Shown: piece after piece, positions 1-64,000 of the stretch | Layout: each line of letters starts with the position of its first letter | How positions within the stretch are numbered: position 1 is the first letter of the stretch | Origin: a virus | IMG/VR virus record: IMGVR_UViG_3300045919_000302 | Location: 85,292 to 149,291 of that record | Length of the DNA: 64,000 nt | Direction: 5' to 3' (one strand) | Made by a program: the position numbers and the translations under genes | The notes under the pieces: model-generated | The model's database searches: none | The model's input: the letters and a program-made list of their open reading frames with translations, nothing else | What the model was told of the DNA's origin: nothing

Positions 1-820
1 CTGTGCCGTTCTCCCGCATCTGGTCGTACATCCGCCGGGTCTCGGTGCTGTCCGAATCGAGCCCCAAGTTATCGCAAAAGTCGTAGAAGCTTTCCTCGGC
101 GAGCCGGGCGTCTGTGCCCAGACCTCCGAGCACCCCGATGGCCGTGGGATTGCGCGGCTTGCCGGACTTATCGACATGAGCCTTACCCATGCTGAAGAAC
201 GCGCTCAGGGTCTTGCCCTTCATCGCCAGCCTTACGGACCAGTTGTTGGCCCAAGAGCTGTCTTCCATGTTCGGGTTCGAGTGGACCGGCAGACACTCAA
301 TCGAGATCCCGTTGCGCTCAGCGAGATTTTTCACTTGAGGAGCAGTGCTTTCCAGGGCCGAAACGATCGATCGAAGCTCCGCTAGAACCTCTCCTGGGAT
401 CTCCTCCATGAGCCACGCCTTGCCATATTTATAGGGCTGGCCTTCATGGATATACTCCTGGTCTGGGTTCAGGCCGGCATCGGCCAAAGCCTTAGATGCC
501 AAAGTGTAATAATCGGTGACACGTTTGGGCGTCTTGTCTGGATCGATACTCTTGAGGAAAGCCATCTGCCGAGGAGATCCAGCCCGCATGTCATTCAGGT
601 GGTAGAGATCCCAGATCTGGCAGAGCCGCACGATGTTCGGACTGTCCTTGAATCGGTCGCGGATCTCGTCCACAACCTGGCCACAGCTGATTGCGTCGGT
701 GCCTGACTTGTTCCAGACGGTACCCGAGATGCTCAACCGCGCATGGGTGAGTCGAATCTCGACAGACACGTCAGAGGAAAGATAGATCGGCTTAGCGGAC
801 AGAGGGGATGACTTATTCAT
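1..820 (-). CDS. phage hypothetical protein (3' end runs off the window)
   Basis: Not in ORF track; manual translation from ATG at 820 (AGGAG SD) is open to base 1: MNKSSPLSAKP...WDLYHLNDMRAGSPRQ...YKYGKAWLMEEIP... Confidence 0.8.
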   Translation of the reverse strand, partial: MNKSSPLSAKPIYLSSDVSVEIRLTHARLSISGTVWNKSGTDAISCGQVVDEIRDRFKDSPNIVRLCQIWDLYHLNDMRAGSPRQMAFLKSIDPDKTPKRVTDYYTLASKALADAGLNPDQEYIHEGQPYKYGKAWLMEEIPGEVLAELRSIVSALESTAPQVKNLAERNGISIECLPVHSNPNMEDSSWANNWSVRLAMKGKTLSAFFSMGKAHVDKSGKPRNPTAIGVLGGLGTDARLAEESFYDFCDNLGLDSDSTETRRMYDQMRENGT

Positions 821-909
821 GAGCGCTCCTTGATCAATTTGACGGTAGGCTTCTTCTGCTTCAGCTTTGTCCAAACTGAACGAGGAAGCCTGTACTGTTG
901 GGAGTCCAT
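817..909 (-). CDS. small basic protein (30 aa)
   Basis: MDSQQYRLPRSVWTKLKQKKPTVKLIKERS; GGGAG SD; ATGA overlap with next gene. Confidence 0.5.
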   Translation of the reverse strand: MDSQQYRLPRSVWTKLKQKKPTVKLIKERS

Positions 910-929
910 GAAAGTCTCCCTTGACGCAG

Positions 930-959
930 AGCATCTCACATAGCGTAATCAAAAGTCAA
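930..959 (-). promoter_or_regulatory. sigma70-like promoter, phage motif family
   Basis: TTGACT-TTTGATTACGCTATGTGA-GATGCT; shares TTGATTAC spacer motif with promoters at 22.7 and 33.4 kb. Confidence 0.5.
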
Positions 960-1031
960 CAATGACCAACGAACGATAAATATCTGTGTTTACAGCAGGA
1001 TAATCAAGCTGACGTAAAGCTATTTGTAAAG

Positions 1032-1487
1032 TCAGGCCGCCTGATCAAAGGCGTGATCATATACGCCATCCCAGCAATTCGGATCCGTTGGGCGATTGGC
1101 ATTCGGGACGGAAATTCGCTTGCCGCTCGCGGGAGGCGCGATGGCGAAATGAACCCATCCCTTGGTGTACCGGAAGTCCTCGAAGTAGAGGCCGAGCTTC
1201 TGCATCAGCGGGAGATTCGCGAGCACCCAGGCGCGGAGTTTTCCGTCCGGATCCGAGATGTCGCAGGCCAGGCCCTTCATGTGATTCGAGTGAGTAGCAG
1301 CCCCAGGAGTTGAGGAATTGATCGCGGCCGGACGCCAGCCTGAGTCCACGATCATGGGAAGACCGTAGGCCGCCCTTACGAGGTTCATTTGGATCAGGAG
1401 ACGATCCAGATTGGTGCTGATCTCAGCCGTATATTCCTGGGGGTATTGCTTATCCCGACCCTTGAGTAGCTCGTCTTTTAAAATCAC
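1032..1487 (-). CDS. peptidase M15 family endolysin-like protein
   Basis: SGWR...N...GAATHSNHMKGLACDI...WVH motifs; start reassigned to GTG 1487 (AAGGAGG SD). Confidence 0.85.
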   Translation of the reverse strand: MILKDELLKGRDKQYPQEYTAEISTNLDRLLIQMNLVRAAYGLPMIVDSGWRPAAINSSTPGAATHSNHMKGLACDISDPDGKLRAWVLANLPLMQKLGLYFEDFRYTKGWVHFAIAPPASGKRISVPNANRPTDPNCWDGVYDHAFDQAA

Positions 1488-1597
1488 CGTGGCCTCCTTG
1501 CATTTGCACCCAATTGAACTACGATCTAGGTATCGGCGTAAACGGATTTGCTTCGATAGCGGAGGCCGGTCACGGAAGATCTGGCCCCGCTCACTCG

Positions 1598-2467
1598 CTA
1601 GAACTTTCGCTCTCTTTCCATTCTCCTTAGGCATTCGAACCCGGTCTCTCCTGGGAGCATCTCATAGCCACAGCCGGTTGCGCCGCCTTTCCAGGATCCA
1701 GTTTCTTCTCCCACCTCTTGGTCGAATTCCACAGAGATCGAACGCTCAACCTTTTTCGGTCCAAATCGAAAGGGAAGCTTATGGAATATTTTCCACCGCC
1801 ACTCACGCTCCTCGATGTGGAACTTCACCTTCCTGTACTGGATCTCTCCGCTCTTCAGCGTATACGTGTAGTTCCCAAGAAAGATGGCCCGGTGGTCCGG
1901 AAAGTCTTCGTCTTTGAAGTCGAAGTACCCTACCTTGGGATTTTTCTTTCTCTCCTTACGAATGGCCTGGCACCGCTGCTCATAGGTGGACATGTTCCAT
2001 TTGCCGTCAGCGGTCAGTACGACGTGCCTGACGCTCGCGCCCCAGTCCCACGGGAAATGGAAGTGCTTGCTGTAGCCGTACTTCTTTTTGTCGCTTCCAC
2101 TTGCGGCGCAGGTGTGGCCCCAGTGCCAAACGAAGGTGTCCTTGTATGAGTAAAACCCCCAATCTCTGCCATGCGAGTCCTCAAACCATCTCGGGTTCTG
2201 GACCTCTCCGCGCTTGAACCATCCAATGGCCCACCTCTTCGGAAGGAGTCTGTGAAAGGTCAGGTAGAGAGAGCAGCCAAGAATGGCGACAGCCAACTGG
2301 ACCGCACGATCGTCCTGGCCACCCAGAGTGACCATGCACCTGACGAGCGGGTCCGCCCTCTTCCGGCTGATGTGATACTCCCATCGCCAACTGTTCGCCC
2401 AGCCGCGCCAGTGGCTGATGCTACTCTTGCGACTGTTTGGATGATCCAGCAGGTTCTGTGATCTCAT
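1598..2467 (-). CDS. hypothetical protein (Trp-rich)
   Basis: 289 aa ORF coupled by ATGA overlap to ParB gene. Confidence 0.7.
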   Translation of the reverse strand: MRSQNLLDHPNSRKSSISHWRGWANSWRWEYHISRKRADPLVRCMVTLGGQDDRAVQLAVAILGCSLYLTFHRLLPKRWAIGWFKRGEVQNPRWFEDSHGRDWGFYSYKDTFVWHWGHTCAASGSDKKKYGYSKHFHFPWDWGASVRHVVLTADGKWNMSTYEQRCQAIRKERKKNPKVGYFDFKDEDFPDHRAIFLGNYTYTLKSGEIQYRKVKFHIEEREWRWKIFHKLPFRFGPKKVERSISVEFDQEVGEETGSWKGGATGCGYEMLPGETGFECLRRMERERKF

Positions 2468-3222
2468 TTGGTCATCTCCGCCAGAGTTTTGATCAGAGCG
2501 GGCTCCAGGTACTCGTTGATGTTTCTGTTCTGCTCTGAAGCGAGCCTCGACAGAGTTTTGATCGCTTCGAACACGTTGTCGTTCGCGTTGAGCAGGACGG
2601 TTTCACTCTTGCCGTTCATGAAGATCACGCAGCCGTGGGTCACCATCTCGGCATGGTTTTTCATGATGCGCTGAACGCTTTTGGCAAACTTATCGAAGCT
2701 GCCACCAGCTCTCTCCTCGGCTTTCTCGATCTGGCTTTCCACGTCGTGACCGAGACCCTTCATCTCCTTCTTGACGCTCTTGGTGAGCTTCTTCCATAGA
2801 CTCTTGTCCGTCACGGCGAAGATGTCCTGGAGCTTTTCGGTTCCGAACTTCTGCGAAAGACGCTCATAGTCCTTCATGAACTTCTCTGGGTTCTGAGATC
2901 CCCGGAGAACGTTCAGGCGGAAGGCCACGAGCCCAAAGAGATCCTGATCGGACCACTTCTCGTCGGTGTGAACGACGGCCGGCACGTAGGTCATCCCCGC
3001 GATCTTGGCGGCCTTATACCGGTGCTCACCCCCAAGGATGATGTACTTCCCGTCCTGGGTGGGAACCACGTTGATCGGATCCAAGAAGCCGACATCCCGG
3101 ATCTCCTCCACCAGGCGCTGAAGCGTGGTCTCGGACATTTCGTTGATGTTGTGCGGATTCAGCACCAGGGCATCGACGTGGATGTCCACCGTCTTGAGAG
3201 AGCTTTCCTTGGTCATCTCCAT
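2464..3222 (-). CDS. ParB/Srx N-terminal domain protein
   Basis: LVLNPHNIN...LVEEIRDVGFLDPINV...YIILGGEHRYKAAKIAGMTYVPAVV. Confidence 0.85.
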   Translation of the reverse strand: MEMTKESSLKTVDIHVDALVLNPHNINEMSETTLQRLVEEIRDVGFLDPINVVPTQDGKYIILGGEHRYKAAKIAGMTYVPAVVHTDEKWSDQDLFGLVAFRLNVLRGSQNPEKFMKDYERLSQKFGTEKLQDIFAVTDKSLWKKLTKSVKKEMKGLGHDVESQIEKAEERAGGSFDKFAKSVQRIMKNHAEMVTHGCVIFMNGKSETVLLNANDNVFEAIKTLSRLASEQNRNINEYLEPALIKTLAEMTK

Positions 3223-4025
3223 CAGAGCACCTGATTGCCGTCGGCATCGTGGGCCGTGAGCTTCAGACTGAACACGCTCGCGTACCGACGGAGAGCCTGA
3301 AGGGCGAAGTCGATCCCCTCTGCCTCGAAGTCATTGGACCCGAGGAACTCCGCGCAGGCCAGGGCAATACACTCGGCGTTGCTCTGGATCTGGGGATTGA
3401 CCGATTTGATCTTGTCGATCGTCTGGCAGACCACCATGTAGGACTCGTGCTGAAACTGGTAGGTGATCGACTTGAGTTGATGTTCGACCGGCGTGCCTTT
3501 CACCGCGTCCTCGTTCGCCAGGGCCTGGTCCGGCTCGTTCGGCACCATCGAGGTCAGGTAACCCTTCACTTCTTTCTTGAGATCATCGGCCGTCAGGAGC
3601 TTGGCCTTCTCGACCCAGGTATCCACGTTCTCTTCGGTGACGACGCGGGTAAGGTCCTTGAGTTTGTCCCAGCCCACTTCCTTCACCTTACCGAGAAGCT
3701 GCTCGTTCTTCCCGAAGTGGAGCCAGATGTCGGCCAGGTACTTGGCCTTCGTATATTTGATGCCGAGTTCCCGGTTCGCGTACTCCTTGAAGGTCGCGTA
3801 ACCCCAACTCTCGTACCGATTCTGAACCCGTGCTGCGTGAAGGAGCATAGCCAACTCAAGGTAGTTCTCCTTGATATTGTTACAGAGAGACAGGATCCGA
3901 CGACGATGATCATCGCTGGAGATGTCCAGCTGCTTCTCCTTTTCCATTAGCACCACGGGCTGGGTGTCGGGAATAAAGTCTTCAACCAGTTCAACATCAA
4001 CCACTTCATTTTTTCTTTTCGTCAT
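3222..4025 (-). CDS. hypothetical protein with GYxTFxEY...ELG helical motif
   Basis: WGYATFKEYANRELGIKYTKAKYL; start at MTKRK (4025) gives ATGA overlap. Confidence 0.7.
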   Translation of the reverse strand: MTKRKNEVVDVELVEDFIPDTQPVVLMEKEKQLDISSDDHRRRILSLCNNIKENYLELAMLLHAARVQNRYESWGYATFKEYANRELGIKYTKAKYLADIWLHFGKNEQLLGKVKEVGWDKLKDLTRVVTEENVDTWVEKAKLLTADDLKKEVKGYLTSMVPNEPDQALANEDAVKGTPVEHQLKSITYQFQHESYMVVCQTIDKIKSVNPQIQSNAECIALACAEFLGSNDFEAEGIDFALQALRRYASVFSLKLTAHDADGNQVL

Positions 4026-4858
4026 ACCTTCCCCTTTTGGAAACACAGATTTCTTACCGGACAAGCCTTTGCTCGTGAGCAAGAGGCGGAATCGCAAACC
4101 TCTCTTGGCGGAACAATTTTGGTCCTCATTCCCTCGCGGGCCAGAGCCAGGGCTTCGAGCGCCTTTTCTATAACCGCAGGATCGTATTTCACCTCGAACA
4201 TCGCAAGCAGAGACTCATCCTTATCCATGTAAAGAATGATTCCCTCCTTAAGCCCGGTGAGCCACATGTAGAGCTGGGTTTGAAGGACGTGGGCTGGCTG
4301 CGGCCGACGCTTCATGTCCGCCACGAGCTTGAACTGCATGGCGTTGCAGGTCTTCAGCTCAAGGACTTTCTTTTTCTTCCCAATCCGGAGAATGCCGTCC
4401 ACGTGGGCAGTCACCCCGTGAAGTAGATCAGCGGGCTCGATCTCAATGTAAAAGAAGTCGGTTCCCTGGCACTGTCCAGTCGGGCACTCCAGCCCGCAAG
4501 TCTTTGGCCTGAGAGAATCCTTGTGAACTCGGTGACATCTCCGGCAGAGCCAGTGGCCCTCAAGCCAGCCCCACTGACCGAACCATTCGTTCTGAGCCAG
4601 GGTATGAAAGGCTTTGCCGATGTCGAAGATCCTGCGGAGTCGGGGCTCGATCTTCTCGACCTTACTGATCTGATGGATATGCCTGAGTACCTCCTCCCGT
4701 GGGCAAAGCTTGACGAGCCTTGAGACCCGGTAGGTCTGATCCGCCGTCGGGGGTGGTATGACCTCCTCCGAAGCAAGCTTCAGGTTCATCTCCTGGATGA
4801 GATCAAAAAATGGTTCGGGCTCTTCGAACGCCGCCCGTAGTGCATCTGCAAGAGCCAT
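4022..4858 (-). CDS. Cas4-like PD-(D/E)XK exonuclease
   Basis: N-terminal CPR, GxxxH, HVDG...ELKT, QxxxY, C-terminal C...C...CPVRNLC (four-Cys Fe-S pattern). Confidence 0.85.
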   Translation of the reverse strand: MALADALRAAFEEPEPFFDLIQEMNLKLASEEVIPPPTADQTYRVSRLVKLCPREEVLRHIHQISKVEKIEPRLRRIFDIGKAFHTLAQNEWFGQWGWLEGHWLCRRCHRVHKDSLRPKTCGLECPTGQCQGTDFFYIEIEPADLLHGVTAHVDGILRIGKKKKVLELKTCNAMQFKLVADMKRRPQPAHVLQTQLYMWLTGLKEGIILYMDKDESLLAMFEVKYDPAVIEKALEALALAREGMRTKIVPPREVCDSASCSRAKACPVRNLCFQKGKV

Positions 4859-4860
4859 AG

Positions 4861-5448
4861 TTATAGCAGCCGCAAGCGCTGCATCTCCTTACGCCATTTG
4901 TCTTTGTTTTCCATGAACAGCCCGGCCACCGTCACGTAGTAGTTGATCCGTTTGATGAGCCTGTCGGTTGGTGGCGCGGAATTGCCGCCAAGCTCCGTCC
5001 AAATTTTGATGAAGGCTTGCTTCACCTTCTTGGTCTTCAGTTCCTTGGCCGTCTCGACGATCTCCTCGTCCATCTTCTGGCAGTACTTCTTCATCTCGTC
5101 CAGACCTGGAACCGTAAGGCCGACGGCCTGGATCCTGCCGAACTCTCGATACGTCTTCAAGATCGCATCAATATGTGCCGGATCCGCGTGAATAAGGTCC
5201 AACAACTGGTCAATCCGGAGTGTAAGCTTTTCGTCATGTTTCCACTCCAGGCTGCCAGTCACGGCAATATCCAAACCATCCGGCCTCTTTATAATGAAGT
5301 ATTTGTCCATCAACTGAATTCGGATATCGTCACAGTCCCAATAGGTGAACCTCACCTCTGAGCACCGCTTCGAAAGAGCCCGATCACGCTGCCGCAACTT
5401 CTGGGCGGCATTGCGAATCAGCTGAGGAACATCTACCTCAACGGTCAC
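4861..5448 (-). CDS. hypothetical protein
   Basis: 195 aa ORF in operon. Confidence 0.7.
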   Translation of the reverse strand: MTVEVDVPQLIRNAAQKLRQRDRALSKRCSEVRFTYWDCDDIRIQLMDKYFIIKRPDGLDIAVTGSLEWKHDEKLTLRIDQLLDLIHADPAHIDAILKTYREFGRIQAVGLTVPGLDEMKKYCQKMDEEIVETAKELKTKKVKQAFIKIWTELGGNSAPPTDRLIKRINYYVTVAGLFMENKDKWRKEMQRLRLL

Positions 5449-5852
5449 AGCGTTCCCTTCATCTTGAGGAGTTCGACAACCTCAATCTTCATCTTCGATT
5501 CGCAATAGCCCCGGGCAAATTCGTAAGACTCGTCAATCTCCTTCTGAACCTCGGGAGTGACCTTCTTGCCGACGGGGAGGTGAATGCTGACGCCAACCTT
5601 CCCCATGTTGTAGTTCCCGAGCGATATCGTCGCCCCCATGTCCATCGAGATGTGGATCAAACCCTCATCCTCGATGGCCACTCTGGCGACCTCAGTCTGC
5701 TCGGACTTTAAGACCTTCTGGGTCGGGACCTTCTCGCCATCTATGTACTCGGTCTTGTCAATGGTCACTTCGGTGGTTGCCTTAGCTCCGGCCGACTTGA
5801 TCTCCTTGGGCTTGTTCGCGAGCAAGACTGTCAGATCGGTACTCTTCGTCAT
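5445..5852 (-). CDS. hypothetical protein
   Basis: 135 aa ORF with overlaps on both sides. Confidence 0.7.
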   Translation of the reverse strand: MTKSTDLTVLLANKPKEIKSAGAKATTEVTIDKTEYIDGEKVPTQKVLKSEQTEVARVAIEDEGLIHISMDMGATISLGNYNMGKVGVSIHLPVGKKVTPEVQKEIDESYEFARGYCESKMKIEVVELLKMKGTL

Positions 5853-6547
5853 TGGGCCTCCACGAGCTTGGGCTTCGCCTTGCCGGGGGTAACGCGAAGA
5901 TGGGTGCCCTTCTCCAGACGGGCTCCGGGGACCGCCTTCGGATCTACCTTCAGGGCGGTCTCGATTGCCGACTTGCTGTGCTCAAGGGAGAACAACTTCT
6001 CAGCAACGCCACGCTCTTCCTTCGTCAGCTCCAGGCGATAGAAGACGTTCGCGCCCTTCTCAGCCTCGGTCAGATCCTTCCGGAACTCGACGACGCGACC
6101 GAGCTTCGCACCAATCCAGAACTGGATCATCTCTTCGTCGTAGGCGAAGGACTCGGTGAAGCTGACCTTCATGAAGCCGGTCGGGACCAGAGCTGCGTCG
6201 TCGATGATCGTGCTCGCCCTGGAGTTGTTTTGAACGCGGATGTCCCAGGAGTCTCCGTGGAGCTTCCCGCCGGCAGCCACTGCGGCCTCCTTCATGAGAT
6301 CCTCGGTGCGCTCATACATCTCCTGAAGGTAAGCGGCCTGGGCCTTGGCGGCGACGATGCCGGCTTCTAGTCCCGCCCGGAACCGGGCCGCCTGGTCCAC
6401 CTTACCGCGCAGGAGGAGGTCCGCGACCTCGCCCAGCTCCTGGACTTCATCGGGGAGGGTGCTGCCGTCTTCGGCCGATTTCTTTTCGAGGTCCGCTTTG
6501 TACTGGACCAGATCCTTCAACGTGATTCCTTTTTTCAACTCAAGCAT
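5849..6547 (-). CDS. siphovirus Gp157-like protein
   Basis: Coiled-coil N-terminus, IIDDAALVPTGFMK, KSAIETALK...VPGARLEKGTHLRV. Confidence 0.65.
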   Translation of the reverse strand: MLELKKGITLKDLVQYKADLEKKSAEDGSTLPDEVQELGEVADLLLRGKVDQAARFRAGLEAGIVAAKAQAAYLQEMYERTEDLMKEAAVAAGGKLHGDSWDIRVQNNSRASTIIDDAALVPTGFMKVSFTESFAYDEEMIQFWIGAKLGRVVEFRKDLTEAEKGANVFYRLELTKEERGVAEKLFSLEHSKSAIETALKVDPKAVPGARLEKGTHLRVTPGKAKPKLVEAQ

Positions 6548-6561
6548 CTTCTTCCCTTTCG

Positions 6562-6589
6562 TTCGGGGGCCAAGAACCTGGCACCCGTA
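6562..6589 (-). repeat. 28-bp quasi-palindromic motif, copy A
   Basis: Minus strand TACGGGTGCCAGGTTCTTGGCCCCCGAA. Confidence 0.75.
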
Positions 6590-6593
6590 AGTT

Positions 6594-8996
6594 TCACCAC
6601 CTGAACCCAGGAGGGCTCACAGTCTTCCAGTTTTTGGCCCCGTATTTTTTCTTACGCGACCGGGCATACACCATCGCCATGCGACACCCGCTGTCCACGA
6701 GATCCACGACCAGCGGTGGCTTTTTGTCCGGCCTGACGCGCAGGATCCGGCCTACCGCCTGGTAGAGCGTCCCTTGGATCGGCGAGGCCATAACCATGGT
6801 GTCCAAGCGATCGTTGTTGAATCCGACCGCCAAGAGCTGGGTCGTGGCTACGAGCACCTGGGCCTTCTCGGCGATTGCCCGTTCCTTCTTACCGATTTTC
6901 CCGTGCATCATCCCCACCACAATCCCATGGGGCTTGAGCTGCTTTGTCAGCTCCTTGAACAAGATCTCGACATGCATCACCCGCTCAGACATCACGAGGA
7001 CATGCCGGCCACTCAACGCGGCCTTCACCGCGTTGTTGATGATCACCACATTCCGGACCGGGTTGTTCGTCACCGACTTCAAGAACGGGTTCTTCTGACG
7101 ATCCAAATCTCCTTCGCCGGCCCAAATATACTTCGTATCCACGAAGTAGACGGTGGGCTCTAGGACCTTGATGTCACCCATGGCTTTCACGATCGTGCCG
7201 ATCCCATACTTGAAGACGTTTTCAGCTCTGTCCTTGCGCTCCAGCGTGCCGGAGAGGCCGAGAAAGTATTTCGGCCGGAACTTGAAGAGCACCTTCTGGA
7301 ACTCAGTCGCGCCGACGTAGTGGACCTCGTCGCAAGCGATCAGGCCGAACTCATCGTAAATGCTCTCAGGATAGTCATCCTTCATCGAGAGTGAGTGGAG
7401 CATACCGATGCAAATGTCGTTACCCTTCACATCGACCGTCGATCCCTGAATAATTCCCAGCGACCAGTTGGGGAAGAAGCGTTTGATCTCCTTGATCCAT
7501 TGCTCCATCAGCACCGTCGTGTGGACGACGATCAGGGTCTTCATCCCCATCCTGCGGGCGGTCTCAAGCGCGAGGACGGTTTTACCGCTGTTGTGGGTGA
7601 CCGTAAAATCGCCCATTACATACAGATGATCCCCATCAAGAGAGAAGCCGTAAAAATCGTCCTCAGGAAGACGCTCAACATCAAAAGCCGTCCTGAGCAC
7701 GCTCTTCTTCTGGACTCTCTTTCTCGCCCTTTTCCTGGCGAGCCTCACTGGAACGTCAGCTAATTCACCGGAGATGCACACCCGATAGTAGGTGCCTCCG
7801 TTCCCATGTTGATCTCTCTTCTGGCAAGCCTTCATGTAAGCAGCAAAGCCAAGCGATCTGGCCAAGAAAACCACGCCGGATGCAAGCCTTCTGTCTTTCG
7901 AGATGTAATCGAATGTGCCGTTTGACAAGCTGCCACCAGTGTCGACGATGCCAGCAAGAAGCCCCAGCCTGTCCTCTCGTGAGGAAGTCAGGTAAACACT
8001 GGGAATATGCTTGAATCTGGTGACATTCAAGCGCCGCAGCTTCGACAAGAAAGCGTTGCTCCCTTTCTTACACCCGACAGCCTTCACTGTGACGGCTCGA
8101 TTGTTCGGCAACTCCATCTCAACGGAACTCATACCAATCGAATAGATGTACCGATTCCAATCGAAGATCAGCTCCCTATCCATGGAAGTCAACTCTGCCC
8201 GAGCAGCGGTGCCATCGCCAAGCCAGAGGCCCAGAATGTATGGCGGGATCGGCAGCTCTTTCTTCTGAAACTCAACCGGGACACGGTAAAGTTTGTGAAC
8301 GCTTTTGAACGACTTCGAGCGCGACAAGTAGTCAGCGACTGAGATGTTCACGATCGGGTTGTCGCCCAGGTAGTCCTTTCTTGGAGATTTCGATCCGCGA
8401 GGGTAACTCCTCTTCTTCGTCCTCATGAGAGACAGAATGTGACTCTCGTTAACGACGAACGGATCCCCCTTGGTCGGGGCAATCCTGACCATGCGCTGCC
8501 TTCCGCGTTTGAGTTCGAGAACCGTCCTCGGCTTACTATCTGGACCCATGAGCTGGTCACCGACACGCACATCTTCAACACGCCTCACGGAGCCGTCGAA
8601 CATCAGGATTTCGGTTCCTTTGGCGTGACAGCCCATAGTTGCCTCGATGATCGCACCTCCGAACTCGTTCTCCTTCATGGCTGCGATGGCTCTGGAGATC
8701 ACATCCTCTTGGCCTTCGCGTGGAGCGATGGGATCCGCCGGCCTCGGCTGATTGGACCCGACGCTGTACTGGAGGACTGCTTTGGCGTCCGGAAATCTCT
8801 TCCTAACTATCTTGTTGTAGTATCCTCGCGGGACGCAGAGGTGCTGCTCATCTTCAGCCCAGAGCCGAATCGGATCCGGCATCGGATTGAAAGAGGACGT
8901 CGAGACGGGCACGACCGTCAGCTTCTCTTTAATCATCTCACGGGCGGCGTGCGGCAAATCACTTTTTGAGACACTGACAAGACCACGGTATTTCAT
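6594..8996 (-). CDS. superfamily II (UvsW-like, DEVH) helicase containing an intein
   Basis: After removing intein: ATMG/SGKT Walker A, ACDEVH, LSGT, QAVGRILR. Confidence 0.9.
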   Translation of the reverse strand: MKYRGLVSVSKSDLPHAAREMIKEKLTVVPVSTSSFNPMPDPIRLWAEDEQHLCVPRGYYNKIVRKRFPDAKAVLQYSVGSNQPRPADPIAPREGQEDVISRAIAAMKENEFGGAIIEATMGCHAKGTEILMFDGSVRRVEDVRVGDQLMGPDSKPRTVLELKRGRQRMVRIAPTKGDPFVVNESHILSLMRTKKRSYPRGSKSPRKDYLGDNPIVNISVADYLSRSKSFKSVHKLYRVPVEFQKKELPIPPYILGLWLGDGTAARAELTSMDRELIFDWNRYIYSIGMSSVEMELPNNRAVTVKAVGCKKGSNAFLSKLRRLNVTRFKHIPSVYLTSSREDRLGLLAGIVDTGGSLSNGTFDYISKDRRLASGVVFLARSLGFAAYMKACQKRDQHGNGGTYYRVCISGELADVPVRLARKRARKRVQKKSVLRTAFDVERLPEDDFYGFSLDGDHLYVMGDFTVTHNSGKTVLALETARRMGMKTLIVVHTTVLMEQWIKEIKRFFPNWSLGIIQGSTVDVKGNDICIGMLHSLSMKDDYPESIYDEFGLIACDEVHYVGATEFQKVLFKFRPKYFLGLSGTLERKDRAENVFKYGIGTIVKAMGDIKVLEPTVYFVDTKYIWAGEGDLDRQKNPFLKSVTNNPVRNVVIINNAVKAALSGRHVLVMSERVMHVEILFKELTKQLKPHGIVVGMMHGKIGKKERAIAEKAQVLVATTQLLAVGFNNDRLDTMVMASPIQGTLYQAVGRILRVRPDKKPPLVVDLVDSGCRMAMVYARSRKKKYGAKNWKTVSPPGFRW
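7590..8630 (-). mobile_element. intein (347 aa) with LAGLIDADG domain, inserted in Walker A
   Basis: Begins CHAKGTEILMFDGS, VNESHIL block B, LGLWLGDG and LAGIVDTGG, ends FTVTHN followed by Ser. Confidence 0.92.
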
Positions 8997-9017
8997 TTCT
9001 GCCTCTCAAGACAATAG

Positions 9018-9072
9018 AGAGCCCGACCCCCAGAGAGTGTGTGTGGTGGGGATATCTAGGAGCCGGGCGCTC
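9018..9072 (-). other. intergenic stem-loop with CA-rich loop
   Basis: GCCCGGCTCCTAGA pairs with TCTGGGGGTCGGGC (G-U pairs on minus strand). Confidence 0.5.
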
Positions 9073-9497
9073 TAACTTGTTACGCCAGTTTGGCCATGCT
9101 CATCTTCGCGGTGACATTTGAAACACAGCCACGTAACTTCCAGAGGCTTCGAGTAATCGTGGTGGTGAGCTTGAACCTTTTTCTCACCACACTTGCACGG
9201 CAACCGAATCAACCTGCCACCCCTGACTGCGTTATTCACTGCGGCTCTGGCTTTGTGCCTGTCTTCATGCAAGGACCTATGCTTACGCTGATATTCGAGC
9301 TTTCTTTGCTTCCTGTCTGGATCTCGCTCACGCTTGATTTCGTAAGCTTTATATTGATCTTTTCGTTCAGCGTAGTTCCCGCTTGCGTCAGCTTTTGCGC
9401 AGGTCTTGCACTTATTTAAGTGGCCATCCGCCATCCCTGAGTGACGATAAAAATCACTCAAGGATTTAGACGTCTGACACTTAAAACAAGTCTTCAT
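9072..9497 (-). CDS. free-standing HNH-type endonuclease
   Basis: KTCFKC...CKTC zinc finger; AHHHDYSKPLEVTWLCFKCH. Confidence 0.8.
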   Translation of the reverse strand: MKTCFKCQTSKSLSDFYRHSGMADGHLNKCKTCAKADASGNYAERKDQYKAYEIKRERDPDRKQRKLEYQRKHRSLHEDRHKARAAVNNAVRGGRLIRLPCKCGEKKVQAHHHDYSKPLEVTWLCFKCHREDEHGQTGVTS

Positions 9498-9508
9498 GGC
9501 TCAGCGCA

Positions 9509-10177
9509 TCAAAAGGGGATGTCCGAGTCTTCTGTTTCGGTGGAAGCGCCGGCATCAGCCGGGGTCTTCGTCAGATCCGTCCGCTTCTGCGTATCCACCG
9601 GGGCTCCCGCGAAGCGCAGGCGGGCCTGAATTATCGAGGCCGGCTGAGGGGCTAGGATCTTCTCCCAGTCGAGCGGCTTGGCAATGTCTGCCGCAAGTTT
9701 GGTGAGATCCACCTTTTCCTTGAGAGTGATGTCGTTACCACAGCGAGGTGACTTCTCTCCGTCGCGGAAGACTTCAACCTTCCATCCGGTGAGATCGCCA
9801 CCCTTCTCGGCGCGGCGGCGAGCAAGGAGATCGATCGAGTTGCCGGTGGCAACGAAGCCTTTCTTACTGTACTTGTATTCTTTTCCGTCGCTCCCCTTGT
9901 AGGGGGTGAGATCGAGGAAGCTGCTCCAGATCGTGTCCGTGCCGCGAACACCAGTTCCGCAGCCGAAGCAGTTTTCGTCCTTCGAGCAAATGAAGGTGAG
10001 CCACTTACTCCCCATGGGGACGGTGTGCTCGGTGACTTGGATCTGTTCATCCGCGAGAAAGACGCCAATGCGCTTCTCCCCGTCTTTCAAGCCGAACTTA
10101 TACATCCACAGCTCACGGCCCCCAGTGCTCTGGGCTACTCCGTGGTTCGCGTCTCCGGGCTTCTTGTACCAAGACAT
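9509..10177 (-). CDS. single-stranded DNA-binding protein (gp32-like)
   Basis: H...C...CFGC zinc motif, acidic tail EDSDIPF; start MSWYKK with AAGGAG SD. Confidence 0.75.
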   Translation of the reverse strand: MSWYKKPGDANHGVAQSTGGRELWMYKFGLKDGEKRIGVFLADEQIQVTEHTVPMGSKWLTFICSKDENCFGCGTGVRGTDTIWSSFLDLTPYKGSDGKEYKYSKKGFVATGNSIDLLARRRAEKGGDLTGWKVEVFRDGEKSPRCGNDITLKEKVDLTKLAADIAKPLDWEKILAPQPASIIQARLRFAGAPVDTQKRTDLTKTPADAGASTETEDSDIPF

Positions 10178-10287
10178 GGATTGCTCCTTGTGGTCACGTT
10201 TGTGACTATTTTTGGTCATCTTCGATGACACTGTTTTTCGTATGAGCCATCGTAATCACGACTCAGTACGAATTGTAAATCGATATT

Positions 10288-10536
10288 TTATTTTTTCTCG
10301 TACAACGATCTCGCCTCGTCGGAAGAACCGGTAGGATCTTTAGTGACGCTGGTCACGATGCGTCGAAGAATCTCGGGAGTGACCGCCGCAAGAACCAGTC
10401 CTGCGTCCGGACGCTTGATGATCTGTTGGTCCTTCTCCAGCTTTACGAGATCCGGGTCTCGGGCGATCACATAGGTGGCAATGCCGTACCCGAGGATGAT
10501 GCCGAAAAATAAAACCACCACCATTGCGAGGATCAT
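10288..10536 (-). CDS. small membrane-anchored protein
   Basis: N-terminal hydrophobic helix; ATGA overlap. Confidence 0.6.
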   Translation of the reverse strand: MILAMVVVLFFGIILGYGIATYVIARDPDLVKLEKDQQIIKRPDAGLVLAAVTPEILRRIVTSVTKDPTGSSDEARSLYEKK

Positions 10537-12260
10537 TTTGAATCTCCCTTGGAAGCGATAACGGTTGAAACCGACTCAACGACATCTCCGACCGAGATTC
10601 CGCTCAAGCAGTGATTCGTCCCGTACTCGCAGGACACGAACGTTACGGGGGGCCTTTGGTTGTGCAAACAGAATCGGCACTCTGTCTTGGGCACGAGCGC
10701 CAATGTTTTAGCCTCTCGGCTAATAACGCGGTAAGCCGGATCGGCCACTGTGAACAGACCGACGATCGGGACCTCTGTCGTCTGGGCGACGTGAAGGATG
10801 CCGCTGTCCATGCCGACAAAGACCACAGCTCTCTTGCACAGCTCCCGGATCTCGTGGATCGTCAACTCGTCCACGAGCGAGAGCCCTGGGAGAACGAAGT
10901 CCCCGCTCCTGCCGACGGTGACTACCTTCAGGCCCTGATTATTCAACTCATTGGCAACGGCCACCCAATTCCGCTCGGGCCACTTTCGATTGTCCCAGGT
11001 CCTTCCGGCCGCGTGAATCACGGCTACGCGGTCAATCCAAAGATCGACCGATCCAAGTTTATGCTTCAGAGTCTTAAGATCGGCATCGCCTGAGAACAGC
11101 TCCGGATCCAGACTCTCTCCAGCGACCGCCGCCTCCTGCGCGTAAGCCTCCCAGATTGGCACATTTGGCCGCTTCTCGTAAGCGAGGTCCAAATCGACAA
11201 ACCTGTCACGCTTGATACCAGCGGCAGACTTCACCGCAATCACCTGAGGATCATGCCGGAACACTTCGCCGCATTGAGTCTCTACGATCACCTTTCCCTT
11301 GGCCAATTGCTTCAGCTTCCGGATCACCCCGGTGGCCAAGATCACATCACCCAGGGCGCCTGTTCTCCGTACGACGATCGTCTCGGGAGGAGTCGGAGAC
11401 CTGAACGGGTGTTCGTGCGGGTTCTTTTGGAAGATCCACCGATCGGCGGTGTTGAAAATCTTTGGCATGTTCAATGAAGAAATTCCGTTAGAGAGCCCGA
11501 TAAAGTCATACCCCTTGAGGTCCTCTTGAAACTTCTTGAGACCCTCCATCTCCTTCATGTACCAGGCGCGATACTTGGATATCTTATCGGCTTCCGTTCT
11601 TCCGCGAGTAGCGCCCTCTGCGTGAATCGCTTTGATGGCAGGAGAATAAAAAACACGCCAACCGCTACTCCAGGCCCGAAGACAATACTCGGTGTCTTCG
11701 CATGCAACGAAGTAGCTCTCGTCCAGATTCCCGATCTGGTCGATCATCTCTTTACGGATGGCAAAGAGAGCGCCAGTTACGCCAAGAATGTACTCTGGTT
11801 TAAGAACCTTTGGATCGTAATCCGCGTGCCAGCCTCTATGAGAAAACATCCTTGCGGCTTCGTGAAAAAAAATCCCGCCGTGCTGAATCTTCCCATCCGG
11901 GTAGAAGAGGAGGCCACCGACGATCCCAATCTTTGGATCCTTTTGAAAGGCTTCAACGATCTGCTTGTCAACCCGCTCCGTGAATTCGATGTCGTTGTTG
12001 ACCAGGACAACAACGTCCCCGGTGGCTTTTGCGATCCCCTCATTCACCGCCTTGGCAAAGCCCCCGTTGGTCTCCCTCTGAATCAGAGTGACGCCCCATT
12101 CGCTGGCCAGGACCTTCATCTCCTCACGAATCTCAGTGCTGCTCCCGTCGTCCACGACGATGATCTCATGATTGCCACCATGGTGCCGAGAGAAGGATGC
12201 CAGGCACGCATTCGTGAGATCGGGCCTATTGATAGACGGGATGACGAAAGACAGTTTCAT
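10533..12260 (-). CDS. GT2 + GT9 (heptosyltransferase-like) fusion glycosyltransferase
   Basis: GT2: SFVIP, VVDDGS, NGGFAKAVNEG, LVNNDI, EDTEYCLR; GT9: TGALGDVILAT, GMDSGILHVA. Confidence 0.88.
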   Translation of the reverse strand: MKLSFVIPSINRPDLTNACLASFSRHHGGNHEIIVVDDGSSTEIREEMKVLASEWGVTLIQRETNGGFAKAVNEGIAKATGDVVVLVNNDIEFTERVDKQIVEAFQKDPKIGIVGGLLFYPDGKIQHGGIFFHEAARMFSHRGWHADYDPKVLKPEYILGVTGALFAIRKEMIDQIGNLDESYFVACEDTEYCLRAWSSGWRVFYSPAIKAIHAEGATRGRTEADKISKYRAWYMKEMEGLKKFQEDLKGYDFIGLSNGISSLNMPKIFNTADRWIFQKNPHEHPFRSPTPPETIVVRRTGALGDVILATGVIRKLKQLAKGKVIVETQCGEVFRHDPQVIAVKSAAGIKRDRFVDLDLAYEKRPNVPIWEAYAQEAAVAGESLDPELFSGDADLKTLKHKLGSVDLWIDRVAVIHAAGRTWDNRKWPERNWVAVANELNNQGLKVVTVGRSGDFVLPGLSLVDELTIHEIRELCKRAVVFVGMDSGILHVAQTTEVPIVGLFTVADPAYRVISREAKTLALVPKTECRFCLHNQRPPVTFVSCEYGTNHCLSGISVGDVVESVSTVIASKGDSK

Positions 12261-13435
12261 TTTCTCTCCAGTGTTGTCTGATAAAAGCGCTCCCAAAGTG
12301 GTGCGTTTTCCTTGATGTCAAACTTCCTTACGAACGTCGTATTGGCCTTGACCCGCTCCGAGAGATCAGTCCGGCAGGCTTCACGCAAGGCTTCAAACCA
12401 GCTTCTCTCGTCATTGGGCGTAGCCATCCCACATCCGATCGAGTCTCCGTACGTCACTCCAGCTGAGGCGATCGGGAACGACCCGATGGCCATCGCCTCT
12501 GTCACCTTGAGGTTCGATTTTCCTCTGTTGAAGGGGATATCTACCACGGGCGCGAGGCTGATCTCAGGTTTGATCGCCTTGTAGGTCTGGTAGTAATTCA
12601 TGCACGGCACCGCGCTAAAAAGAAACAATCGATCCTGCGGGATGATCTCAAGCAGAGCGCGATGGGCGTACCCCATCAAGCCGAAGACCACATCCTCACT
12701 CCGGGAGATCCGGCGGACCGCACCCACGATCAGCTCCAGATCCTTCTCATGCGACGGTCCTCCGGACCAGAAGATCATCTTCCTTCCCTGGCGCTTCTCG
12801 TCAAGATGCGGCGGCGTGATCTTTTGATTGTTCGAAAAGATGATGGGCTCGACCGGCGGCATCGCGCTGATCAGATCCAGATCAAGGCAGTTCGGGATGA
12901 CCTCCACGTTCGGGAGATAATTCGAGTAGAGCTGCTTGAGGTAGGGCGTGGTCACGTCTACAGCGTCCGAGATCCGAAAGCTTTCTTCGATGATCTCCCG
13001 CCTGGACACATGGAACTGATGACCAGGGTTCCATTCTGGGATATTCAGATAATCGTCGTCGGCTGTTTGAACCACCACCTTGCCGGCGGACTTCGCGAGC
13101 CGCATCAGCCTCAGGTGGCTCATACCCACCGGCCGCTGGAACACGACGACGTCACTCTGGTTAATTTTGTCCAGGATGGATTTTTTCCACACCTGGATGT
13201 CGGCAGCCGACACCAAGAGCCTCTTGCAGGAGGCGCAATGGGACTCTTCCTGGTCCCACTGCACGTCGTAAGGCCCGCAGTAGAGCCCAGCGCTCATGCA
13301 CGGGTCGCAAAATACCTGCCGCTCGAACTCCTCGTCTTCGCACTGGTGTCCCCGCTCCGAAAGCTGGGACATGGGTGTAAGGACTCGAACCATCCAGCAG
13401 GCGTCACGACGTCTGGTCGCGTAAAAAATTTTCAC
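12257..13435 (-). CDS. GT-B fold (GT4-like) glycosyltransferase with Cys-rich insert
   Basis: DVVVFQR, ADDDY, WSGGPSHEKDL, LAPVVDIPFNRGKSNLKVTEA; GTG start with GGAGG SD. Confidence 0.85.
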   Translation of the reverse strand: MKIFYATRRRDACWMVRVLTPMSQLSERGHQCEDEEFERQVFCDPCMSAGLYCGPYDVQWDQEESHCASCKRLLVSAADIQVWKKSILDKINQSDVVVFQRPVGMSHLRLMRLAKSAGKVVVQTADDDYLNIPEWNPGHQFHVSRREIIEESFRISDAVDVTTPYLKQLYSNYLPNVEVIPNCLDLDLISAMPPVEPIIFSNNQKITPPHLDEKRQGRKMIFWSGGPSHEKDLELIVGAVRRISRSEDVVFGLMGYAHRALLEIIPQDRLFLFSAVPCMNYYQTYKAIKPEISLAPVVDIPFNRGKSNLKVTEAMAIGSFPIASAGVTYGDSIGCGMATPNDERSWFEALREACRTDLSERVKANTTFVRKFDIKENAPLWERFYQTTLERK

Positions 13436-14088
13436 TTTCGCCTCCAATTCAGTGGTCTCGTTGCAGTGTCTTGTTCTGTCCAGCCATACCGGAGACGGGT
13501 ATGAATGGTTGCAGGCTTAAGGCCGGTCCGCCTTGCCCACTGAGCGATGGTCATCCGCTCTCCGTTTGCGCTAACAAAACGATTCTTTCTTAGATTGTTT
13601 TGCTGCTCAGTCCGAGTGGCCCATCTGCAATTGCTTTTAGAGTAATTACCATTATTATCGATTCGATCCAGCGTTAGCCCATCGGGTCGCTCACCCATGT
13701 CGTTGAGGAAGCCCTCAAACTTATGCCACCGCTCGCAGACTCCGATCCCTCTGCCTCCATAGTTGTGGTAGGCTCGGTTTTTTTCGCTATAGCAACGCGA
13801 CATCATGCCTTCCCAAATGCCGTACATTCTGGTCTTGGACATCCCATGGGTCACGTTGGATGCGGAGACATTTCGACCAAGTTGAGCCGAATTTTCCCTA
13901 CGGAAACAGCCGCAGGAAGTCGTATGACCAGATCTCAGATTGCCGGCCCGGACAATCTTCTCGGCTCCACAATCACAGCGACAGACCCATAGCCTCGTCC
14001 AGCCGCGCGACTCAAGGAAGCTCACAGCTAAAAGTCGACCAAACCTGTCCCCTTCCTTGATGTTACCGACTCCACGCACGGATTCCAA
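13432..14088 (-). CDS. free-standing HNH homing endonuclease
   Basis: CRCDCG, SCGC, YGGRGIGVCERW, LTLDRIDNNGNYSKSNCRWAT. Confidence 0.9.
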   Translation of the reverse strand: MESVRGVGNIKEGDRFGRLLAVSFLESRGWTRLWVCRCDCGAEKIVRAGNLRSGHTTSCGCFRRENSAQLGRNVSASNVTHGMSKTRMYGIWEGMMSRCYSEKNRAYHNYGGRGIGVCERWHKFEGFLNDMGERPDGLTLDRIDNNGNYSKSNCRWATRTEQQNNLRKNRFVSANGERMTIAQWARRTGLKPATIHTRLRYGWTEQDTATRPLNWRRK

Positions 14089-15148
14089 CCTCCACCCCTC
14101 CTTTACCTATTACGAATTCGCCCACACTCGACAATGCGGCGTCAACATCTGCTGTCGTCCAAGAATCTGGATCTCTTCCTTCGAAACCATCAGCGAATAG
14201 AAACCTGTAGTCCGACTCCACCCATCGCGGCGACATCACGGACTTTGGTATGAACTCCGGATTGAACTTCACGCCTGCTATGCCGACTCTTTTGCTTAGG
14301 GTGATGAAAATCCTCTGCCCCTGCTCCTGGGCGAAACGAAGCCCAGGCTTGTCACCGTCTACAAAAAACAACACCTCATCGGCCCAATTTTTCAGTTTTT
14401 CGAAATGCTGCATGGATAGGCTGGTTCCCATCGTCCCGAGCACGTTTTTTAATCCCCGCCGCTCCAGCGCTAAAACATCAAAAAAGCCCTCAACCAGGAT
14501 CACTCTCCTGCAAGAGTGATCCAAGAATCGCTCTCCGTAAAACACCGAGTCGCGCGAGAGCCCGGGATAATGTTTGTATTTATTCTTAACAAGACCAGTC
14601 AGGTCCCGGCCGGACACGCCGATGAGCTGGCCTTTAATACTGCGAACCGGGAAGATCATCCGCTTCTCCAGCGGGTCATACCCGATCTCCCACCTGATGA
14701 CCTGCTCCTGGGTCAGGCCGCGCTCGAAGGCGTACTTCGGGATCTCTTCAAGAAACTTCTTGAGCGTGTCCTCGTCAATCACCATAGCCTTCTCGGCGAT
14801 CTTCCGACCGAACTTACGAGAATAGGCCCCGTAGGGTTTCTCGATTTTCTTCCAGGTCGTTCCGCCTTGATCCCCTTCGATCTGGGAAACGTAGTCATAG
14901 GCTCGATAATCCCCCGAGTGGTCGCCGTACGTCCTGGCGAGCTTGCGGACCGTGCCTTCATTTCGGCAACTCCAACACCTGTAGAGCGACGGCTGGCCGG
15001 CCCTGGCGGTCAGCGAAGGGCTCCGGTCGCGTCCCTTGGTGTGCGTCCATGGGGCCAATGGGCAGTGGGTGGACTTGTTCGTGCCGCTCCCGCTCCGGAG
15101 CTTCGACCCCATCAGATCGAAGACGAAGTCCAGCTCCTGGTCAGTCAT
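14063..15148 (-). CDS. dnaG: DNA primase (zinc-binding + TOPRIM)
   Basis: CP...H...CWSC; LVEGFFDVLAL; FVDGDKPG. Confidence 0.88.
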   Translation of the reverse strand: MTDQELDFVFDLMGSKLRSGSGTNKSTHCPLAPWTHTKGRDRSPSLTARAGQPSLYRCWSCRNEGTVRKLARTYGDHSGDYRAYDYVSQIEGDQGGTTWKKIEKPYGAYSRKFGRKIAEKAMVIDEDTLKKFLEEIPKYAFERGLTQEQVIRWEIGYDPLEKRMIFPVRSIKGQLIGVSGRDLTGLVKNKYKHYPGLSRDSVFYGERFLDHSCRRVILVEGFFDVLALERRGLKNVLGTMGTSLSMQHFEKLKNWADEVLFFVDGDKPGLRFAQEQGQRIFITLSKRVGIAGVKFNPEFIPKSVMSPRWVESDYRFLFADGFEGRDPDSWTTADVDAALSSVGEFVIGKGGVEVGIRAWSR

Positions 15149-16410
15149 CCCCAGTCCTCATCCTCGTCACGCTGACTGACGCGGCGGGGTCCGCTCGGGG
15201 CGATGCCCACTTCCGAGAAGTCCATCCGCGTGAAGTCCCAGCGAACCTTGAGCGCGTTCTTTGAATTCTCGCCTTCGCGAACCTTGAGAGGATAGATGCT
15301 CATCTGACCCGACTCGACGTCCTCATCGAGCTGGACCAGACCGAAGACGTTCGTGGCGTTCCATCCGAGCACGTCGGACATGGCCAGATCCTCCAGGCCC
15401 ATGTCGCCCTTCTTCTTTTTGGTGGAGTCGCGGTTCAGCTGGGTCGTCCCGATGATGCTCTTACTATAAACCATCGAATAGGTCTTGAGGTCGTCAGCGA
15501 CCAAGGCCATGTTTTCCATGCGGTCGCGAGTCTTCTGGCGGGCTTTCACACGGTAGCAGGCATCCACGATCACGAGCTTGGCCTTGGTGCGTTCGATCGC
15601 CCGCTCAATATCGATCGTGGAAAAGCCCTTCTCTGCGTCCATGATCTCGATGTCCACGGCCGGGTTGTACTGGTCCAACTCCTGGAGAAACCGTTGTTCC
15701 TCCATCGTGCTCAGCTTGCCCTTGCGGAAACCCCCGTAGTTGGCCTGAAACTCCATTGCGAAGAATCGCCCGGCCAGATCTTCCTTCGACATTTCTCCGG
15801 AGATGAACAGGACAGACTCACCTTCCTGTCTTGCTTTCTTGGCCATCGCCACAGCACAAAAGGTCTTCCCGATCCCGGTGCGGGCGGAGACGAAGCTCAC
15901 ATCCTTGGGCCACCAGCCCATCGTCCAGGCGTCCATCTGAGGCCATGGGGTCCGGATCCCCATCTTGCCGGCCTTGGCGTCAAGGTAGCGTTGCTTGACG
16001 ATCTCCTTGACTGCTCGAACTTCGACGACTGAGCCGCCGCCCTGAGATCTCTCCTGGGCTTTTACGAACTCCCGCAGCTCCGCGTAGGCCGCGAGCGAGT
16101 CGTCCTTGTTCATCGCGCTCTGAACTTTTACGAAGGTCTCGTTCAGCTCGTTGTAGAGCGTGCGCTTCTTAATCTCCGTGATCCAGAACCCGATGCCCTC
16201 CTGGGGCTCGGGGATGCTAACCTCAAATTTTGCCTCAACCAACTCGCGGGAGGGAATGGTCCGATGTTCGCTGAAGTACTCCTCCAGGAACTTCCAGATC
16301 GCGATCTCGCCTTCACTGGAAAAGTCGGCGACGGTAACGCCCTTCTCCGCCGCGAGCAGGAAGGCTTTCTCTTTGATGACTGAACCGACAAGCCCGAGAT
16401 CGAGGTTCAC
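15145..16410 (-). CDS. dnaB: replicative DNA helicase, DnaB-like
   Basis: ARTGIGKT, FISGEMS, VIVD, TQLNRD, KVREGE. Confidence 0.9.
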   Translation of the reverse strand: MNLDLGLVGSVIKEKAFLLAAEKGVTVADFSSEGEIAIWKFLEEYFSEHRTIPSRELVEAKFEVSIPEPQEGIGFWITEIKKRTLYNELNETFVKVQSAMNKDDSLAAYAELREFVKAQERSQGGGSVVEVRAVKEIVKQRYLDAKAGKMGIRTPWPQMDAWTMGWWPKDVSFVSARTGIGKTFCAVAMAKKARQEGESVLFISGEMSKEDLAGRFFAMEFQANYGGFRKGKLSTMEEQRFLQELDQYNPAVDIEIMDAEKGFSTIDIERAIERTKAKLVIVDACYRVKARQKTRDRMENMALVADDLKTYSMVYSKSIIGTTQLNRDSTKKKKGDMGLEDLAMSDVLGWNATNVFGLVQLDEDVESGQMSIYPLKVREGENSKNALKVRWDFTRMDFSEVGIAPSGPRRVSQRDEDEDWG

Positions 16411-16952
16411 TTTTTCATCTCCACAATCTCTAGGGACTGAGTAATGGCGCTAATCAATCTGGGTGACTTGACTCCGATGGATCGATCCATTTCGTCCAAG
16501 CTCTCGAAGTCCGAGATGACGACCGTTCTCGTATTCGCGTGGTGCCGGGCAATGATCAACCTCTCAGTGGCGCTCAAGAGGATGTAGGGCGGGACCTTGT
16601 AGTTATACCCCGAGAGGACCAGGAACTCCTTGGTCGCCAGGGCGTCGAGATCGTAATCCTTGGGGCTCTCGTCCAGATCGAACGAGGATATGAAGTAAAC
16701 CGTCCGCCGACGCCGAAAGATGCTTCGGAGCATCTTGGCCGCAAGTCTTTCGGCCCAGTCCACGTTGCCGATGAACAGGAGGCCCTTCTCTGGAAGCTGG
16801 GTTCGGCTCAGGTCGAACGATTCGACATAGGCTCTGGCCTTCTCCTTGATCGGATCCGGAACTCCTTCCAGATCGCTCTCCCAGAAGCGCCGTGGAAGAT
16901 TGGCATGACCGAAGTCAAACTCGGTCATGGACTTCTTCTCCTCGGTCACCAT
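16407..16952 (-). CDS. DnaC/IstB-like helicase loader, degenerate ATPase
   Basis: ANLPRRF, AYVESF, KGLLFIG, RLIIARH...TVVIS layout; lies between initiator and DnaB. Confidence 0.6.
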   Translation of the reverse strand: MVTEEKKSMTEFDFGHANLPRRFWESDLEGVPDPIKEKARAYVESFDLSRTQLPEKGLLFIGNVDWAERLAAKMLRSIFRRRRTVYFISSFDLDESPKDYDLDALATKEFLVLSGYNYKVPPYILLSATERLIIARHHANTRTVVISDFESLDEMDRSIGVKSPRLISAITQSLEIVEMKK

Positions 16953-17335
16953 GTGCTCCTCTTGATGCCTTCGAGCTTCTCGGATTTCACTTCTTTGACT
17001 TCAAGACCCGTCTTAAACCAGGGATACCACTTCGCATATCGCCACTCGGCGATCATCTGGTGAAAGTTCGGAATCTCTTTCAGAACACGATCGTCGCGCT
17101 CACGGCCTCGTAACTCGGTCCAATTTTTTGCGGCCCAACTTACGAACTCTCGGGCCTCACCTTCGCCCATGCGCTCAATCATGAGCTTCACGTGCGCCGG
17201 CCACCGCCACGAATCGAAAATCTCGATCGGCTCGATGCCGACCTCCGCGAGCTGGGTTTTAAACCAGTCGAAAAGGTCCTCGGCCTTTCGCTCCCACTTC
17301 TTGCCCAGTTTCCCGGGCCTCCCCATGTTGTCCAT
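16946..17335 (-). CDS. paralog of initiator C-terminal domain
   Basis: EIPNFHQMIAEWRYAKW...GIKRSTW matches the neighbouring gene. Confidence 0.7.
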   Translation of the reverse strand: MDNMGRPGKLGKKWERKAEDLFDWFKTQLAEVGIEPIEIFDSWRWPAHVKLMIERMGEGEAREFVSWAAKNWTELRGRERDDRVLKEIPNFHQMIAEWRYAKWYPWFKTGLEVKEVKSEKLEGIKRSTW

Positions 17336-17387
17336 TTGCCTTAGTCGTAGCTCGTGACAAAACGTTCAGCAAGAAATTTTCTTTTCC

Positions 17388-17415
17388 TACGCCCGCCAGG
17401 ATCCGGGCCCCCGTA
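17388..17415 (+). repeat. 28-bp quasi-palindromic motif, copy B
   Basis: TACGCCCGCCAGGATCCGGGCCCCCGTA. Confidence 0.7.
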
Positions 17416-17416
17416 A

Positions 17417-18436
17417 CTAACCCCAAGAGGAAGTTTTAATCCCGGCCATGACGCTGACCTTCGGCCGACGTGAATCGCCCACTCGCGCACGCTTCGGACG
17501 TTTGACTCCGAGCATCCGGGCGCTCCAGCACTTGTAGCGCCACGGTACGATCATCTGGTTGAACGTCGGGATCTCGTAAAGCTTGCGACCGTCAGATCCG
17601 GTAGTCTGGGCCAGGGTCTCCCAGTGGGCCACGCTGTACTCGATCACCCGCTTGGCCATGTCCACACTCTTGAAGTTTCTCAGCATGGCCACGATCTGTG
17701 GAAGCTCCCAGGATCTGAGAGCCTGCTTGTGGTGAAGTCCTCGCGCCTGCATCGCGCTCGTAAAACTTCCCCAGACCTCCTCCGCTGCCGCTTGGCGCTT
17801 CTCGGACCACCGGAACTCGTCCATGGGTCTCTGGAGCTTCTGCCAGCGCAGCTCAGGCGATTCCTCACCTTCAACGACGGCCCGCGTCAGCGGGGTATTT
17901 TCCACAGAGGGGTCCGCAAAGCTTTCTTTGAGCGGAACCAAAACCAACTCTTGGGTATCAGTCTCTCCACGGGGAGTTCCCCCAGGTACCAGACTTTTTC
18001 TCTCCGCGTCAGCGGAGTGTAATATAATATTACTCTCAATCTCTTTTTGTCCTAGAATTTGACACCCACCCGCGTCAAGAAGCTCGCGAAGTGTTTCGTC
18101 CGGAGTTGAGAGTTTTGGCTGATAGCTCATGAGTTTCTTGGTGAACTTATAGACATTCGATGTGCCGCAACGGGCCGCCCAGTCCACATAGCCCTTCTCA
18201 CGAAGCTGCCTTAGCGCCGTACAAACAGTTTGCCGCGTAGCACGAATCTCCCTGGCGATGGTCTTCTGGGAGGGAAAGCAACCAGTCCACCCGGGTAAGT
18301 TTCGGAAGTAGCCATAGAGGGAGCAGAGCACGGCACGTTCCAAGCGGCTCAGATCCGGGCACCGATCGAAGGCAAGAGGTACGACACGCTGAGCACCAGC
18401 CAGGCCGGCGACCACATCAAAATCATTTACAAGCAC
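17417..18436 (-). CDS. replication initiator-like winged HTH protein
   Basis: CFPSQKTIAREIRATRQTVCTALRQLREKGYV...SNVYKF; upstream of loader, DnaB and primase. Confidence 0.75.
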   Translation of the reverse strand: MLVNDFDVVAGLAGAQRVVPLAFDRCPDLSRLERAVLCSLYGYFRNLPGWTGCFPSQKTIAREIRATRQTVCTALRQLREKGYVDWAARCGTSNVYKFTKKLMSYQPKLSTPDETLRELLDAGGCQILGQKEIESNIILHSADAERKSLVPGGTPRGETDTQELVLVPLKESFADPSVENTPLTRAVVEGEESPELRWQKLQRPMDEFRWSEKRQAAAEEVWGSFTSAMQARGLHHKQALRSWELPQIVAMLRNFKSVDMAKRVIEYSVAHWETLAQTTGSDGRKLYEIPTFNQMIVPWRYKCWSARMLGVKRPKRARVGDSRRPKVSVMAGIKTSSWG

Positions 18437-18461
18437 AGATCCCCCACAATTTTGTAGTGAC

Positions 18462-18526
18462 CCGTGTAGCAGAAATGTTACTACAGAACTTGCTACGGCT
18501 CTGTAGTTGTTTTTTCTGCTACACGG
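18462..18526. other. long hairpin upstream of initiator
   Basis: Perfect 14-bp inverted repeat CCGTGTAGCAGAAA/TTTCTGCTACACGG with inner ACTACAGA/TCTGTAGT. Confidence 0.75.
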
Positions 18527-18557
18527 AAAAGGGGTACCTTCGCGGGTGCCCCTTTTT
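18527..18557 (+). terminator. intrinsic terminator (folds best on plus strand)
   Basis: GGGGTACCT-TCGC-GGGTGCCCC then TTTTT; G-U pairs on plus become C-A mismatches on minus. Confidence 0.7.
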
Positions 18558-18657
18558 GTTTTACATGGGGCTCAGCATGCAGCGAGAGACTGCGCCTTCG
18601 CAAGCGCAAAAAATTTGATTGAGTCGAGAAGAAAAAATTCTCCGACCTTCTCAGGTC

Positions 18658-18948
18658 TTAACGCTTTTGCTCACAGAGTGGGCACGCGCCCATCTTCACG
18701 TTGAGCGCAGCCAGAATGTATGCGCTCATGTTTTGCAGCTTGGAAAGCTTGCTTGCGACCTTGGGATCAATTCGTACTGCGACGTTCTCCTTGGTCTCTT
18801 CGGACTTCTTCGGCCACGCCTTCTTGCAGACTGGACAGTTGTATTCCAGTGCCTCGACGCTCTCCTGGATGGTGGCCCCCTTTTTTTCGCTCTTATCCAA
18901 GAGACCTGAGATTAATCGAGTGACTCGTGCGCTGATGACTTCTTTCAT
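18658..18948 (-). CDS. small regulator-like protein with two CPxC motifs
   Basis: Two similar halves ending CPVC and CPLC. Confidence 0.65.
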   Translation of the reverse strand: MKEVISARVTRLISGLLDKSEKKGATIQESVEALEYNCPVCKKAWPKKSEETKENVAVRIDPKVASKLSKLQNMSAYILAALNVKMGACPLCEQKR

Positions 18949-19523
18949 TTTCCACCTCTGATGATTTCGATGATTTGCGATTCGTGAACCGGTGCGAAGT
19001 CCCAGACATCCACTCCGACGTTAATCCACTTATCTTTTGTCTTCCACTTCTCGTGGACGTGGCCGTGCAGAATCCAGCCTTCATCCTGAGGTCTAAACTC
19101 CTTGTATCTGACGTCGTAACCCTCAACTTCCACGAACGGCGGCATGTGATGCAAGAGGATAGGAACTCCGTCGATCTCGATCCGGGCTTCGAGCTGCACG
19201 GTCTTGAACACGGACAGATACAACTCCATCGCTTGGGCCATCTTGTTGGGCTTCGTTCGACAAGGATGGACCCAGTCGTGGTTGCCGGCGACCAGATGGA
19301 TCTCGCCATTCAGTCGCGGTCCAACCTCTGTGACCCAGTTCTTCCCGAGCGAGAAGTCGCCCAAGTACCAGACGAAGTCGCCTGGCTTCACCCGAGTGTT
19401 CCAGCGGTCAACCAGAATCGCATTCATCTCCTCTTTATCCAGAAATGGGCGATTGCAATACTTGATGACATTTTCGTGACCGAAAAGCTAATGATGGTCA
19501 GACGTGTAAAATCTGTTAACCAT
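18945..19523 (-). pseudogene. calcineurin-like metallophosphoesterase with in-frame TAG at codon 12 (pseudogene or recoded)
   Basis: MVNRFYTSDHH*LFGHENVIKYCNRPF...; downstream LGDF, GNHD, HMP, HGHVH, NVGVD intact. Confidence 0.75.
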
Positions 19524-22500
19524 CGAGCACCTCGCCTTCTACATGTCCGACATGCTTTTTGAGTTGGTCGTTGGTTTTCTCGGTTCCCCAGTCCTTCTGG
19601 AGATCATCAAGGCCGATGCCCTTCTCCATCCACGCCTGCTCTTCGGCGGTGAGCTTCTTGCCTTCAAGCACCTTACGGGCCAACTCAGCCTTCTTTTTAA
19701 GGATCCCGATGACTTTGGAGTCCCAACGATTGCCAGCAGCCTTGATCCAGTAGACGTTCACCATGTTCTTCTGACCGATACGGTGTGCTCGTGCAGTGGC
19801 CTGGGCTTCATCGGCAGTATTCCACGGCAGGTCGTTGAAGATCACCTTGTCCGCCCGGGTCAGGGTTGCTCCGACCGCGAGGGATTGACGGGTGGTGCAG
19901 AACACCCGCTTGTCGGTTCCTTCGCGCTGGAACTCGGCCTTGGCCGCTTCGCGGACTTCGTCAGAAAGCTGGCCGTGATGGAGCAGGGAAAGGTCGCCCA
20001 TGGCTTCGTGGATCTGTTTGGCAACTTCGACCGAGTCCGAGAATACGAGCATGCTTGAGTCGGAGGATTCGAGCATCTCCTTGATGAACTCGATCGTCGC
20101 TCCGGCCTTGTCGATGGCGATGTCGCTCTTCATCCGGGCGATGTCTTCGAAGTCGATCTTGCCGTCTTCCGGGATGTCGCGGCAGCCTTCGACTTCGAGT
20201 TCGATGATCGAAGTGAGCTTCTCCGGGAGATCCTTCAGGACTTGGGCCTTGGAGGCGGTCTTGTAGAACTCCTGGATCTTGTGCCAGGTGCCGCCGATGG
20301 TCGCCATCTTGAGCGCGGTCTTGGACTCGAAGAAGCCGGGGCGGATCAGCTCCACCTGGGTGAAGAGTTCGTCCTTCTTGTTCTTGATCGCGGTGCCCGA
20401 GAGGAGGATCTTGTGGGCGAAGAGTGAGGAGACCGAGTGGACGGATTTGGTGATCTTGGCCTTCGGGTTCTTGATCGAGTGACTATTGTGAACCAGTGCT
20501 CCGTTTACAGAGAACGAAGGGTGGCCAGACACTTTGAGATCGTAGTAAAAACCCTGCTCGTTTCCTGGGTAACCTCCAGATTCGTGAACCGTAACACCGT
20601 CCACCCTAATTCCTTTAACTTCAGATCTTTTTTCTTGTCCTGCTCTCTCCGAGACAAGTGCGACAAGCCGTCCACTTCTACGCACAGCCGGTCCGAGACC
20701 AGCGCAAGATCCACTTTGTAGTTCGTTGGATATCCCGGAAATCTCCCACCCAAAGACACCGCGTGATTCCATTTCCACGAACGACCGAGGCGTGACAACA
20801 ACAATCTCTCCGGTTTCGTCGGCCCGTGGCCGTTCCCGCCCCGAACTGTTGGCTTCCATCCTATTCGTTTCAGAGTCGCCGAGACTTTGGATCGCGTGGC
20901 TGCTGAATGCATGGGATTCTTCAGTCTCATGCGAATAGCCGAATCCGGCCTCGCCTTCCCGGTTAGCGAGTTGCTTATTTTTAAAGCTGTCTTCTTCGTG
21001 TAAACCTTTGCTCGAATAGCAGGTTGCCTCATTCTCCATTTCGCAGAGCAGGAGGTTCCGCAAAAACGCTGCTTTCTGTACTGGTTTGGCAGGAAACTCT
21101 TCGCGCAATAACTGCACGGCTTCTTCTTGGCTGACAAGGGTGTCTCCTTCTTTTAGGTTTTCAGCAAACACCCACCCACGACTTGTAAGGAAAGGATGAT
21201 GCGATGAACATGTGACCGTTTGTCCACCGTATCTTAATTCAGTGCGGCTGTCCAATATCTGCGTCCTCTTGGTTCCGAGAACAGTAGATGTACCGGCAGC
21301 CGAATAGACCTCATCACCGACTTTTATTTGATCAATCCGCACCGGCCCACTTGGGGTATCAATAAGGGTCTCAGGTCCAAAGCACTCGTCGATCACCATC
21401 ACGTCGAAACCGGCGGCCTGGATCGCGGGGAGGAACTTCTCGAAGCTCGCGAAGTTGACGCTGGCGATTTGAACCTGGGAGAGATCCGGCATCCCGTTCT
21501 TCTTGAGCGACTTCGGGGTCAGCTCAATGCAGCGGGTGAAGTAGCCCGGGAAGAACTTCTTGGCTTCCTGGATCCAGGTCCGGCGAACCACCTTGGGGCA
21601 GACCACCAGGATCCGCTTGTTGTTCATCGCGGCGTAGCAGAGGGAGATGAGGGTCTTACCGAGGCCCATCTCAGCGCCGATCAGGGCGTTGCCGTTGGCG
21701 ACATTCAGGAAGCGGACGAAGTCGTTCTGGAAGGGGAACGGGACGATCTCGGGATTGATCATCGCCATCAGCTCCGGGATCGGGGCTTCGGCGGCGGCCT
21801 TCTTCATGTCGCGCTCGACCTGGGCTTCTTCGATACCCTGGAAGAAAAACTTCCAGCTCGGGAGCAACTCGCGGGCCTTGGTGATCGCTTCGAGGGCGAG
21901 ATCGAGGTTGTTGGTCAGACGGGCCCAGTCGGAGACCCGGCACTCGACGATCCCGGAGAGCTGGCTCGTTTTGTTTGAGAAGAGGCCATTCAGAACGGTG
22001 GAGAACGAGAACCGGAACTCGAACATGTCGCCCACCTTGCGGCAGATGAAGGCGTTGTTGATCCGCTTCTGGTCGAGGAGGGAGAGAGCCTTCTCCAGAG
22101 TGAGTTCGGCCTCCGGGGTCTTCTCAAACACCGGCACCGGGTTCACGGTGAAGCCCAGGGCCTCTAACTCGGCCTTGTAGCCGGCGAAGTCGAATGAGTC
22201 GATGTTCCTGCCCGGAACGTAGTTACGATCGAGGCCCCGGTCCCACCAAAGGCCGAACTTCTGGTTGACCCGGATGTACCGACGGCGCACCAGGGTGGGG
22301 ATCGAGCCTTCGTGAGACATGAGAAGGGCCGCACCCCAGCGGGCGTCAAGCACCTGGAGGACTGGGGTGATCGTCGGGAGCTTGATCTCAACCTTGACTT
22401 CAACCCGGAAGCTCTGGGGGTAGTTCTGCTCGACCGCTTCGCGGCCTTCTTCGCCGAACTGGCCGAGCTGGGTCTTGAGGTACTTCTTGAGGACGTGGGC

Positions 22501-22650
22501 CATCTCGGTGGCATCGCCCCGGACACCCGGCCAGCTGATCCAGTCAGGTTGATTGAAGCCGACCTCGTTCCGCTCCTTGACTTCGTCGATTCCAAACAGG
22601 AAGTCGCCCATGTGGCAGAGAAGCTGAGCTTGAATCAAGAATTTTTCCAT
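19516..22650 (-). CDS. SNF2/SWI2-family (HARP-like) helicase containing an intein
   Basis: AEMGLGKT, VIDE/SH, LSGTAIKN, GATLTRA, QATARAHRIGQ. Confidence 0.92.
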   Translation of the reverse strand: MEKFLIQAQLLCHMGDFLFGIDEVKERNEVGFNQPDWISWPGVRGDATEMAHVLKKYLKTQLGQFGEEGREAVEQNYPQSFRVEVKVEIKLPTITPVLQVLDARWGAALLMSHEGSIPTLVRRRYIRVNQKFGLWWDRGLDRNYVPGRNIDSFDFAGYKAELEALGFTVNPVPVFEKTPEAELTLEKALSLLDQKRINNAFICRKVGDMFEFRFSFSTVLNGLFSNKTSQLSGIVECRVSDWARLTNNLDLALEAITKARELLPSWKFFFQGIEEAQVERDMKKAAAEAPIPELMAMINPEIVPFPFQNDFVRFLNVANGNALIGAEMGLGKTLISLCYAAMNNKRILVVCPKVVRRTWIQEAKKFFPGYFTRCIELTPKSLKKNGMPDLSQVQIASVNFASFEKFLPAIQAAGFDVMVIDECFGPETLIDTPSGPVRIDQIKVGDEVYSAAGTSTVLGTKRTQILDSRTELRYGGQTVTCSSHHPFLTSRGWVFAENLKEGDTLVSQEEAVQLLREEFPAKPVQKAAFLRNLLLCEMENEATCYSSKGLHEEDSFKNKQLANREGEAGFGYSHETEESHAFSSHAIQSLGDSETNRMEANSSGRERPRADETGEIVVVTPRSFVEMESRGVFGWEISGISNELQSGSCAGLGPAVRRSGRLVALVSERAGQEKRSEVKGIRVDGVTVHESGGYPGNEQGFYYDLKVSGHPSFSVNGALVHNSHSIKNPKAKITKSVHSVSSLFAHKILLSGTAIKNKKDELFTQVELIRPGFFESKTALKMATIGGTWHKIQEFYKTASKAQVLKDLPEKLTSIIELEVEGCRDIPEDGKIDFEDIARMKSDIAIDKAGATIEFIKEMLESSDSSMLVFSDSVEVAKQIHEAMGDLSLLHHGQLSDEVREAAKAEFQREGTDKRVFCTTRQSLAVGATLTRADKVIFNDLPWNTADEAQATARAHRIGQKNMVNVYWIKAAGNRWDSKVIGILKKKAELARKVLEGKKLTAEEQAWMEKGIGLDDLQKDWGTEKTNDQLKKHVGHVEGEVLDG
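20485..21384 (-). mobile_element. intein (300 aa) in Walker B (DE|SH), no in-frame endonuclease
   Basis: CFGPETLIDTPSG...HHPFLTSRGWVFAENLKEGD...YYDLKVSGHPSFSVNGALVHN followed by Ser. Confidence 0.92.
20505..21137 (-). CDS. Vsr/DUF559-type endonuclease in +1 frame inside the intein
   Basis: CxxC...CxxxC, basic middle region, YKVDLAL...CVEVDGLSH...DKKKDLKLKELGWTVLRFTN; GAAGGAG SD 6 nt before TTG. Confidence 0.85.
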   Translation of the reverse strand: MSAKKKPCSYCAKSFLPNQYRKQRFCGTSCSAKWRMRQPAIRAKVYTKKTALKISNSLTGKARPDSAIRMRLKNPMHSAATRSKVSATLKRIGWKPTVRGGNGHGPTKPERLLLSRLGRSWKWNHAVSLGGRFPGYPTNYKVDLALVSDRLCVEVDGLSHLSRREQDKKKDLKLKELGWTVLRFTNLEVTQETSRVFTTISKCLATLRSL

Positions 22651-22668
22651 TTCGAACCTCTTGAATAC

Positions 22669-22704
22669 AGCTTATCTGTTTTGTAATCAATCGTAAACTG
22701 TGTC
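22669..22704 (-). promoter_or_regulatory. sigma70-like promoter of helicase/replication operon
   Basis: TTTACG-ATTGATTACAAAACAGA(17)-TAAGCT; 22/23 identity with 33396-33418. Confidence 0.7.
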
Positions 22705-22966
22705 ACCCTTGACCCTTGCTATTGATTTTCTTCAGATCCTTGACCAGGCGTTTCATCTCACGAATTGTTTCCTTGGCATGCAGAAGGAGGTTTTCAAGCT
22801 GCTTGGCTGAGTAGGTGCGACCCCTCCAGGTGCCCTTGGCCCCGACGACCTTCTTCCGCCAGCGGTAATAAGTTGCCCTGGAGATCCCGACACGCCGAAG
22901 GGCCGCTCGCTCTGGTATCCCTCGACTGACCAAGTTGCCCACCATCAGGACTTCCGTTTTCCTCAC
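22703..22966 (-). CDS. helix-turn-helix protein
   Basis: AALRRVGISRATYYRWRK. Confidence 0.7.
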   Translation of the reverse strand: MRKTEVLMVGNLVSRGIPERAALRRVGISRATYYRWRKKVVGAKGTWRGRTYSAKQLENLLLHAKETIREMKRLVKDLKKINSKGQG

Positions 22967-23304
22967 GGGATCTTCACCTTGACGCCGATAGACTTCAGGG
23001 CTTTGATGCGGTCAAGGACATGCTTTTTTGTACATTGGATAGACTCGTTGACGCTCTCCTTGGCCTCCCTGACGACCGCACCCTTTGTCGAGAGTCCGAA
23101 GGTGTTTCCGGATGCAACCGGACCCTCAAAGACGGCGCGGTAATAGACCCGCTTCACTTTTTTTGAGAACTTAATCTCCTCAACGGTGTCGCGATAAACC
23201 GCTATCTTGTGCCCCCGATGGGATACAAAGATAAGGCATCGCTTCTCTCTAATTCCGATAACGTGATCATCCGAAATTACGTCTTTCATTTTTCTCATGG
23301 TCAT
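22963..23304 (-). CDS. hypothetical protein
   Basis: Coupled ORF. Confidence 0.6.
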   Translation of the reverse strand: MTMRKMKDVISDDHVIGIREKRCLIFVSHRGHKIAVYRDTVEEIKFSKKVKRVYYRAVFEGPVASGNTFGLSTKGAVVREAKESVNESIQCTKKHVLDRIKALKSIGVKVKIP

Positions 23305-23498
23305 TCCTTTCTATATTTCTTCAGCTCTGCGCTCAGTTCGCAAAGCTTCTCGTAGGTTCTGGAGATCTCAAGCACAAGCTCGTCTGGAACCTCGATACCG
23401 TCTTCTTCAAGAACGTCCTCTCCAAACCACTCCTTCGCCTCCTCCGGAAGGCGTGCCAGTGTCAGCAGGGGGTCGTGAGTGTAGATAAGAACCCTCAT
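23301..23498 (-). CDS. small acidic protein (65 aa)
   Basis: MRVLIYTHD...; ATGA overlap, GAGGA SD. Confidence 0.6.
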   Translation of the reverse strand: MRVLIYTHDPLLTLARLPEEAKEWFGEDVLEEDGIEVPDELVLEISRTYEKLCELSAELKKYRKE

Positions 23499-24415
23499 TT
23501 CCTCTCTCCCTTTTCGATCCCAACATCTTTGATCCCGAAAATGTTGGCTGCACAATCGCAACCAAGCCACATAGAGATCAGCTTCCCACTCTTCTTGTCC
23601 TTGGCTTCGATCGGAACGAACCGGCCAGAAGGAATGTGCTTGCCGCAAGCCTGGCACCCAGAGACGAACCGGCTCTGGTTGTGGACGATCCCTTTGGACC
23701 ACGCGACGATATAGTAGGTCTCCATGAGGCGCTTGCCGTCCGCACCGAAGGCCGGAACGAGCTTGTCGTTGATCTCCTGGGTCAGAACCAACCCGGTCCA
23801 GGGGTCTTTTCGCTCCGGGACCACCGGCACTTTCTTCTTCGTCCACTTGAAGGCTGGGCGCTGGCGGGGCTCGATCTTCGCCATCTTGATACTCGGGAGA
23901 TCCAGGTCCAGGTTGCACTCAGTCAGGGTCTTTGTGACCTTCGGGCTGAGCCCGATCGGAGTAATCCTGGGGAGCGGGCGGGCGTCGTTCAGAAGCTCAA
24001 CGGCCGCGTCCTTCTCCGCGCAGAGAGCGAGCCAGGCTTTGATCTGCTCGTCAGTCGGCTTGTACTCGATGGACTGGCCCTTTCTCCCGATCACACGCTC
24101 GCGCATCACGGGGATGACCTTGTCGAGGTTGGAGGCTTTCCCGTAGCGGGCGCTGCCGTAGCTCAAAGCCATGGTCAGGGCGTTCATGTCATCGCGGTGC
24201 TTGTCCTTGGCGGTAAAATGGGCCTCCTTCAGTCGAAGGTACCCGGCCAGGCCCTGGTAGAAGCCGGAGCTTGCCTTAACGGATCCTCGGGGCGTCCAAG
24301 CGCCCTGAGCCAGGGACTCGTTGAGGATGGCCACGCTCGCGTTGAACTTCGCGAGCCTTGCGCCGCTCATCGCGGACTGAACGATCGACACTAATTTTGG
24401 ATTCAAGTTCTTCAC
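23495..24415 (-). CDS. hypothetical protein with C-terminal Cys motif
   Basis: CQACGK...GCDCA; GAGGAG SD. Confidence 0.75.
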   Translation of the reverse strand: MKNLNPKLVSIVQSAMSGARLAKFNASVAILNESLAQGAWTPRGSVKASSGFYQGLAGYLRLKEAHFTAKDKHRDDMNALTMALSYGSARYGKASNLDKVIPVMRERVIGRKGQSIEYKPTDEQIKAWLALCAEKDAAVELLNDARPLPRITPIGLSPKVTKTLTECNLDLDLPSIKMAKIEPRQRPAFKWTKKKVPVVPERKDPWTGLVLTQEINDKLVPAFGADGKRLMETYYIVAWSKGIVHNQSRFVSGCQACGKHIPSGRFVPIEAKDKKSGKLISMWLGCDCAANIFGIKDVGIEKGERK

Positions 24416-24424
24416 AAGGTCTCC

Positions 24425-24910
24425 TCAGTCGATTTTTTTAGCGCTATAGTATCCGTAGGCGTCTTTCGCGAGCTTGAAGTTGCCCATCTCAGTGCGGACG
24501 ATCATGTCATCGTCAACCAGGGCCACGGCTTTCGGTGCTTCGTAGTGGTCGGTAAGACATGAGCCATGTTTACTGACACAGGCCGAATGCCCACGACCAT
24601 CCAGGTCGTCGCCAGACGGGGAGAAGAGCAGCGAGAGATCTTCGTAGCAGTCGAGCGAGCCTGACCGCGCCCGGATCGTTTGGCGGACTTTGATCTGGAA
24701 GCAGCAGAACGGGTTCGTATTCCCATACTGGACCTTCTCGCCATTCAAGGGCGTAGAGCTGAGACGAACCGTCTCTTGAACGAAGGAGACGACATCCGCC
24801 TCCCGCCCAGACCCCACAACATGTCCCTTCTCGTCGTAGACGGCATGGGTGATGTTTTTCGAGTTCTTCTCGGCCAAGGGTTTGATGGTCAGTTTCATAA
24901 AGGTCTCCAT
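24425..24910 (-). CDS. hypothetical protein
   Basis: 161 aa ORF directly after a promoter. Confidence 0.7.
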   Translation of the reverse strand: METFMKLTIKPLAEKNSKNITHAVYDEKGHVVGSGREADVVSFVQETVRLSSTPLNGEKVQYGNTNPFCCFQIKVRQTIRARSGSLDCYEDLSLLFSPSGDDLDGRGHSACVSKHGSCLTDHYEAPKAVALVDDDMIVRTEMGNFKLAKDAYGYYSAKKID

Positions 24911-24917
24911 GACTCAA

Positions 24918-24946
24918 AGCGTAACAACCCTGTAAGCGTTTGTCAA
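24918..24946 (-). promoter_or_regulatory. sigma70-like promoter
   Basis: TTGACA-AACGCTTACAGGGTTGT(17)-TACGCT. Confidence 0.7.
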
Positions 24947-24985
24947 CAGTCAGGGCAAAAAAATGGGCCACCCCTGTGTCAGAAC

Positions 24986-25762
24986 TTACCGTTCGCAGGT
25001 TAGGCAGTAGCGACTGCCTCTATAAATCCTAGTATTTTTTGGACTATACCTATGCCCGCGAGAGCAGTGGGTTTTCGCCTTATTGGAGAACAGTTTGGGC
25101 GAAAGAGCCCTGGATAAGGGCCAGCCTTTCGCTAGACGAGCCTCTATGGTCGCAGGCTTTAGCCCCAGCTTCCTGGCCCACTGAGAAACCGTGAGACGCT
25201 CACCATTGAATTCAATAAACACACTGGAGCGGCGATTATTTGCCTGCTCGATTGCGTCTGCCCATCGACAATTTCCAGGCTCATAGTTCCCGTTGTTTTC
25301 AATTCGCTCAATCGAATTTTTCCCAGCTGGCGGTTGGCCCATGTCCTCAAGAAACCGATCAAACTCCTGCCATCGCGAGCAGACAGCGATGCCTCTCGCT
25401 CCATGGCTTTGGTACCTATTGCTACCGGGGTTGAAGCAGCGCTGTAACATTGCCCTCCATGAGCGATAGGCCGGCGAGCGAGAAAGCATCTTCCTGGATC
25501 TATAAAGACAGCCGCAAGCAACGCGCTTGCCTCTCCTGGCATTCATCAGATTCGGGCGACCTTTAACCGTTTCAGATCCGCAGTCACAGCGGCACCGCCA
25601 ATAGGAGTTTGAATTTCTCGTTTCGACAAACTCAATGACTACGAGCTTGTCGAAACGAGAGCCAACAAGAGACCTATCTAAAGAGGGCGGTGAGCGCTCC
25701 GAGGAATGGTTTGTTTGATCCGACAGCTTGCTCATTGAAGTACCAATAAAAGAACCCACCAA
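24986..25762 (-). CDS. free-standing HNH homing endonuclease with C-terminal zinc finger
   Basis: [45 protein letters not shown]...CLTC; start uncertain. Confidence 0.88.
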
Positions 25763-26576
25763 AATAACGGGGGTTATTTACCTGAAGTGTAACATATTGA
25801 CGAGCGTAATCTGAGAGCTGCTGGGTTGTGCCGCTCTTCAGGCCAATTTCTCCAAAGCCAACCTTTGCATTGGGAAAGATTGAAGCCAGGCGATCAAAGG
25901 TCTGCTGCCATTCCGGCAGTGCCGGCTCTCGGCCGTTGCAATCTTGCGAATAGTAAGAAATCGTGGCCAGATCCGTACCCTGCTTGACTCGGTCTGCGAC
26001 ATAGGTCTGGATCCAGTCGAACATTGGGCCATGCGCGTCTTCGCATGTGTTGTTGTAATAAACAGTGGTCATGACAGGGATTCCACGAGCCTTGACCGCA
26101 TCGTAGCCAGCGGAGATCTTTGCGGCAACGTCGCTTGACGCACCAAGCCAATCGCCATTGATCTCGTTCCCAGACTCTAGCGCAATGACCTTCCCTTTGA
26201 AGGCATCGGCGTAGGCAGCCATCCGTGCTGCATACTGGGACGCCGAGAGCTTCTTGACCCCTTCCGAGTCCACCGGTTGACCAACAACGTCGGCCACGGC
26301 GGAAATTTGAACTACCGCATCCATGTAATCCGAAGGATTCATTCCCGGATCGAAGACAACTCGGACCATCGGCCGAACCGAAAAAGATCTCAATGCCGCA
26401 ACAACGCCGGCCAGATTCGTCGTATTGTCAACCGTGACGCCGTACCGTAATCCCGCCACCGGATTCGGCAGGGGACTGACGGAGACCTGAGGCTCGGGGG
26501 TCGGAAGTGGATCCGGTTTGTTCTGCGGACAGCCGGAAAAAACCAAGAGCGTGGCAATAAGTAGAAGTGTTTTCAT
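25674..26576 (-). CDS. lipoprotein with glycoside hydrolase-like (clan GH-A) domain
   Basis: Lipobox FSGC, Pro linker, ESGNEING and GFGEIG. Confidence 0.65.
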
Positions 26577-26591
26577 GTCCCCGACTCTATG

Positions 26592-26942
26592 TCACTCGAT
26601 CACGATCTTCCACTTGTTCTTGCGGAGGGTCTCGTAAAGGGCCTCCTCAAGCTTCAAGACCATGCTCTCCGGAAGTTTAATCTTGTACTCATGCGCCATG
26701 GCATGGAGCACCTCGTGAATCACTGTGCTCTCGGTGTTCTCGATGCCCTCGTCGAGCGAAACCTCGATCCTGGGGATGTCGTAGTAAGTGCAGCCGTACT
26801 CATCGGGCATTGTGGTCAGATAGGTGATGGGATAACTTTGCTCTTTCACCAGAACAGCGCTCGGGAGCTTCTTGAAGACCATAGCGTTTGCGTCCTCTCT
26901 CTGGAAAAGAATCAGGACAATGAGCCAAAGCATCTTCACCAA
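26592..26942 (-). CDS. HExxH zinc metallopeptidase-like protein
   Basis: TVIHEVLHA. Confidence 0.65.
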   Translation of the reverse strand: MVKMLWLIVLILFQREDANAMVFKKLPSAVLVKEQSYPITYLTTMPDEYGCTYYDIPRIEVSLDEGIENTESTVIHEVLHAMAHEYKIKLPESMVLKLEEALYETLRKNKWKIVIE

Positions 26943-28210
26943 ATGAGCTTGATCGCCTGTTCCGGTGTAGATGCTTCCATCTCAAATCCGTCGCAGAAGA
27001 TGGGCATCTGATGAGTGATCTCCCCGGCCTGGTTTACGATGAACAGGGCCTGCTTTGGGCGCTCGAACATGAAGTTCGAAATGAAGGCGTACTCGTCATA
27101 CCCCTTCATTGATCCGTTGATGATCAGCGACTCCGTCATAATGAGCTGGTGAAAGTGACCAACCATCATCAGATCGAATGGCCGTCGGACCGAGGCGTTT
27201 CGCTTCTGCTTTCGACTCATCCCGAGCATGAGCGGGCTGAAGATCCCGGAGATTCCATTCCCACCCCTGAACTGGTCGCCATGGGTCAAGAGGATAGTCT
27301 TCGAGTAGATTTGGAACTGGGCGTCGGCCCCGTCAGGAATCATGAACGCGACATTCTGATTGTCTCGGTAATGCCTGGCCAGAAACTGGTAGAGAACCCA
27401 CTCGTAGTTGTCGTAGACCTTATTTTTGGCCCGAGGCTTCTTGTGATGCCGACCGTGATTTCCGACGACCGCCGGAATGAAGACCTTTTTGAATCTCGAC
27501 AGAAGACGATCAATCACACCGATGAAGTGCCCGATCCAGAAGACAATCGACCGATTGATCGAGTCTTCATTCGTCTCGGCAAGTTCCTCGTGGATGTTTC
27601 CTGAAAAGATGTCGCCGCCCAGAGCTAGAACAATCCCAGGGTATCTCGGATTCTTCACGTGCTCAGTGAGGAGTGTAATCGCGGTATTGACCGTGTGGTG
27701 CAATCTCTCAACAGCGATCTGACGATTGTACTTATTCAGGTTCTGGATCTGCTCAGCGCATACCACCTCGTCCAAGTGCAGGTCCGAGAGAAAAAGGACT
27801 GGAACGCCGCTGGTCTCTGCATCCAAAATTTTAGGCTTGAGCCATTCCACCTTTCGATTCAGGTGCGCCTGACTGACGCCGTGAACCGTGTCACGGAGGG
27901 TCTTTGACGATACAGCTTCATCCTCGATGTCAGAGATGTGTTTATTGAGTCGTTTGATCTCATCCTTGTGTTCACTCAACCTCACGCGGAGATCGGCGAG
28001 GCTCTTGACCTCGGGGTCGTCGTACTTAAGAGCGCCAGAGGCGGAGAGCGATGCCGCCCATCCGCCAAATACTTTCCTTAGCTCCCACTCTTTGAATTTT
28101 CCAGAGGTGAGGTACTCATGCTTTTCGGGGACTCTTTTCAACTTGTCTGCGAGATCTTTGATGTCCTTCTTGATCAGGTCGGCCTTCGACATCTGCTTAG
28201 ACATGAACAA
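26936..28210 (-). CDS. metallophosphoesterase with N-terminal helical/coiled-coil region
   Basis: LSDLH, GGDIFSG, VGNHGR, THGD, GHFH, NGSMKGYDEY. Confidence 0.85.
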   Translation of the reverse strand: MFMSKQMSKADLIKKDIKDLADKLKRVPEKHEYLTSGKFKEWELRKVFGGWAASLSASGALKYDDPEVKSLADLRVRLSEHKDEIKRLNKHISDIEDEAVSSKTLRDTVHGVSQAHLNRKVEWLKPKILDAETSGVPVLFLSDLHLDEVVCAEQIQNLNKYNRQIAVERLHHTVNTAITLLTEHVKNPRYPGIVLALGGDIFSGNIHEELAETNEDSINRSIVFWIGHFIGVIDRLLSRFKKVFIPAVVGNHGRHHKKPRAKNKVYDNYEWVLYQFLARHYRDNQNVAFMIPDGADAQFQIYSKTILLTHGDQFRGGNGISGIFSPLMLGMSRKQKRNASVRRPFDLMMVGHFHQLIMTESLIINGSMKGYDEYAFISNFMFERPKQALFIVNQAGEITHQMPIFCDGFEMEASTPEQAIKLIW

Positions 28211-28291
28211 ACCGTCGCACCCCTGTTATCAACCAAACACAACAGGTGCCCCTTTGATTCAATTGTTCGCGTGTAAGAAAGAACTGTCGAG

Positions 28292-28325
28292 AAAAAAATG
28301 CCCCGGAGGACTATCCCCCAGGGCA
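28292..28325 (-). terminator. intrinsic terminator
   Basis: TGCCCTGGGGGA-TAG-TCCTCCGGGGCA then T7 on minus strand. Confidence 0.8.
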
Positions 28326-28402
28326 CCCTACCTGTTGCAGATCCAAGCCGTTTGCGAGAGCTTGAACATAAATAGTTTATATATAAAAACTAAAACTGCA
28401 AG

Positions 28403-28978
28403 TCACTCTGGCTTGAAAGCCTCGGCCTGTATCTCTCCAGGAGAAAACACTGGCTGAATGCTGAGTCTGCGGACATTGATAAAACCACATTTTGTAAAGA
28501 GTCTGGTGAGCATGTCCATATCGAGTGCAAAATAGTGAAAATTTCCCGGGTAATTTTGACCGGCAAACAATTTAATATTCGCCCACTCTGAGTGCCCACA
28601 GTCTCCAAATATCCGGAACATATTAATCTCGTCGGTTGGGTGTTCGTCTGTTCTCCGGCCCGACAGGTAGGTTTTGCAGATGAATTCGAGATCCGGGGTA
28701 CGGAGAAAGACCCGGCCACCCGGCTTAAGGACTCGCAACCAGTCGCGCACCACGCTATCGACCTTGAGCCAGGAAACGTGCTCAACGGAGTGATTTGAGA
28801 GGATCTCGGAGGCGCACCCATCTGGAAACGGCAAGGGCTCATCCCCCATCCGGCAAACAGCCGTGAGGCCGGGCATCCCGGGATCTACGTCCACATGGAG
28901 ATATCCTGGCTGAGGATTGCCCCCACTTCCTACTTCGATCTTCACTGGTTTTGAAAAATCAACCTGGCGCAGCAGCAT
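28403..28978 (-). CDS. class I SAM-dependent methyltransferase
   Basis: IEVGSG, LPFPDG, HSVEHV, RVLKPGG...TPDL. Confidence 0.85.
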   Translation of the reverse strand: MLLRQVDFSKPVKIEVGSGGNPQPGYLHVDVDPGMPGLTAVCRMGDEPLPFPDGCASEILSNHSVEHVSWLKVDSVVRDWLRVLKPGGRVFLRTPDLEFICKTYLSGRRTDEHPTDEINMFRIFGDCGHSEWANIKLFAGQNYPGNFHYFALDMDMLTRLFTKCGFINVRRLSIQPVFSPGEIQAEAFKPE

Positions 28979-29396
28979 TATTTAACTCCATGATCTCTAT
29001 CTCAATGGTGATCCGATCAATGAGACCGGTGTTCTCTCGAATCTCGAAGCTACCTTTTTTGATTTGCTTGTCGTTCTGTATGATCCCGACCTTGAACTTG
29101 TCCTTAGGCCCGGGAGCCTGGAGGACGTCTGTGATTCCTGTAATTGCGTTATCGAAATCGACTTTGGCCTCACCCTTGAACTCGAACAGGTAATCCACCC
29201 TGAGCGGCCCCTCCAATGGCTTACGGATGCCCAGCTTGTTTTTCTGGATATTCAGCAGAATCGCACAGGTCTGTTCGTAGTCCGTAAGATTGTCGGACTT
29301 TCCCAGGAACGGTCTGCCGGTCTTTTTGTTGGTGTAGATGGGCCGGGAGTTTTTCTTCGATCGGGCCAGGACCGGGATTGAGAAAACGAATTTCAT
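28959..29396 (-). CDS. rusA: RusA-like Holliday junction resolvase
   Basis: SKKN, DFDNAITGITDVL, IIQNDKQI. Confidence 0.8.
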   Translation of the reverse strand: MKFVFSIPVLARSKKNSRPIYTNKKTGRPFLGKSDNLTDYEQTCAILLNIQKNKLGIRKPLEGPLRVDYLFEFKGEAKVDFDNAITGITDVLQAPGPKDKFKVGIIQNDKQIKKGSFEIRENTGLIDRITIEIEIMELNNAAAPG

Positions 29397-29410
29397 GCTA
29401 CCCTTTCTCT

Positions 29411-29638
29411 ATGAAGTCCCTCGAAGAACGAATTCGGGATCGGATCTGCCAGGGATGCCACGCGGCGACTTACGAGCCACACCCTGAGCAGCCCCTGGAC
29501 TATCTCAAATGCCCCACCTGCGGACACTGTCGGTTGAATAACCGAAACACAAGAGCTACCATCTGTCCAGGTGGACAGAAAGCAACTCATCGAGAACCTG
29601 GCGAAAGTGATCTATCTCGCGGCCGGCGAAAGCTATGA
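29411..29638 (+). CDS. zinc-ribbon protein (plus strand)
   Basis: CQGC...CPTCGH; start taken at MKSLEE. Confidence 0.45.
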   Translation: MKSLEERIRDRICQGCHAATYEPHPEQPLDYLKCPTCGHCRLNNRNTRATICPGGQKATHREPGESDLSRGRRKL

Positions 29639-29768
29639 CCCGTATGGAAACGTCACGAGAGCGATGAAGGACTGGTCTTTCCTGGATGAGGAAGACCGAG
29701 AGAAGTACCGCAAGTACGCCAAGGAGGTCGTGACGTACCTCGACTACGTGGGTGGGCTTAGAGTTTAG
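29571..29768 (+). CDS. small hypothetical protein (plus strand)
   Basis: Natural-looking helical sequence with GC3-rich codons. Confidence 0.55.
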   Translation: MDRKQLIENLAKVIYLAAGESYDPYGNVTRAMKDWSFLDEEDREKYRKYAKEVVTYLDYVGGLRV

Positions 29769-30600
29769 CCAGCAGGACCTGGGCCCCACTCTGGATCGCG
29801 GCCTGGACCTTCTTGTCGTCGGCGAAGAACCCGTCAATCCGGTCCGCCATGGCGCACAGCCCGATCATGACCTCGTAGAAGAACTTGGCCGCCTCATCGC
29901 TGAATGGCATCTCCTTGAGGTTCTCTTTGGTTCTTTCGTAGAGCCTGATCCGGTCATCGCCCTCACCGTGGTACGTGGCGTCGCCATGGAGAAGTTCCGT
30001 GCCGGTGAAACTGTTGAGCTTGGCGTGCCAGGAGGTATCGGATCCATGATGGTTCTCCAGGCCGGAAGTGTAAGACCACGCGGTAACGCTTCCGCTCTTC
30101 CTGATGAAGGTAACCTTAAGAACAGCCCTGGCGACGAAGCCCACGCTGTAGTGGGTGGACTGCTTCATGAGGCCGTTCAGCTTACCGTGCCACTCCCCGC
30201 TATTCTCTCCCCTCAATGAATTAGTTTTCTTGGCGTAGACCCCGCTCGGGAGAAGCGTCCCATCCTTTTCTTTCCAATAGGCCACGTCGATGTTCGTGCC
30301 GTAGAGGATCACGACCTCTTTCTTGACCTCGCAGGCCACGTAGTCAGTGGCGACGGCTTCGGAGAACTTACTCAGCTGATCGAGTCGCTTTGAGACGATC
30401 CTAGCTCTTCCCCGGTAGCGGTCGATCCCAATGTTGTCCCATTTTGAGTCAGCCTTCTTGAGACTCCGGACGGTGTCTTCGAGTTCCTCGGGGATATTCG
30501 CGCTGAATGTGCCCGAGGAGTCCACGTTGACGTCCACCTTGTGGAAGACCTTGGATCCAGGGGACTCGGCACTGAAGTAAATGCTGAACACTTTCGGCAC
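29758..30600 (-). CDS. hypothetical protein
   Basis: 280 aa, GAGGG SD. Confidence 0.75.
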   Translation of the reverse strand: MPKVFSIYFSAESPGSKVFHKVDVNVDSSGTFSANIPEELEDTVRSLKKADSKWDNIGIDRYRGRARIVSKRLDQLSKFSEAVATDYVACEVKKEVVILYGTNIDVAYWKEKDGTLLPSGVYAKKTNSLRGENSGEWHGKLNGLMKQSTHYSVGFVARAVLKVTFIRKSGSVTAWSYTSGLENHHGSDTSWHAKLNSFTGTELLHGDATYHGEGDDRIRLYERTKENLKEMPFSDEAAKFFYEVMIGLCAMADRIDGFFADDKKVQAAIQSGAQVLLAKL

Positions 30601-30612
30601 AGATATCCCTCG

Positions 30613-30837
30613 TTACTTACGGCTGCCAGGTTTCTGGCCCCCGTAGCCCTTGGACCGCCTCTTCCGTGGCTTGGGTGCGGCATTTTTCCGCTCCTGATCA
30701 ATGCCGTTCTGCCACGCCTGAACGACGACATCTCTGACCGCGCTCCTGAGGCCACCCCGAAGCAGCCCCAGGTGGATGTGCATCTCGGCGCTTTCGGCGA
30801 GTTCGTTAATATCCATTTCATTCCACATCTTTGACAT
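30613..30837 (-). CDS. hypothetical protein
   Basis: AAGGAG SD. Confidence 0.6.
   Translation of the reverse strand: MSKMWNEMDINELAESAEMHIHLGLLRGGLRSAVRDVVVQAWQNGIDQERKNAAPKPRKRRSKGYGGQKPGSRK
30618..30645 (+). repeat. 28-bp quasi-palindromic motif, copy C
   Basis: TACGGCTGCCAGGTTTCTGGCCCCCGTA. Confidence 0.8.
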
Positions 30838-30853
30838 ACAGATTCGTCTCCTT

Positions 30854-31201
30854 TCACGTTAACAAGGGGCGTTGTGCCTTGGCGATGGTAGTTCGTGCGG
30901 TTACTAGGGCGTGGTTGTTTTCTCCACCAAGGCTATTGATGCGTTGGTACTCCTCAACGTAAGCAACCAATCCTTTCAACGCTGCCAGCATCTCCGGCGC
31001 GGCGGCGATCAACCGGGCGTTGGACGAAGCCGCTCCAGTGAACCGATGAACCGTGGCCACCTTGAAATTGCCGTTTATATCGGAGTCCGGGCAATCAACC
31101 CGGATGCTGTACTCGTTCGGCTTTCCCTTTCCGCCGCCGAGCATAGACGCCTTCCACGGGCCAGGGGTAAACGATTTCAGGGACCGATCATCTTGACTCA
31201 T
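30854..31201 (-). CDS. phage protein with TPGPW...NARLIAAAPE motif
   Basis: FTPGPW...NARLIAAAPEMLAAL. Confidence 0.75.
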   Translation of the reverse strand: MSQDDRSLKSFTPGPWKASMLGGGKGKPNEYSIRVDCPDSDINGNFKVATVHRFTGAASSNARLIAAAPEMLAALKGLVAYVEEYQRINSLGGENNHALVTARTTIAKAQRPLLT

Positions 31202-31524
31202 TTATTGATCTCCTTTTCGGACTCGCCTTGTGCTGCCTGAATTCCATCTTTCGCCCATATGCGAATCCAAGCCAAAAGCTCTTTAGAGTCTCTCTTTTTC
31301 CGACCATCTGCCTCAGCGACGATACGCTCAAGAATGTCGAGCATTTTTGGCGATGCCGCGACTAATTGAGCATCTGCGAGCTTCTTTGGGTACTTTTCAT
31401 CGCTCAATATTTCGCGTTTATATTTTCCGGCGATGGTCGATCCGCACGCTTCATCCCCTTCAACGAAGCAATCGCCGTTAAGCTCACGAACCACCCACGG
31501 GGCATTAGTATGTTTTCTATTCAC
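31198..31524 (-). CDS. paralog of adjacent TPGPW-type protein
   Basis: HTNAPW...ADAQLVAASPKML; GTG start. Confidence 0.7.
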   Translation of the reverse strand: MNRKHTNAPWVVRELNGDCFVEGDEACGSTIAGKYKREILSDEKYPKKLADAQLVAASPKMLDILERIVAEADGRKKRDSKELLAWIRIWAKDGIQAAQGESEKEINK

Positions 31525-31744
31525 GAGTCGTCTCCCCCTCGGACAATGCGACCTTCTCAAGCTCTTCCGCCAAATCGGTAATGAAGGGAGCCGAGCACTC
31601 CAACCTGTGTCCGCCCAGGCGCTCCTTCACTGAACAGGCGCACCCGCTATTGAGATGGTCGATACACTCCTTGAGGATGCCGACCAGGCTTTCGAGTTTT
31701 TCAACGCGCTTCTCAAGCGTTTCTGGTTTTCTTTTCTTAGCCAC
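31517..31744 (-). CDS. hypothetical protein
   Basis: Coupled small ORF. Confidence 0.6.
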   Translation of the reverse strand: MAKKRKPETLEKRVEKLESLVGILKECIDHLNSGCACSVKERLGGHRLECSAPFITDLAEELEKVALSEGETTRE

Positions 31745-32147
31745 GAGTCGTCGCCTCTCCAGTCAATGCTTTTCCCATGGCTTTTTTGATCTGAGAGCAT
31801 CGCTTAGAGGCTTCCTCTGCCCGCTCTCTGAAGTCCGCAAGCATGTCCTCAAGAGCCCTCTTTGCGGTTGTCCCATGACCACGGCAGTCGCTGTTGTAGG
31901 CCGCCGTATAGTCATCTCTTGTTGAACTCGGGAGGTAAACCTGGATCTGACCCAAGACCGCACTTCCGTGCCAGCCGAAGTTCTCCCACACGCGGGGTTC
32001 GAACCCATTGCCCAGCTGTTTACAGAGCTTCTCCGCCCGGGTCTTCGCCCGCTGGTAGTCCTTCCACTTGCACCCCCACCCGCAGGCCGGGGCACAGTAA
32101 ATATTGCCAGACCGCTCCGGTTTCCATGACAGTTTTTCGTCTTTCAT
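31737..32147 (-). CDS. hypothetical protein
   Basis: YCAPACGWGC...PRVWENFGWH. Confidence 0.7.
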   Translation of the reverse strand: MKDEKLSWKPERSGNIYCAPACGWGCKWKDYQRAKTRAEKLCKQLGNGFEPRVWENFGWHGSAVLGQIQVYLPSSTRDDYTAAYNSDCRGHGTTAKRALEDMLADFRERAEEASKRCSQIKKAMGKALTGEATTRG

Positions 32148-32524
32148 CCAGCCCCCAGGCTCTTTCTGGTTTCTTTATCTTCTCGGACGGCAGCTCTCTG
32201 TAGGCTTTCCGCCTCTTTCTCCGCGTCAACGGCAGCCTGAAGATCTTGGTCAAAGATGTCTTCGTCACCGGTCAAGAGGTAACGCCACTCAGCTCGGAGT
32301 CTGAGATTTGCCCTCTCCATTGCGAGCCGGTAGAGCAGGATGAGTTGTTCCGGAGTCAAAAACTGGGAACCACTTTCTACCCGGCTGACGCCGGCCTGGT
32401 GAAGATCCAAAATCTTCCCCCATTCGGTTTGGCTGACCCCCAGGTCTTTTCTCAGACGTTTAACCAAAGGACCGATATCGTCTTGCACGGAATACTTTTT
32501 ACTCTTCTTTTTCTTCGCCATCAA
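32144..32524 (-). CDS. XRE-family HTH regulator
   Basis: VKRLRKDLGVSQTEWGKILDLHQAGVSRVESG. Confidence 0.8.
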   Translation of the reverse strand: MMAKKKKSKKYSVQDDIGPLVKRLRKDLGVSQTEWGKILDLHQAGVSRVESGSQFLTPEQLILLYRLAMERANLRLRAEWRYLLTGDEDIFDQDLQAAVDAEKEAESLQRAAVREDKETRKSLGAG

Positions 32525-32757
32525 GCCTCCCAGGGTTGAACATTATCCGGTGGCTGCACCGGTTCAATTTCTAGTCGATCTAAAACTCGCCTCCAGCGAA
32601 AACGCCCGCTCTCGCACGCATCCTCCAGGGCTCGCTCCATAGACAGCCGGATCTCCTCCGGCACATGGACCGATGCCTCACACAAGAGGCCCAAGACTCT
32701 CAGGTAACGCATTTTTAGATCTGTTTCTGGGTCTGGTTTACTCTGCGGTGCGCTCAT
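32521..32757 (-). CDS. hypothetical protein
   Basis: Coupled small ORF. Confidence 0.6.
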   Translation of the reverse strand: MSAPQSKPDPETDLKMRYLRVLGLLCEASVHVPEEIRLSMERALEDACESGRFRWRRVLDRLEIEPVQPPDNVQPWEA

Positions 32758-33376
32758 AAGAGATCTCCTGTTCTTCTTCGACGAAGTCGTGCTTCACCGT
32801 CTTTTGCTCTGAGGCATGGACTTTTGCCAACTCGCGAAAGGCTTTCATTTCACTGGTCGGGTTCAGGGCTGGCATGTACTTCGGCAAGCTCTGGTTGAAC
32901 CGCTCGACGGTCTCGCTCCACTCGCTAGGCTCGCCTTCATGAACCCAGCGAGTAGCCGCGATTACCTGTCCAGTGGTCGCATCGGTCAGGGAAATCGTCT
33001 GACTGCACCGAAGGTAAACGCTGAAAACCCCGGCCTGGCGGTCGCATCGCTCATGGGCGGTGATAACCCCTCCCACGCCGTAAAGTTTTTTGAAAAGGGC
33101 ATATTTCTCCGTGTCGTCAAACCGATCCGTCTTACCCCGGTGGAGCCTGTCCTGCTCCTTGAGAGCGGCCCGGTAGCCGGCCGAACGGTCCACAACGAAC
33201 CACTTCCCGCTCTCGACCAGCAGGGCCTGGATTGCGTTGTAATCGTCACCCTGGATCGAGTCTGGGTCCAGCATCACGCGCATCACGGGGGCGCTGTCGC
33301 GGGTCAACGCGAGCTTGCCGCTGGAACATCCGGTCAGGAGAAAGAGGACCGCCAGAATTAAAGATTCAGTTTTCAT
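32738..33376 (-). CDS. lipoprotein, CsgG-like
   Basis: Lipobox LTGC; LVESGKWFVVDR...LKEQ...DATTGQVI. Confidence 0.65.
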   Translation of the reverse strand: MKTESLILAVLFLLTGCSSGKLALTRDSAPVMRVMLDPDSIQGDDYNAIQALLVESGKWFVVDRSAGYRAALKEQDRLHRGKTDRFDDTEKYALFKKLYGVGGVITAHERCDRQAGVFSVYLRCSQTISLTDATTGQVIAATRWVHEGEPSEWSETVERFNQSLPKYMPALNPTSEMKAFRELAKVHASEQKTVKHDFVEEEQEISYERTAE

Positions 33377-33382
33377 AGAATC

Positions 33383-33418
33383 AGCTTCTCATACCTGTAA
33401 TCAAACGTAAACTGTGTC
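33383..33418 (-). promoter_or_regulatory. sigma70-like promoter (probably leaderless transcript)
   Basis: TTTACG-TTTGATTACAGGTATGA(17)-GAAGCT, 6 nt, ATG. Confidence 0.65.
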
Positions 33419-33456
33419 CCAGTAGACCTGCCAGAATCTTGTTGATTTCATTGGCA

Positions 33457-33636
33457 TCACTTCTGTTTTCTAGAAATGTGCTTGATCGCCCGTGTCAAGC
33501 GGTCGTGGACCTTCTTCGCTCGACCGAGCGGAACCCTCACCCAGTTCCCGGACTTGGTACCCTGGAACCAGATCTTGCCCTCGGACACTTCAACTCGCGG
33601 GAAAACAGGACGGGACATCTCTCTAGGCTTTCTCAT
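33457..33636 (-). CDS. small basic protein (59 aa)
   Basis: Not in ORF track; MRKPREMSRPVFPRVEVSEGKIWFQG...; AAGGAG SD. Confidence 0.6.
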   Translation of the reverse strand: MRKPREMSRPVFPRVEVSEGKIWFQGTKSGNWVRVPLGRAKKVHDRLTRAIKHISRKQK

Positions 33637-33655
33637 TTTTGTCTCCTTGTTTTAT

Positions 33656-33850
33656 TCACAGTTCTTCTCCTCTTTCGACATGAATCCCCATGTCGTCAAG
33701 ACAGTGGGTAAGCATCTGCCTGATCAATTCTTGTTTGGTGAGTCCCGACTTCTTAACCGCTTCATCCAGGGCATGGGCGATGGATTCAGACAGGTTGAGC
33801 GAAACCACTTCCCTCCGTTTGGGCTTGGGTTTCGTCGGGACAAAAGTCAC
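33656..33850 (-). CDS. ribbon-helix-helix (CopG-like) protein
   Basis: VVSLNLSESIAHALDEAVKKSGLTKQELIRQML. Confidence 0.7.
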   Translation of the reverse strand: MTFVPTKPKPKRREVVSLNLSESIAHALDEAVKKSGLTKQELIRQMLTHCLDDMGIHVERGEEL

Positions 33851-34224
33851 CGATTCCCGCCCCGGTAAAACAGGGAGTGAAGAACTTCGACCAGTTCGAA
33901 GGCGAAAACTCTTTCCACTCTGCACTTTTCAAGCTCCTTTCTGACGGGCTTTCCGGTCCTGAGTTCGATCACCCCTGGATCCTCTGGGGTCGCGAAGGTC
34001 ACGATCACTGTGTAGAGATCCGAGGCTTCCAGGACGATCTCAAGCTCGGTGATCTTCGAGCTGAACGCAGTCGGTTCCGAACGGTACCGGATTCCGCCAT
34101 AGGCCCCGTGGGGTTCGAAGGCTACCGCCGACTCCATGTCCACTCCAGACTCCAGGAAGAAGGCGTTGTCCCCGTCGAAGATCTGCTCGGTGATCCGCTG
34201 GGCGTAGCGCTCGAAGTCCTTCAC
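33847..34224 (-). CDS. hypothetical protein
   Basis: Coupled ORF. Confidence 0.65.
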   Translation of the reverse strand: MKDFERYAQRITEQIFDGDNAFFLESGVDMESAVAFEPHGAYGGIRYRSEPTAFSSKITELEIVLEASDLYTVIVTFATPEDPGVIELRTGKPVRKELEKCRVERVFAFELVEVLHSLFYRGGNR

Positions 34225-34406
34225 TTGCGCACCTTCTTGAGAGGTGTGGCGCTGCCGATAACGCGAAGCATACCGTTGAGGCGCTTCAGCTCGTTCCGAT
34301 AGCTCTGGTCTGTCGCGCCGAAGCTATGAATGTTTTCGATGCGGTTCTCTACCTGTTGGCGAATGTTATTGAGCATGCGCCTGCTCGTCACGAGTTTGAC
34401 CTTCAT
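34221..34406 (-). CDS. hypothetical protein
   Basis: Start MKVKLV gives ATGA overlap. Confidence 0.55.
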   Translation of the reverse strand: MKVKLVTSRRMLNNIRQQVENRIENIHSFGATDQSYRNELKRLNGMLRVIGSATPLKKVRK

Positions 34407-34714
34407 CCGAAAAGCTTCTTTCTCTGACCACGAGTAAGATAGCGCTTGTTCTCTCTCGTGAAATGGAAGGCACGGAATGTTGCTGCGCCTGCCTTTCTGC
34501 AAAACTCTATCTTCATGGCGGAAAGCTCTTCGAACGCCTGATCCCTCGTTGCGAGTTGCCTCCGTCCACGTGTTGGCATTTCTTGAATCTGACTCATTAT
34601 TTCTGACAGCTCGCGAGACATTCTCTCCATGTCAATTCCTTGGGCCTTCATGCACTCAAAGAAGTACCCTCTGGCTCGAATTCCCCTCTCCAACCATTTC
34701 TCTCGCTTACTCAT
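34403..34714 (-). CDS. hypothetical protein
   Basis: Start MSKREK gives ATGA overlap. Confidence 0.55.
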   Translation of the reverse strand: MSKREKWLERGIRARGYFFECMKAQGIDMERMSRELSEIMSQIQEMPTRGRRQLATRDQAFEELSAMKIEFCRKAGAATFRAFHFTRENKRYLTRGQRKKLFG

Positions 34715-34935
34715 GACCGCCTCTTCCAGAGAGTAAACTTGGCATGAACGGTCCCGCACTCGTCGATCTTGGGATCTTCGCCGGCAAAGACACCCAGGAT
34801 CTGACTGCTCCTGCACCGACAGAACTTGAGCGCTTGCGCCACCGTGTGCCCTCTGCCCCAGACGTTTGGGCCGATGACCAGAAACATCTTCGCTCCTGGC
34901 GGGAGCTTCAGTTTCAACAGCTCGGATTTCCTCAT
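34711..34935 (-). CDS. hypothetical protein
   Basis: Coupled small ORF. Confidence 0.55.
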   Translation of the reverse strand: MRKSELLKLKLPPGAKMFLVIGPNVWGRGHTVAQALKFCRCRSSQILGVFAGEDPKIDECGTVHAKFTLWKRRS

Positions 34936-35492
34936 TGGTACACCACATGGATCGGAGCGAGCGCCGTGAAGTCGTAGGGCTGCGTCGTGGAAACTAGGAC
35001 GCCAAGAGAAGTGGCGCTTGTCCCAAGGGGCCCGGAACCGAAGTTAGATAGGACCGACCCGCTACAATAGCTCTGACTGATGACGCCCCCGCCAGCCAGG
35101 GCAGAAGCAACCATGAAGTACCCGTTGCCATCGAAAACGATGCTTTTACCGGCCTCCCCGACCCAGTTAAATGAATAGCCAGTCCCAGTGCAATTCATGC
35201 CAGAATAATACACATAGGAGACGACATAGGTCCCAGTCTTCAGATTGACCTTTGCGTAGACGTCTGCGGACGGGATGTAAACATCCGCTCTCCCTTGATC
35301 TTCAAATCCAACCACGTAAGCCGCGATCGATCCGTCGGCCGCCGTGATAACCGCCGTTTTAAACGTGGCCTGTGGAGCCTGGACCGGAGCCGTTGCCTGC
35401 GGGGCCGTGGTCTCGACCGAGACACTGTCTGGAGCCGGCTGGCCGTTGCATCCTGAGAAAACGAGACAAAGAACGAGTAAAAGCTTCTTCAT
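34932..35492 (-). CDS. lipoprotein
   Basis: MKKLLLVLCLVFSGC lipobox; AAGGAG SD. Confidence 0.75.
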   Translation of the reverse strand: MKKLLLVLCLVFSGCNGQPAPDSVSVETTAPQATAPVQAPQATFKTAVITAADGSIAAYVVGFEDQGRADVYIPSADVYAKVNLKTGTYVVSYVYYSGMNCTGTGYSFNWVGEAGKSIVFDGNGYFMVASALAGGGVISQSYCSGSVLSNFGSGPLGTSATSLGVLVSTTQPYDFTALAPIHVVYQ

Positions 35493-35501
35493 ATGTACTC
35501 C

Positions 35502-35690
35502 TTATTTTTTCTTAAGCGTTCTGGCCTTAGCGGGAACTCTCAACTCGACTCCGCAGCAATCGCACTTCAATATCTCGGGCAGCGGATCCGAGAGTGGAAA
35601 CATGTGTGACCCAGACGCGGCCGAAATATGCTCTCCGCACTCGGGGCAGGTGAATTCGATAACGGCGATATGCATGACAGCGGCCTTCAT
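35502..35690 (-). CDS. zinc-ribbon protein
   Basis: CPECG...CDCCG. Confidence 0.65.
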   Translation of the reverse strand: MKAAVMHIAVIEFTCPECGEHISAASGSHMFPLSDPLPEILKCDCCGVELRVPAKARTLKKK

Positions 35691-35941
35691 TTGGGCTCCG
35701 TATCGATGATTTCCTGGATCTCTTCAAGGGTGAGCTTGTCCCAGATCAACTCCAGTCGGTTCGAGTAGCTATCCGGTTCCGGGCCTTCCCGATGGTTCGG
35801 GTTGGCAGCGAGAGCGGCATTGTGGGCTTTGCTCGTGAGCACCCAGAGCCGCCGACAAAGGGCAGCGCTGACCTCCCAGCACTCGGCAATCACGTCGGCG
35901 CGGACGTAGAGTAGACCCTGCGGGCAGCGACCGGTCTTCAT
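35687..35941 (-). CDS. hypothetical protein
   Basis: AGGAGG SD, ATGA overlap. Confidence 0.6.
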   Translation of the reverse strand: MKTGRCPQGLLYVRADVIAECWEVSAALCRRLWVLTSKAHNAALAANPNHREGPEPDSYSNRLELIWDKLTLEEIQEIIDTEPK

Positions 35942-36300
35942 GCGGCCTCCTGAACCCAAGGACCATAGCGTCTGTAGACGTCCATCATGTTGCGGCACTG
36001 GACTTTGGTGAATTTCGAAACCTTGCGAGCGCGGTGGGTCTTGTAGTACTCGGCGATCGGCATGCGGTAGCCGAACCAGTGGTCGAGCACGATCCCGCCG
36101 TACTCCAGCCAGGAGTGGTGCTCGGGGCCGTTCTCGGTGGTGATCCAGCCCTGGCAGACGAGCCAGGCCGGGTTACGAAGCTGGAAGTGAACCGGATCGC
36201 GGTAGCGTGGGTTCGCGACGAATCCGCCCGGGACGAAGCGCTTAGCCTTCGGGAAGAGGGCTCGGAACTGCTTGACGGTCATGATTCGTTTTGTAGCCAT
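35938..36300 (-). CDS. hypothetical protein
   Basis: HHSWLEYGGIVLD. Confidence 0.65.
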   Translation of the reverse strand: MATKRIMTVKQFRALFPKAKRFVPGGFVANPRYRDPVHFQLRNPAWLVCQGWITTENGPEHHSWLEYGGIVLDHWFGYRMPIAEYYKTHRARKVSKFTKVQCRNMMDVYRRYGPWVQEAA

Positions 36301-36375
36301 ACCTAAACACTACAGTATCTACTACAAAACGTACAGAGAAATAACGCTGCGGGCAATGCTAATAATTACGATGTA

Positions 36376-37134
36376 TTACAGCTTATCTTCCAGGCCCGGA
36401 ACGGCAGAAAGTCGGCTCATAATGCCCAAATCAGCAGCCCAAGTCTTCACAAAAGCCCAGTCCACAGGCTTCTCCGCCAGCTCGGAAATGTGCGAAATGT
36501 CCTTCGGGCGTCCCGAGGCAAGCTTGGTCAGGATGAAACCCTCGATCGAGGGTAGCAAGATCTTGCGCCCCAGAATCTGGGTTGGCTTCGCAAATTCGAA
36601 AAGAGCCTCGGCGAACTCACGATCCAGGTATTCGATCACATCCAGCTCGCGGCCGTTGAGCCCGTACTTGTGCAGAAGCCTCTTGGGCTTCGAGTAGTCG
36701 ATCACCTGCTTGAATTCAAAGCCCGCTGCCCGAAGTTTTTTGTCGATCTTGACGATGTCCTGGGTGTGAACGAAGACATCGAAGTCCTCGGTCGCTGAAG
36801 CCTGGCCCTGAAGGATTGACTTCGCAAATCCACCCCCGAGCAAGAATCCACCACCCATCACCTCGATGCACCTCTTCACGAAGTCAAGAAGAGACATCCT
36901 CGCAGGAGCGCCGGTCATCTCGGCCAGGACCGATTCGATCTCCGAAATCTCGCTGACGACATCGCGCTTGAGCAGGGCTCTAACGTCCCGCTCAAGAAGA
37001 TCCACTCGCTCGTGGATTGTTGTTTTGCCGCGCCTGGGGCGACCGCCGATCTGGCCGTTGCGCCGCGCCGCTGCGGCCTTGGCTTCCGATTTAACTTTTC
37101 CAAGACGAACAGCTGCGGAGTTTTTGCGGTACAT
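36376..37134 (-). CDS. nucleotidyltransferase (AbiEii/DUF6036-like)
   Basis: LGGGFA...TEDFDVFV...LTKLASGRPKD; start at MYRK, 6 nt after TATAGT. Confidence 0.7.
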   Translation of the reverse strand: MYRKNSAAVRLGKVKSEAKAAAARRNGQIGGRPRRGKTTIHERVDLLERDVRALLKRDVVSEISEIESVLAEMTGAPARMSLLDFVKRCIEVMGGGFLLGGGFAKSILQGQASATEDFDVFVHTQDIVKIDKKLRAAGFEFKQVIDYSKPKRLLHKYGLNGRELDVIEYLDREFAEALFEFAKPTQILGRKILLPSIEGFILTKLASGRPKDISHISELAEKPVDWAFVKTWAADLGIMSRLSAVPGLEDKL

Positions 37135-37162
37135 GGAGGCACTATAACCCAACGGTGGCCGT

Positions 37163-37543
37163 TCAGGAAGCCCCGAGCTTACTTCCTTGAAACGACGGGA
37201 GAAGGTGATGATGGGGGCCCTTTTCTTCGGCATCAAAGGCGTCATTGTACTGCTTCACGAGCGAATGAAAAGAAACCCCGAACTTCTTCTGGAAATAAAT
37301 ATTACCCAAAAGATGGACTCCCCCATTGCCTACATGATGATTGTGGCAAAGAGGAATGCAGGTACGATCGGATCCTCCGGCACCACGAGATTTTACATGG
37401 TGTGCATGGACTGGCCACGGAGTTCCGCATCCTGAGATGGCGCAATCCCAGGCATGAATCCAAAAAACGAAATACCCGTCGATCTCTCGGGTTGGCTTTC
37501 TCGCGCTTTTTTTTGGCTTTGGAAATTTAAAGTCTTCAGTCAT
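37163..37543 (-). CDS. HNH-like (DUF968/Ref-type) nuclease
   Basis: CAISGC...HAHHVKSRGAGGSD...IPLCHNHH. Confidence 0.75.
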   Translation of the reverse strand: MTEDFKFPKPKKSARKPTREIDGYFVFWIHAWDCAISGCGTPWPVHAHHVKSRGAGGSDRTCIPLCHNHHVGNGGVHLLGNIYFQKKFGVSFHSLVKQYNDAFDAEEKGPHHHLLPSFQGSKLGAS

Positions 37544-37549
37544 GTGACC

Positions 37550-37885
37550 TCAGTTGACCATGTGCTTGGGAGCAACTATCCAGTCGAACAGCGAATGATC
37601 ATTTGGATCAAACGACATCACTGCACACGAAACGCCGTTCTTGTAATCCTCTTCGTCATCATGAGTCAGAGGATAAACGGAGTAGAAGTCATCCATCTCA
37701 AGGATAGATTCGCAAATCTCACGAATCATCACAATGTTCTCTTGCTCTTGGCTCCCCAGGGGCAAGAGCAGAACGAAATCCCAGCAAGTGCGAAAGCAAG
37801 AGGAAGGGGAAACAACGATCTTGTAGCCAACGGCCCCTTCCACGCTTTTTCTCTTTTCTATTGAGTCACCGCTAAGAATTCCCAC
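37550..37885 (-). CDS. hypothetical protein
   Basis: 111 aa ORF with upstream TACACT. Confidence 0.55.
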   Translation of the reverse strand: MGILSGDSIEKRKSVEGAVGYKIVVSPSSCFRTCWDFVLLLPLGSQEQENIVMIREICESILEMDDFYSVYPLTHDDEEDYKNGVSCAVMSFDPNDHSLFDWIVAPKHMVN

Positions 37886-37906
37886 AGTGACAGTGTAACG
37901 ACAGGA

Positions 37907-38092
37907 TCAGGCAGCGTCCACGCCGTTTTCGAAAGCCCAGTTCAAGATTCTACGAATTGTTTGGGACCGATTCTTGAATCCTTTCTTGGTTTTGAGCGTG
38001 TCGATTTTTGAAAGCAGCTCGTTTTCGATCCGCGTGTAGATGAAATCGTCTTTCGTAGATTCACCCTTCAGCGGTGTTTTTTCCTTGTCCAT
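37907..38092 (-). CDS. ribbon-helix-helix protein
   Basis: IYTRIENELLSKIDTLK...NRSQTIRRIL. Confidence 0.7.
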   Translation of the reverse strand: MDKEKTPLKGESTKDDFIYTRIENELLSKIDTLKTKKGFKNRSQTIRRILNWAFENGVDAA

Positions 38093-38439
38093 CAGACCTC
38101 CAGGTTTTTCCTGCTTTGAGCAGGGTTTAGGTTACCGGCCACGAGACCGGAGTTTTGCATCCTCATGTGCGTGAGAAATTTTTGGTATTCGAGAACCACC
38201 TTGGACTCCGCATCCGTTTCGATGCGTTGGGGAGAATAGTCATCCGGGACCACGTAGCTCTCGGAGCTTCCGGAGAAGTACGGATCCGGGTGGAACTGGT
38301 ATGAGATCTGCTGCTGCCCGTTCGGAATCTCAAAAACACGAACGACGTGTCTGAGTTTCATCCTGACACTTCCCTCTTCGAGGCACTCCCCCAAGATGAA
38401 CATGTTGGTGCCTTTGGCCATTCCGATGAAAAGTCTCAT
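38092..38439 (-). CDS. hypothetical protein
   Basis: Coupled ORF. Confidence 0.65.
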   Translation of the reverse strand: MRLFIGMAKGTNMFILGECLEEGSVRMKLRHVVRVFEIPNGQQQISYQFHPDPYFSGSSESYVVPDDYSPQRIETDAESKVVLEYQKFLTHMRMQNSGLVAGNLNPAQSRKNLEV

Positions 38440-39305
38440 GCCTGCTCCTTGTAATGGTTGATGGTTTTTTTAAGGTCAGAGAAGAATTCGTTCTTGTCGT
38501 AAGACGGAAGGAGCCAGCGCTCTGTATCCTCAGTGCGATCAAGAGCGGAGCTGCGTGATGGCTCCGGCCGAGTGACAACAAGCCCGGGGTTGGCACCCAC
38601 CATTCCATAAACCGCGTGCGCCAGGAGTCCATCTTGAATGGGGTCCGTTCCGGTCAGGTGGACGAGCGTGCCAGGAGGGACGAACGGAGCCACGCAAAGG
38701 ACATTAAGGAAGTCGCAGACGTGATCGATGTAGACCCACTGTCTGCTTGCGACTCCGCGCAGATTGACGCCCACACCGCGCTTTGCGCATTCGATCAAAC
38801 GTGGCAGGTAGCCGTTAGTCTGCCCAGGGCCGAAAATGTTGACACTTCTCACGGTAATGACTGGAAGATCGAGCGACGTCACATAAACCGAAGCGAGGAG
38901 TTCCTGGGCAGCTTTGGTCGCGCCGAAAAGTGTCGCTGGACTGTGGGAGCGGGATTCGCTTCGGTCAATTCCATCTGACCTGACCTCGGCCGAAGACAGA
39001 ATGATGATCCGCTGAACACTCTTGATACCGCGCAAGGTATCAAACAACTCAGTCGTACCGAGTACGTTGTCCTGGCAAATATCCCTTGGGAATGGGGAGT
39101 AGCTGCCCGCGAGATGGACTACAGCCTCAACCCCGTCAGCGTGGCTGTTCAGACTGCTGGCCAGATCTTCGAACTCGCCAAGACGGTAGCAAATATCCGC
39201 GCCGGGAGTGCAATCGAGCGTGATGACCTCAACATGTCGCTCTCGGAGAAAGCGAACGAGATTTTTTCCAACAAACCCTTCAGATCCAGTGATCAAAACT
39301 TTCAT
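38436..39305 (-). CDS. NAD-dependent epimerase/dehydratase (extended SDR)
   Basis: VLITGSEGFVG, VVHLA, LSSAEV, FGATK, NIFGPGQ. Confidence 0.85.
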   Translation of the reverse strand: MKVLITGSEGFVGKNLVRFLRERHVEVITLDCTPGADICYRLGEFEDLASSLNSHADGVEAVVHLAGSYSPFPRDICQDNVLGTTELFDTLRGIKSVQRIIILSSAEVRSDGIDRSESRSHSPATLFGATKAAQELLASVYVTSLDLPVITVRSVNIFGPGQTNGYLPRLIECAKRGVGVNLRGVASRQWVYIDHVCDFLNVLCVAPFVPPGTLVHLTGTDPIQDGLLAHAVYGMVGANPGLVVTRPEPSRSSALDRTEDTERWLLPSYDKNEFFSDLKKTINHYKEQA

Positions 39306-39312
39306 GCAACCC

Positions 39313-39412
39313 CTTACGATTTGTGAGGTGATTACATCACAAAAAGTAAATCAGTCGCAAGTCTTGTCTTACGAAAAGTCTCGTAAATCGTCTCGTAAGT
39401 CTCTTTACGAAA
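39313..39412. promoter_or_regulatory. intergenic cluster of TTACGA boxes plus palindrome
   Basis: Five TTACGA/TCGTAA copies; TTGTGA...TCACAA around GTGATTACATCAC. Confidence 0.5.
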
Positions 39413-39415
39413 CGT

Positions 39416-39790
39416 TTAGATGCCGAAGACGTAACACTTAGTCGAAGACCCCGTGGTCAGCGAGAACACCTTTACGCCGCGCTTGTTGGCCCTGCGGAAG
39501 ACGACTTTGTCGCCAGGAAGGACAATGCCAGACGTCCTGCGTGCGGGTTGCGGTGGGCTTGTGGCGTTCAGGTAGAACTCGGGGAACTGGAAGGCCAGGG
39601 GGTTACTCCCGGTGTTCTGGATCACCAGCTCCGAGAGACCGACACCGAAGCTAAGGATGTTGTCCTCAGGGCTGTCAGTAGTGGTTAGCTCAGCCGAGCA
39701 GAAACTGTAAGTGCCGAACGAGGTCTGGGTCTGGGCCCCACCCTGTCCGTCGAATACATAAGGCCCAGAGGCCACGAGATTGGTTGCCAT
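39416..39790 (-). CDS. hypothetical (possibly virion) protein
   Basis: AAGGAG SD; beta-rich. Confidence 0.65.
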   Translation of the reverse strand: MATNLVASGPYVFDGQGGAQTQTSFGTYSFCSAELTTTDSPEDNILSFGVGLSELVIQNTGSNPLAFQFPEFYLNATSPPQPARRTSGIVLPGDKVVFRRANKRGVKVFSLTTGSSTKCYVFGI

Positions 39791-39800
39791 GCTTTCTCCT

Positions 39801-39828
39801 TACGGGGGCCAGAAACCTGGCGGCCGTA
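39801..39828 (-). repeat. 28-bp quasi-palindromic motif, copy D
   Basis: Minus strand TACGGCCGCCAGGTTTCTGGCCCCCGTA, 27/28 identical to copy C. Confidence 0.8.
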
Positions 39829-39830
39829 GC

Positions 39831-40013
39831 TTATCCGTTCAAGACCTTCTTCTGGGCAGACTCCGAAACCTGCTTGGAGGAGTGGATGGCCTTGCGGAGT
39901 GCGTCAGAAGTCACGTCATTGACCGACTTCCCTTCACGCTTGGCGATCTCGTACAGCTCCTCGTAGGTCTGCTGATCCACTCCCATAACGTACAACTGAT
40001 CTTTCTTTTCCAT
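39831..40013 (-). CDS. small RHH-like protein
   Basis: VDQQTYEELYEIAKREGKSVNDV. Confidence 0.6.
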   Translation of the reverse strand: MEKKDQLYVMGVDQQTYEELYEIAKREGKSVNDVTSDALRKAIHSSKQVSESAQKKVLNG

Positions 40014-40766
40014 TTACTGTTTTCTCCCTTGAACAAATTTTTTACCGGTCGAGTTCAGATATCCGGATCCCCAGTAACCATCGAGATCCGAACGATTTGC
40101 ATATCCCCAGCTTTTCCCGACCTGGATGATCTCGGCAAATGCGAGACTCACAACGGCGATCCTGGGCCGGCCATTCCGAAAGAACGCCTCGTAGTGAACG
40201 TTGCACTCAGTCATTACTACCGGGATGATATCGAGGTGAAATCCACCCGTAAAGGACGTCAGGCCACTGTTCTCAAGCCAAAGAAGGAGCTTTGGCGGGG
40301 CCTGAACGCGACCCGCCTGATAGAGAGGGTAGGTCTTCGCCCTGAGCCAGGCTATGGCTGCGGCGACATCCATGCCCTTCTGCCCGTTCGGGCTAATGGC
40401 TGAGGCCGCTCCGATCACCGGATTTTTTGCAATACTACTGACTGAATCAGCCGCTTTCTGAAAACTGTCCAATCCGGATTGCCCGCCAGAGAGCGTATTG
40501 CCGTTGAAGTCCGACGTGAAGATCGCTTCAAACGAAATTGTCCGACCGCTTCCGTGAACCCATTGATACAGAGGGTGACTGGACCCGATGACGTTCTTCT
40601 CTTGGTAGGCTGTGGATCGGCTGTCCTGGATCGAGTCAGGATAATGCTGAAAGGCCCGAAACGCATTCGGCTTCTGTTTATCGTTCTGATCCAGCTCAGC
40701 GAGGTACGCCCCAGCATGAAGTCGGTCAGAAGTGCTAATGGATGCGATCGAGCTTGCGATACTCAT
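40014..40766 (-). CDS. contractile injection system tube/tube-initiator-like protein
   Basis: FQHYPDSI...PLYQWVHGSGRTISF...PPKLLLW...FFRNGRPRIAVVSLAFAE. Confidence 0.65.
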   Translation of the reverse strand: MSIASSIASISTSDRLHAGAYLAELDQNDKQKPNAFRAFQHYPDSIQDSRSTAYQEKNVIGSSHPLYQWVHGSGRTISFEAIFTSDFNGNTLSGGQSGLDSFQKAADSVSSIAKNPVIGAASAISPNGQKGMDVAAAIAWLRAKTYPLYQAGRVQAPPKLLLWLENSGLTSFTGGFHLDIIPVVMTECNVHYEAFFRNGRPRIAVVSLAFAEIIQVGKSWGYANRSDLDGYWGSGYLNSTGKKFVQGRKQ

Positions 40767-41074
40767 CGAGGTTTCTTTCCTACATCCGGATTATCTTTCC
40801 GGATGTCCTCAATTTTACCATGGGCTTGATTCCACTGGTCAGAAACATTTTGATTATCCTGCTTGCCGCTCTGCTGATCCTGGTTGGTCTTCTCCTCAGA
40901 GGCTTGCTTAGCGAGCTGATCGGCCCTGCTTCTTACCCACCAATAAAATGCGGCTGCGGCCACAACGAATGCGGCCATAAGGATATAACCAGGAACCCCT
41001 AAAGCCGTTAAAGATGAAAGTGAGGTCAGGATCGTACTGAGCTGAGCCAGTGTCTTGTCCGGATCAATCATCAT
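40763..41074 (-). CDS. membrane-anchored coiled-coil protein (spanin-like?)
   Basis: TM helix then Q-rich helix; next to lipoprotein and holin-like genes. Confidence 0.45.
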   Translation of the reverse strand: MMIDPDKTLAQLSTILTSLSSLTALGVPGYILMAAFVVAAAAFYWWVRSRADQLAKQASEEKTNQDQQSGKQDNQNVSDQWNQAHGKIEDIRKDNPDVGKKPR

Positions 41075-42015
41075 TGAAGAACCCTCCATTCCTTCGTGTC
41101 CCAGATGCTGATGACGGACCGGCCCTTCACCGTAAGCATCCGGACCACGTGGTGAGCGGTGGGATCAAACTTAAATTTCCCGTGGTCGTTCATTTTCAGC
41201 TTTTGATCGAGCGCAATCACGGAGACGGAAGGGTCTCCAGTTACCAGGACATCTCCGTTCTGGATCTGAACCATCGGGGCGGACAGAGGGATGAATTTTG
41301 GATCGTAATTCGACACCAAGATGTTCACAAGGAGGTCCTGGTAATCGGGGCTGATCACCACACCCTCCAGTACGCAATGCCCCTGCTGCTTGACGAGCTG
41401 GTTCAGTTCTACGGTCAACTTACCATCAGAGAGGGGTAGCGACTTATCGAACGAAGTCCCGCACCCAGAGAAGACGGCGCGGACAGGGCCGGACCCGCCG
41501 ACGTCGAGCGTGACGGGACTGGAGAAGTCTCCAGAGACCTTCTTCTCAAGGCCAACCCAGGACTCCCCGTGTTTGAGTACGCGAATGGCGAGGTACGCCC
41601 GGAAGGAGAACACCTGGATCGCCTGGCTGCCCTGATGAGGGTATTCGGGACTAACTGTCGCGGTGATCAGGCAGTTGTGTGACGCCGGTCCAGAGATGGG
41701 GATCACAACAGCCTCGCTGCCGGAGTAGCGCTGGGGGCTTACAGTGATGCCACAATCACGCGATTCCATCGAGATAGTTCCAGCGTAAAAGGTCTGGATC
41801 TCAGCGCCGAGTTTGGACAGATCTTGCCCCTCCTCGATCGAAATCATCGCAAGGCCATTAAAGATTTTCCCGCCTACATGGATCTCGGCAGAATCGTAAC
41901 CCGCATCGATAGCAGGCATCGAAGGATCCGGACGAAGATGCCCACATCCAGAGACCAGCGTACTGATAAAAAGAAGGGACAGGACACGGAGGCCCTGTCC
42001 CCAGAGAGTTTTCAT
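41071..42015 (-). CDS. lipoprotein
   Basis: Lipobox VSGC. Confidence 0.65.
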   Translation of the reverse strand: MKTLWGQGLRVLSLLFISTLVSGCGHLRPDPSMPAIDAGYDSAEIHVGGKIFNGLAMISIEEGQDLSKLGAEIQTFYAGTISMESRDCGITVSPQRYSGSEAVVIPISGPASHNCLITATVSPEYPHQGSQAIQVFSFRAYLAIRVLKHGESWVGLEKKVSGDFSSPVTLDVGGSGPVRAVFSGCGTSFDKSLPLSDGKLTVELNQLVKQQGHCVLEGVVISPDYQDLLVNILVSNYDPKFIPLSAPMVQIQNGDVLVTGDPSVSVIALDQKLKMNDHGKFKFDPTAHHVVRMLTVKGRSVISIWDTKEWRVLQ

Positions 42016-42026
42016 TCCCTCGCTCC

Positions 42027-42320
42027 TCAAGGCTTTTGCGGAACCTTGATCAAGCTGAGCCGATCGAGAATCGGCAGGACATACTTATTCAGTACGCCTT
42101 CAGCCTCGTCGTCATAAGCCTGAAGCTTGGCCGCGAGAGCGACCATTCCGAGCGCTTGCACAACCTTGATTACGGAGTGCCAAACGCCGATCAACGCGGT
42201 GACCACAGCCGACACGATGAGTGCGATGGCTGCGATCTTGGCGAGGACAGGGCCGGCGACCGGGATGGTAGCAACCATCGCGAGAAGAGAATTCAAAAGA
42301 TCCAACGGATTCAAGTTCAT
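42027..42320 (-). CDS. holin-like membrane protein
   Basis: Small, largely hydrophobic. Confidence 0.5.
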   Translation of the reverse strand: MNLNPLDLLNSLLAMVATIPVAGPVLAKIAAIALIVSAVVTALIGVWHSVIKVVQALGMVALAAKLQAYDDEAEGVLNKYVLPILDRLSLIKVPQKP

Positions 42321-42404
42321 AATAACCTCATGGTTTAAGTACAGAGATTACAAAAGTAACACGTGCGCCTCAAACGTCAAACACGCTGCACGATTTGTAA
42401 TGGG

Positions 42405-42677
42405 CTAATGCTTGTGAATGCCTAGGCTGCCTTCGATGCGAGACAGTCTCTCGTCGATTGACACAAGAGTCTTGTCTGAATCCTGAGAGGAAGAATCTCT
42501 TTTCTCGATTCTAGTTTCCGCAGCTTGGAGGCGGGTCTCTATTTTGGCGGACCAGATCCCAACGGCCATAGCCAGAATGAGTCCGGAACCGCTCGCGGAG
42601 AGAAGAATAAATGCCCACCGAATTGGGATGGTAGCGTGATTGAGCTGAACTGACGGATGACGCTTCTCCATGCTCAT
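42405..42677 (-). CDS. holin/hemolysin-like membrane protein
   Basis: TM helix plus coiled coil ending ERLSRIEGSL. Confidence 0.5.
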   Translation of the reverse strand: MSMEKRHPSVQLNHATIPIRWAFILLSASGSGLILAMAVGIWSAKIETRLQAAETRIEKRDSSSQDSDKTLVSIDERLSRIEGSLGIHKH

Positions 42678-42679
42678 TC

Positions 42680-43039
42680 CTACGGGAAGAGGTCGTCAAT
42701 GACATTGAGAGATTCAAGGAACTGAACGATTGACGTCACCGAGGCAATAACTATTTTCAGTTCGAAAGAAAGTCCTTCTCCCGTCTTGAGACTCGCCGTA
42801 TCAGCAGTGCTTAGCCACACCTTGAGCTTTCCAGTATTGGCATTCAGGATTGTGACCGCGCCGCCTGTCAGAGTTTTCGTAAGAACGGCACCGTCACTCT
42901 TTGGGAAAGAGATAGAGATCTCACTAGATCCGGTGAGCGGAAAAGGCTCTCCAACTTCTGAAGAATTGTCTGGTTCGGAATATGCGACCCTAACAATAAA
43001 GCTTCTGTCAGAACCACGAATGATGTTCAGCGCAGCCAT
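42680..43039 (-). CDS. BppU-like virion protein
   Basis: IIRGSD...PLTGSSEI...GKLKVWLSTADTASL. Confidence 0.55.
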   Translation of the reverse strand: MAALNIIRGSDRSFIVRVAYSEPDNSSEVGEPFPLTGSSEISISFPKSDGAVLTKTLTGGAVTILNANTGKLKVWLSTADTASLKTGEGLSFELKIVIASVTSIVQFLESLNVIDDLFP

Positions 43040-43455
43040 TAGCAGCCCACCTCTCCAGCGATGAGGTCGTCCTCAATCTTTCCAGTCAGATTAGATTCTA
43101 TCTCAACAATACCAACAAGGCTTTCATCTTTTTCGATCAGACCCAAAACAGCGCCGGTCACATTTACGACCCCAGATGCGGCCTGCTGATTCTCAAAACG
43201 AACTGTAAATGCGTCTTGAATCCCTTCGTTTGGAGAGATGATCTTCCCGATGTAATCTCCGGCAGGATCCGAAATCTGCGTTACGAGATCGAAATAATAA
43301 AGCCCACCCATTCCCGCCTGAGTCATGGGAACAAGATTAAAGGTGCCGTGGATGCCGCCATCCGGTCTGATAACCCGCGCTTGGATTCCGGTAACGCCAA
43401 GAGAAAAATTCTTTGCCGCGTAGACTTGACGTTTTGTATCCCCCAAATATGCCAC
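43039..43455 (-). CDS. putative virion protein
   Basis: GLYYFD beta-rich motif similar to neighbours. Confidence 0.55.
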   Translation of the reverse strand: MAYLGDTKRQVYAAKNFSLGVTGIQARVIRPDGGIHGTFNLVPMTQAGMGGLYYFDLVTQISDPAGDYIGKIISPNEGIQDAFTVRFENQQAASGVVNVTGAVLGLIEKDESLVGIVEIESNLTGKIEDDLIAGEVGC

Positions 43456-43476
43456 GCGGAGTTCGACCTTTCAGAC

Positions 43477-44550
43477 TTAGATTGCCTTTCCGCCCGTGTA
43501 AATGCGAGCAGAAATCGCAGTCAGGGAGTCGGTTAGGGTAGCAAAGCCAGAGCCCTCAATCGCATCCAGCATGCTCTTCAGAGCTGCAAGACCAATGGTT
43601 CCATCTCCGATCTTGTCCGTTTGAGTCTTAATTAAGCCTTGGAGCGTGTTTGCCGCAGCAAGGCCATATGTCCCATCGTTCACCTTAGCTTGAATGTCTT
43701 GGACGCGAGTATTGGTGTCGTTAACAGTAGTCTGGGTGGAGAGAAGGGTCGATTGCAGCGCGAATCCATCGGATGTGACGTCAGTGATAACCTCGGTGGT
43801 GGATTTCCGAGCCGTAGCGGCTCCGCCGACGGCGTAAGAAAACGTAAAGATCAGCTCTTCGATGGTCGCACTTGATGTCAAGGTCAGGTCAATATGGTAC
43901 TGACCAAGTGAATTTCGAACCATCGGAGCGGATCCAGCAGAATATCCGGTCAAGTACGTGCCACGATCTGCGCCAGCAGAATTAGCCAGAGTGACTACGA
44001 TGCTATTTGAGTCCGGATCGATGAGAGAGTTACTCGAATTGTAGATCGTGACCGGAATTTGATAAACATTGGATCCAGAACCAGGACGGGTGATTTCAGC
44101 CGGAACAGGGACCGCAAATCCGGCGTTATTCTGGATCGCCTGAACGGCAGCCAAGATGTTGGCTAGCGAGCTAACTCCAGATTCCAGGTCGGTCTTGATC
44201 GCAGCCGTATCCGACTTCACTGCGGCGATATCGAGGGAATTGTCGTCCGCGTTGGCGACAGTTACCTCTTCCCTAAAAGGGGCCGACGCTGGCTTCGTTG
44301 CGCTATCGATCAAACCAGAAATGGTATTTGTCTGACCAGTCGCAACTCCCCACGCGGTGAGTGTCGCAGCAGAAATCAGTAATTCGTACAAGCCGGGCGC
44401 GTTCGTTGCGCTGACCTCAGTCAGCGTGATCGCGGATCCACCGACGGCTTTAGCGACGCCGTTCAGGTAGACTTGCGCCTTAACGTCCGTCAGTCCGGTC
44501 GTGTTGTTTTTTGCTTGGTATTCGAATCTCAAGTTTTTTTGAACTGCCAT
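43477..44550 (-). CDS. putative virion structural protein
   Basis: A/T/S-rich 357 aa; GAGGA SD. Confidence 0.7.
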   Translation of the reverse strand: MAVQKNLRFEYQAKNNTTGLTDVKAQVYLNGVAKAVGGSAITLTEVSATNAPGLYELLISAATLTAWGVATGQTNTISGLIDSATKPASAPFREEVTVANADDNSLDIAAVKSDTAAIKTDLESGVSSLANILAAVQAIQNNAGFAVPVPAEITRPGSGSNVYQIPVTIYNSSNSLIDPDSNSIVVTLANSAGADRGTYLTGYSAGSAPMVRNSLGQYHIDLTLTSSATIEELIFTFSYAVGGAATARKSTTEVITDVTSDGFALQSTLLSTQTTVNDTNTRVQDIQAKVNDGTYGLAAANTLQGLIKTQTDKIGDGTIGLAALKSMLDAIEGSGFATLTDSLTAISARIYTGGKAI

Positions 44551-44583
44551 ATTATCCTCTATTTATTATCTATTTATTATCTA
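44551..44583. repeat. 11-bp tandem AT-rich repeat
   Basis: CTATTTATTAT x2. Confidence 0.6.
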
Positions 44584-44895
44584 TACAGCCCTGGAACTCA
44601 ATAAATCCATGCCCGCATGAAAACTAGCACTCCCAGACGAGTAGGTCTGATCCAGATTATTCCATATTCCTGGGTCCGTGTAAAACGCTGTGCTGGCAAT
44701 ATAAGACCTCCCATCAGAAGGTGTAAATGATGCCCAGTACGTCCCGTTAACGATATGAACCATCGCTGTGGTAGAAACAAGGGACGGAGTCCCAGTCGTC
44801 ACGTCGTATATTTTAAGTGCCGGCGTTGCCCCTAAATTTCCGTCCGGGGCGGTAATTTCGAACGGGAGAGAAACCCCCGGTGTAACAACTTGCAT
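44581..44895 (-). CDS. putative virion protein
   Basis: 104 aa beta-rich ORF. Confidence 0.6.
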   Translation of the reverse strand: MQVVTPGVSLPFEITAPDGNLGATPALKIYDVTTGTPSLVSTTAMVHIVNGTYWASFTPSDGRSYIASTAFYTDPGIWNNLDQTYSSGSASFHAGMDLLSSRAV

Positions 44896-44898
44896 CCC

Positions 44899-45093
44899 TC
44901 ACCCCGTCCAGAACCAGTGGCCGATGAGCACGCCCAGGGCGAATGGGATCATCGGATGCCCATAACCCACCGACCGGATCACCTCAGAGATCGTGCTTCC
45001 AGGCTTGCCCTTCCATACGGCGAAAATGTCGTAGGCGATCAGGAGCGCCACGACGATGAGCACAAGTACCGTGGTAACAGGTAACAAGTTCAT
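44899..45093 (-). CDS. small two-TM membrane protein
   Basis: Hydrophobic helices; GVLIGHWFW. Confidence 0.65.
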   Translation of the reverse strand: MNLLPVTTVLVLIVVALLIAYDIFAVWKGKPGSTISEVIRSVGYGHPMIPFALGVLIGHWFWTG

Positions 45094-45536
45094 TTCAGGT
45101 CGCCCCACTTGCCGGTGATTCTGAGAGTGTCCTGACGCCCGTCGCCCGTTTGGGCACCGAACACGACATAGAGGCCACTTGCAATCGCATCATTGCCGAC
45201 GGGGGGCTCAATCGTAGTGCCTTCGTACGCGGACAGCCAGATGCCTTTGTTTTCTGCGGGCATGTCAGGATCATCCCACGTACCTAAGATTGGGTAGGCC
45301 GGAAACATTCCACGGATGCCCACAGGGACAATCCCGTCCGTGTCTTGCACCGACAACCCGGTGATCGCGTCCGCCGGGTGAGTGCTATCAAACTTAATCA
45401 ACGCGCTCACGACTCTCCGGCCATTGTAGCCGGGCAGCGATCTGTCCAGTCCGGTGAACACGCCCGGAATTTTAATGCTGTAGGATAGAGCCCCTTGGGC
45501 GTTGGTCTGCGCACTAAACTTGATGAATTTGTCCAC
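45090..45536 (-). CDS. hypothetical protein
   Basis: 148 aa ORF in tail operon. Confidence 0.65.
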   Translation of the reverse strand: MDKFIKFSAQTNAQGALSYSIKIPGVFTGLDRSLPGYNGRRVVSALIKFDSTHPADAITGLSVQDTDGIVPVGIRGMFPAYPILGTWDDPDMPAENKGIWLSAYEGTTIEPPVGNDAIASGLYVVFGAQTGDGRQDTLRITGKWGDLK

Positions 45537-45547
45537 GTTCCATCCCC

Positions 45548-48286
45548 TTATTTATATGTAACCGTCATCACAAGCGACGAGCTTCCATTGACCACAGTCA
45601 ACCCGGTAGTGAAGTTAACTCCGCCGTAGTCCATGCAGGAGCCCACGAAACCTGCCGTGCTGGTGCCCGTGGTGAGGTCAACGATCTTATTCCCCGATCC
45701 AGCGGTATTATCGTAGAACGCTGCGCTCAACCCAGCCGCAGCCTTAGTCACGCAGATCCTATAAAGCAGTCCGGGGCCGCTTTTAATCGTTGTGGTCGCG
45801 GCAGAATTGATCAGAGCGTGCAGCGTATTATCCGCGTTGCTTGTAAGGATGAAAGACGGCGTCACCGACGCATTACTTGCAACCGTCGTCGTCCCTGAAG
45901 CGTATGTAGAGACACGGATGCGGACTTGGCTATAACCAAAAACCGGGACCACATAGAGCCCGTTTAAGGTGATGGCGCTTGTGCTTATACCGTCAGCCGT
46001 ATAGGCCGTGACCGCCTTCCAGTTCAGGTCACCGTTTTGTGCTTCGACCGTGAGTTGGTTAGTCCCGATGCTCTGCACGTTGAAAGACACGGACGCTTTG
46101 CCGTTCGTGTTAGTAGTTAATGCCGCATTGAGCGCGGCAAGCGTCCCTAAGTAGCTCAGGTCTTGTCCGTAGTTTCCAGTCACCCCAGCGTCCCAGCTTG
46201 AAGTGGAAATCTGGAGGTTAGTCGCGTCCGAGTTGGACTTCACCACTTCAGCCGTGATTGGGAGCGCGGTGCTATAGGTGTGCGGGTTGACCGACGTATT
46301 GGGGTAGCGGATTGAGTGGAACGTGATCCACCGACCATCGGGTGAGAGGATTTCAAACTTGATCGGGGCAACGCCCAGCCAACCGTAGCGGATGCGGTAG
46401 ATGTTTTTCTTCGTCTTGTCGAGCGCCTCAGCAACGCCCCCGCGCTGAAACATACTTGTGGCGGTTCCGGTCAGGGTATCGCCATTGAAAGAGGTCTGAG
46501 CGGTGAACGTATCCACGCCGTTCTGCCGCTGGGTGACGCCGAAAGTGGTTCCGACAAAGCCCACGAAAAAACCGTTGCTGGTATCGTAGATCCCGATGGT
46601 TTGAGCGCTATTGGCGTTCGTCGGAGTGGTGAACGCAGCGGTGAACAGGGCATAGAGTTCGTGGCCCGGAGTGTATGACAGGACTGAGTTACTTTGAAGC
46701 TTTGCCGATCCAGTGACGGCAGTAGACCCTGCGAGGGTGGCCGACGCGCTTGCTTGCGTGACGGTAGCGGTGCCTGTCACCGTTGAGGTTACGTCGTTAT
46801 TCACAAGCGCCTGTGAGAAGTCGGCTTGGATTTGTGTGATCCGCTCAGTCCGCACGCCAGCGCCAAAGGTTTCCACATCCACCGGGCTTTCCTCGATGGG
46901 CCTCACTACCAGGGCTTGTTCAGTGCCGCTGGGTGCCGTGGTCAGTGACGCGAGTGGGTTGGCCGACCCATCATAGAGCAACGAACGCGCAACCAAGCCA
47001 TAGTCACTCGATGCCGGTGCTGCGTTCTTCAGTACGAGAGCGCGTCCGTTCGTCCCGTCTGTCCCGCCAACCGTGACGCCATACTGGGAGGCAGTAGAGC
47101 CCGCTTTGAAATTAAATGGGCCGGGCAGCATGGTTTCTGCGGCGGTGGCGATAAGCTGAACCACGGCAGTCCCGCTGGAAATCGTGGTCGGGGTCACGCA
47201 CACGGCCTCGACTCCTACCAGGGGGGAGAAGTTGACCGTCGTGTTGGCCGCAGTGGTCGAGAAAAATTGGTTGAGCGCGGGTGTATAGGTGGACTGGTTT
47301 GAGCACGTCGTGCCGTCATAGGACACGCCCCAGGTGAGCGACCCGGCCCATGTTCCGGTGACAACCCCGATTGCGCCTTTGCGTCCACTTAATGCGAGAA
47401 GACTAGGAGTTGCACTGCTCGCGCTGAAGCTCAAGATCGATGATGCATTGGTCTGGTAAACTGGAAGATCGGTCTGATCCGACGCGATCGTCACTGGCTG
47501 TGACCCTGACATCGTGTTTTTACCGAGTGCCGGTGTTTTAGTGTCAATCGAGCTGAGTGAGCTGTTGCCTGTGGTTTGGAGTGCAGAGGTCGCAGCTCCA
47601 GTTGGCAGCGAGATCGTTCCCGAGATGTTATTCAGGTTCCAGGTCCCCGACTGAACGGATGCCACTGAGTCAGTTCCGCTTGCAAGGCTCCAAGTACGTC
47701 CGAACGTCCAGGTTCCACCCTGGTTGGCCGTCACTGTTCCGGAGACGCTCCAAGGTCCGCCCGTCTGTCCGACGTATCCACTGATCGCCTGGACGGAAGG
47801 GAAATTAGTCACGGATACGGGGCCTGATACCGCTACCGCACCGCTGACGTTCTGCGTGGATGGAAAGTTGGATACAGAGACAGATCCGCTGATTGTGGAC
47901 GCTCCAGTGATCGCAACGGTACCCGTGACCGCTACCGAGTCAGTAATGCTAGATAGTGTCCATGTCCGGCCCACCGAGTTCGTACCCGTGAGGCCGACGT
48001 ATCCGCTCACTCCCTGGATCGTTGGGAATGTGACGCTCACCGGCCCAGAAACAGCGACCGCGCCTGACACGTTTTGAGTCGCGGGGAAGTTCGACACGGA
48101 CAACGATCCGGCAACCGTGGTGGTGCCGGTGGGTGAAAGGTAGCCGGTGACGGCCCATGGAGCACCCGACTGACCCACATAGCCCTGCACGGTGACTGGT
48201 CCACTAATCGCAATCACTCTCGCAGGAACTGTGTCGGCACTGGCAAACGTGGATAGCAAGAATAAGAATAAAATCCATTTCATCAT
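45548..48286 (-). CDS. fibre/adhesin-like protein with N-terminal signal peptide
   Basis: S/T/G/V-rich repeats (VSNFPxTQNVSGAVAVSG), C-terminal beta domains; MMKWILFLFLLSTFASA. Confidence 0.7.
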   Translation of the reverse strand: MMKWILFLFLLSTFASADTVPARVIAISGPVTVQGYVGQSGAPWAVTGYLSPTGTTTVAGSLSVSNFPATQNVSGAVAVSGPVSVTFPTIQGVSGYVGLTGTNSVGRTWTLSSITDSVAVTGTVAITGASTISGSVSVSNFPSTQNVSGAVAVSGPVSVTNFPSVQAISGYVGQTGGPWSVSGTVTANQGGTWTFGRTWSLASGTDSVASVQSGTWNLNNISGTISLPTGAATSALQTTGNSSLSSIDTKTPALGKNTMSGSQPVTIASDQTDLPVYQTNASSILSFSASSATPSLLALSGRKGAIGVVTGTWAGSLTWGVSYDGTTCSNQSTYTPALNQFFSTTAANTTVNFSPLVGVEAVCVTPTTISSGTAVVQLIATAAETMLPGPFNFKAGSTASQYGVTVGGTDGTNGRALVLKNAAPASSDYGLVARSLLYDGSANPLASLTTAPSGTEQALVVRPIEESPVDVETFGAGVRTERITQIQADFSQALVNNDVTSTVTGTATVTQASASATLAGSTAVTGSAKLQSNSVLSYTPGHELYALFTAAFTTPTNANSAQTIGIYDTSNGFFVGFVGTTFGVTQRQNGVDTFTAQTSFNGDTLTGTATSMFQRGGVAEALDKTKKNIYRIRYGWLGVAPIKFEILSPDGRWITFHSIRYPNTSVNPHTYSTALPITAEVVKSNSDATNLQISTSSWDAGVTGNYGQDLSYLGTLAALNAALTTNTNGKASVSFNVQSIGTNQLTVEAQNGDLNWKAVTAYTADGISTSAITLNGLYVVPVFGYSQVRIRVSTYASGTTTVASNASVTPSFILTSNADNTLHALINSAATTTIKSGPGLLYRICVTKAAAGLSAAFYDNTAGSGNKIVDLTTGTSTAGFVGSCMDYGGVNFTTGLTVVNGSSSLVMTVTYK

Positions 48287-48957
48287 CAGTACCTGATCAT
48301 CTTCGTGACGACGAGAGAGGGCTGCATGTTGAAGTGGGCAGATCCGGAGGCCCCACTCAAACCACCGTTCACCGAGCCAACGGTAAGAAGATGGTCATGA
48401 CCGCCCTCTGCCAGGCCAGCGGGCATGTTGGCACTGGGTCCGGTTGGCACATCCCCGGTTGCAGTGACACGAAATCCATTATCGCCATGGCCATAACTCC
48501 CGTCAGATGTTGCGCCAGTAACCTTTCCGCTTACCGTATGAACATGTGACCCATCACTGGCCTGACTAATGCTGTGGCCGTGATCCCGCACTCCGGACTC
48601 GCCTGCGGTTAATGCATGCGTCTGTTCACCTACTGTTTTTCCACGGGTGAGAGGTGTGGTACCAGGAGAAGGTCCGAAGGTTGAGTCATTATTCGACCCG
48701 GGAGCCCCATCGCCAACGGTTGTGCGACCACGACAGTTCGGAACCTTAAAATCGGTGATCCCGGTTCCACCATAGGTGGTTCCTATCGTGTCCCAAAGCT
48801 TTTTGAACTTCGGTAAAGCGGTCGCATTGAGAGAGCCGGTGCCGGCTCCGCTTCCATCGCCCCCATCGCAAACGAGGAACGAATCAGGAATGGTTCCTCC
48901 GCCGTAATCTTTCATGGTGCCAGGAGGGCAGTCTGAACTGTAAACTTTAAACGCCAT
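48286..48957 (-). CDS. phage tail collar domain protein
   Basis: PPGTMKDYGG...FLVCDG...IGTTYGG...FKVPNCRGR...HFNMQPSLV. Confidence 0.85.
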   Translation of the reverse strand: MAFKVYSSDCPPGTMKDYGGGTIPDSFLVCDGGDGSGAGTGSLNATALPKFKKLWDTIGTTYGGTGITDFKVPNCRGRTTVGDGAPGSNNDSTFGPSPGTTPLTRGKTVGEQTHALTAGESGVRDHGHSISQASDGSHVHTVSGKVTGATSDGSYGHGDNGFRVTATGDVPTGPSANMPAGLAEGGHDHLLTVGSVNGGLSGASGSAHFNMQPSLVVTKMIRY

Positions 48958-48958
48958 A

Positions 48959-49990
48959 TCAAACCTCCTCGATCACTTCGAATCGATTTCCGATTCCGAA
49001 TGGAGTGAACGTCCCTTGGACCCAGACTCGAAAGAATCCACCGTTTCCAGTCCCTGTCAGATTCCCCAGAATCTTCATGCTGGATACGTCGAAACCATCT
49101 GCATTCGCGGCAATGTTCCCGGTCAGTACGGCGTTTCTGCCCTTTCCGGTAACCTTCACGTCCTGCTTTGAAACCGTCAGGTTTCCGGTCACCGCTCCAA
49201 GGAAAAGAATGGATCCACCACCAGAGGGTAGTGCGTCGTGCGCGGCCTGGAGAGAGGAGTGGGTGGCTTGCCCGGCTGTCACCTGGGTTGCGGTTCCAAC
49301 TACGAAGTCGTAACCACTCTTGATCACGTTCGCGGTCACAGTGGAGGTGAGAGATGCGACAGAGGCGTAGAGGGCGACGATGTCCTGCATGCTTTGCGCG
49401 GACATGAAGCCTGACTTTTGGATCGTCGCCAAAGGCGTAGAGCGTGGATACGAGGGGTCTGCGTATCCGAAGTTCCCACCGCTGAGTGCGGTCAGGGAGC
49501 TGACCGGAACGTCGATGTACCCCACCACGAGCAGGTGTGGGTTGAGATCCAGCTCGGCCGCATTTACGAGCTTGAGAGTCGCAGTCGTCACCTGGCTAAT
49601 CGTGTACTGTGTGTCGATCGCGACGTACACTCTCTGGCCTTCCCGCCCGGTCGCGTCCAGGTGAAATCCAGGAGCAGTAGGGGGAATTGCGACGGTAGTG
49701 GAAACTCCGTTCACATCTTGATGGATGGCGACAGAGTGGCCGCGAGCCTCGTCGAAATTTCCAGATACGAAGCCACCCGTAACTCCCGTTCCAAATCCTC
49801 CAGACACAAAGGATCCAGAGACAAGAACGTCTCGGGTGCTAAGTCCGCCTGGCCCGATCGAAAATCCGGAGTAGATCCCTTTTGGGATCGCGCCGAACAA
49901 CTTCTTGTTCAAGCCATTCGAAACGTAGGGCTCTTCCCACCGGACCTTCACATACTCAAAATTGATGTCGGCTGAGCTGAAAACGGCCAC
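48959..49990 (-). CDS. tail fibre/baseplate-associated protein
   Basis: Position; ATIQKSGFMSA motif; beta-helix-like C-terminus. Confidence 0.6.
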   Translation of the reverse strand: MAVFSSADINFEYVKVRWEEPYVSNGLNKKLFGAIPKGIYSGFSIGPGGLSTRDVLVSGSFVSGGFGTGVTGGFVSGNFDEARGHSVAIHQDVNGVSTTVAIPPTAPGFHLDATGREGQRVYVAIDTQYTISQVTTATLKLVNAAELDLNPHLLVVGYIDVPVSSLTALSGGNFGYADPSYPRSTPLATIQKSGFMSAQSMQDIVALYASVASLTSTVTANVIKSGYDFVVGTATQVTAGQATHSSLQAAHDALPSGGGSILFLGAVTGNLTVSKQDVKVTGKGRNAVLTGNIAANADGFDVSSMKILGNLTGTGNGGFFRVWVQGTFTPFGIGNRFEVIEEV

Positions 49991-49999
49991 GATTCACCC

Positions 50000-50509
50000 T
50001 TAGAAGTTGACGTTCACCAAAGAGTTGAGAGCCTTGGCATTGAGCTTCGTTTCCGCAGGAAACGTGCCGTAAGCGATCATGACGTCGTTGGCGTCGAACA
50101 CCCCAATCTCAAAAAAGATCGGGGGAGAGACGAACGTCGGAGAAGACAGTTTAGGCCCATCCACATTGACGGCGGTATTTGGCTCAATGAACGAGTCCCC
50201 GTTTGCATCCGGGAGGTCTAAAAAACATCGGAACTGAATGGTCCCTGGATTGATGAAGAAAATATCCGGAGACTGGAAGGTCTTGCGGTACCAAAAAACA
50301 CCACTCGTTCCAGACACCGACTGAATATCGGTGAAGGCCGCATTCGGAGGAATCGGCTGATCCTGCCCACTGACGGACTGGTGCATCGCTGTGCCGATTT
50401 TGAAGTACTTCCCGTAAGACCATTGAAACGGACCGCTCGGCCCGCCAAAGGACTTCGCCAGAGCGGCTCTGCCACCGTTAGTCAAGACTGCCTGAATCAC
50501 ATTGGCCAA
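50000..50509 (-). CDS. tail fibre attachment protein (DUF3751-like)
   Basis: VLTNGGRAALA...EIGVFDANDVMIAYGTFP. Confidence 0.7.
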   Translation of the reverse strand: MANVIQAVLTNGGRAALAKSFGGPSGPFQWSYGKYFKIGTAMHQSVSGQDQPIPPNAAFTDIQSVSGTSGVFWYRKTFQSPDIFFINPGTIQFRCFLDLPDANGDSFIEPNTAVNVDGPKLSSPTFVSPPIFFEIGVFDANDVMIAYGTFPAETKLNAKALNSLVNVNF

Positions 50510-50613
50510 ACGAACTCTCCTTCAACTGTTTGTGCTCAGTTTAAGCGTACCTCTTGCACAGTTCAAGATCCAACTCTGTTCTGATCTCAGTACGTTTCGT
50601 ATTCTATCTCGTA

Positions 50614-52371
50614 TCACTGAGGAGCGATATCGGTGGATCCGGTGGATCCAGAAGATCCAGAAGATCCGGCAGTGGCCGTACCAAACGTGTTCTGACCGGC
50701 CGTCCCGCCGACGCCACCAGTGCCAGCGGCAACGGCGAACACAATGGAATCAGTCCTGCTGACGTACCGAAGTACAACCTTGCCGCCGCTACCTCCCGCC
50801 GCTCCGCCGCCCCCGCCGCTAGAGCTTCCGCCGATCAGACCGCTGGGCCCATTGCCCCCGCCGCCGCCCGCGCCGCCCGAGACGTCAACCAGGCCGGATC
50901 CAGAAAGATTCCCCAGAACACTGAGGTAGATCCCCTGGCCGTGGCGACCGCGACTCCCACCGCCTCCGCCGTAATAATGGGGGCCGCCGCCACCCGCGCC
51001 ACCAGTGCCTGCATAAACGTTTGCGCCAATCCCAACAACGAGACCGGTCCCCGGTCCGCCGTTTCCACCTTTGCTCGTGATCGCGGCAACGCCCGCTCCG
51101 AATGCGCCAGCTCCACCGCCGCCGTTACCAAAGGCAGAGGCCCCGCCCACCTGAGGAGAGAGACCAGTTCCGCCATTGCCGCCAACACCGCCGGCAGCCT
51201 GAGCAATCAGATAAGAAAGAGAGCGCCCATCCGGGGCGGTTGCGGTAAAAGTTCCGCCCGTATGTTCTCCGTTCTTGGCGAGAATAGACCCATCAATCAC
51301 GCAATTCCCAAGACATCCGATGATCGTCCAGGGAGAACCGCTACCGGAGTTGTCGATGATCAGAGATGCCCCAGCTGCGATGTTGATCGATGAGTAATTC
51401 TTTACCGACCCGGCAGGAAGCGTTACAGATCCGCTTGGAACATTCAGGGGACCATCCGTCCCGGTCGGCCATGCATAAGTCACCAACTGAGAAATTCCAA
51501 CACTGATTCCACCACTATCAACAGGGATAGTATCCGCAGGCGTAAGATCGAACAGTGTGGACTCGTTCGCATTAAATCCAGACTGCTCGTACTGAGTCAT
51601 CGATACCGACTCACCTACGTGAACATTCATCTCAATCAAAAATTGAGGCGGAAGCAGCTCATGATGGATTGCAGCCACGTCAAAGATTTTTGCGATCACC
51701 AGATCAAGAAGCTTGTTGTAATCGACGAAGTCGCGTCTCGGCTCGGCCACCGTGAATACCACGGTGATGTACGACGCCTTGGCGTAGGTTGGGTCCTCAG
51801 TAAGCGGAGTTCCAAGATAAGTTCCAGGGGGTACGTCCGTATGAAGAACCCTGATCGCAGAAGCGTCCGCGCTCTTAGGCTTGAGCATGAAGGTGTGCCG
51901 GGCGGGGATGAACGACAAATAAGATGGATCTATCCGCCAGTAGTTTGTAATAGCGACATCAAAACCAGAAGCCAGGCCGCGAACGCGATATCCCTGACGG
52001 CTCGACTTAATCTGAAGCCATTGACTTGCATTACCCAGCAATGACCGCTGAAGGAATTCGGGATCGTTTTTGTCGATATCCAGACCAAGCATCTCACCGA
52101 GAAGCCTGACGACATCGAGAGATGCCGACTCGTAGTCGATGATCAACGGAAGACGCTCGATCTCCATCTTTCGCTGGAGCACAGAATTGGCGTAGACGTC
52201 TAGAAACTTGAGTAACGGATCCTTGTTATTGTTCTTGATCGTCTCCCCAGATTCTAAAACCAGAGAGTCGTCAAAATACTCTTCAGGAAAAGGCTCGATG
52301 ATCAGATCGCGACCAATGTCGGCTCTGCCGAACGGACCGAGACCAAATCTGGATCTGCCAAAACCGGACAT
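50614..52371 (-). CDS. baseplate wedge (P2 gpI/gp7-like) protein with Gly-rich C-terminus
   Basis: LLKFLD...LLGEMLG...; Gly-rich tail; position after gp6/J. Confidence 0.65.
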   Translation of the reverse strand: MSGFGRSRFGLGPFGRADIGRDLIIEPFPEEYFDDSLVLESGETIKNNNKDPLLKFLDVYANSVLQRKMEIERLPLIIDYESASLDVVRLLGEMLGLDIDKNDPEFLQRSLLGNASQWLQIKSSRQGYRVRGLASGFDVAITNYWRIDPSYLSFIPARHTFMLKPKSADASAIRVLHTDVPPGTYLGTPLTEDPTYAKASYITVVFTVAEPRRDFVDYNKLLDLVIAKIFDVAAIHHELLPPQFLIEMNVHVGESVSMTQYEQSGFNANESTLFDLTPADTIPVDSGGISVGISQLVTYAWPTGTDGPLNVPSGSVTLPAGSVKNYSSINIAAGASLIIDNSGSGSPWTIIGCLGNCVIDGSILAKNGEHTGGTFTATAPDGRSLSYLIAQAAGGVGGNGGTGLSPQVGGASAFGNGGGGAGAFGAGVAAITSKGGNGGPGTGLVVGIGANVYAGTGGAGGGGPHYYGGGGGSRGRHGQGIYLSVLGNLSGSGLVDVSGGAGGGGGNGPSGLIGGSSSGGGGGAAGGSGGKVVLRYVSRTDSIVFAVAAGTGGVGGTAGQNTFGTATAGSSGSSGSTGSTDIAPQ

Positions 52372-52452
52372 TACGTGTTCCCATCCATGAGGTGATGATC
52401 AACTAATGTCTTCATCATTATCCGCATCATATTCTAAGACCGCCCTATAGGG

Positions 52453-55400
52453 TCAGGGTTGATAATAACGCATGCATGCCTTCGCGCCGGTCGGCGCAGA
52501 GTAAAGTGCGACTCCCAATTTAACATCATTCGCCGGGTCGCGCTTCTTCAGTTGTCCGCCCGTATCGCCAGTCATGGCGTCGCCTTTCACGACGCTTGTC
52601 GTAGTGAAAGAACACGCGCCACCCGACAAGCTGACCAAGGCATTTCCACCCACCACATCCATCAGAATACCTAGCGCGGTATTGGAAGAAAAAGCCGGAA
52701 TGGCGTTAGAGCCAGTTGAAACCGTAGTAACGCTCGACCCGCCAGCTGGCACGTTGTTGAATACCAACGTTGCGGAAGGGTTTGCGCCAACAGTGTTGTG
52801 GGACAGATTGACGACGTTAGCGGAAGATGACGCAGTCCACCCGGTAAACGCGGACGACATAGCACCAGCTAGAGCCGCAGCATCAAGCGATGTACTTGCT
52901 CCGGGCGTCCAGCTCGGTCCAACGGTAACTGTAAAAGGACTTCCAGCATCAATAGGTGAGGTTAACGTGTACGCCGTCGCCGGAGTCGAAATGACAACCG
53001 TGGCGGAGGTGAGTGATATCCCGGTTTCGTAACTCGCTGCGATCGGATGTAGGTTCAGACCGGCTGGGCTTTGTGACGATGTGTAAACCGTCGCACCATT
53101 GACGGAATAGACGACATTAGTGCCATCGCTAGCCACTGATACAACATCACCCGGTGCGACAGGCACGCCCGGTGAGGTGATAAACGTGCCTTGTTCGTAG
53201 ATTCGGTAAGACGTGGGAGCGCCGTCAGTAGAAATCGCAAAGTGGATGGCGGTATAGGACGCTGGCGTCAGGACTTCGCTAAGCCCCAGCATCGTTGAAA
53301 AACCTGTTGGGACGACTCCGCTTACAGAAATCACGCCCGTTGTGGACGCATTTGAATACGCGAGCGAGTCCCATCCTCCTGGTGAGGTTTTGGTCAACTC
53401 AGAGCCGGAAGCTGTAAAGTTTGTTAAATTATCCCATGACACAGGTCCGGACGACGACCCCCCTAGCGTACTGACCTGATTTACCGTTATTGAAAAACTG
53501 GCCGCAGTGCCGGTTACGGCTGGCGTGGGCGCGTATACATCCGCGAACCCGCCTTGTTCCATCATCAGCTTTCCGATATCGGCTGTGGTGACACCAGTGG
53601 CTGCTGGCACCGCATAGGTTGCAGATGCGGTCACCGATTGTTTGTTGGCAGCGTCATTGGGATTTACTGGGTCGGCAACCCCGGTGATAGGTATAGGGCT
53701 TCCGTCTCCGTTACCACCCAAGTCCAGACGATTAGTGTGCAAAGTCATTGAACTAAGCGTGACAAGGCTGTTGTTAGCTGCCCTGATAACTACAGAACTC
53801 CCAGTTCCCTTTGATGTCAGATTTAAGCTACTTGCGTGAATAATCTCTGAAGCCCAAATGTCTAAATAGGGTTTTCCACTATTTCCCAGTGACCACGTAT
53901 TGGCTGAGTCCGGAAAAACGTCTTGTGTTTGAAGCGATGAGCCTAAAATGATTGGATCAGAGAAAGTCGTCGCACCGGCACAAGTCCCCCCAAAGCAGCT
54001 AGGCCCTGTAGGTCCAGTGGCACCGCTTTCACCGGTTTGGCCCGTCGCGCCGCTCGCGCCGGTCTGGCCCGTTTGACCGCTTGCACCGGCCCCAGTAGGG
54101 CCAGTCTCTCCGGTGGCCCCGGTTTGTCCGGTCTGACCAGAAGCGCCGGTCTGGCCGGTTGCACCAGCTCCGGTGGGCCCGATGTTTCCGGGGGCACCCT
54201 GATCTCCGGCCGAAGCAATCGCAGCGCCAGATGTGACTGTGGTGCCTGGCGCGACGTTACTCGGAGTCCCGAGATTCTTCACGCTGATGTGTGTGCCGTC
54301 CGTAATGGAATTCAGAAGGTAGTATCCACCTCCTTGAATGAAAATGGTTTGCCCAGCGCTCATCCAGGCGGATCCGCCATTCAAGCCGGTCAGAACGATC
54401 CCGATGTTGGAGTTCACCGCAGGCTGGGTGAAGCTAATGCCAAGGGCCGACCACGCCGATTGCCCGGCGGCACCCGCAGCACCAGGGAGACCGTCATTTC
54501 CAGATGCCCCGGTGGCACCGGTTTGGCCGGTGGATCCAGCGCCGCTTGCGCCAGTAGCTCCGGTCGCTCCTGTAGTCCCGCTCGCGCCAGTCTGCCCTGT
54601 AGATCCGGCACCAGAGGCCCCAGTCGCCCCGGAAGCGCCAGAAGCTCCGGTTTGTCCGGTTTGTCCTGTCGCGCCTGCGCCTGTTGCACCCGTTGCGCCA
54701 GTTTCTCCGGATGCTCCGGTAGCTCCAGACCCAGTTGGCCCAGTCTGACCAGAGGCCCCAGTTTGTCCGGAAGCTCCAGTTTGACCAGAAGCCCCAGAAG
54801 CGCCGATTGCTCCGTCAGCTCCAGAGGCACCAGTTTGGCCAGAAGCTCCGGTTTGACCAGAGGCTCCAGTTTGGCCAGAAGCTCCGGTAGGCCCAGTGAT
54901 CGCGGCTCTCGTGTCCACGTAGTTTTTAGTTGCGGCATCTTGCGGCCCTGTCGGATCAGTAATTCCGTGAATTGTTCCTGATCCTCCAAAATCAATGGAT
55001 CCCCCGTAAGGTTGATTCGCCCCCGTGCTGTTGAGCTTTGAGGAAAGAGCAGAGTCTACATAGGTCTTACGAACAGCGTCTCCAGTGCCAATTGGAGCTG
55101 GAAGATTTCTGATTTTAAATCCAGAATTCATATCGATGTCGCCAGACATCGTTCCGCCACTCAGAGGTAGGTAATCTTGCGCGAGACCCAGGGAAGATCC
55201 ATTGAAAGATAACCCGGTGCCAGCGGCCACAACCGTTCCGTCAGCGCCAGAAGCGCCCGTAGCGCCGGTAGATCCAGAGCCGCCAGTAGCGCCCGTCTGT
55301 CCAGTATTGCCGGTGGACCCAGCCCCAGTAGGACCGGTAGCGCCGGAATTACCCGTGCCGCCCGTAACCCCAGTATTCCCGGTAGACCCAGTGCTGCCGG

Positions 55401-55707
55401 GGCTTCCATTCAGTCCATTCGAGCCTCCGGCCCCAGTAGAGCCAGTGGCTCCAGAGGCTCCGGTAGAGCCAGTCGCACCAGTGCCCCCTCCACCGCCAGC
55501 TCCGAGATCCGCAGGTCCGCTGACACCCTGAACTCGTGGGCGCTGGGTCGTCGTATTGTACCAGATCCGTCCAGTGGCCGGACTCACGGGATCTGAAGCG
55601 AGATTCTCTAGTTGAGCTTTTTCAAGTTCACCGTAAATCTTCACCGCCCAGGCGTGAGTTGGTTGCAGGAAGGCAAGAAGGGCGATGTAAAATGCAGCGC
55701 GTTTCAT
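52453..55707 (-). CDS. collagen-like fibre protein with N-terminal signal peptide
   Basis: G-X-T/S triplets, [20 protein letters not shown]; [21 protein letters not shown]. Confidence 0.8.
54010..55490 (-). repeat. collagen-coding repeats including 18-nt GASGQT units
   Basis: Three G-X-Y blocks; tandem GASGQT at about 54720-54895. Confidence 0.8.
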
Positions 55708-55714
55708 AAATACC

Positions 55715-56398
55715 TCACTGAATTCCGATAAGACGGTAAGACCCAGCCGGAAGGACTGGTGCGATCACCACGGTGTTCGCATTCGGAGTCGTAATGGTTG
55801 CAATGATCTGCTCAAAGTTATTTGACGGATCTTTAATGGCCCAGACAGCTTTCGTTGCATCCGAAACACCCTGGCCGGACACATTAACAATCTGGGAAGG
55901 AAGTCCGGCAAAACTTAGATCGTTCTCATAGCGGCCCTGTCCCTGGGCGATGCCAGAGACAAAGACTTGCGGGAAGTTCCCATAAAAACGATTCCCCCGG
56001 CGAAATCCAACCGTGAAGAGGCCCTGCTGAATTGCCACAGCTCCGCTAACTACGGCAAAATTAGCGTTTACGGTTCCGCCAGATTCGTTCGGAGCCACTA
56101 CCACCAGTCTGTCGCCATCATTCATCACCGCCTGACGATTTATTGCGTCTGGTCCAAATTTGACGAACAGACTAAACCCTGACTTCATAAGTGGAACCTC
56201 GAAATCAGAATTCCAAGTCAGCGTTCCAGTGTTTTGATCCCAAGATACAATCGAGGGTGGAATCACGATATTCGCAGCCGTGTTCAAGAGAGAAAAAACG
56301 GCTGCGTCCTGCTGGGCGTAAAAAGCAGAGATCAAATCAAAGAAGGGGTCCTGATTCTCATCTGGGAAGTTCCATTTTAAAAACCGAGTCTCAAGCAC
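55715..56398 (-). CDS. baseplate/tail protein
   Basis: 227 aa between gp6/J-like and fibre genes. Confidence 0.6.
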
Positions 56399-56410
56399 AA
56401 GTCACCGCCT

Positions 56411-58372
56411 TCATGCGTTCACCACTTCCCCGCTGGTCAAGAAGCGCTTCTTTACGGTTACGCTTACAATTCCATTCTGGATAATCTGCTGCTTTCCGAC
56501 GATCAGATTCCCATCGGCATCAATATATTGAGATGGGGCGGTAATCTTCACGTTGATGTACCTGATATCGCCGGCAGCGTTTGCACCTCTGATCGCGTCC
56601 TCGATGTCAGAAACATAGAGGCTCTTCCCTGCCTGTCTCTTCACCAGGAGACCAAAAGGTGTGGTCGCCCTGACGAGTGAGTCCATGCTGATCTGCTCGA
56701 CGTCGGCCTTCACGGCGTTTTGATTGATTCCCATATCTACCTGGATATTGACTGGGACCACTTTGGAAATCCCGTCCACTGCCGTGACTGTAATCGCTGC
56801 ATCCGCAATGCTCTGGATCGAAGATTGAACCGCCTGAAGAGTCAGCGTACTTGGGGAGATGTACTTGTTGTTCGGGTCCACAGAAAGCACAACCACTTGG
56901 ACATTGTTTGCCTTGGATGTGTCGCTCATGGTTTGCGACAGGTAAGTGGAAAGACCGGAAACTGAACTTTGGATCAGACTGAAACCAGATGCCGACTGGG
57001 CAATAATTGGAGCCACACTAGAAATGCCCAAGAAAGAAAGACCGCTCACTCCGAGCGATCCCAATCCTCCGATAAAGAGTCCGGCAATCCCGCTCACCCC
57101 GAGTGACGGTTGACCCGTGAGTCCAAGAAACCCGATCCCAGTAACAGAGCTTCCATTCCATCCGAGAAGCTCGGTCCCGCTAATCCCAAGAGTGCCGATA
57201 CCACTAACTCCAAGTCCAGAGACCCCGCCGACAAGCAGGGAGGGAATCCCCGAGACCCCAAGAGAAGCCTGGCCAGTGACCGAGGTGGCCGCAATCCCGG
57301 TAACCGACTGGTTGACGAGCGCAATTCCAGAATTGATACCGGTGAAAGCAGACTGGATCGTGATATCATTATCGATACCGCGCATAATCTGAGCGTCGGC
57401 AAGGGACACGCCGGTCTGAAGAGCGATAGTATCGTAGTCCGATTTGATGACCGCAGCGTTCTGAGTTCGAAAGAAAGAGGACGAGAATGCACGGACGTGT
57501 CGGATGTCTTCCGCATCCTGGCCAGCATCCGATACAGGATTCGTCAGGGTCATCTGGATCGTCTGATTGTTGATCACCAAGGGGGTGGTTGGACTTAGAA
57601 TCTGATTCTTGCCAACCGATCCCTTTATTCCTTTCCCTGAGCGGTAGCTGATTACGATATGAGAGTTGACAGGAGGAATGCTTCCAGCAATCCCATCTCC
57701 GAATCTAAGTTTCGGAGGGTCCTCTGTGAATAGAATTTCGAAGATCGTGGCCGTTTGAAACTTGATGAGGTCCTGCCTGGTCCAGGAAGATCCGTCAACG
57801 GTCAGAATCATATCTTCTGCGTAAAGACTCTCTCCTGATGCAACGCCAAGGATCAAAAACTGCTGATTCGCAGATCCGTCGGATATGAAGGTCGTTCTGC
57901 GCGTTTGCCCCTCTTTAACCGGGATCGTGAATGTCGTTGTTCCAGGCGAAACGACGAAATCGATCGCGCCCTGGTATTCGTAAATCACACCGCCCGTGGC
58001 GTTGAACTGGAACCCCACGGGGATGGTAACTGGGAACGTGAATGGAGCGCCAGGCATGACTACCGAAATATTAACCGTCGCAGGTGCGGCTGGCTTGATC
58101 GGATAGCCCAACATTCGGGCAAGCTTTGTGATGGACTTATTGAGCCGCGCAGTCGCTAGAAACATCTCGCTTGCCCGGCGATTCACCAGAAAGCTCAGCG
58201 ACTGCATGGCAAATGCGAGCTGGTCGAGCATCGCGTTTCCAAGATTGGTGGCGATGGCGTTTTTGAAGTCTTCTGGGTAATTCGCCGCGAAATAAGCATC
58301 GGCTTCGTCACGATAGGTGCCGAAATCTTCCGCGATGAACTTTACTCTATTGATCTCATCGTTGACAGCCAT
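56411..58372 (-). CDS. baseplate wedge subunit (T4 gp6/P2 gpJ-like)
   Basis: EMFLATAR...LARMLGY, LRFGDGIAGSIPP, QNAAVIKSDY. Confidence 0.85.
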   Translation of the reverse strand: MAVNDEINRVKFIAEDFGTYRDEADAYFAANYPEDFKNAIATNLGNAMLDQLAFAMQSLSFLVNRRASEMFLATARLNKSITKLARMLGYPIKPAAPATVNISVVMPGAPFTFPVTIPVGFQFNATGGVIYEYQGAIDFVVSPGTTTFTIPVKEGQTRRTTFISDGSANQQFLILGVASGESLYAEDMILTVDGSSWTRQDLIKFQTATIFEILFTEDPPKLRFGDGIAGSIPPVNSHIVISYRSGKGIKGSVGKNQILSPTTPLVINNQTIQMTLTNPVSDAGQDAEDIRHVRAFSSSFFRTQNAAVIKSDYDTIALQTGVSLADAQIMRGIDNDITIQSAFTGINSGIALVNQSVTGIAATSVTGQASLGVSGIPSLLVGGVSGLGVSGIGTLGISGTELLGWNGSSVTGIGFLGLTGQPSLGVSGIAGLFIGGLGSLGVSGLSFLGISSVAPIIAQSASGFSLIQSSVSGLSTYLSQTMSDTSKANNVQVVVLSVDPNNKYISPSTLTLQAVQSSIQSIADAAITVTAVDGISKVVPVNIQVDMGINQNAVKADVEQISMDSLVRATTPFGLLVKRQAGKSLYVSDIEDAIRGANAAGDIRYINVKITAPSQYIDADGNLIVGKQQIIQNGIVSVTVKKRFLTSGEVVNA

Positions 58373-58743
58373 CAGCCCCTCGTTGCGATCGTAACAAGAC
58401 CCGTTTCGTCTCTCACGCCTTGAACCATGTATCGGATGTTGACGGACACGGTGTGGTTGTCGTCTTTAACATCGATGTCGACGATCTTGACCATAGGGAA
58501 CTCGTCCGCGACACCAGTAAGAATCTCTCTGCGAATCAAAGAGGCAAGCACCGGGCCGGTTGTTTCGAAGATCAACTTCTGTAGATCCGTCCCCAACGTC
58601 GGGCGCATCACGCGAGATCTGCGCGGGGTCCTTAGGAATACAATCAGATCTGACTGGACGACCTGAACTCCAGTGGCAGAGGCCGGCAAGCCCGCGCCTC
58701 CAATCCTAAACGGAAATGAGATCCCTGCAATCACGTTCGCCAT
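58372..58743 (-). CDS. baseplate gp25-like protein
   Basis: GISFPFR...LRTPRRSRVMRPTLGTDL. Confidence 0.85.
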   Translation of the reverse strand: MANVIAGISFPFRIGGAGLPASATGVQVVQSDLIVFLRTPRRSRVMRPTLGTDLQKLIFETTGPVLASLIRREILTGVADEFPMVKIVDIDVKDDNHTVSVNIRYMVQGVRDETGLVTIATRG

Positions 58744-58813
58744 CGTTCCTCTTTATACGTCAAGGTTGAGTGTAAATTACTCACCGCCCTAGTTCCACCA
58801 TCATGACCGAACG

Positions 58814-59281
58814 TCATGAGACAGTGATCTCGATCGTGGGTGTCTCTCCGGCTATGTCCGGGAGCGAGAAGTCAGGAAGCGCAGGGACCGCCGGCAAAGA
58901 CGGAAGCGATGGGAGCGACGGCAAGGACAATCCCGGCAGAGATGGGGATGGGAAGCTGATCGAAATGGACGGGGCGACCAGATCCAGGCCGACAGGAGCA
59001 TCGAAACTCGGAACTTCTGGCACCGACGGGAGTGCGGGCAGCGATGGCGCGGCGGGAAGTGACGGCAGCGGCAAGGCCGGAGTCGGGAAGCTGATCGAGA
59101 TCGACGGGGGAGATAATCCCTCCGGAGCCTCAAAGGTCGGGATCTCCGGGAGGGCGGGAAGCGACGGAAGCGAGGGCAGAGCTGGAAGCGACGGTAAGGG
59201 CAGAGCGGGAAGCGGAAGAAACAGCTTCGTCTGGAAAACGATTATCTGACCCACTCTGCCTGTCACGGTTATGGTGGGCAT
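58814..59281 (-). CDS. Pro/Leu-rich repeat protein
   Basis: Start MPTITV (TGATG overlap); xLP triplets and duplicated PSISISFP. Confidence 0.6.
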   Translation of the reverse strand: MPTITVTGRVGQIIVFQTKLFLPLPALPLPSLPALPSLPSLPALPEIPTFEAPEGLSPPSISISFPTPALPLPSLPAAPSLPALPSVPEVPSFDAPVGLDLVAPSISISFPSPSLPGLSLPSLPSLPSLPAVPALPDFSLPDIAGETPTIEITVS

Positions 59282-59814
59282 CACTGCACCGCGCAAACGC
59301 CGATCAGCGGCGTCGGTGTGGGTGCGATCGAGTTGATTCCAGTCACGATGTAAAAAAGAGAGGAGAAGGCTGAGTGGAACAGATCCGGGATTTGAGACGG
59401 TCCTGGGGTCGGTATGAGTGCAAGAAGTCCAGATAGAAGCGCCGCATACGAGGCCACGAGCGTTGGGCTCGGAATGATCGGAGGCGTGATGACAGAAAAA
59501 GTGGTCGCAGGACTGGGGACTCCAATCGACCCAGCGCTCGCCGACATGGTGGACGCTAGGATCGCGGTTTGCCAAGCGCTCGCCATGGCCAGCTTCCCGG
59601 ATATCGGGTCCACCGTCGGGACGAGCGACGACAGGGGAGCCAGGAATACGGCCTTATTAAAGGTGAACGAGCTGCTGCCAATGAATGGAGTCCCGAGCTG
59701 CATCTTCCCAGTTACCCTGGCATCGATGTAGTTGGCGAGGTTTTCCATCGAAGAGTTTTTGTTCTTCGGGATCTTCTCGAACTCAGACTTCCAAGTGGGA
59801 AGAGAATCGATCAT
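59281..59814 (-). CDS. baseplate spike-associated protein
   Basis: Position after gp5-like gene. Confidence 0.55.
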   Translation of the reverse strand: MIDSLPTWKSEFEKIPKNKNSSMENLANYIDARVTGKMQLGTPFIGSSSFTFNKAVFLAPLSSLVPTVDPISGKLAMASAWQTAILASTMSASAGSIGVPSPATTFSVITPPIIPSPTLVASYAALLSGLLALIPTPGPSQIPDLFHSAFSSLFYIVTGINSIAPTPTPLIGVCAVQ

Positions 59815-60368
59815 GCTCTAGTCCAAGCGTATCCGCCGTGAGTGGTCCTTTTACCCTTAAGGCAGGAGCAGATGGCAGACGGATGAAAACCGTCTGCCCT
59901 GGCGTGGTAGTAACTTTCGTACCTCTTGACCGCTCTCCCGTCTAGGCTCGTCGCAATTACCGGGCATCTACTGCTCTCCCATCTTTGACGAGAACCCCTT
60001 TTTGCATTTTCCAGGTACTCAATCACCCTAATGTTTTCGACTTCATATCCACGATCATTATCTATGCGATCGACTGATGGGCGCTTGCAGGCAGCTATCT
60101 GGTCAGCGACCGAGTCACACCAATAAAAAAATTCTTCCTTTGTCATTTTTAACGGGCGATCGACGCCATTGGCGAGCCAGTCTTTAGATCTAAGTAAAAT
60201 ACTTTGCCAGCGGTGGGTTTTAAAGTGCTGCAAGGTACCTTTAATCGAGGACTGAAACTTGGAACATGCGATGCATCTGGACATAACCCCGTGCTTATAC
60301 TTCTCGCTCTTCCAGAAGAGCGCTAGGGGCTTCTCGTTTTTGCAATGACAGCACTTCTTCTTAATCAT
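59811..60368 (-). CDS. free-standing HNH endonuclease with NUMOD1-like C-terminus
   Basis: CCHC...CIAC, PSVDRIDNDRGYEVENIRVI, YES...AICSCLKGKRTTHGGYAW. Confidence 0.85.
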   Translation of the reverse strand: MIKKKCCHCKNEKPLALFWKSEKYKHGVMSRCIACSKFQSSIKGTLQHFKTHRWQSILLRSKDWLANGVDRPLKMTKEEFFYWCDSVADQIAACKRPSVDRIDNDRGYEVENIRVIEYLENAKRGSRQRWESSRCPVIATSLDGRAVKRYESYYHARADGFHPSAICSCLKGKRTTHGGYAWTRA

Positions 60369-61306
60369 GGGACATTTAACGGGACTCGGACGTGAGTTGA
60401 TTTCCAGCTTGTGACCGGACTCGCATTATAGACCGCAGGCTGAATGATCGGGGGACCGGAGGGGCCGAGCACGGTCGGCACGGTAAGTGTGGAGAGGTAC
60501 AATTCCAGGTTGTCCGCAATGCAGACGCCCAGGTTTGCGTGATTACCCAGGACGATCGTGCTCGCGGTTAAAACAACCTGGGAACTCGCAGTGATCTCAA
60601 TCGCCTTGTCAGTGATGCTCAGGATCTGCTTGCCTGAAGAATCAGCCAAAGAAATCTTATCGTCGAGCTTGATGAAGGATCCGTCCGGGGACTTTACGGT
60701 CACCTCTTTCTTCTTGTTGTTCATGAATAGGAGTGCTCCGTCAGGGGTCGCGGCCGTGATGTTCCCGTCCTTGTTGATCTGGATCGCGGCGTTGCTTGCG
60801 TGTTGGATGTAAAAACCCTCCTTCCCGGCGGTGTCGTCGATCACCATATAGCTCTTGCCGTTCAGAAAGGAGATCTTGAGTTTCCCATCTGTTTCGTCGA
60901 CCAATATTTTCTGACCGCTCTTGAAAACCCACCCACGCACATTCGGACCGTCAGATCCGTAGCCCCGCCGAAAAGCTGAGGGCAACTCCCCTTGAGCCCA
61001 GAATCCGCCCATATATCTCGGGAAATTGATACTCCCGTTTTCAAAAACGACGTCAACGATCTCGCCTTTGTACGGCGGAAAGAAGCCACCAGTGTCCTTT
61101 CCTGCTAAGTCAGATCCGGCAGGATACGCCCACTGCGCCAACGGCTCGTTCTCACCGAATATGGATGGCAGAGATACTTTGATCCGACCGCGCTGCTCAG
61201 GGTCGTTCGTGTCTTCAACCACGCCAGGGTAAACTGAGTAGTACTTATCATAATACTCCAGGCCGATCTTTCTAATCTTGTCTAAGAACTCAAGGAAGAG
61301 GTTCAT
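60365..61306 (-). CDS. baseplate spike (gp5/gpV OB-fold + beta-helix)
   Basis: YPGVVEDTNDPEQRGRIKV...GGFFPPYKGEIVDVVFENG. Confidence 0.88.
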   Translation of the reverse strand: MNLFLEFLDKIRKIGLEYYDKYYSVYPGVVEDTNDPEQRGRIKVSLPSIFGENEPLAQWAYPAGSDLAGKDTGGFFPPYKGEIVDVVFENGSINFPRYMGGFWAQGELPSAFRRGYGSDGPNVRGWVFKSGQKILVDETDGKLKISFLNGKSYMVIDDTAGKEGFYIQHASNAAIQINKDGNITAATPDGALLFMNNKKKEVTVKSPDGSFIKLDDKISLADSSGKQILSITDKAIEITASSQVVLTASTIVLGNHANLGVCIADNLELYLSTLTVPTVLGPSGPPIIQPAVYNASPVTSWKSTHVRVPLNVP

Positions 61307-62673
61307 GAAATCCCACTCGTCTCCGGCCTTACATCGACGCCAAGACCACTCGATACACTTTCAGCTCCGCTCTGAAGCTTCTGTAGTCCCGAGTCGATCA
61401 ATGTAGAAAAGCCCCCGGTCATAGCCAGGTTGACATGAGTTTCAATGCCACTATCACTCATCTCATGGGTGACCTCGTAGAGGTCGTAGGCCCCAGACAG
61501 AAACGGTACCCCGGCGACAGTCACCTTCACCGGCCTGCCAGGAAGAAGATCGACAATGCCAACCGTTGTAATCTCATACCGAAGGGCACTCTCTAGCGCC
61601 GCATGGACCGCAGCCACCACCGTTCCGGCGAGCGAATGCCCCTCTCCGCTGTTGGGTACGTGGATAGTTTTTACTTTTTTCCCAGCTCCGGATCCGGAAA
61701 TGGAACCGTCCCGGGATGCGTGGGTGTCAGTAAACCTCTTGGCAGACTCAGCTCCGGCCTTTTCGGTTCGCCTTGCCTTGGTGGAAGAATCTATGCCAGT
61801 GGCATTGAGTCCAAAACTTTGGCCGGCGAGGTAGTTGTTAATATCGGTCTGCATGTTTATAATCGGATAAACCCCCTTATTTGGGTTGATCTGACTCCAC
61901 AGAACAAAAGTTGCCCCAGATTTTCTCTTCCTCATGAAGTCTTTGCTGATCAATTCATAAACAGGCTTGCTGTTCTTGCTTTTCATGCCGCTCTGATAGA
62001 GCGAGCAGTTAGCATCATGCAGGATGTCATTTGCGATGCTAAAATTGGACTGGTTCATGTTGATCTTGTGAATCTTACTGAGGGCTTTGGCGGCCTGGGA
62101 GTCATTCGGGTCGATCGATATTTCAATCTCTGGCCCAAGAAGAGATTGAATCAATTGGAGCCCGGTCTTGCTGTCAGAGGGCTTTCCACTGGAAACCTTG
62201 GTCTGTTCGAAGTACATCCCGGTCGCTTTGATGGTGATCGAGATACCATCAACTCCGATCTTTACTTCCGGAACGAGGAGCAGGCCCTTGAAGTAGGGCG
62301 ACTGCTTACCACCGTGGTGAAACTTGATGACGACGGTATTGAAGTTGATGCTCGATTTTGAGGCACTCGCAAAGTCTTTGTCGTTTCCGAGAGGTTCGCC
62401 CGTAGCCGATTTGATGGAGAAGCCGATCCCGAGCACGCCGCTCTGAATCAGCTTTATCGCCTGATCGAATGGTGGATTGAAAGTCACCTCGATGTTAGTG
62501 AAACGGAGAAGACTGACGTGGACCTTGGCGTGCGACACGAAGTTGGCGAACTGATCCGAGTTCCCATCCCCACCTTCACCGAAGACGATGTTTCGCAGAG
62601 AACGCGCCACCCCGTCCTTTGATTTAAAATAAATCTCAACGCTCCCGCCGTAGAGGTCGATTATGTCGGCCAT
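61303..62673 (-). CDS. baseplate hub (gp27/gpD-like)
   Basis: TVGIVDLLPG...LSGAYDLYEVTH; position. Confidence 0.65.
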   Translation of the reverse strand: MADIIDLYGGSVEIYFKSKDGVARSLRNIVFGEGGDGNSDQFANFVSHAKVHVSLLRFTNIEVTFNPPFDQAIKLIQSGVLGIGFSIKSATGEPLGNDKDFASASKSSINFNTVVIKFHHGGKQSPYFKGLLLVPEVKIGVDGISITIKATGMYFEQTKVSSGKPSDSKTGLQLIQSLLGPEIEISIDPNDSQAAKALSKIHKINMNQSNFSIANDILHDANCSLYQSGMKSKNSKPVYELISKDFMRKRKSGATFVLWSQINPNKGVYPIINMQTDINNYLAGQSFGLNATGIDSSTKARRTEKAGAESAKRFTDTHASRDGSISGSGAGKKVKTIHVPNSGEGHSLAGTVVAAVHAALESALRYEITTVGIVDLLPGRPVKVTVAGVPFLSGAYDLYEVTHEMSDSGIETHVNLAMTGGFSTLIDSGLQKLQSGAESVSSGLGVDVRPETSGIS

Positions 62674-64000
62674 TACATGCCATTCCAGAGAGCTTCGAGG
62701 TAACTCAATCCGGAGTCAGAGGTCTTCAGCTTCCCAGTGATAACCATCGGCTTGTCCTTCTGAAGTTCTGCCACCACTTTCCCAAAGCCCTCCTTCATCG
62801 TATTATTGAGGGCGTCATTGTTCGCATCCTGGGCCGGCGTTGCCGCCTTATCGAGAAGAGCCCTACGGTCGCTATCGATGGACGCCTGTTGGGCCGCGAG
62901 ATTTTCAGTGGTCTTCTGATTCGGATCCAAGAAGTTCGGAGAGTCCTTCAGAAAGTCGGCAAAAGCCATTGTCACGGGCTTGGTCTTAAGGCTTTCATTG
63001 TGGCTATCATTGAGCCAATCGCCAGCGCGGCCAGCAATAGCGCCAATTGTGCGAGCCTTCATCTCTAACATTCTTGGAATATTGAACGCATCCAAAAATG
63101 GGTTACCAAGCGACGGCGTTGCCGGAGTCATAAGCTTCTTTTCATCGATGTCTCTTTGTTCCTTGGTTCTGGTCGCATGAGCTGGGACGTCGTCTTTCTG
63201 GCCGGTTAAATCCTTCCAAGCATGCTTTAGTCCATCGTAGACGGACTCGACCTCTTTCGGGGCCAACTTCCATACCGCATAGAGTGCGGCAGCGGCTGCC
63301 CCCAGTCCGATAAGTATCGGAATAAGAGGTGCCAATAGAACGGCTGCGCTGCCGAGCATGCTCAGTACCGGACCTATGTACTTAATCCCCGTCAAGGAGT
63401 TCCAGAGCTGTGAGAAGACGCCCGATTTATCGCCAGCCTTATCTCCGGAATCACCACTACCCTTCTGTCTATCGGCAATCAGAGCACCGATCACAGTATG
63501 TGGATCGGATGGATTCTCGCCGATGAGCCTCGCCACCTTAGACAGGGCAGCTATCTGGGCCTCGTTGTTTTTCTTCGCCTCAGAATTCTTACGAAGGCTC
63601 TGCCAAACAGACGATGCCACCTTGATCGGACCCATGAGTGCAGAACTCAGGAGGCCGAACAACGCCTTGAATTGATCCGGAATCATGCTCTTCAGATCCA
63701 CTCCGACAGATTGTAAAAAGTTATGGGCCGAGCCGGCCACCTTCCCCATCCATGAGCTAACGGAACCAAGAACGTCCTTCATTGTCTTGAATTTTTTCTT
63801 CCATTTTTCGACTGCTTTCAGATTTTCTGCCATGCCCTTGGCTAGATACCCGATAGCGGTTCTCGACTCTAAAGTGACGTTTCCTGCTCCATCCATATCG
63901 ATTTTGAATTTTTCGAGCTGAGCCCTGAACTGCTTACCCGCATCCCCTCCCAGTGCGTCCTGGATTTGTTTGACGAACTCCTTAGACCCGGCAGAAAGAT
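62673..64000 (-). CDS. tape measure protein, C-terminal part (5' end outside window)
   Basis: Frame stays open to base 64000; helical A/G/L/K-rich with hydrophobic segment. Confidence 0.65.
   Translation of the reverse strand, partial: LSAGSKEFVKQIQDALGGDAGKQFRAQLEKFKIDMDGAGNVTLESRTAIGYLAKGMAENLKAVEKWKKKFKTMKDVLGSVSSWMGKVAGSAHNFLQSVGVDLKSMIPDQFKALFGLLSSALMGPIKVASSVWQSLRKNSEAKKNNEAQIAALSKVARLIGENPSDPHTVIGALIADRQKGSGDSGDKAGDKSGVFSQLWNSLTGIKYIGPVLSMLGSAAVLLAPLIPILIGLGAAAAALYAVWKLAPKEVESVYDGLKHAWKDLTGQKDDVPAHATRTKEQRDIDEKKLMTPATPSLGNPFLDAFNIPRMLEMKARTIGAIAGRAGDWLNDSHNESLKTKPVTMAFADFLKDSPNFLDPNQKTTENLAAQQASIDSDRRALLDKAATPAQDANNDALNNTMKEGFGKVVAELQKDKPMVITGKLKTSDSGLSYLEALWNGM

Follow-up and report, generated by a model that had tools for sequence, protein, structure and literature searches.

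A Vsr-like homing-endonuclease gene predicted in the +1 frame of a mini-intein within a phage SNF2 helicase gene

The window analysed here, a 64,000-nt stretch (positions 85,292 to 149,291) of the IMG/VR virus record IMGVR_UViG_3300045919_000302, belongs to a 149-kb phage genome, the host genome of the element described below. A gene for a SNF2-family helicase on its minus strand is interrupted by an insert read in the same frame, and is composed of the following parts:

19516..22650, minus strand: SNF2-family helicase precursor of 1044 aa, intein included (ORF list and Pfam)
21385..22650, minus strand: N-extein, ending in Walker B / motif II ..VMVIDE (junction sequence)
20485..21384, minus strand: intein of 300 aa with C1, block B His63, terminal HN and Ser+1
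21100..21384, minus strand: intein N-terminal splicing domain, aa 1-95, coding in the host frame only (pLDDT 96-98)
20623..21099, minus strand: host-frame linker, intein aa 96-254, where the nuclease gene is read through; free of stops, protein unconserved
20485..20622, minus strand: intein C-terminal splicing domain, aa 255-300, with blocks F/G (..GHPSFSVNGALVHN), four strands (pLDDT 96-97)

The exteins match the Pfam families SNF2-rel_dom, ResIII and Helicase_C, and the insert matches Hint_2, PT-HINT and Intein_splicing. The intein begins with C1 immediately after ..VIDE and ends at ..LVHN/SH, which places the insertion point at DE/SH. Coordinates, frames and Pfam Hint families all agree with the initial annotation, which had described a 300-aa intein splitting the helicase at this position. 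In an alignment of 37 aligned relatives (A2), C1, H63 and N300 are invariant and H299 is nearly so, while the +1 residue, Ser in the window, is Cys or Ser in relatives.

The AlphaFold model of the intein in the host frame has a Hint fold formed by its two ends, with pLDDT >95 at aa 1-95 and 255-300. Foldseek relates this model with a probability of 1.0 to the gp41-1 intein (rank 1) and to DnaB and RecA inteins. The gp41-1 intein (PDB 6qaz) is also the closest solved relative of the splicing domain (profile match E=9e-18). The middle of the insert, noted before as lacking recognisable motifs, is featureless by two further measures: it has no family match in a Pfam search, and pLDDT is <50 over aa 123-246 bar three isolated residues, i.e. 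disorder is predicted. A helix at aa 103-122 is modelled with moderate confidence (pLDDT about 85). The host-frame read-through thus appears as a predicted disordered loop of ~125-160 residues, located where endonucleases are usually inserted in the Hint fold. Judged by its sequence, the insert is probably a class-1 mini-intein placed directly after the 'DE' of Walker B / motif II, and is expected to splice.

Within the intein, the +1 frame is open and accommodates a second gene, the features of which are:

20505..21137, minus strand: predicted homing-endonuclease gene of 210 aa, TTG start and TAA stop, in the +1 frame of the intein
21144..21149, minus strand: Shine-Dalgarno (SD) sequence AAGGAG, built from the intein K-E-G-D codons, 6 nt before the TTG
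21135..21137, minus strand: nuclease TTG start codon, spanning the intein Leu-Val codons CTT GTC
21048..21116, minus strand: four-Cys zinc finger of the nuclease, FCS-like (C8, C11, C26, C30)
20526..20723, minus strand: Vsr-like / EDxHD nuclease core, residues 139-204 (D143, E154, D156, H160, D167, K170)
20581..20613, minus strand: short stretch constrained in both frames, where the nuclease motif GWxVLRFxN coincides with the first strand of the intein C-domain
20505..20507, minus strand: nuclease stop TAA, read out of phase from GTA AAC (Val-Asn of block G), 8 codons short of the intein end

The product of this ORF matches Pfam DUF559 (E=4.2e-14; 52.8 bits against a cut-off of 20.6), 68 homologues were found for it, and its AlphaFold model reaches a pLDDT of 92.3. 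Together with matches to Vsr-like folds, these results bear out its first assignment as a Vsr/DUF559 endonuclease. Profile matches of the core in PDB include 3hrl (E=1.4e-13) and I-Bth0305I, 3r3p (E=5.4e-5). Foldseek adds 3hrl (TM 0.77), 3r3p (TM 0.76), 1cw0 and 1vsr, with modest E-values of 5e-3 to 4e-2. All residues of the catalytic E, D, H, D motif described in PMC3239194 are present in the window copy. Among 36 family members including the window (alignment A1), D143, E154, H160 and D167 are invariant, and D156 and K170 are conserved in at least 90%.

The N-terminal region is of a different kind. C8, C11 and C30 are invariant in A1 and C26 is almost so; PDB profile matches of the finger are to the FCS fingers 2w0t and 2l8e, and the relative P0094 matches Pfam zf-FCS (E=1.9e-7). 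A NUMOD/HTH N-terminal DNA-binding region such as that of I-Bth0305I was looked for in the nuclease and was not found. Instead, a four-Cys FCS-like zinc finger followed by helices represents another DNA-binding module on the same nuclease core. The +1 gene probably specifies a nuclease of the I-Bth0305I type, in which a Vsr-like EDxHD domain follows an FCS-like zinc finger and a helical linker.

The start of this gene is embedded in intein codons. An SD (AAGGAG, 21149-21144) lies 6 nt before the TTG (21137-21135) on the minus strand, as had been proposed. The same arrangement, GGAG-N6-TTG, recurs in nine related loci (L005, L006, L008, L009, L011, L012, L014, L022 and L024). Synonymous codons of the start signal are fixed in the clade of the window, with Gly encoded by GGA in 10 of 11 and Leu by CTT in 11 of 11 members. 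Clades other than that of the window use ATG starts, many with an SD. The conserved SD and TTG point to independent translation of the nuclease, although they are partly forced by the conserved intein residues G-D-x-L-V, which makes their conservation a less than fully independent argument. As a start codon TTG is weak, and ribosomes elongating in the host frame could hinder internal initiation on the helicase mRNA. In a scan for sigma-70-like promoters, none was found within the gene upstream of the nuclease ORF, the single weak match being downstream of the nuclease start; expression must consequently depend on the helicase mRNA. RNA folding around the SD and TTG gives a hairpin that pairs the SD, with a z-score of -0.9 that is not significant. 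The sequencing runs listed as containing the sequence include none of RNA.

Since both frames reside on one mRNA, a programmed +1 shift of the ribosome close to where the intein N-domain ends might instead yield the nuclease, joined to the N-extein and that domain in a single fusion protein. Proof that such a fusion ORF can exist is provided by L252/P0221 (496 aa), in which a one-base shift fuses the intein N-domain to the nuclease; it is a singleton and possibly an error or a mutation. In the window and in most of its clade, however, a stop in the nuclease frame is located 5-13 codons before the first zinc-finger Cys, leaving a very short window for the shift. Furthermore, an ATG, GTG or TTG precedes the zinc finger in every locus, many of them with an SD, and the fusion product would abort the helicase. 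We consider frameshifting very unlikely indeed, and favour initiation at the internal start.

Coding in two frames was evaluated by permuting synonymous codons of the nuclease ORF 500 times. The host frame over the ORF has 0 stops, while permuted sequences had a mean of 8.4 and never zero. The third frame has 12 stops, close to the 11.2 expected from the same permutations. Across family loci, 3-16 host-frame stops are predicted per locus and zero are observed, with the third frame again as expected.

Diversity at codon positions switches phase at intein aa ~90 and ~270. The intein frame is constrained at aa 1-90 and 271-300, where the third position of the host frame is the most variable. Along aa 91-270 the constrained frame is that of the nuclease, and the most variable position is the first of the host frame, which corresponds to the third of the nuclease; the nuclease's own third position is the most variable across its residues 1-190. 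Both reading frames are, as these computations show, held open by selection. For the nuclease frame, purifying selection is a family-wide measure, from which activity of the window copy itself is not separable.

The nuclease core and stop overlap the C-terminal splicing region, and the initial annotation regarded this overlap as constrained in both frames. This is true of about 10-15 codons only, at intein aa ~258-270, while the final ~20 nuclease codons follow the constraint of the intein and not their own. In the bin of aa 261-270, diversity is low at all three codon positions (0.47/0.29/0.22), and the strands modelled in the overlap are E258-267 in the intein and E180-185 in the nuclease.

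Conservation of an open host frame might alternatively mean that the host-frame middle is functional itself, e.g. as a disordered linker by which splicing is regulated, and not a mere tolerated read-through. The helix at aa 103-122 with its pLDDT of about 85 would be in line with this, as would the nearly invariant host-frame columns L108, L112, L222 and Q223. Yet these columns sit exactly over the nuclease motifs RFCGTSCSAKW and YKVD, the top motifs of the nuclease, and are therefore explained as by-products. High variability of the first host-frame position over aa 91-270, low pLDDT at residues 123-246 bar three isolated ones, and the lack of any Pfam match in the middle also speak against a function of the linker, which we regard as very unlikely. 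A tolerated read-through of the nuclease gene accounts better for the open frame.

The extent of this organization was assessed in a census of 157 distinct loci with a full-length nuclease relative. A single-protein query of viral contigs gave no match and an alignment query was needed; genome contigs were scanned with a closer alignment than A1. The IMG/VR matches number roughly 400. Of 77 distinct loci, 75 have an open host frame, each of them with a match to the intein profile. With 46 further viral loci, 28 bacterial or archaeal loci and three more hosts, 152 of the 157 carry the nuclease nested in the +1 frame of a stop-free intein. Five are free-standing, and split-intein (fractured) forms were absent among the 157. 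In the closed-frame bacterial loci L198, L212 and L213 the splicing domains are absent. The proposal of a homing nuclease encoded as a separate +1-frame gene in a complete intein is in this way supported by the open host frame, the codon-phase switch and the 152 nested loci; the same loci answer the question, raised along with it, whether homologues keep both frames open and under selection.

In tblastn comparisons of L005-L009, the nuclease is likewise found in the +1 frame of an intein, and its identity (62/60/47/51%) exceeds that of the host frame (49/44/36/36%). The nested layout is kept down to about 35% nuclease identity, and identities of the splicing domain and of the nuclease co-vary (r=0.59). 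The nested form is the norm, persists to such low identity and has no split counterpart in the census, and so looks like a stable state, not a transitional one. The suggestion that the locus might be an intermediate toward split inteins is at odds with this distribution.

The window comes from a wetland metagenome assembly, and it was compared with Logan contigs; two compensating frameshift errors could in principle mask an ordinary in-frame endonuclease domain, the more so as L252/P0221 joins the intein N-domain to the nuclease by a one-base shift. Against this, the same +1 arrangement is present in 152 independent and divergent loci. The nuclease stop is located inside block G, 4 or 8 codons ahead of the intein end in most related loci, so that nuclease and intein could not both fit in one frame. 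Pieces of contigs from two further studies, which cover part of the stretch, are identical and gapless. A search for longer proteins returned no in-frame nuclease fusions, which is weak evidence, P0221 being the sole long form among the best 150 of 2102 representative clusters. An artefact of assembly or sequencing has, in our view, a negligible probability, and the +1 arrangement is taken as genuine in what follows.

The unit of intein and nuclease occurs in SNF2, ResIII/DEAD, ERCC3-like and RecD-like helicases and in a terminase large subunit, always at or just past the Walker B acidic residues. Intein-less SNF2 homologues are exemplified by L094 and L095, which read AGFDTLIIDE-SH.. and SGFDTLIIDE-SH.. 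without interruption; the empty site in alleles of the L094 type is ..ATCGATGAG/AGCCAC.., with the slash at the insertion point.

Mobility of the unit is supported by its presence in different host genes, by these empty alleles and by the co-varying identities given above. The lack of an intein in the nearest SNF2 relatives fits a recent gain or loss. This observation bears on whether the ORF in the window is a relic that is silent or in decay, which would reduce the element to a mini-intein with a junk linker and vertical inheritance only. Decay is expected within a homing cycle, and an instance is seen in L044, where an in-frame stop breaks the nuclease and the host frame of the intein is intact; the weak TTG start would add to the suspicion. 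The window ORF is nevertheless complete, with every conserved zinc-finger and catalytic residue retained, it has the conserved SD-N6-TTG of its clade, and the nuclease frame is under purifying selection throughout the family. A relic is thus unlikely, and an intact gene is preferred.

Taken together, we interpret the locus as a composite selfish element, in which a class-1 mini-intein and a complete +1-overprinted homing-endonuclease gene share one site in the SNF2 helicase, and assign to this explanation a probability of roughly 85%. Ribosomes would start at the internal SD and TTG on the helicase mRNA and produce the 210-aa nuclease. In co-infection, the nuclease would cut intein-less alleles near the DE/SH codons, and repair after the cut would copy the intein into them. 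The helicase precursor would splice normally because the loop is predicted to leave the Hint fold undisturbed. It is plausible that the dose of the nuclease is in this manner uncoupled from that of the host protein.

Inteins of this general layout have precedents, contrary to the earlier impression that no example had been described: intein endonucleases read out of frame have been on record since 1998 and appear again in preprints of 2025-2026. Non-canonical inteins were reported by Gorbalenya (1998, Nucleic Acids Res 26:1741, as cited in later papers), and out-of-frame or antisense intein endonucleases by Gosselin, Arsenault and Gogarten (2025, bioRxiv 10.1101/2025.01.02.630785) and by Phillips, DeSimone and Gogarten (2026, bioRxiv 10.64898/2026.09.14.751524). 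The authors of these preprints suggest the invasion of a mini-intein by a free-standing nuclease gene (10.1101/2025.01.02.630785; 10.64898/2026.09.14.751524). Shared features are a contiguous intein, a host frame that is open across an endonuclease gene in another frame, a predicted disordered in-frame middle, frame-dependent selection and an SD before the hidden ORF. Published cases comprise LAGLIDADG in a +2 ORF (cyanobacterial dnaX), an endonuclease VII-like nuclease in frame 3, and LAGLIDADG or VSR-like nucleases in antisense. The nuclease studied here differs in being VSR-like on the same strand, in frame +1 and at Walker B sites of helicases and terminases, and in having a 3' end that crosses the C-terminal splicing blocks of the intein. 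According to Gosselin et al. (10.1101/2025.01.02.630785), VSR-like nucleases are otherwise known only with split inteins. In the literature searchable here, no description of a same-strand Vsr-like out-of-frame intein endonuclease was found. The general layout is already known, and the same-strand Vsr-like +1 form would, as far as that literature extends, be a variant not described before.

Fractured genes (Dassa et al. 2009, PMC2677866), in which a free-standing Vsr-like or GIY-YIG endonuclease gene lies between the halves of a split intein, include that of gp41-1 (6qaz). They have in common with the present locus phage DNA-metabolism genes, a mini-intein and a Vsr-like nuclease gene with its own start. 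The 3' end of their nuclease gene overlaps the coding sequence of the intein C-part by 6-69 bp (PMC2677866), and an overlap exists here as well. Unlike in fractured genes, the precursor is one uninterrupted ORF of 1044 aa that neither ends behind the N-part nor restarts ahead of the C-part, and the N-terminal module of the nuclease is a four-Cys finger and not NUMOD/HTH. A Vsr-like catalytic fold with E, D, H, D residues is shared with I-Bth0305I and the EDxHD family (Taylor et al. 2011, PMC3239194; 3r3p), as is the bipartite composition of a DNA-binding N-region and a C-terminal nuclease. The gene of I-Bth0305I, a protein with NUMOD repeats, resides in a group I intron, whereas that of the present nuclease overprints an intein and specifies an FCS-like zinc finger.

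Hidden HNH insertions of the ShiLan type in phage methylase genes (Arsenault et al. 2025, PMC11855218) also combine an out-of-frame endonuclease gene with an open host ORF. No splicing domain is detectable in ShiLan, while a complete Hint domain flanks the nuclease gene in the window. Canonical LAGLIDADG or HNH inteins have the same Hint-fold insertion point for nuclease DNA and the same homing logic. Being part of the intein polypeptide, their nuclease is produced in equal amount to the host protein (1:1), in contrast to the separate polypeptide with its own start codon predicted here.

A broader scenario can be offered tentatively, and we hold it to be possible but doubtful. The zinc-finger/EDxHD nuclease and the mini-intein may form one ancient and very successful element specialised on the 'DE' codons of Walker B in P-loop NTPases, with overprinting as a stable adaptive design that is also the source of other layouts. 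Free-standing phage nuclease genes might then be escapees with a decayed image of the intein in the -1 frame, as in L002, and split inteins of gp41-1-type fractured genes could derive by a single nonsense or frameshift event.

With the general layout published already, the gain lies in breadth and detail and not in principle. The family is a large natural data set on two proteins that share one DNA stretch, on a nuclease gene and a mini-intein becoming one mobile unit, and on the movement of this unit between unrelated genes with only the Walker B motif in common. For protein and genome engineering, it also supplies compact inteins in which a long disordered loop is tolerated, as well as Vsr-like nucleases targeted by zinc-finger modules. 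Gene callers treat nested loci badly, in one of two ways: the helicase is given as a single long gene with an 'unknown' insert, or the nuclease is called at the cost of halving the host gene, as in L004. Mis-annotation consequently affects hundreds of homing endonucleases, along with helicase or terminase genes that are in fact intact.

Two overlapping ORFs, one shifted by +1 relative to the other, make up the locus in the window:

19516-22650, minus strand, SNF2-type long ORF of 1044 aa (ORF list)
20505-21137, minus strand, nuclease ORF of 210 aa with a TTG start, shifted +1 (ORF list)

In Pfam, outer parts of the long ORF correspond to SNF2-rel_dom, ResIII and Helicase_C, and its residues 423-722 to Hint_2, PT-HINT and Intein_splicing, with Hint matches confined to both ends of this 300-aa insert. 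The intein starts with Cys after ..VMVIDE and terminates with ..LVHN, followed by SH. The +1 ORF is assigned to DUF559 (52.8 bits against a cut-off of 20.6, E=4.2e-14); six bases separate its TTG from a preceding AAGGAG, and its TAA stop is made from the block-G Val-Asn codons of the intein. The whole viral record (149,291 bases, with terminal repeats) holds one copy of the nuclease. The intein with a +1-frame nuclease, as described in the initial annotation, is thus confirmed in ORF coordinates, frames, SD-TTG arrangement and, by HMM search of both frames, Hint on the host frame and DUF559 above cut-off on the +1 ORF.

The host-frame intein model, built with 37 aligned relatives, shows pLDDT above 95 at residues 1-95 and 255-300, and below 50 at residues 123-246 save for three isolated residues. 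Its ordered parts resemble inteins, with the naturally split gp41-1 ranking first by fold and by profile (E=9e-18). Conserved-looking host-frame columns in the middle are by-products of nuclease motifs, because they fall exactly over the strongest of these. The +1 product, modelled with a mean pLDDT of 92.3, comprises an N-terminal four-Cys finger of the FCS type and a C-terminal domain resembling the DUF559 protein 3hrl, the I-Bth0305I catalytic domain 3r3p, and Vsr. Its conserved columns include E154, D156, H160 and D167, and in this it shares the composite EDxHD motif of E, D, H and D residues that characterizes the I-Bth0305I family (PMC3239194).

Homologue search with the +1 protein disclosed 68 homologues of 136-309 aa, and homologues of the host-frame intein were found within other long helicase ORFs, each fetched one carrying the +1-frame nuclease. 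Identity to the window was higher for the nuclease (62, 60, 47 and 51%) than for the host frame (49, 44, 36 and 36%). A profile scan of IMG/VR gave 378 relatives. In 75 of 77 distinct sequences of the first set, the host frame is stop-free over the whole nuclease gene, within ORFs of 450-2200 aa, and the third frame contains 2-28 stops. All 75 open-frame sequences match the intein profile, 74 over the full length. Another 46 nested loci came from a second viral scan and another 28 from a scan of species-representative genomes; these two scans also yielded three free-standing loci. The nested layout recurs in three extra hosts retrieved through protein identity. Among the best-scoring loci of each scan, both frames are open and the nuclease is nested in +1 in 152 of 157 distinct full-length family loci; five are free-standing. 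Contig pieces from two other wetland samples, covering part of the stretch, show no indels relative to the window. The +1 layout is neither an error nor a one-off.

Genome bins of widely different bacteria, and of one archaeon, also contain contigs with nested copies (L172-L224); Deltaproteobacteria, Patescibacteria, Nitrospira, Dehalococcoidia, Planctomycetota, Longilinea arvoryzae and Woesearchaeota are among the taxa represented. Such copies are probably prophages or phage contigs within the bins.

Selection on the two frames was addressed by permuting synonymous codons within each nuclease ORF, keeping protein and codon set unchanged. Permutation predicts 3-16 host-frame stops per locus (8.4 in the window), and none is observed; third-frame stop counts agree with expectation. 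Free-standing controls L001 and L002 have seven and four stops, respectively. Nucleotide diversity per codon position, computed over 50 inteins, reveals two phase changes: the host-frame third position is the most variable in intein residues 1-90, the first (the nuclease third) in residues 91-270, and the third again in residues 271-300. In nuclease coordinates, own-frame constraint covers residues 1-190 but does not extend to the last ~ 20. Because of this phase switch and the unconstrained nuclease end, true double constraint is limited to about 10-15 codons, where the first strand of the intein C-domain is overlain by the nuclease motif GWxVLRFxN. The proposal that both frames are constrained at the nuclease core and stop therefore holds for these codons, but not for the last ~ 20 of the nuclease. 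Selection on the nuclease is a family-level feature, and activity of the window copy specifically is putative.

The codons GGA GAY NNN CTT GNN encode intein residues G-D-x-L-[V/A] in a set of 11 sequences, the window plus ten close relatives, with GGA for Gly in 10 of 11 and CTT for Leu in all 11; the resulting signal is GGAG, six bases and TTG. In other clades the start is ATG, in many cases with an SD, and some of these starts are placed over the intein N-domain, 44-55 codons further upstream. Most of the window's clade has a nuclease-frame stop shortly before the start, so that a frameshift fusion would have little room. A promoter scan found no promoter-like site upstream of the nuclease start inside the helicase gene, and in RNA folding a hairpin over the SD was not significant. 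Given these features and the retained start signal, internal initiation on the helicase mRNA would be the best-supported route of nuclease translation. We infer expression, splicing, cleavage and homing of the element.

The insert is absent from the two nearest SNF2 relatives in IMG/VR, whose sequence runs uninterrupted through ..IIDE SH... The intein-nuclease unit follows Walker B acidic residues in SNF2, ResIII/DEAD, ERCC3-like and RecD-like helicases and in a terminase large subunit, with a few alternative insertion points (DE|, DESH|, DEAH|). Examples outside SNF2 are:

L091:1001-3226, terminase large subunit with intein and +1 nuclease after Walker B ..VDE
L092:1001-4369 and L093:1001-3070, RecD/AAA_30-type helicases with intein and +1 nuclease after ..IDE / ..VDE

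The L092 protein has an additional LAGLIDADG-type intein match. In pairwise comparison, splicing-domain identity rises and falls with nuclease identity (r=0.59), as would be expected of parts that move as one unit.

The initial annotation knew of no described example. Out-of-frame and antisense endonuclease genes in inteins have, according to later papers citing that work, been known since Gorbalenya 1998. Actinophage inteins carry antisense LAGLIDADG, antisense VSR-like and frame-3 endonuclease VII-like genes, VSR-like nucleases being otherwise known with split inteins only (Gosselin et al., bioRxiv 10.1101/2025.01.02.630785), and cyanobacterial dnaX inteins contain a +2 LAGLIDADG ORF with frame-dependent selection and an SD (Phillips et al., bioRxiv 10.64898/2026.09.14.751524). 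A same-strand Vsr-like/DUF559 gene within a contiguous intein did not turn up in full-text literature searches. The general layout is thus already known, and the same-strand Vsr-like form is a variant of it not found in these searches.

Free-standing nuclease genes occupy phage intergenic settings:

L002:3962-4801 (also L003 and L027), free-standing nuclease gene
L001:1935-2684, free-standing nuclease gene

The -1 frame of L002 matches intein profile positions 68-311 of 317 (E=1e-56) with six stops and a decayed block F/G, and that of L001 matches positions 74-292; such matches are mostly a by-product of nuclease conservation, their ends being the informative part. The decayed intein image kept in L002 suggests a nested origin for the free-standing copies. 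The initial annotation had also proposed the layout as a possible intermediate toward split inteins. In fractured genes, the split intein is accompanied by a free-standing Vsr-like gene with a 3' end that runs into the intein C-part (Dassa et al., PMC2677866), an overlap also present in the window; this overlap, and gp41-1 as the nearest solved splicing domain, speak for some link. A transitional stage is nevertheless disfavoured, since none of the 157 distinct full-length family loci is split, conservation of the layout runs deep, and the position of the nuclease stop is fixed, 4 or 8 codons ahead of the intein end in most loci.

A few loci depart from the pattern. L044:3001-3564 has one in-frame stop in the nuclease frame and a host frame intact through an 809-aa ORF; here the nuclease has probably decayed within an intein of this family that remains open. 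In L252:588-2893, a one-base shift joins the N-extein and intein N-domain to the nuclease frame, forming a 496-aa ORF (P0221) with ResIII, Hint and DUF559, while the intein C-domain and C-extein stay in the usual frame; this single contig could represent a sequencing error, a pseudogene or a fused variant. At L004:3310-5721, the gene caller gave the nuclease (3884-4720) and a separate "Helicase_C" gene (4783-5724), missing the 804-aa stop-free host-frame stretch (3310-5721) spanning both, which illustrates how nested intein-nuclease loci become mis-annotated.
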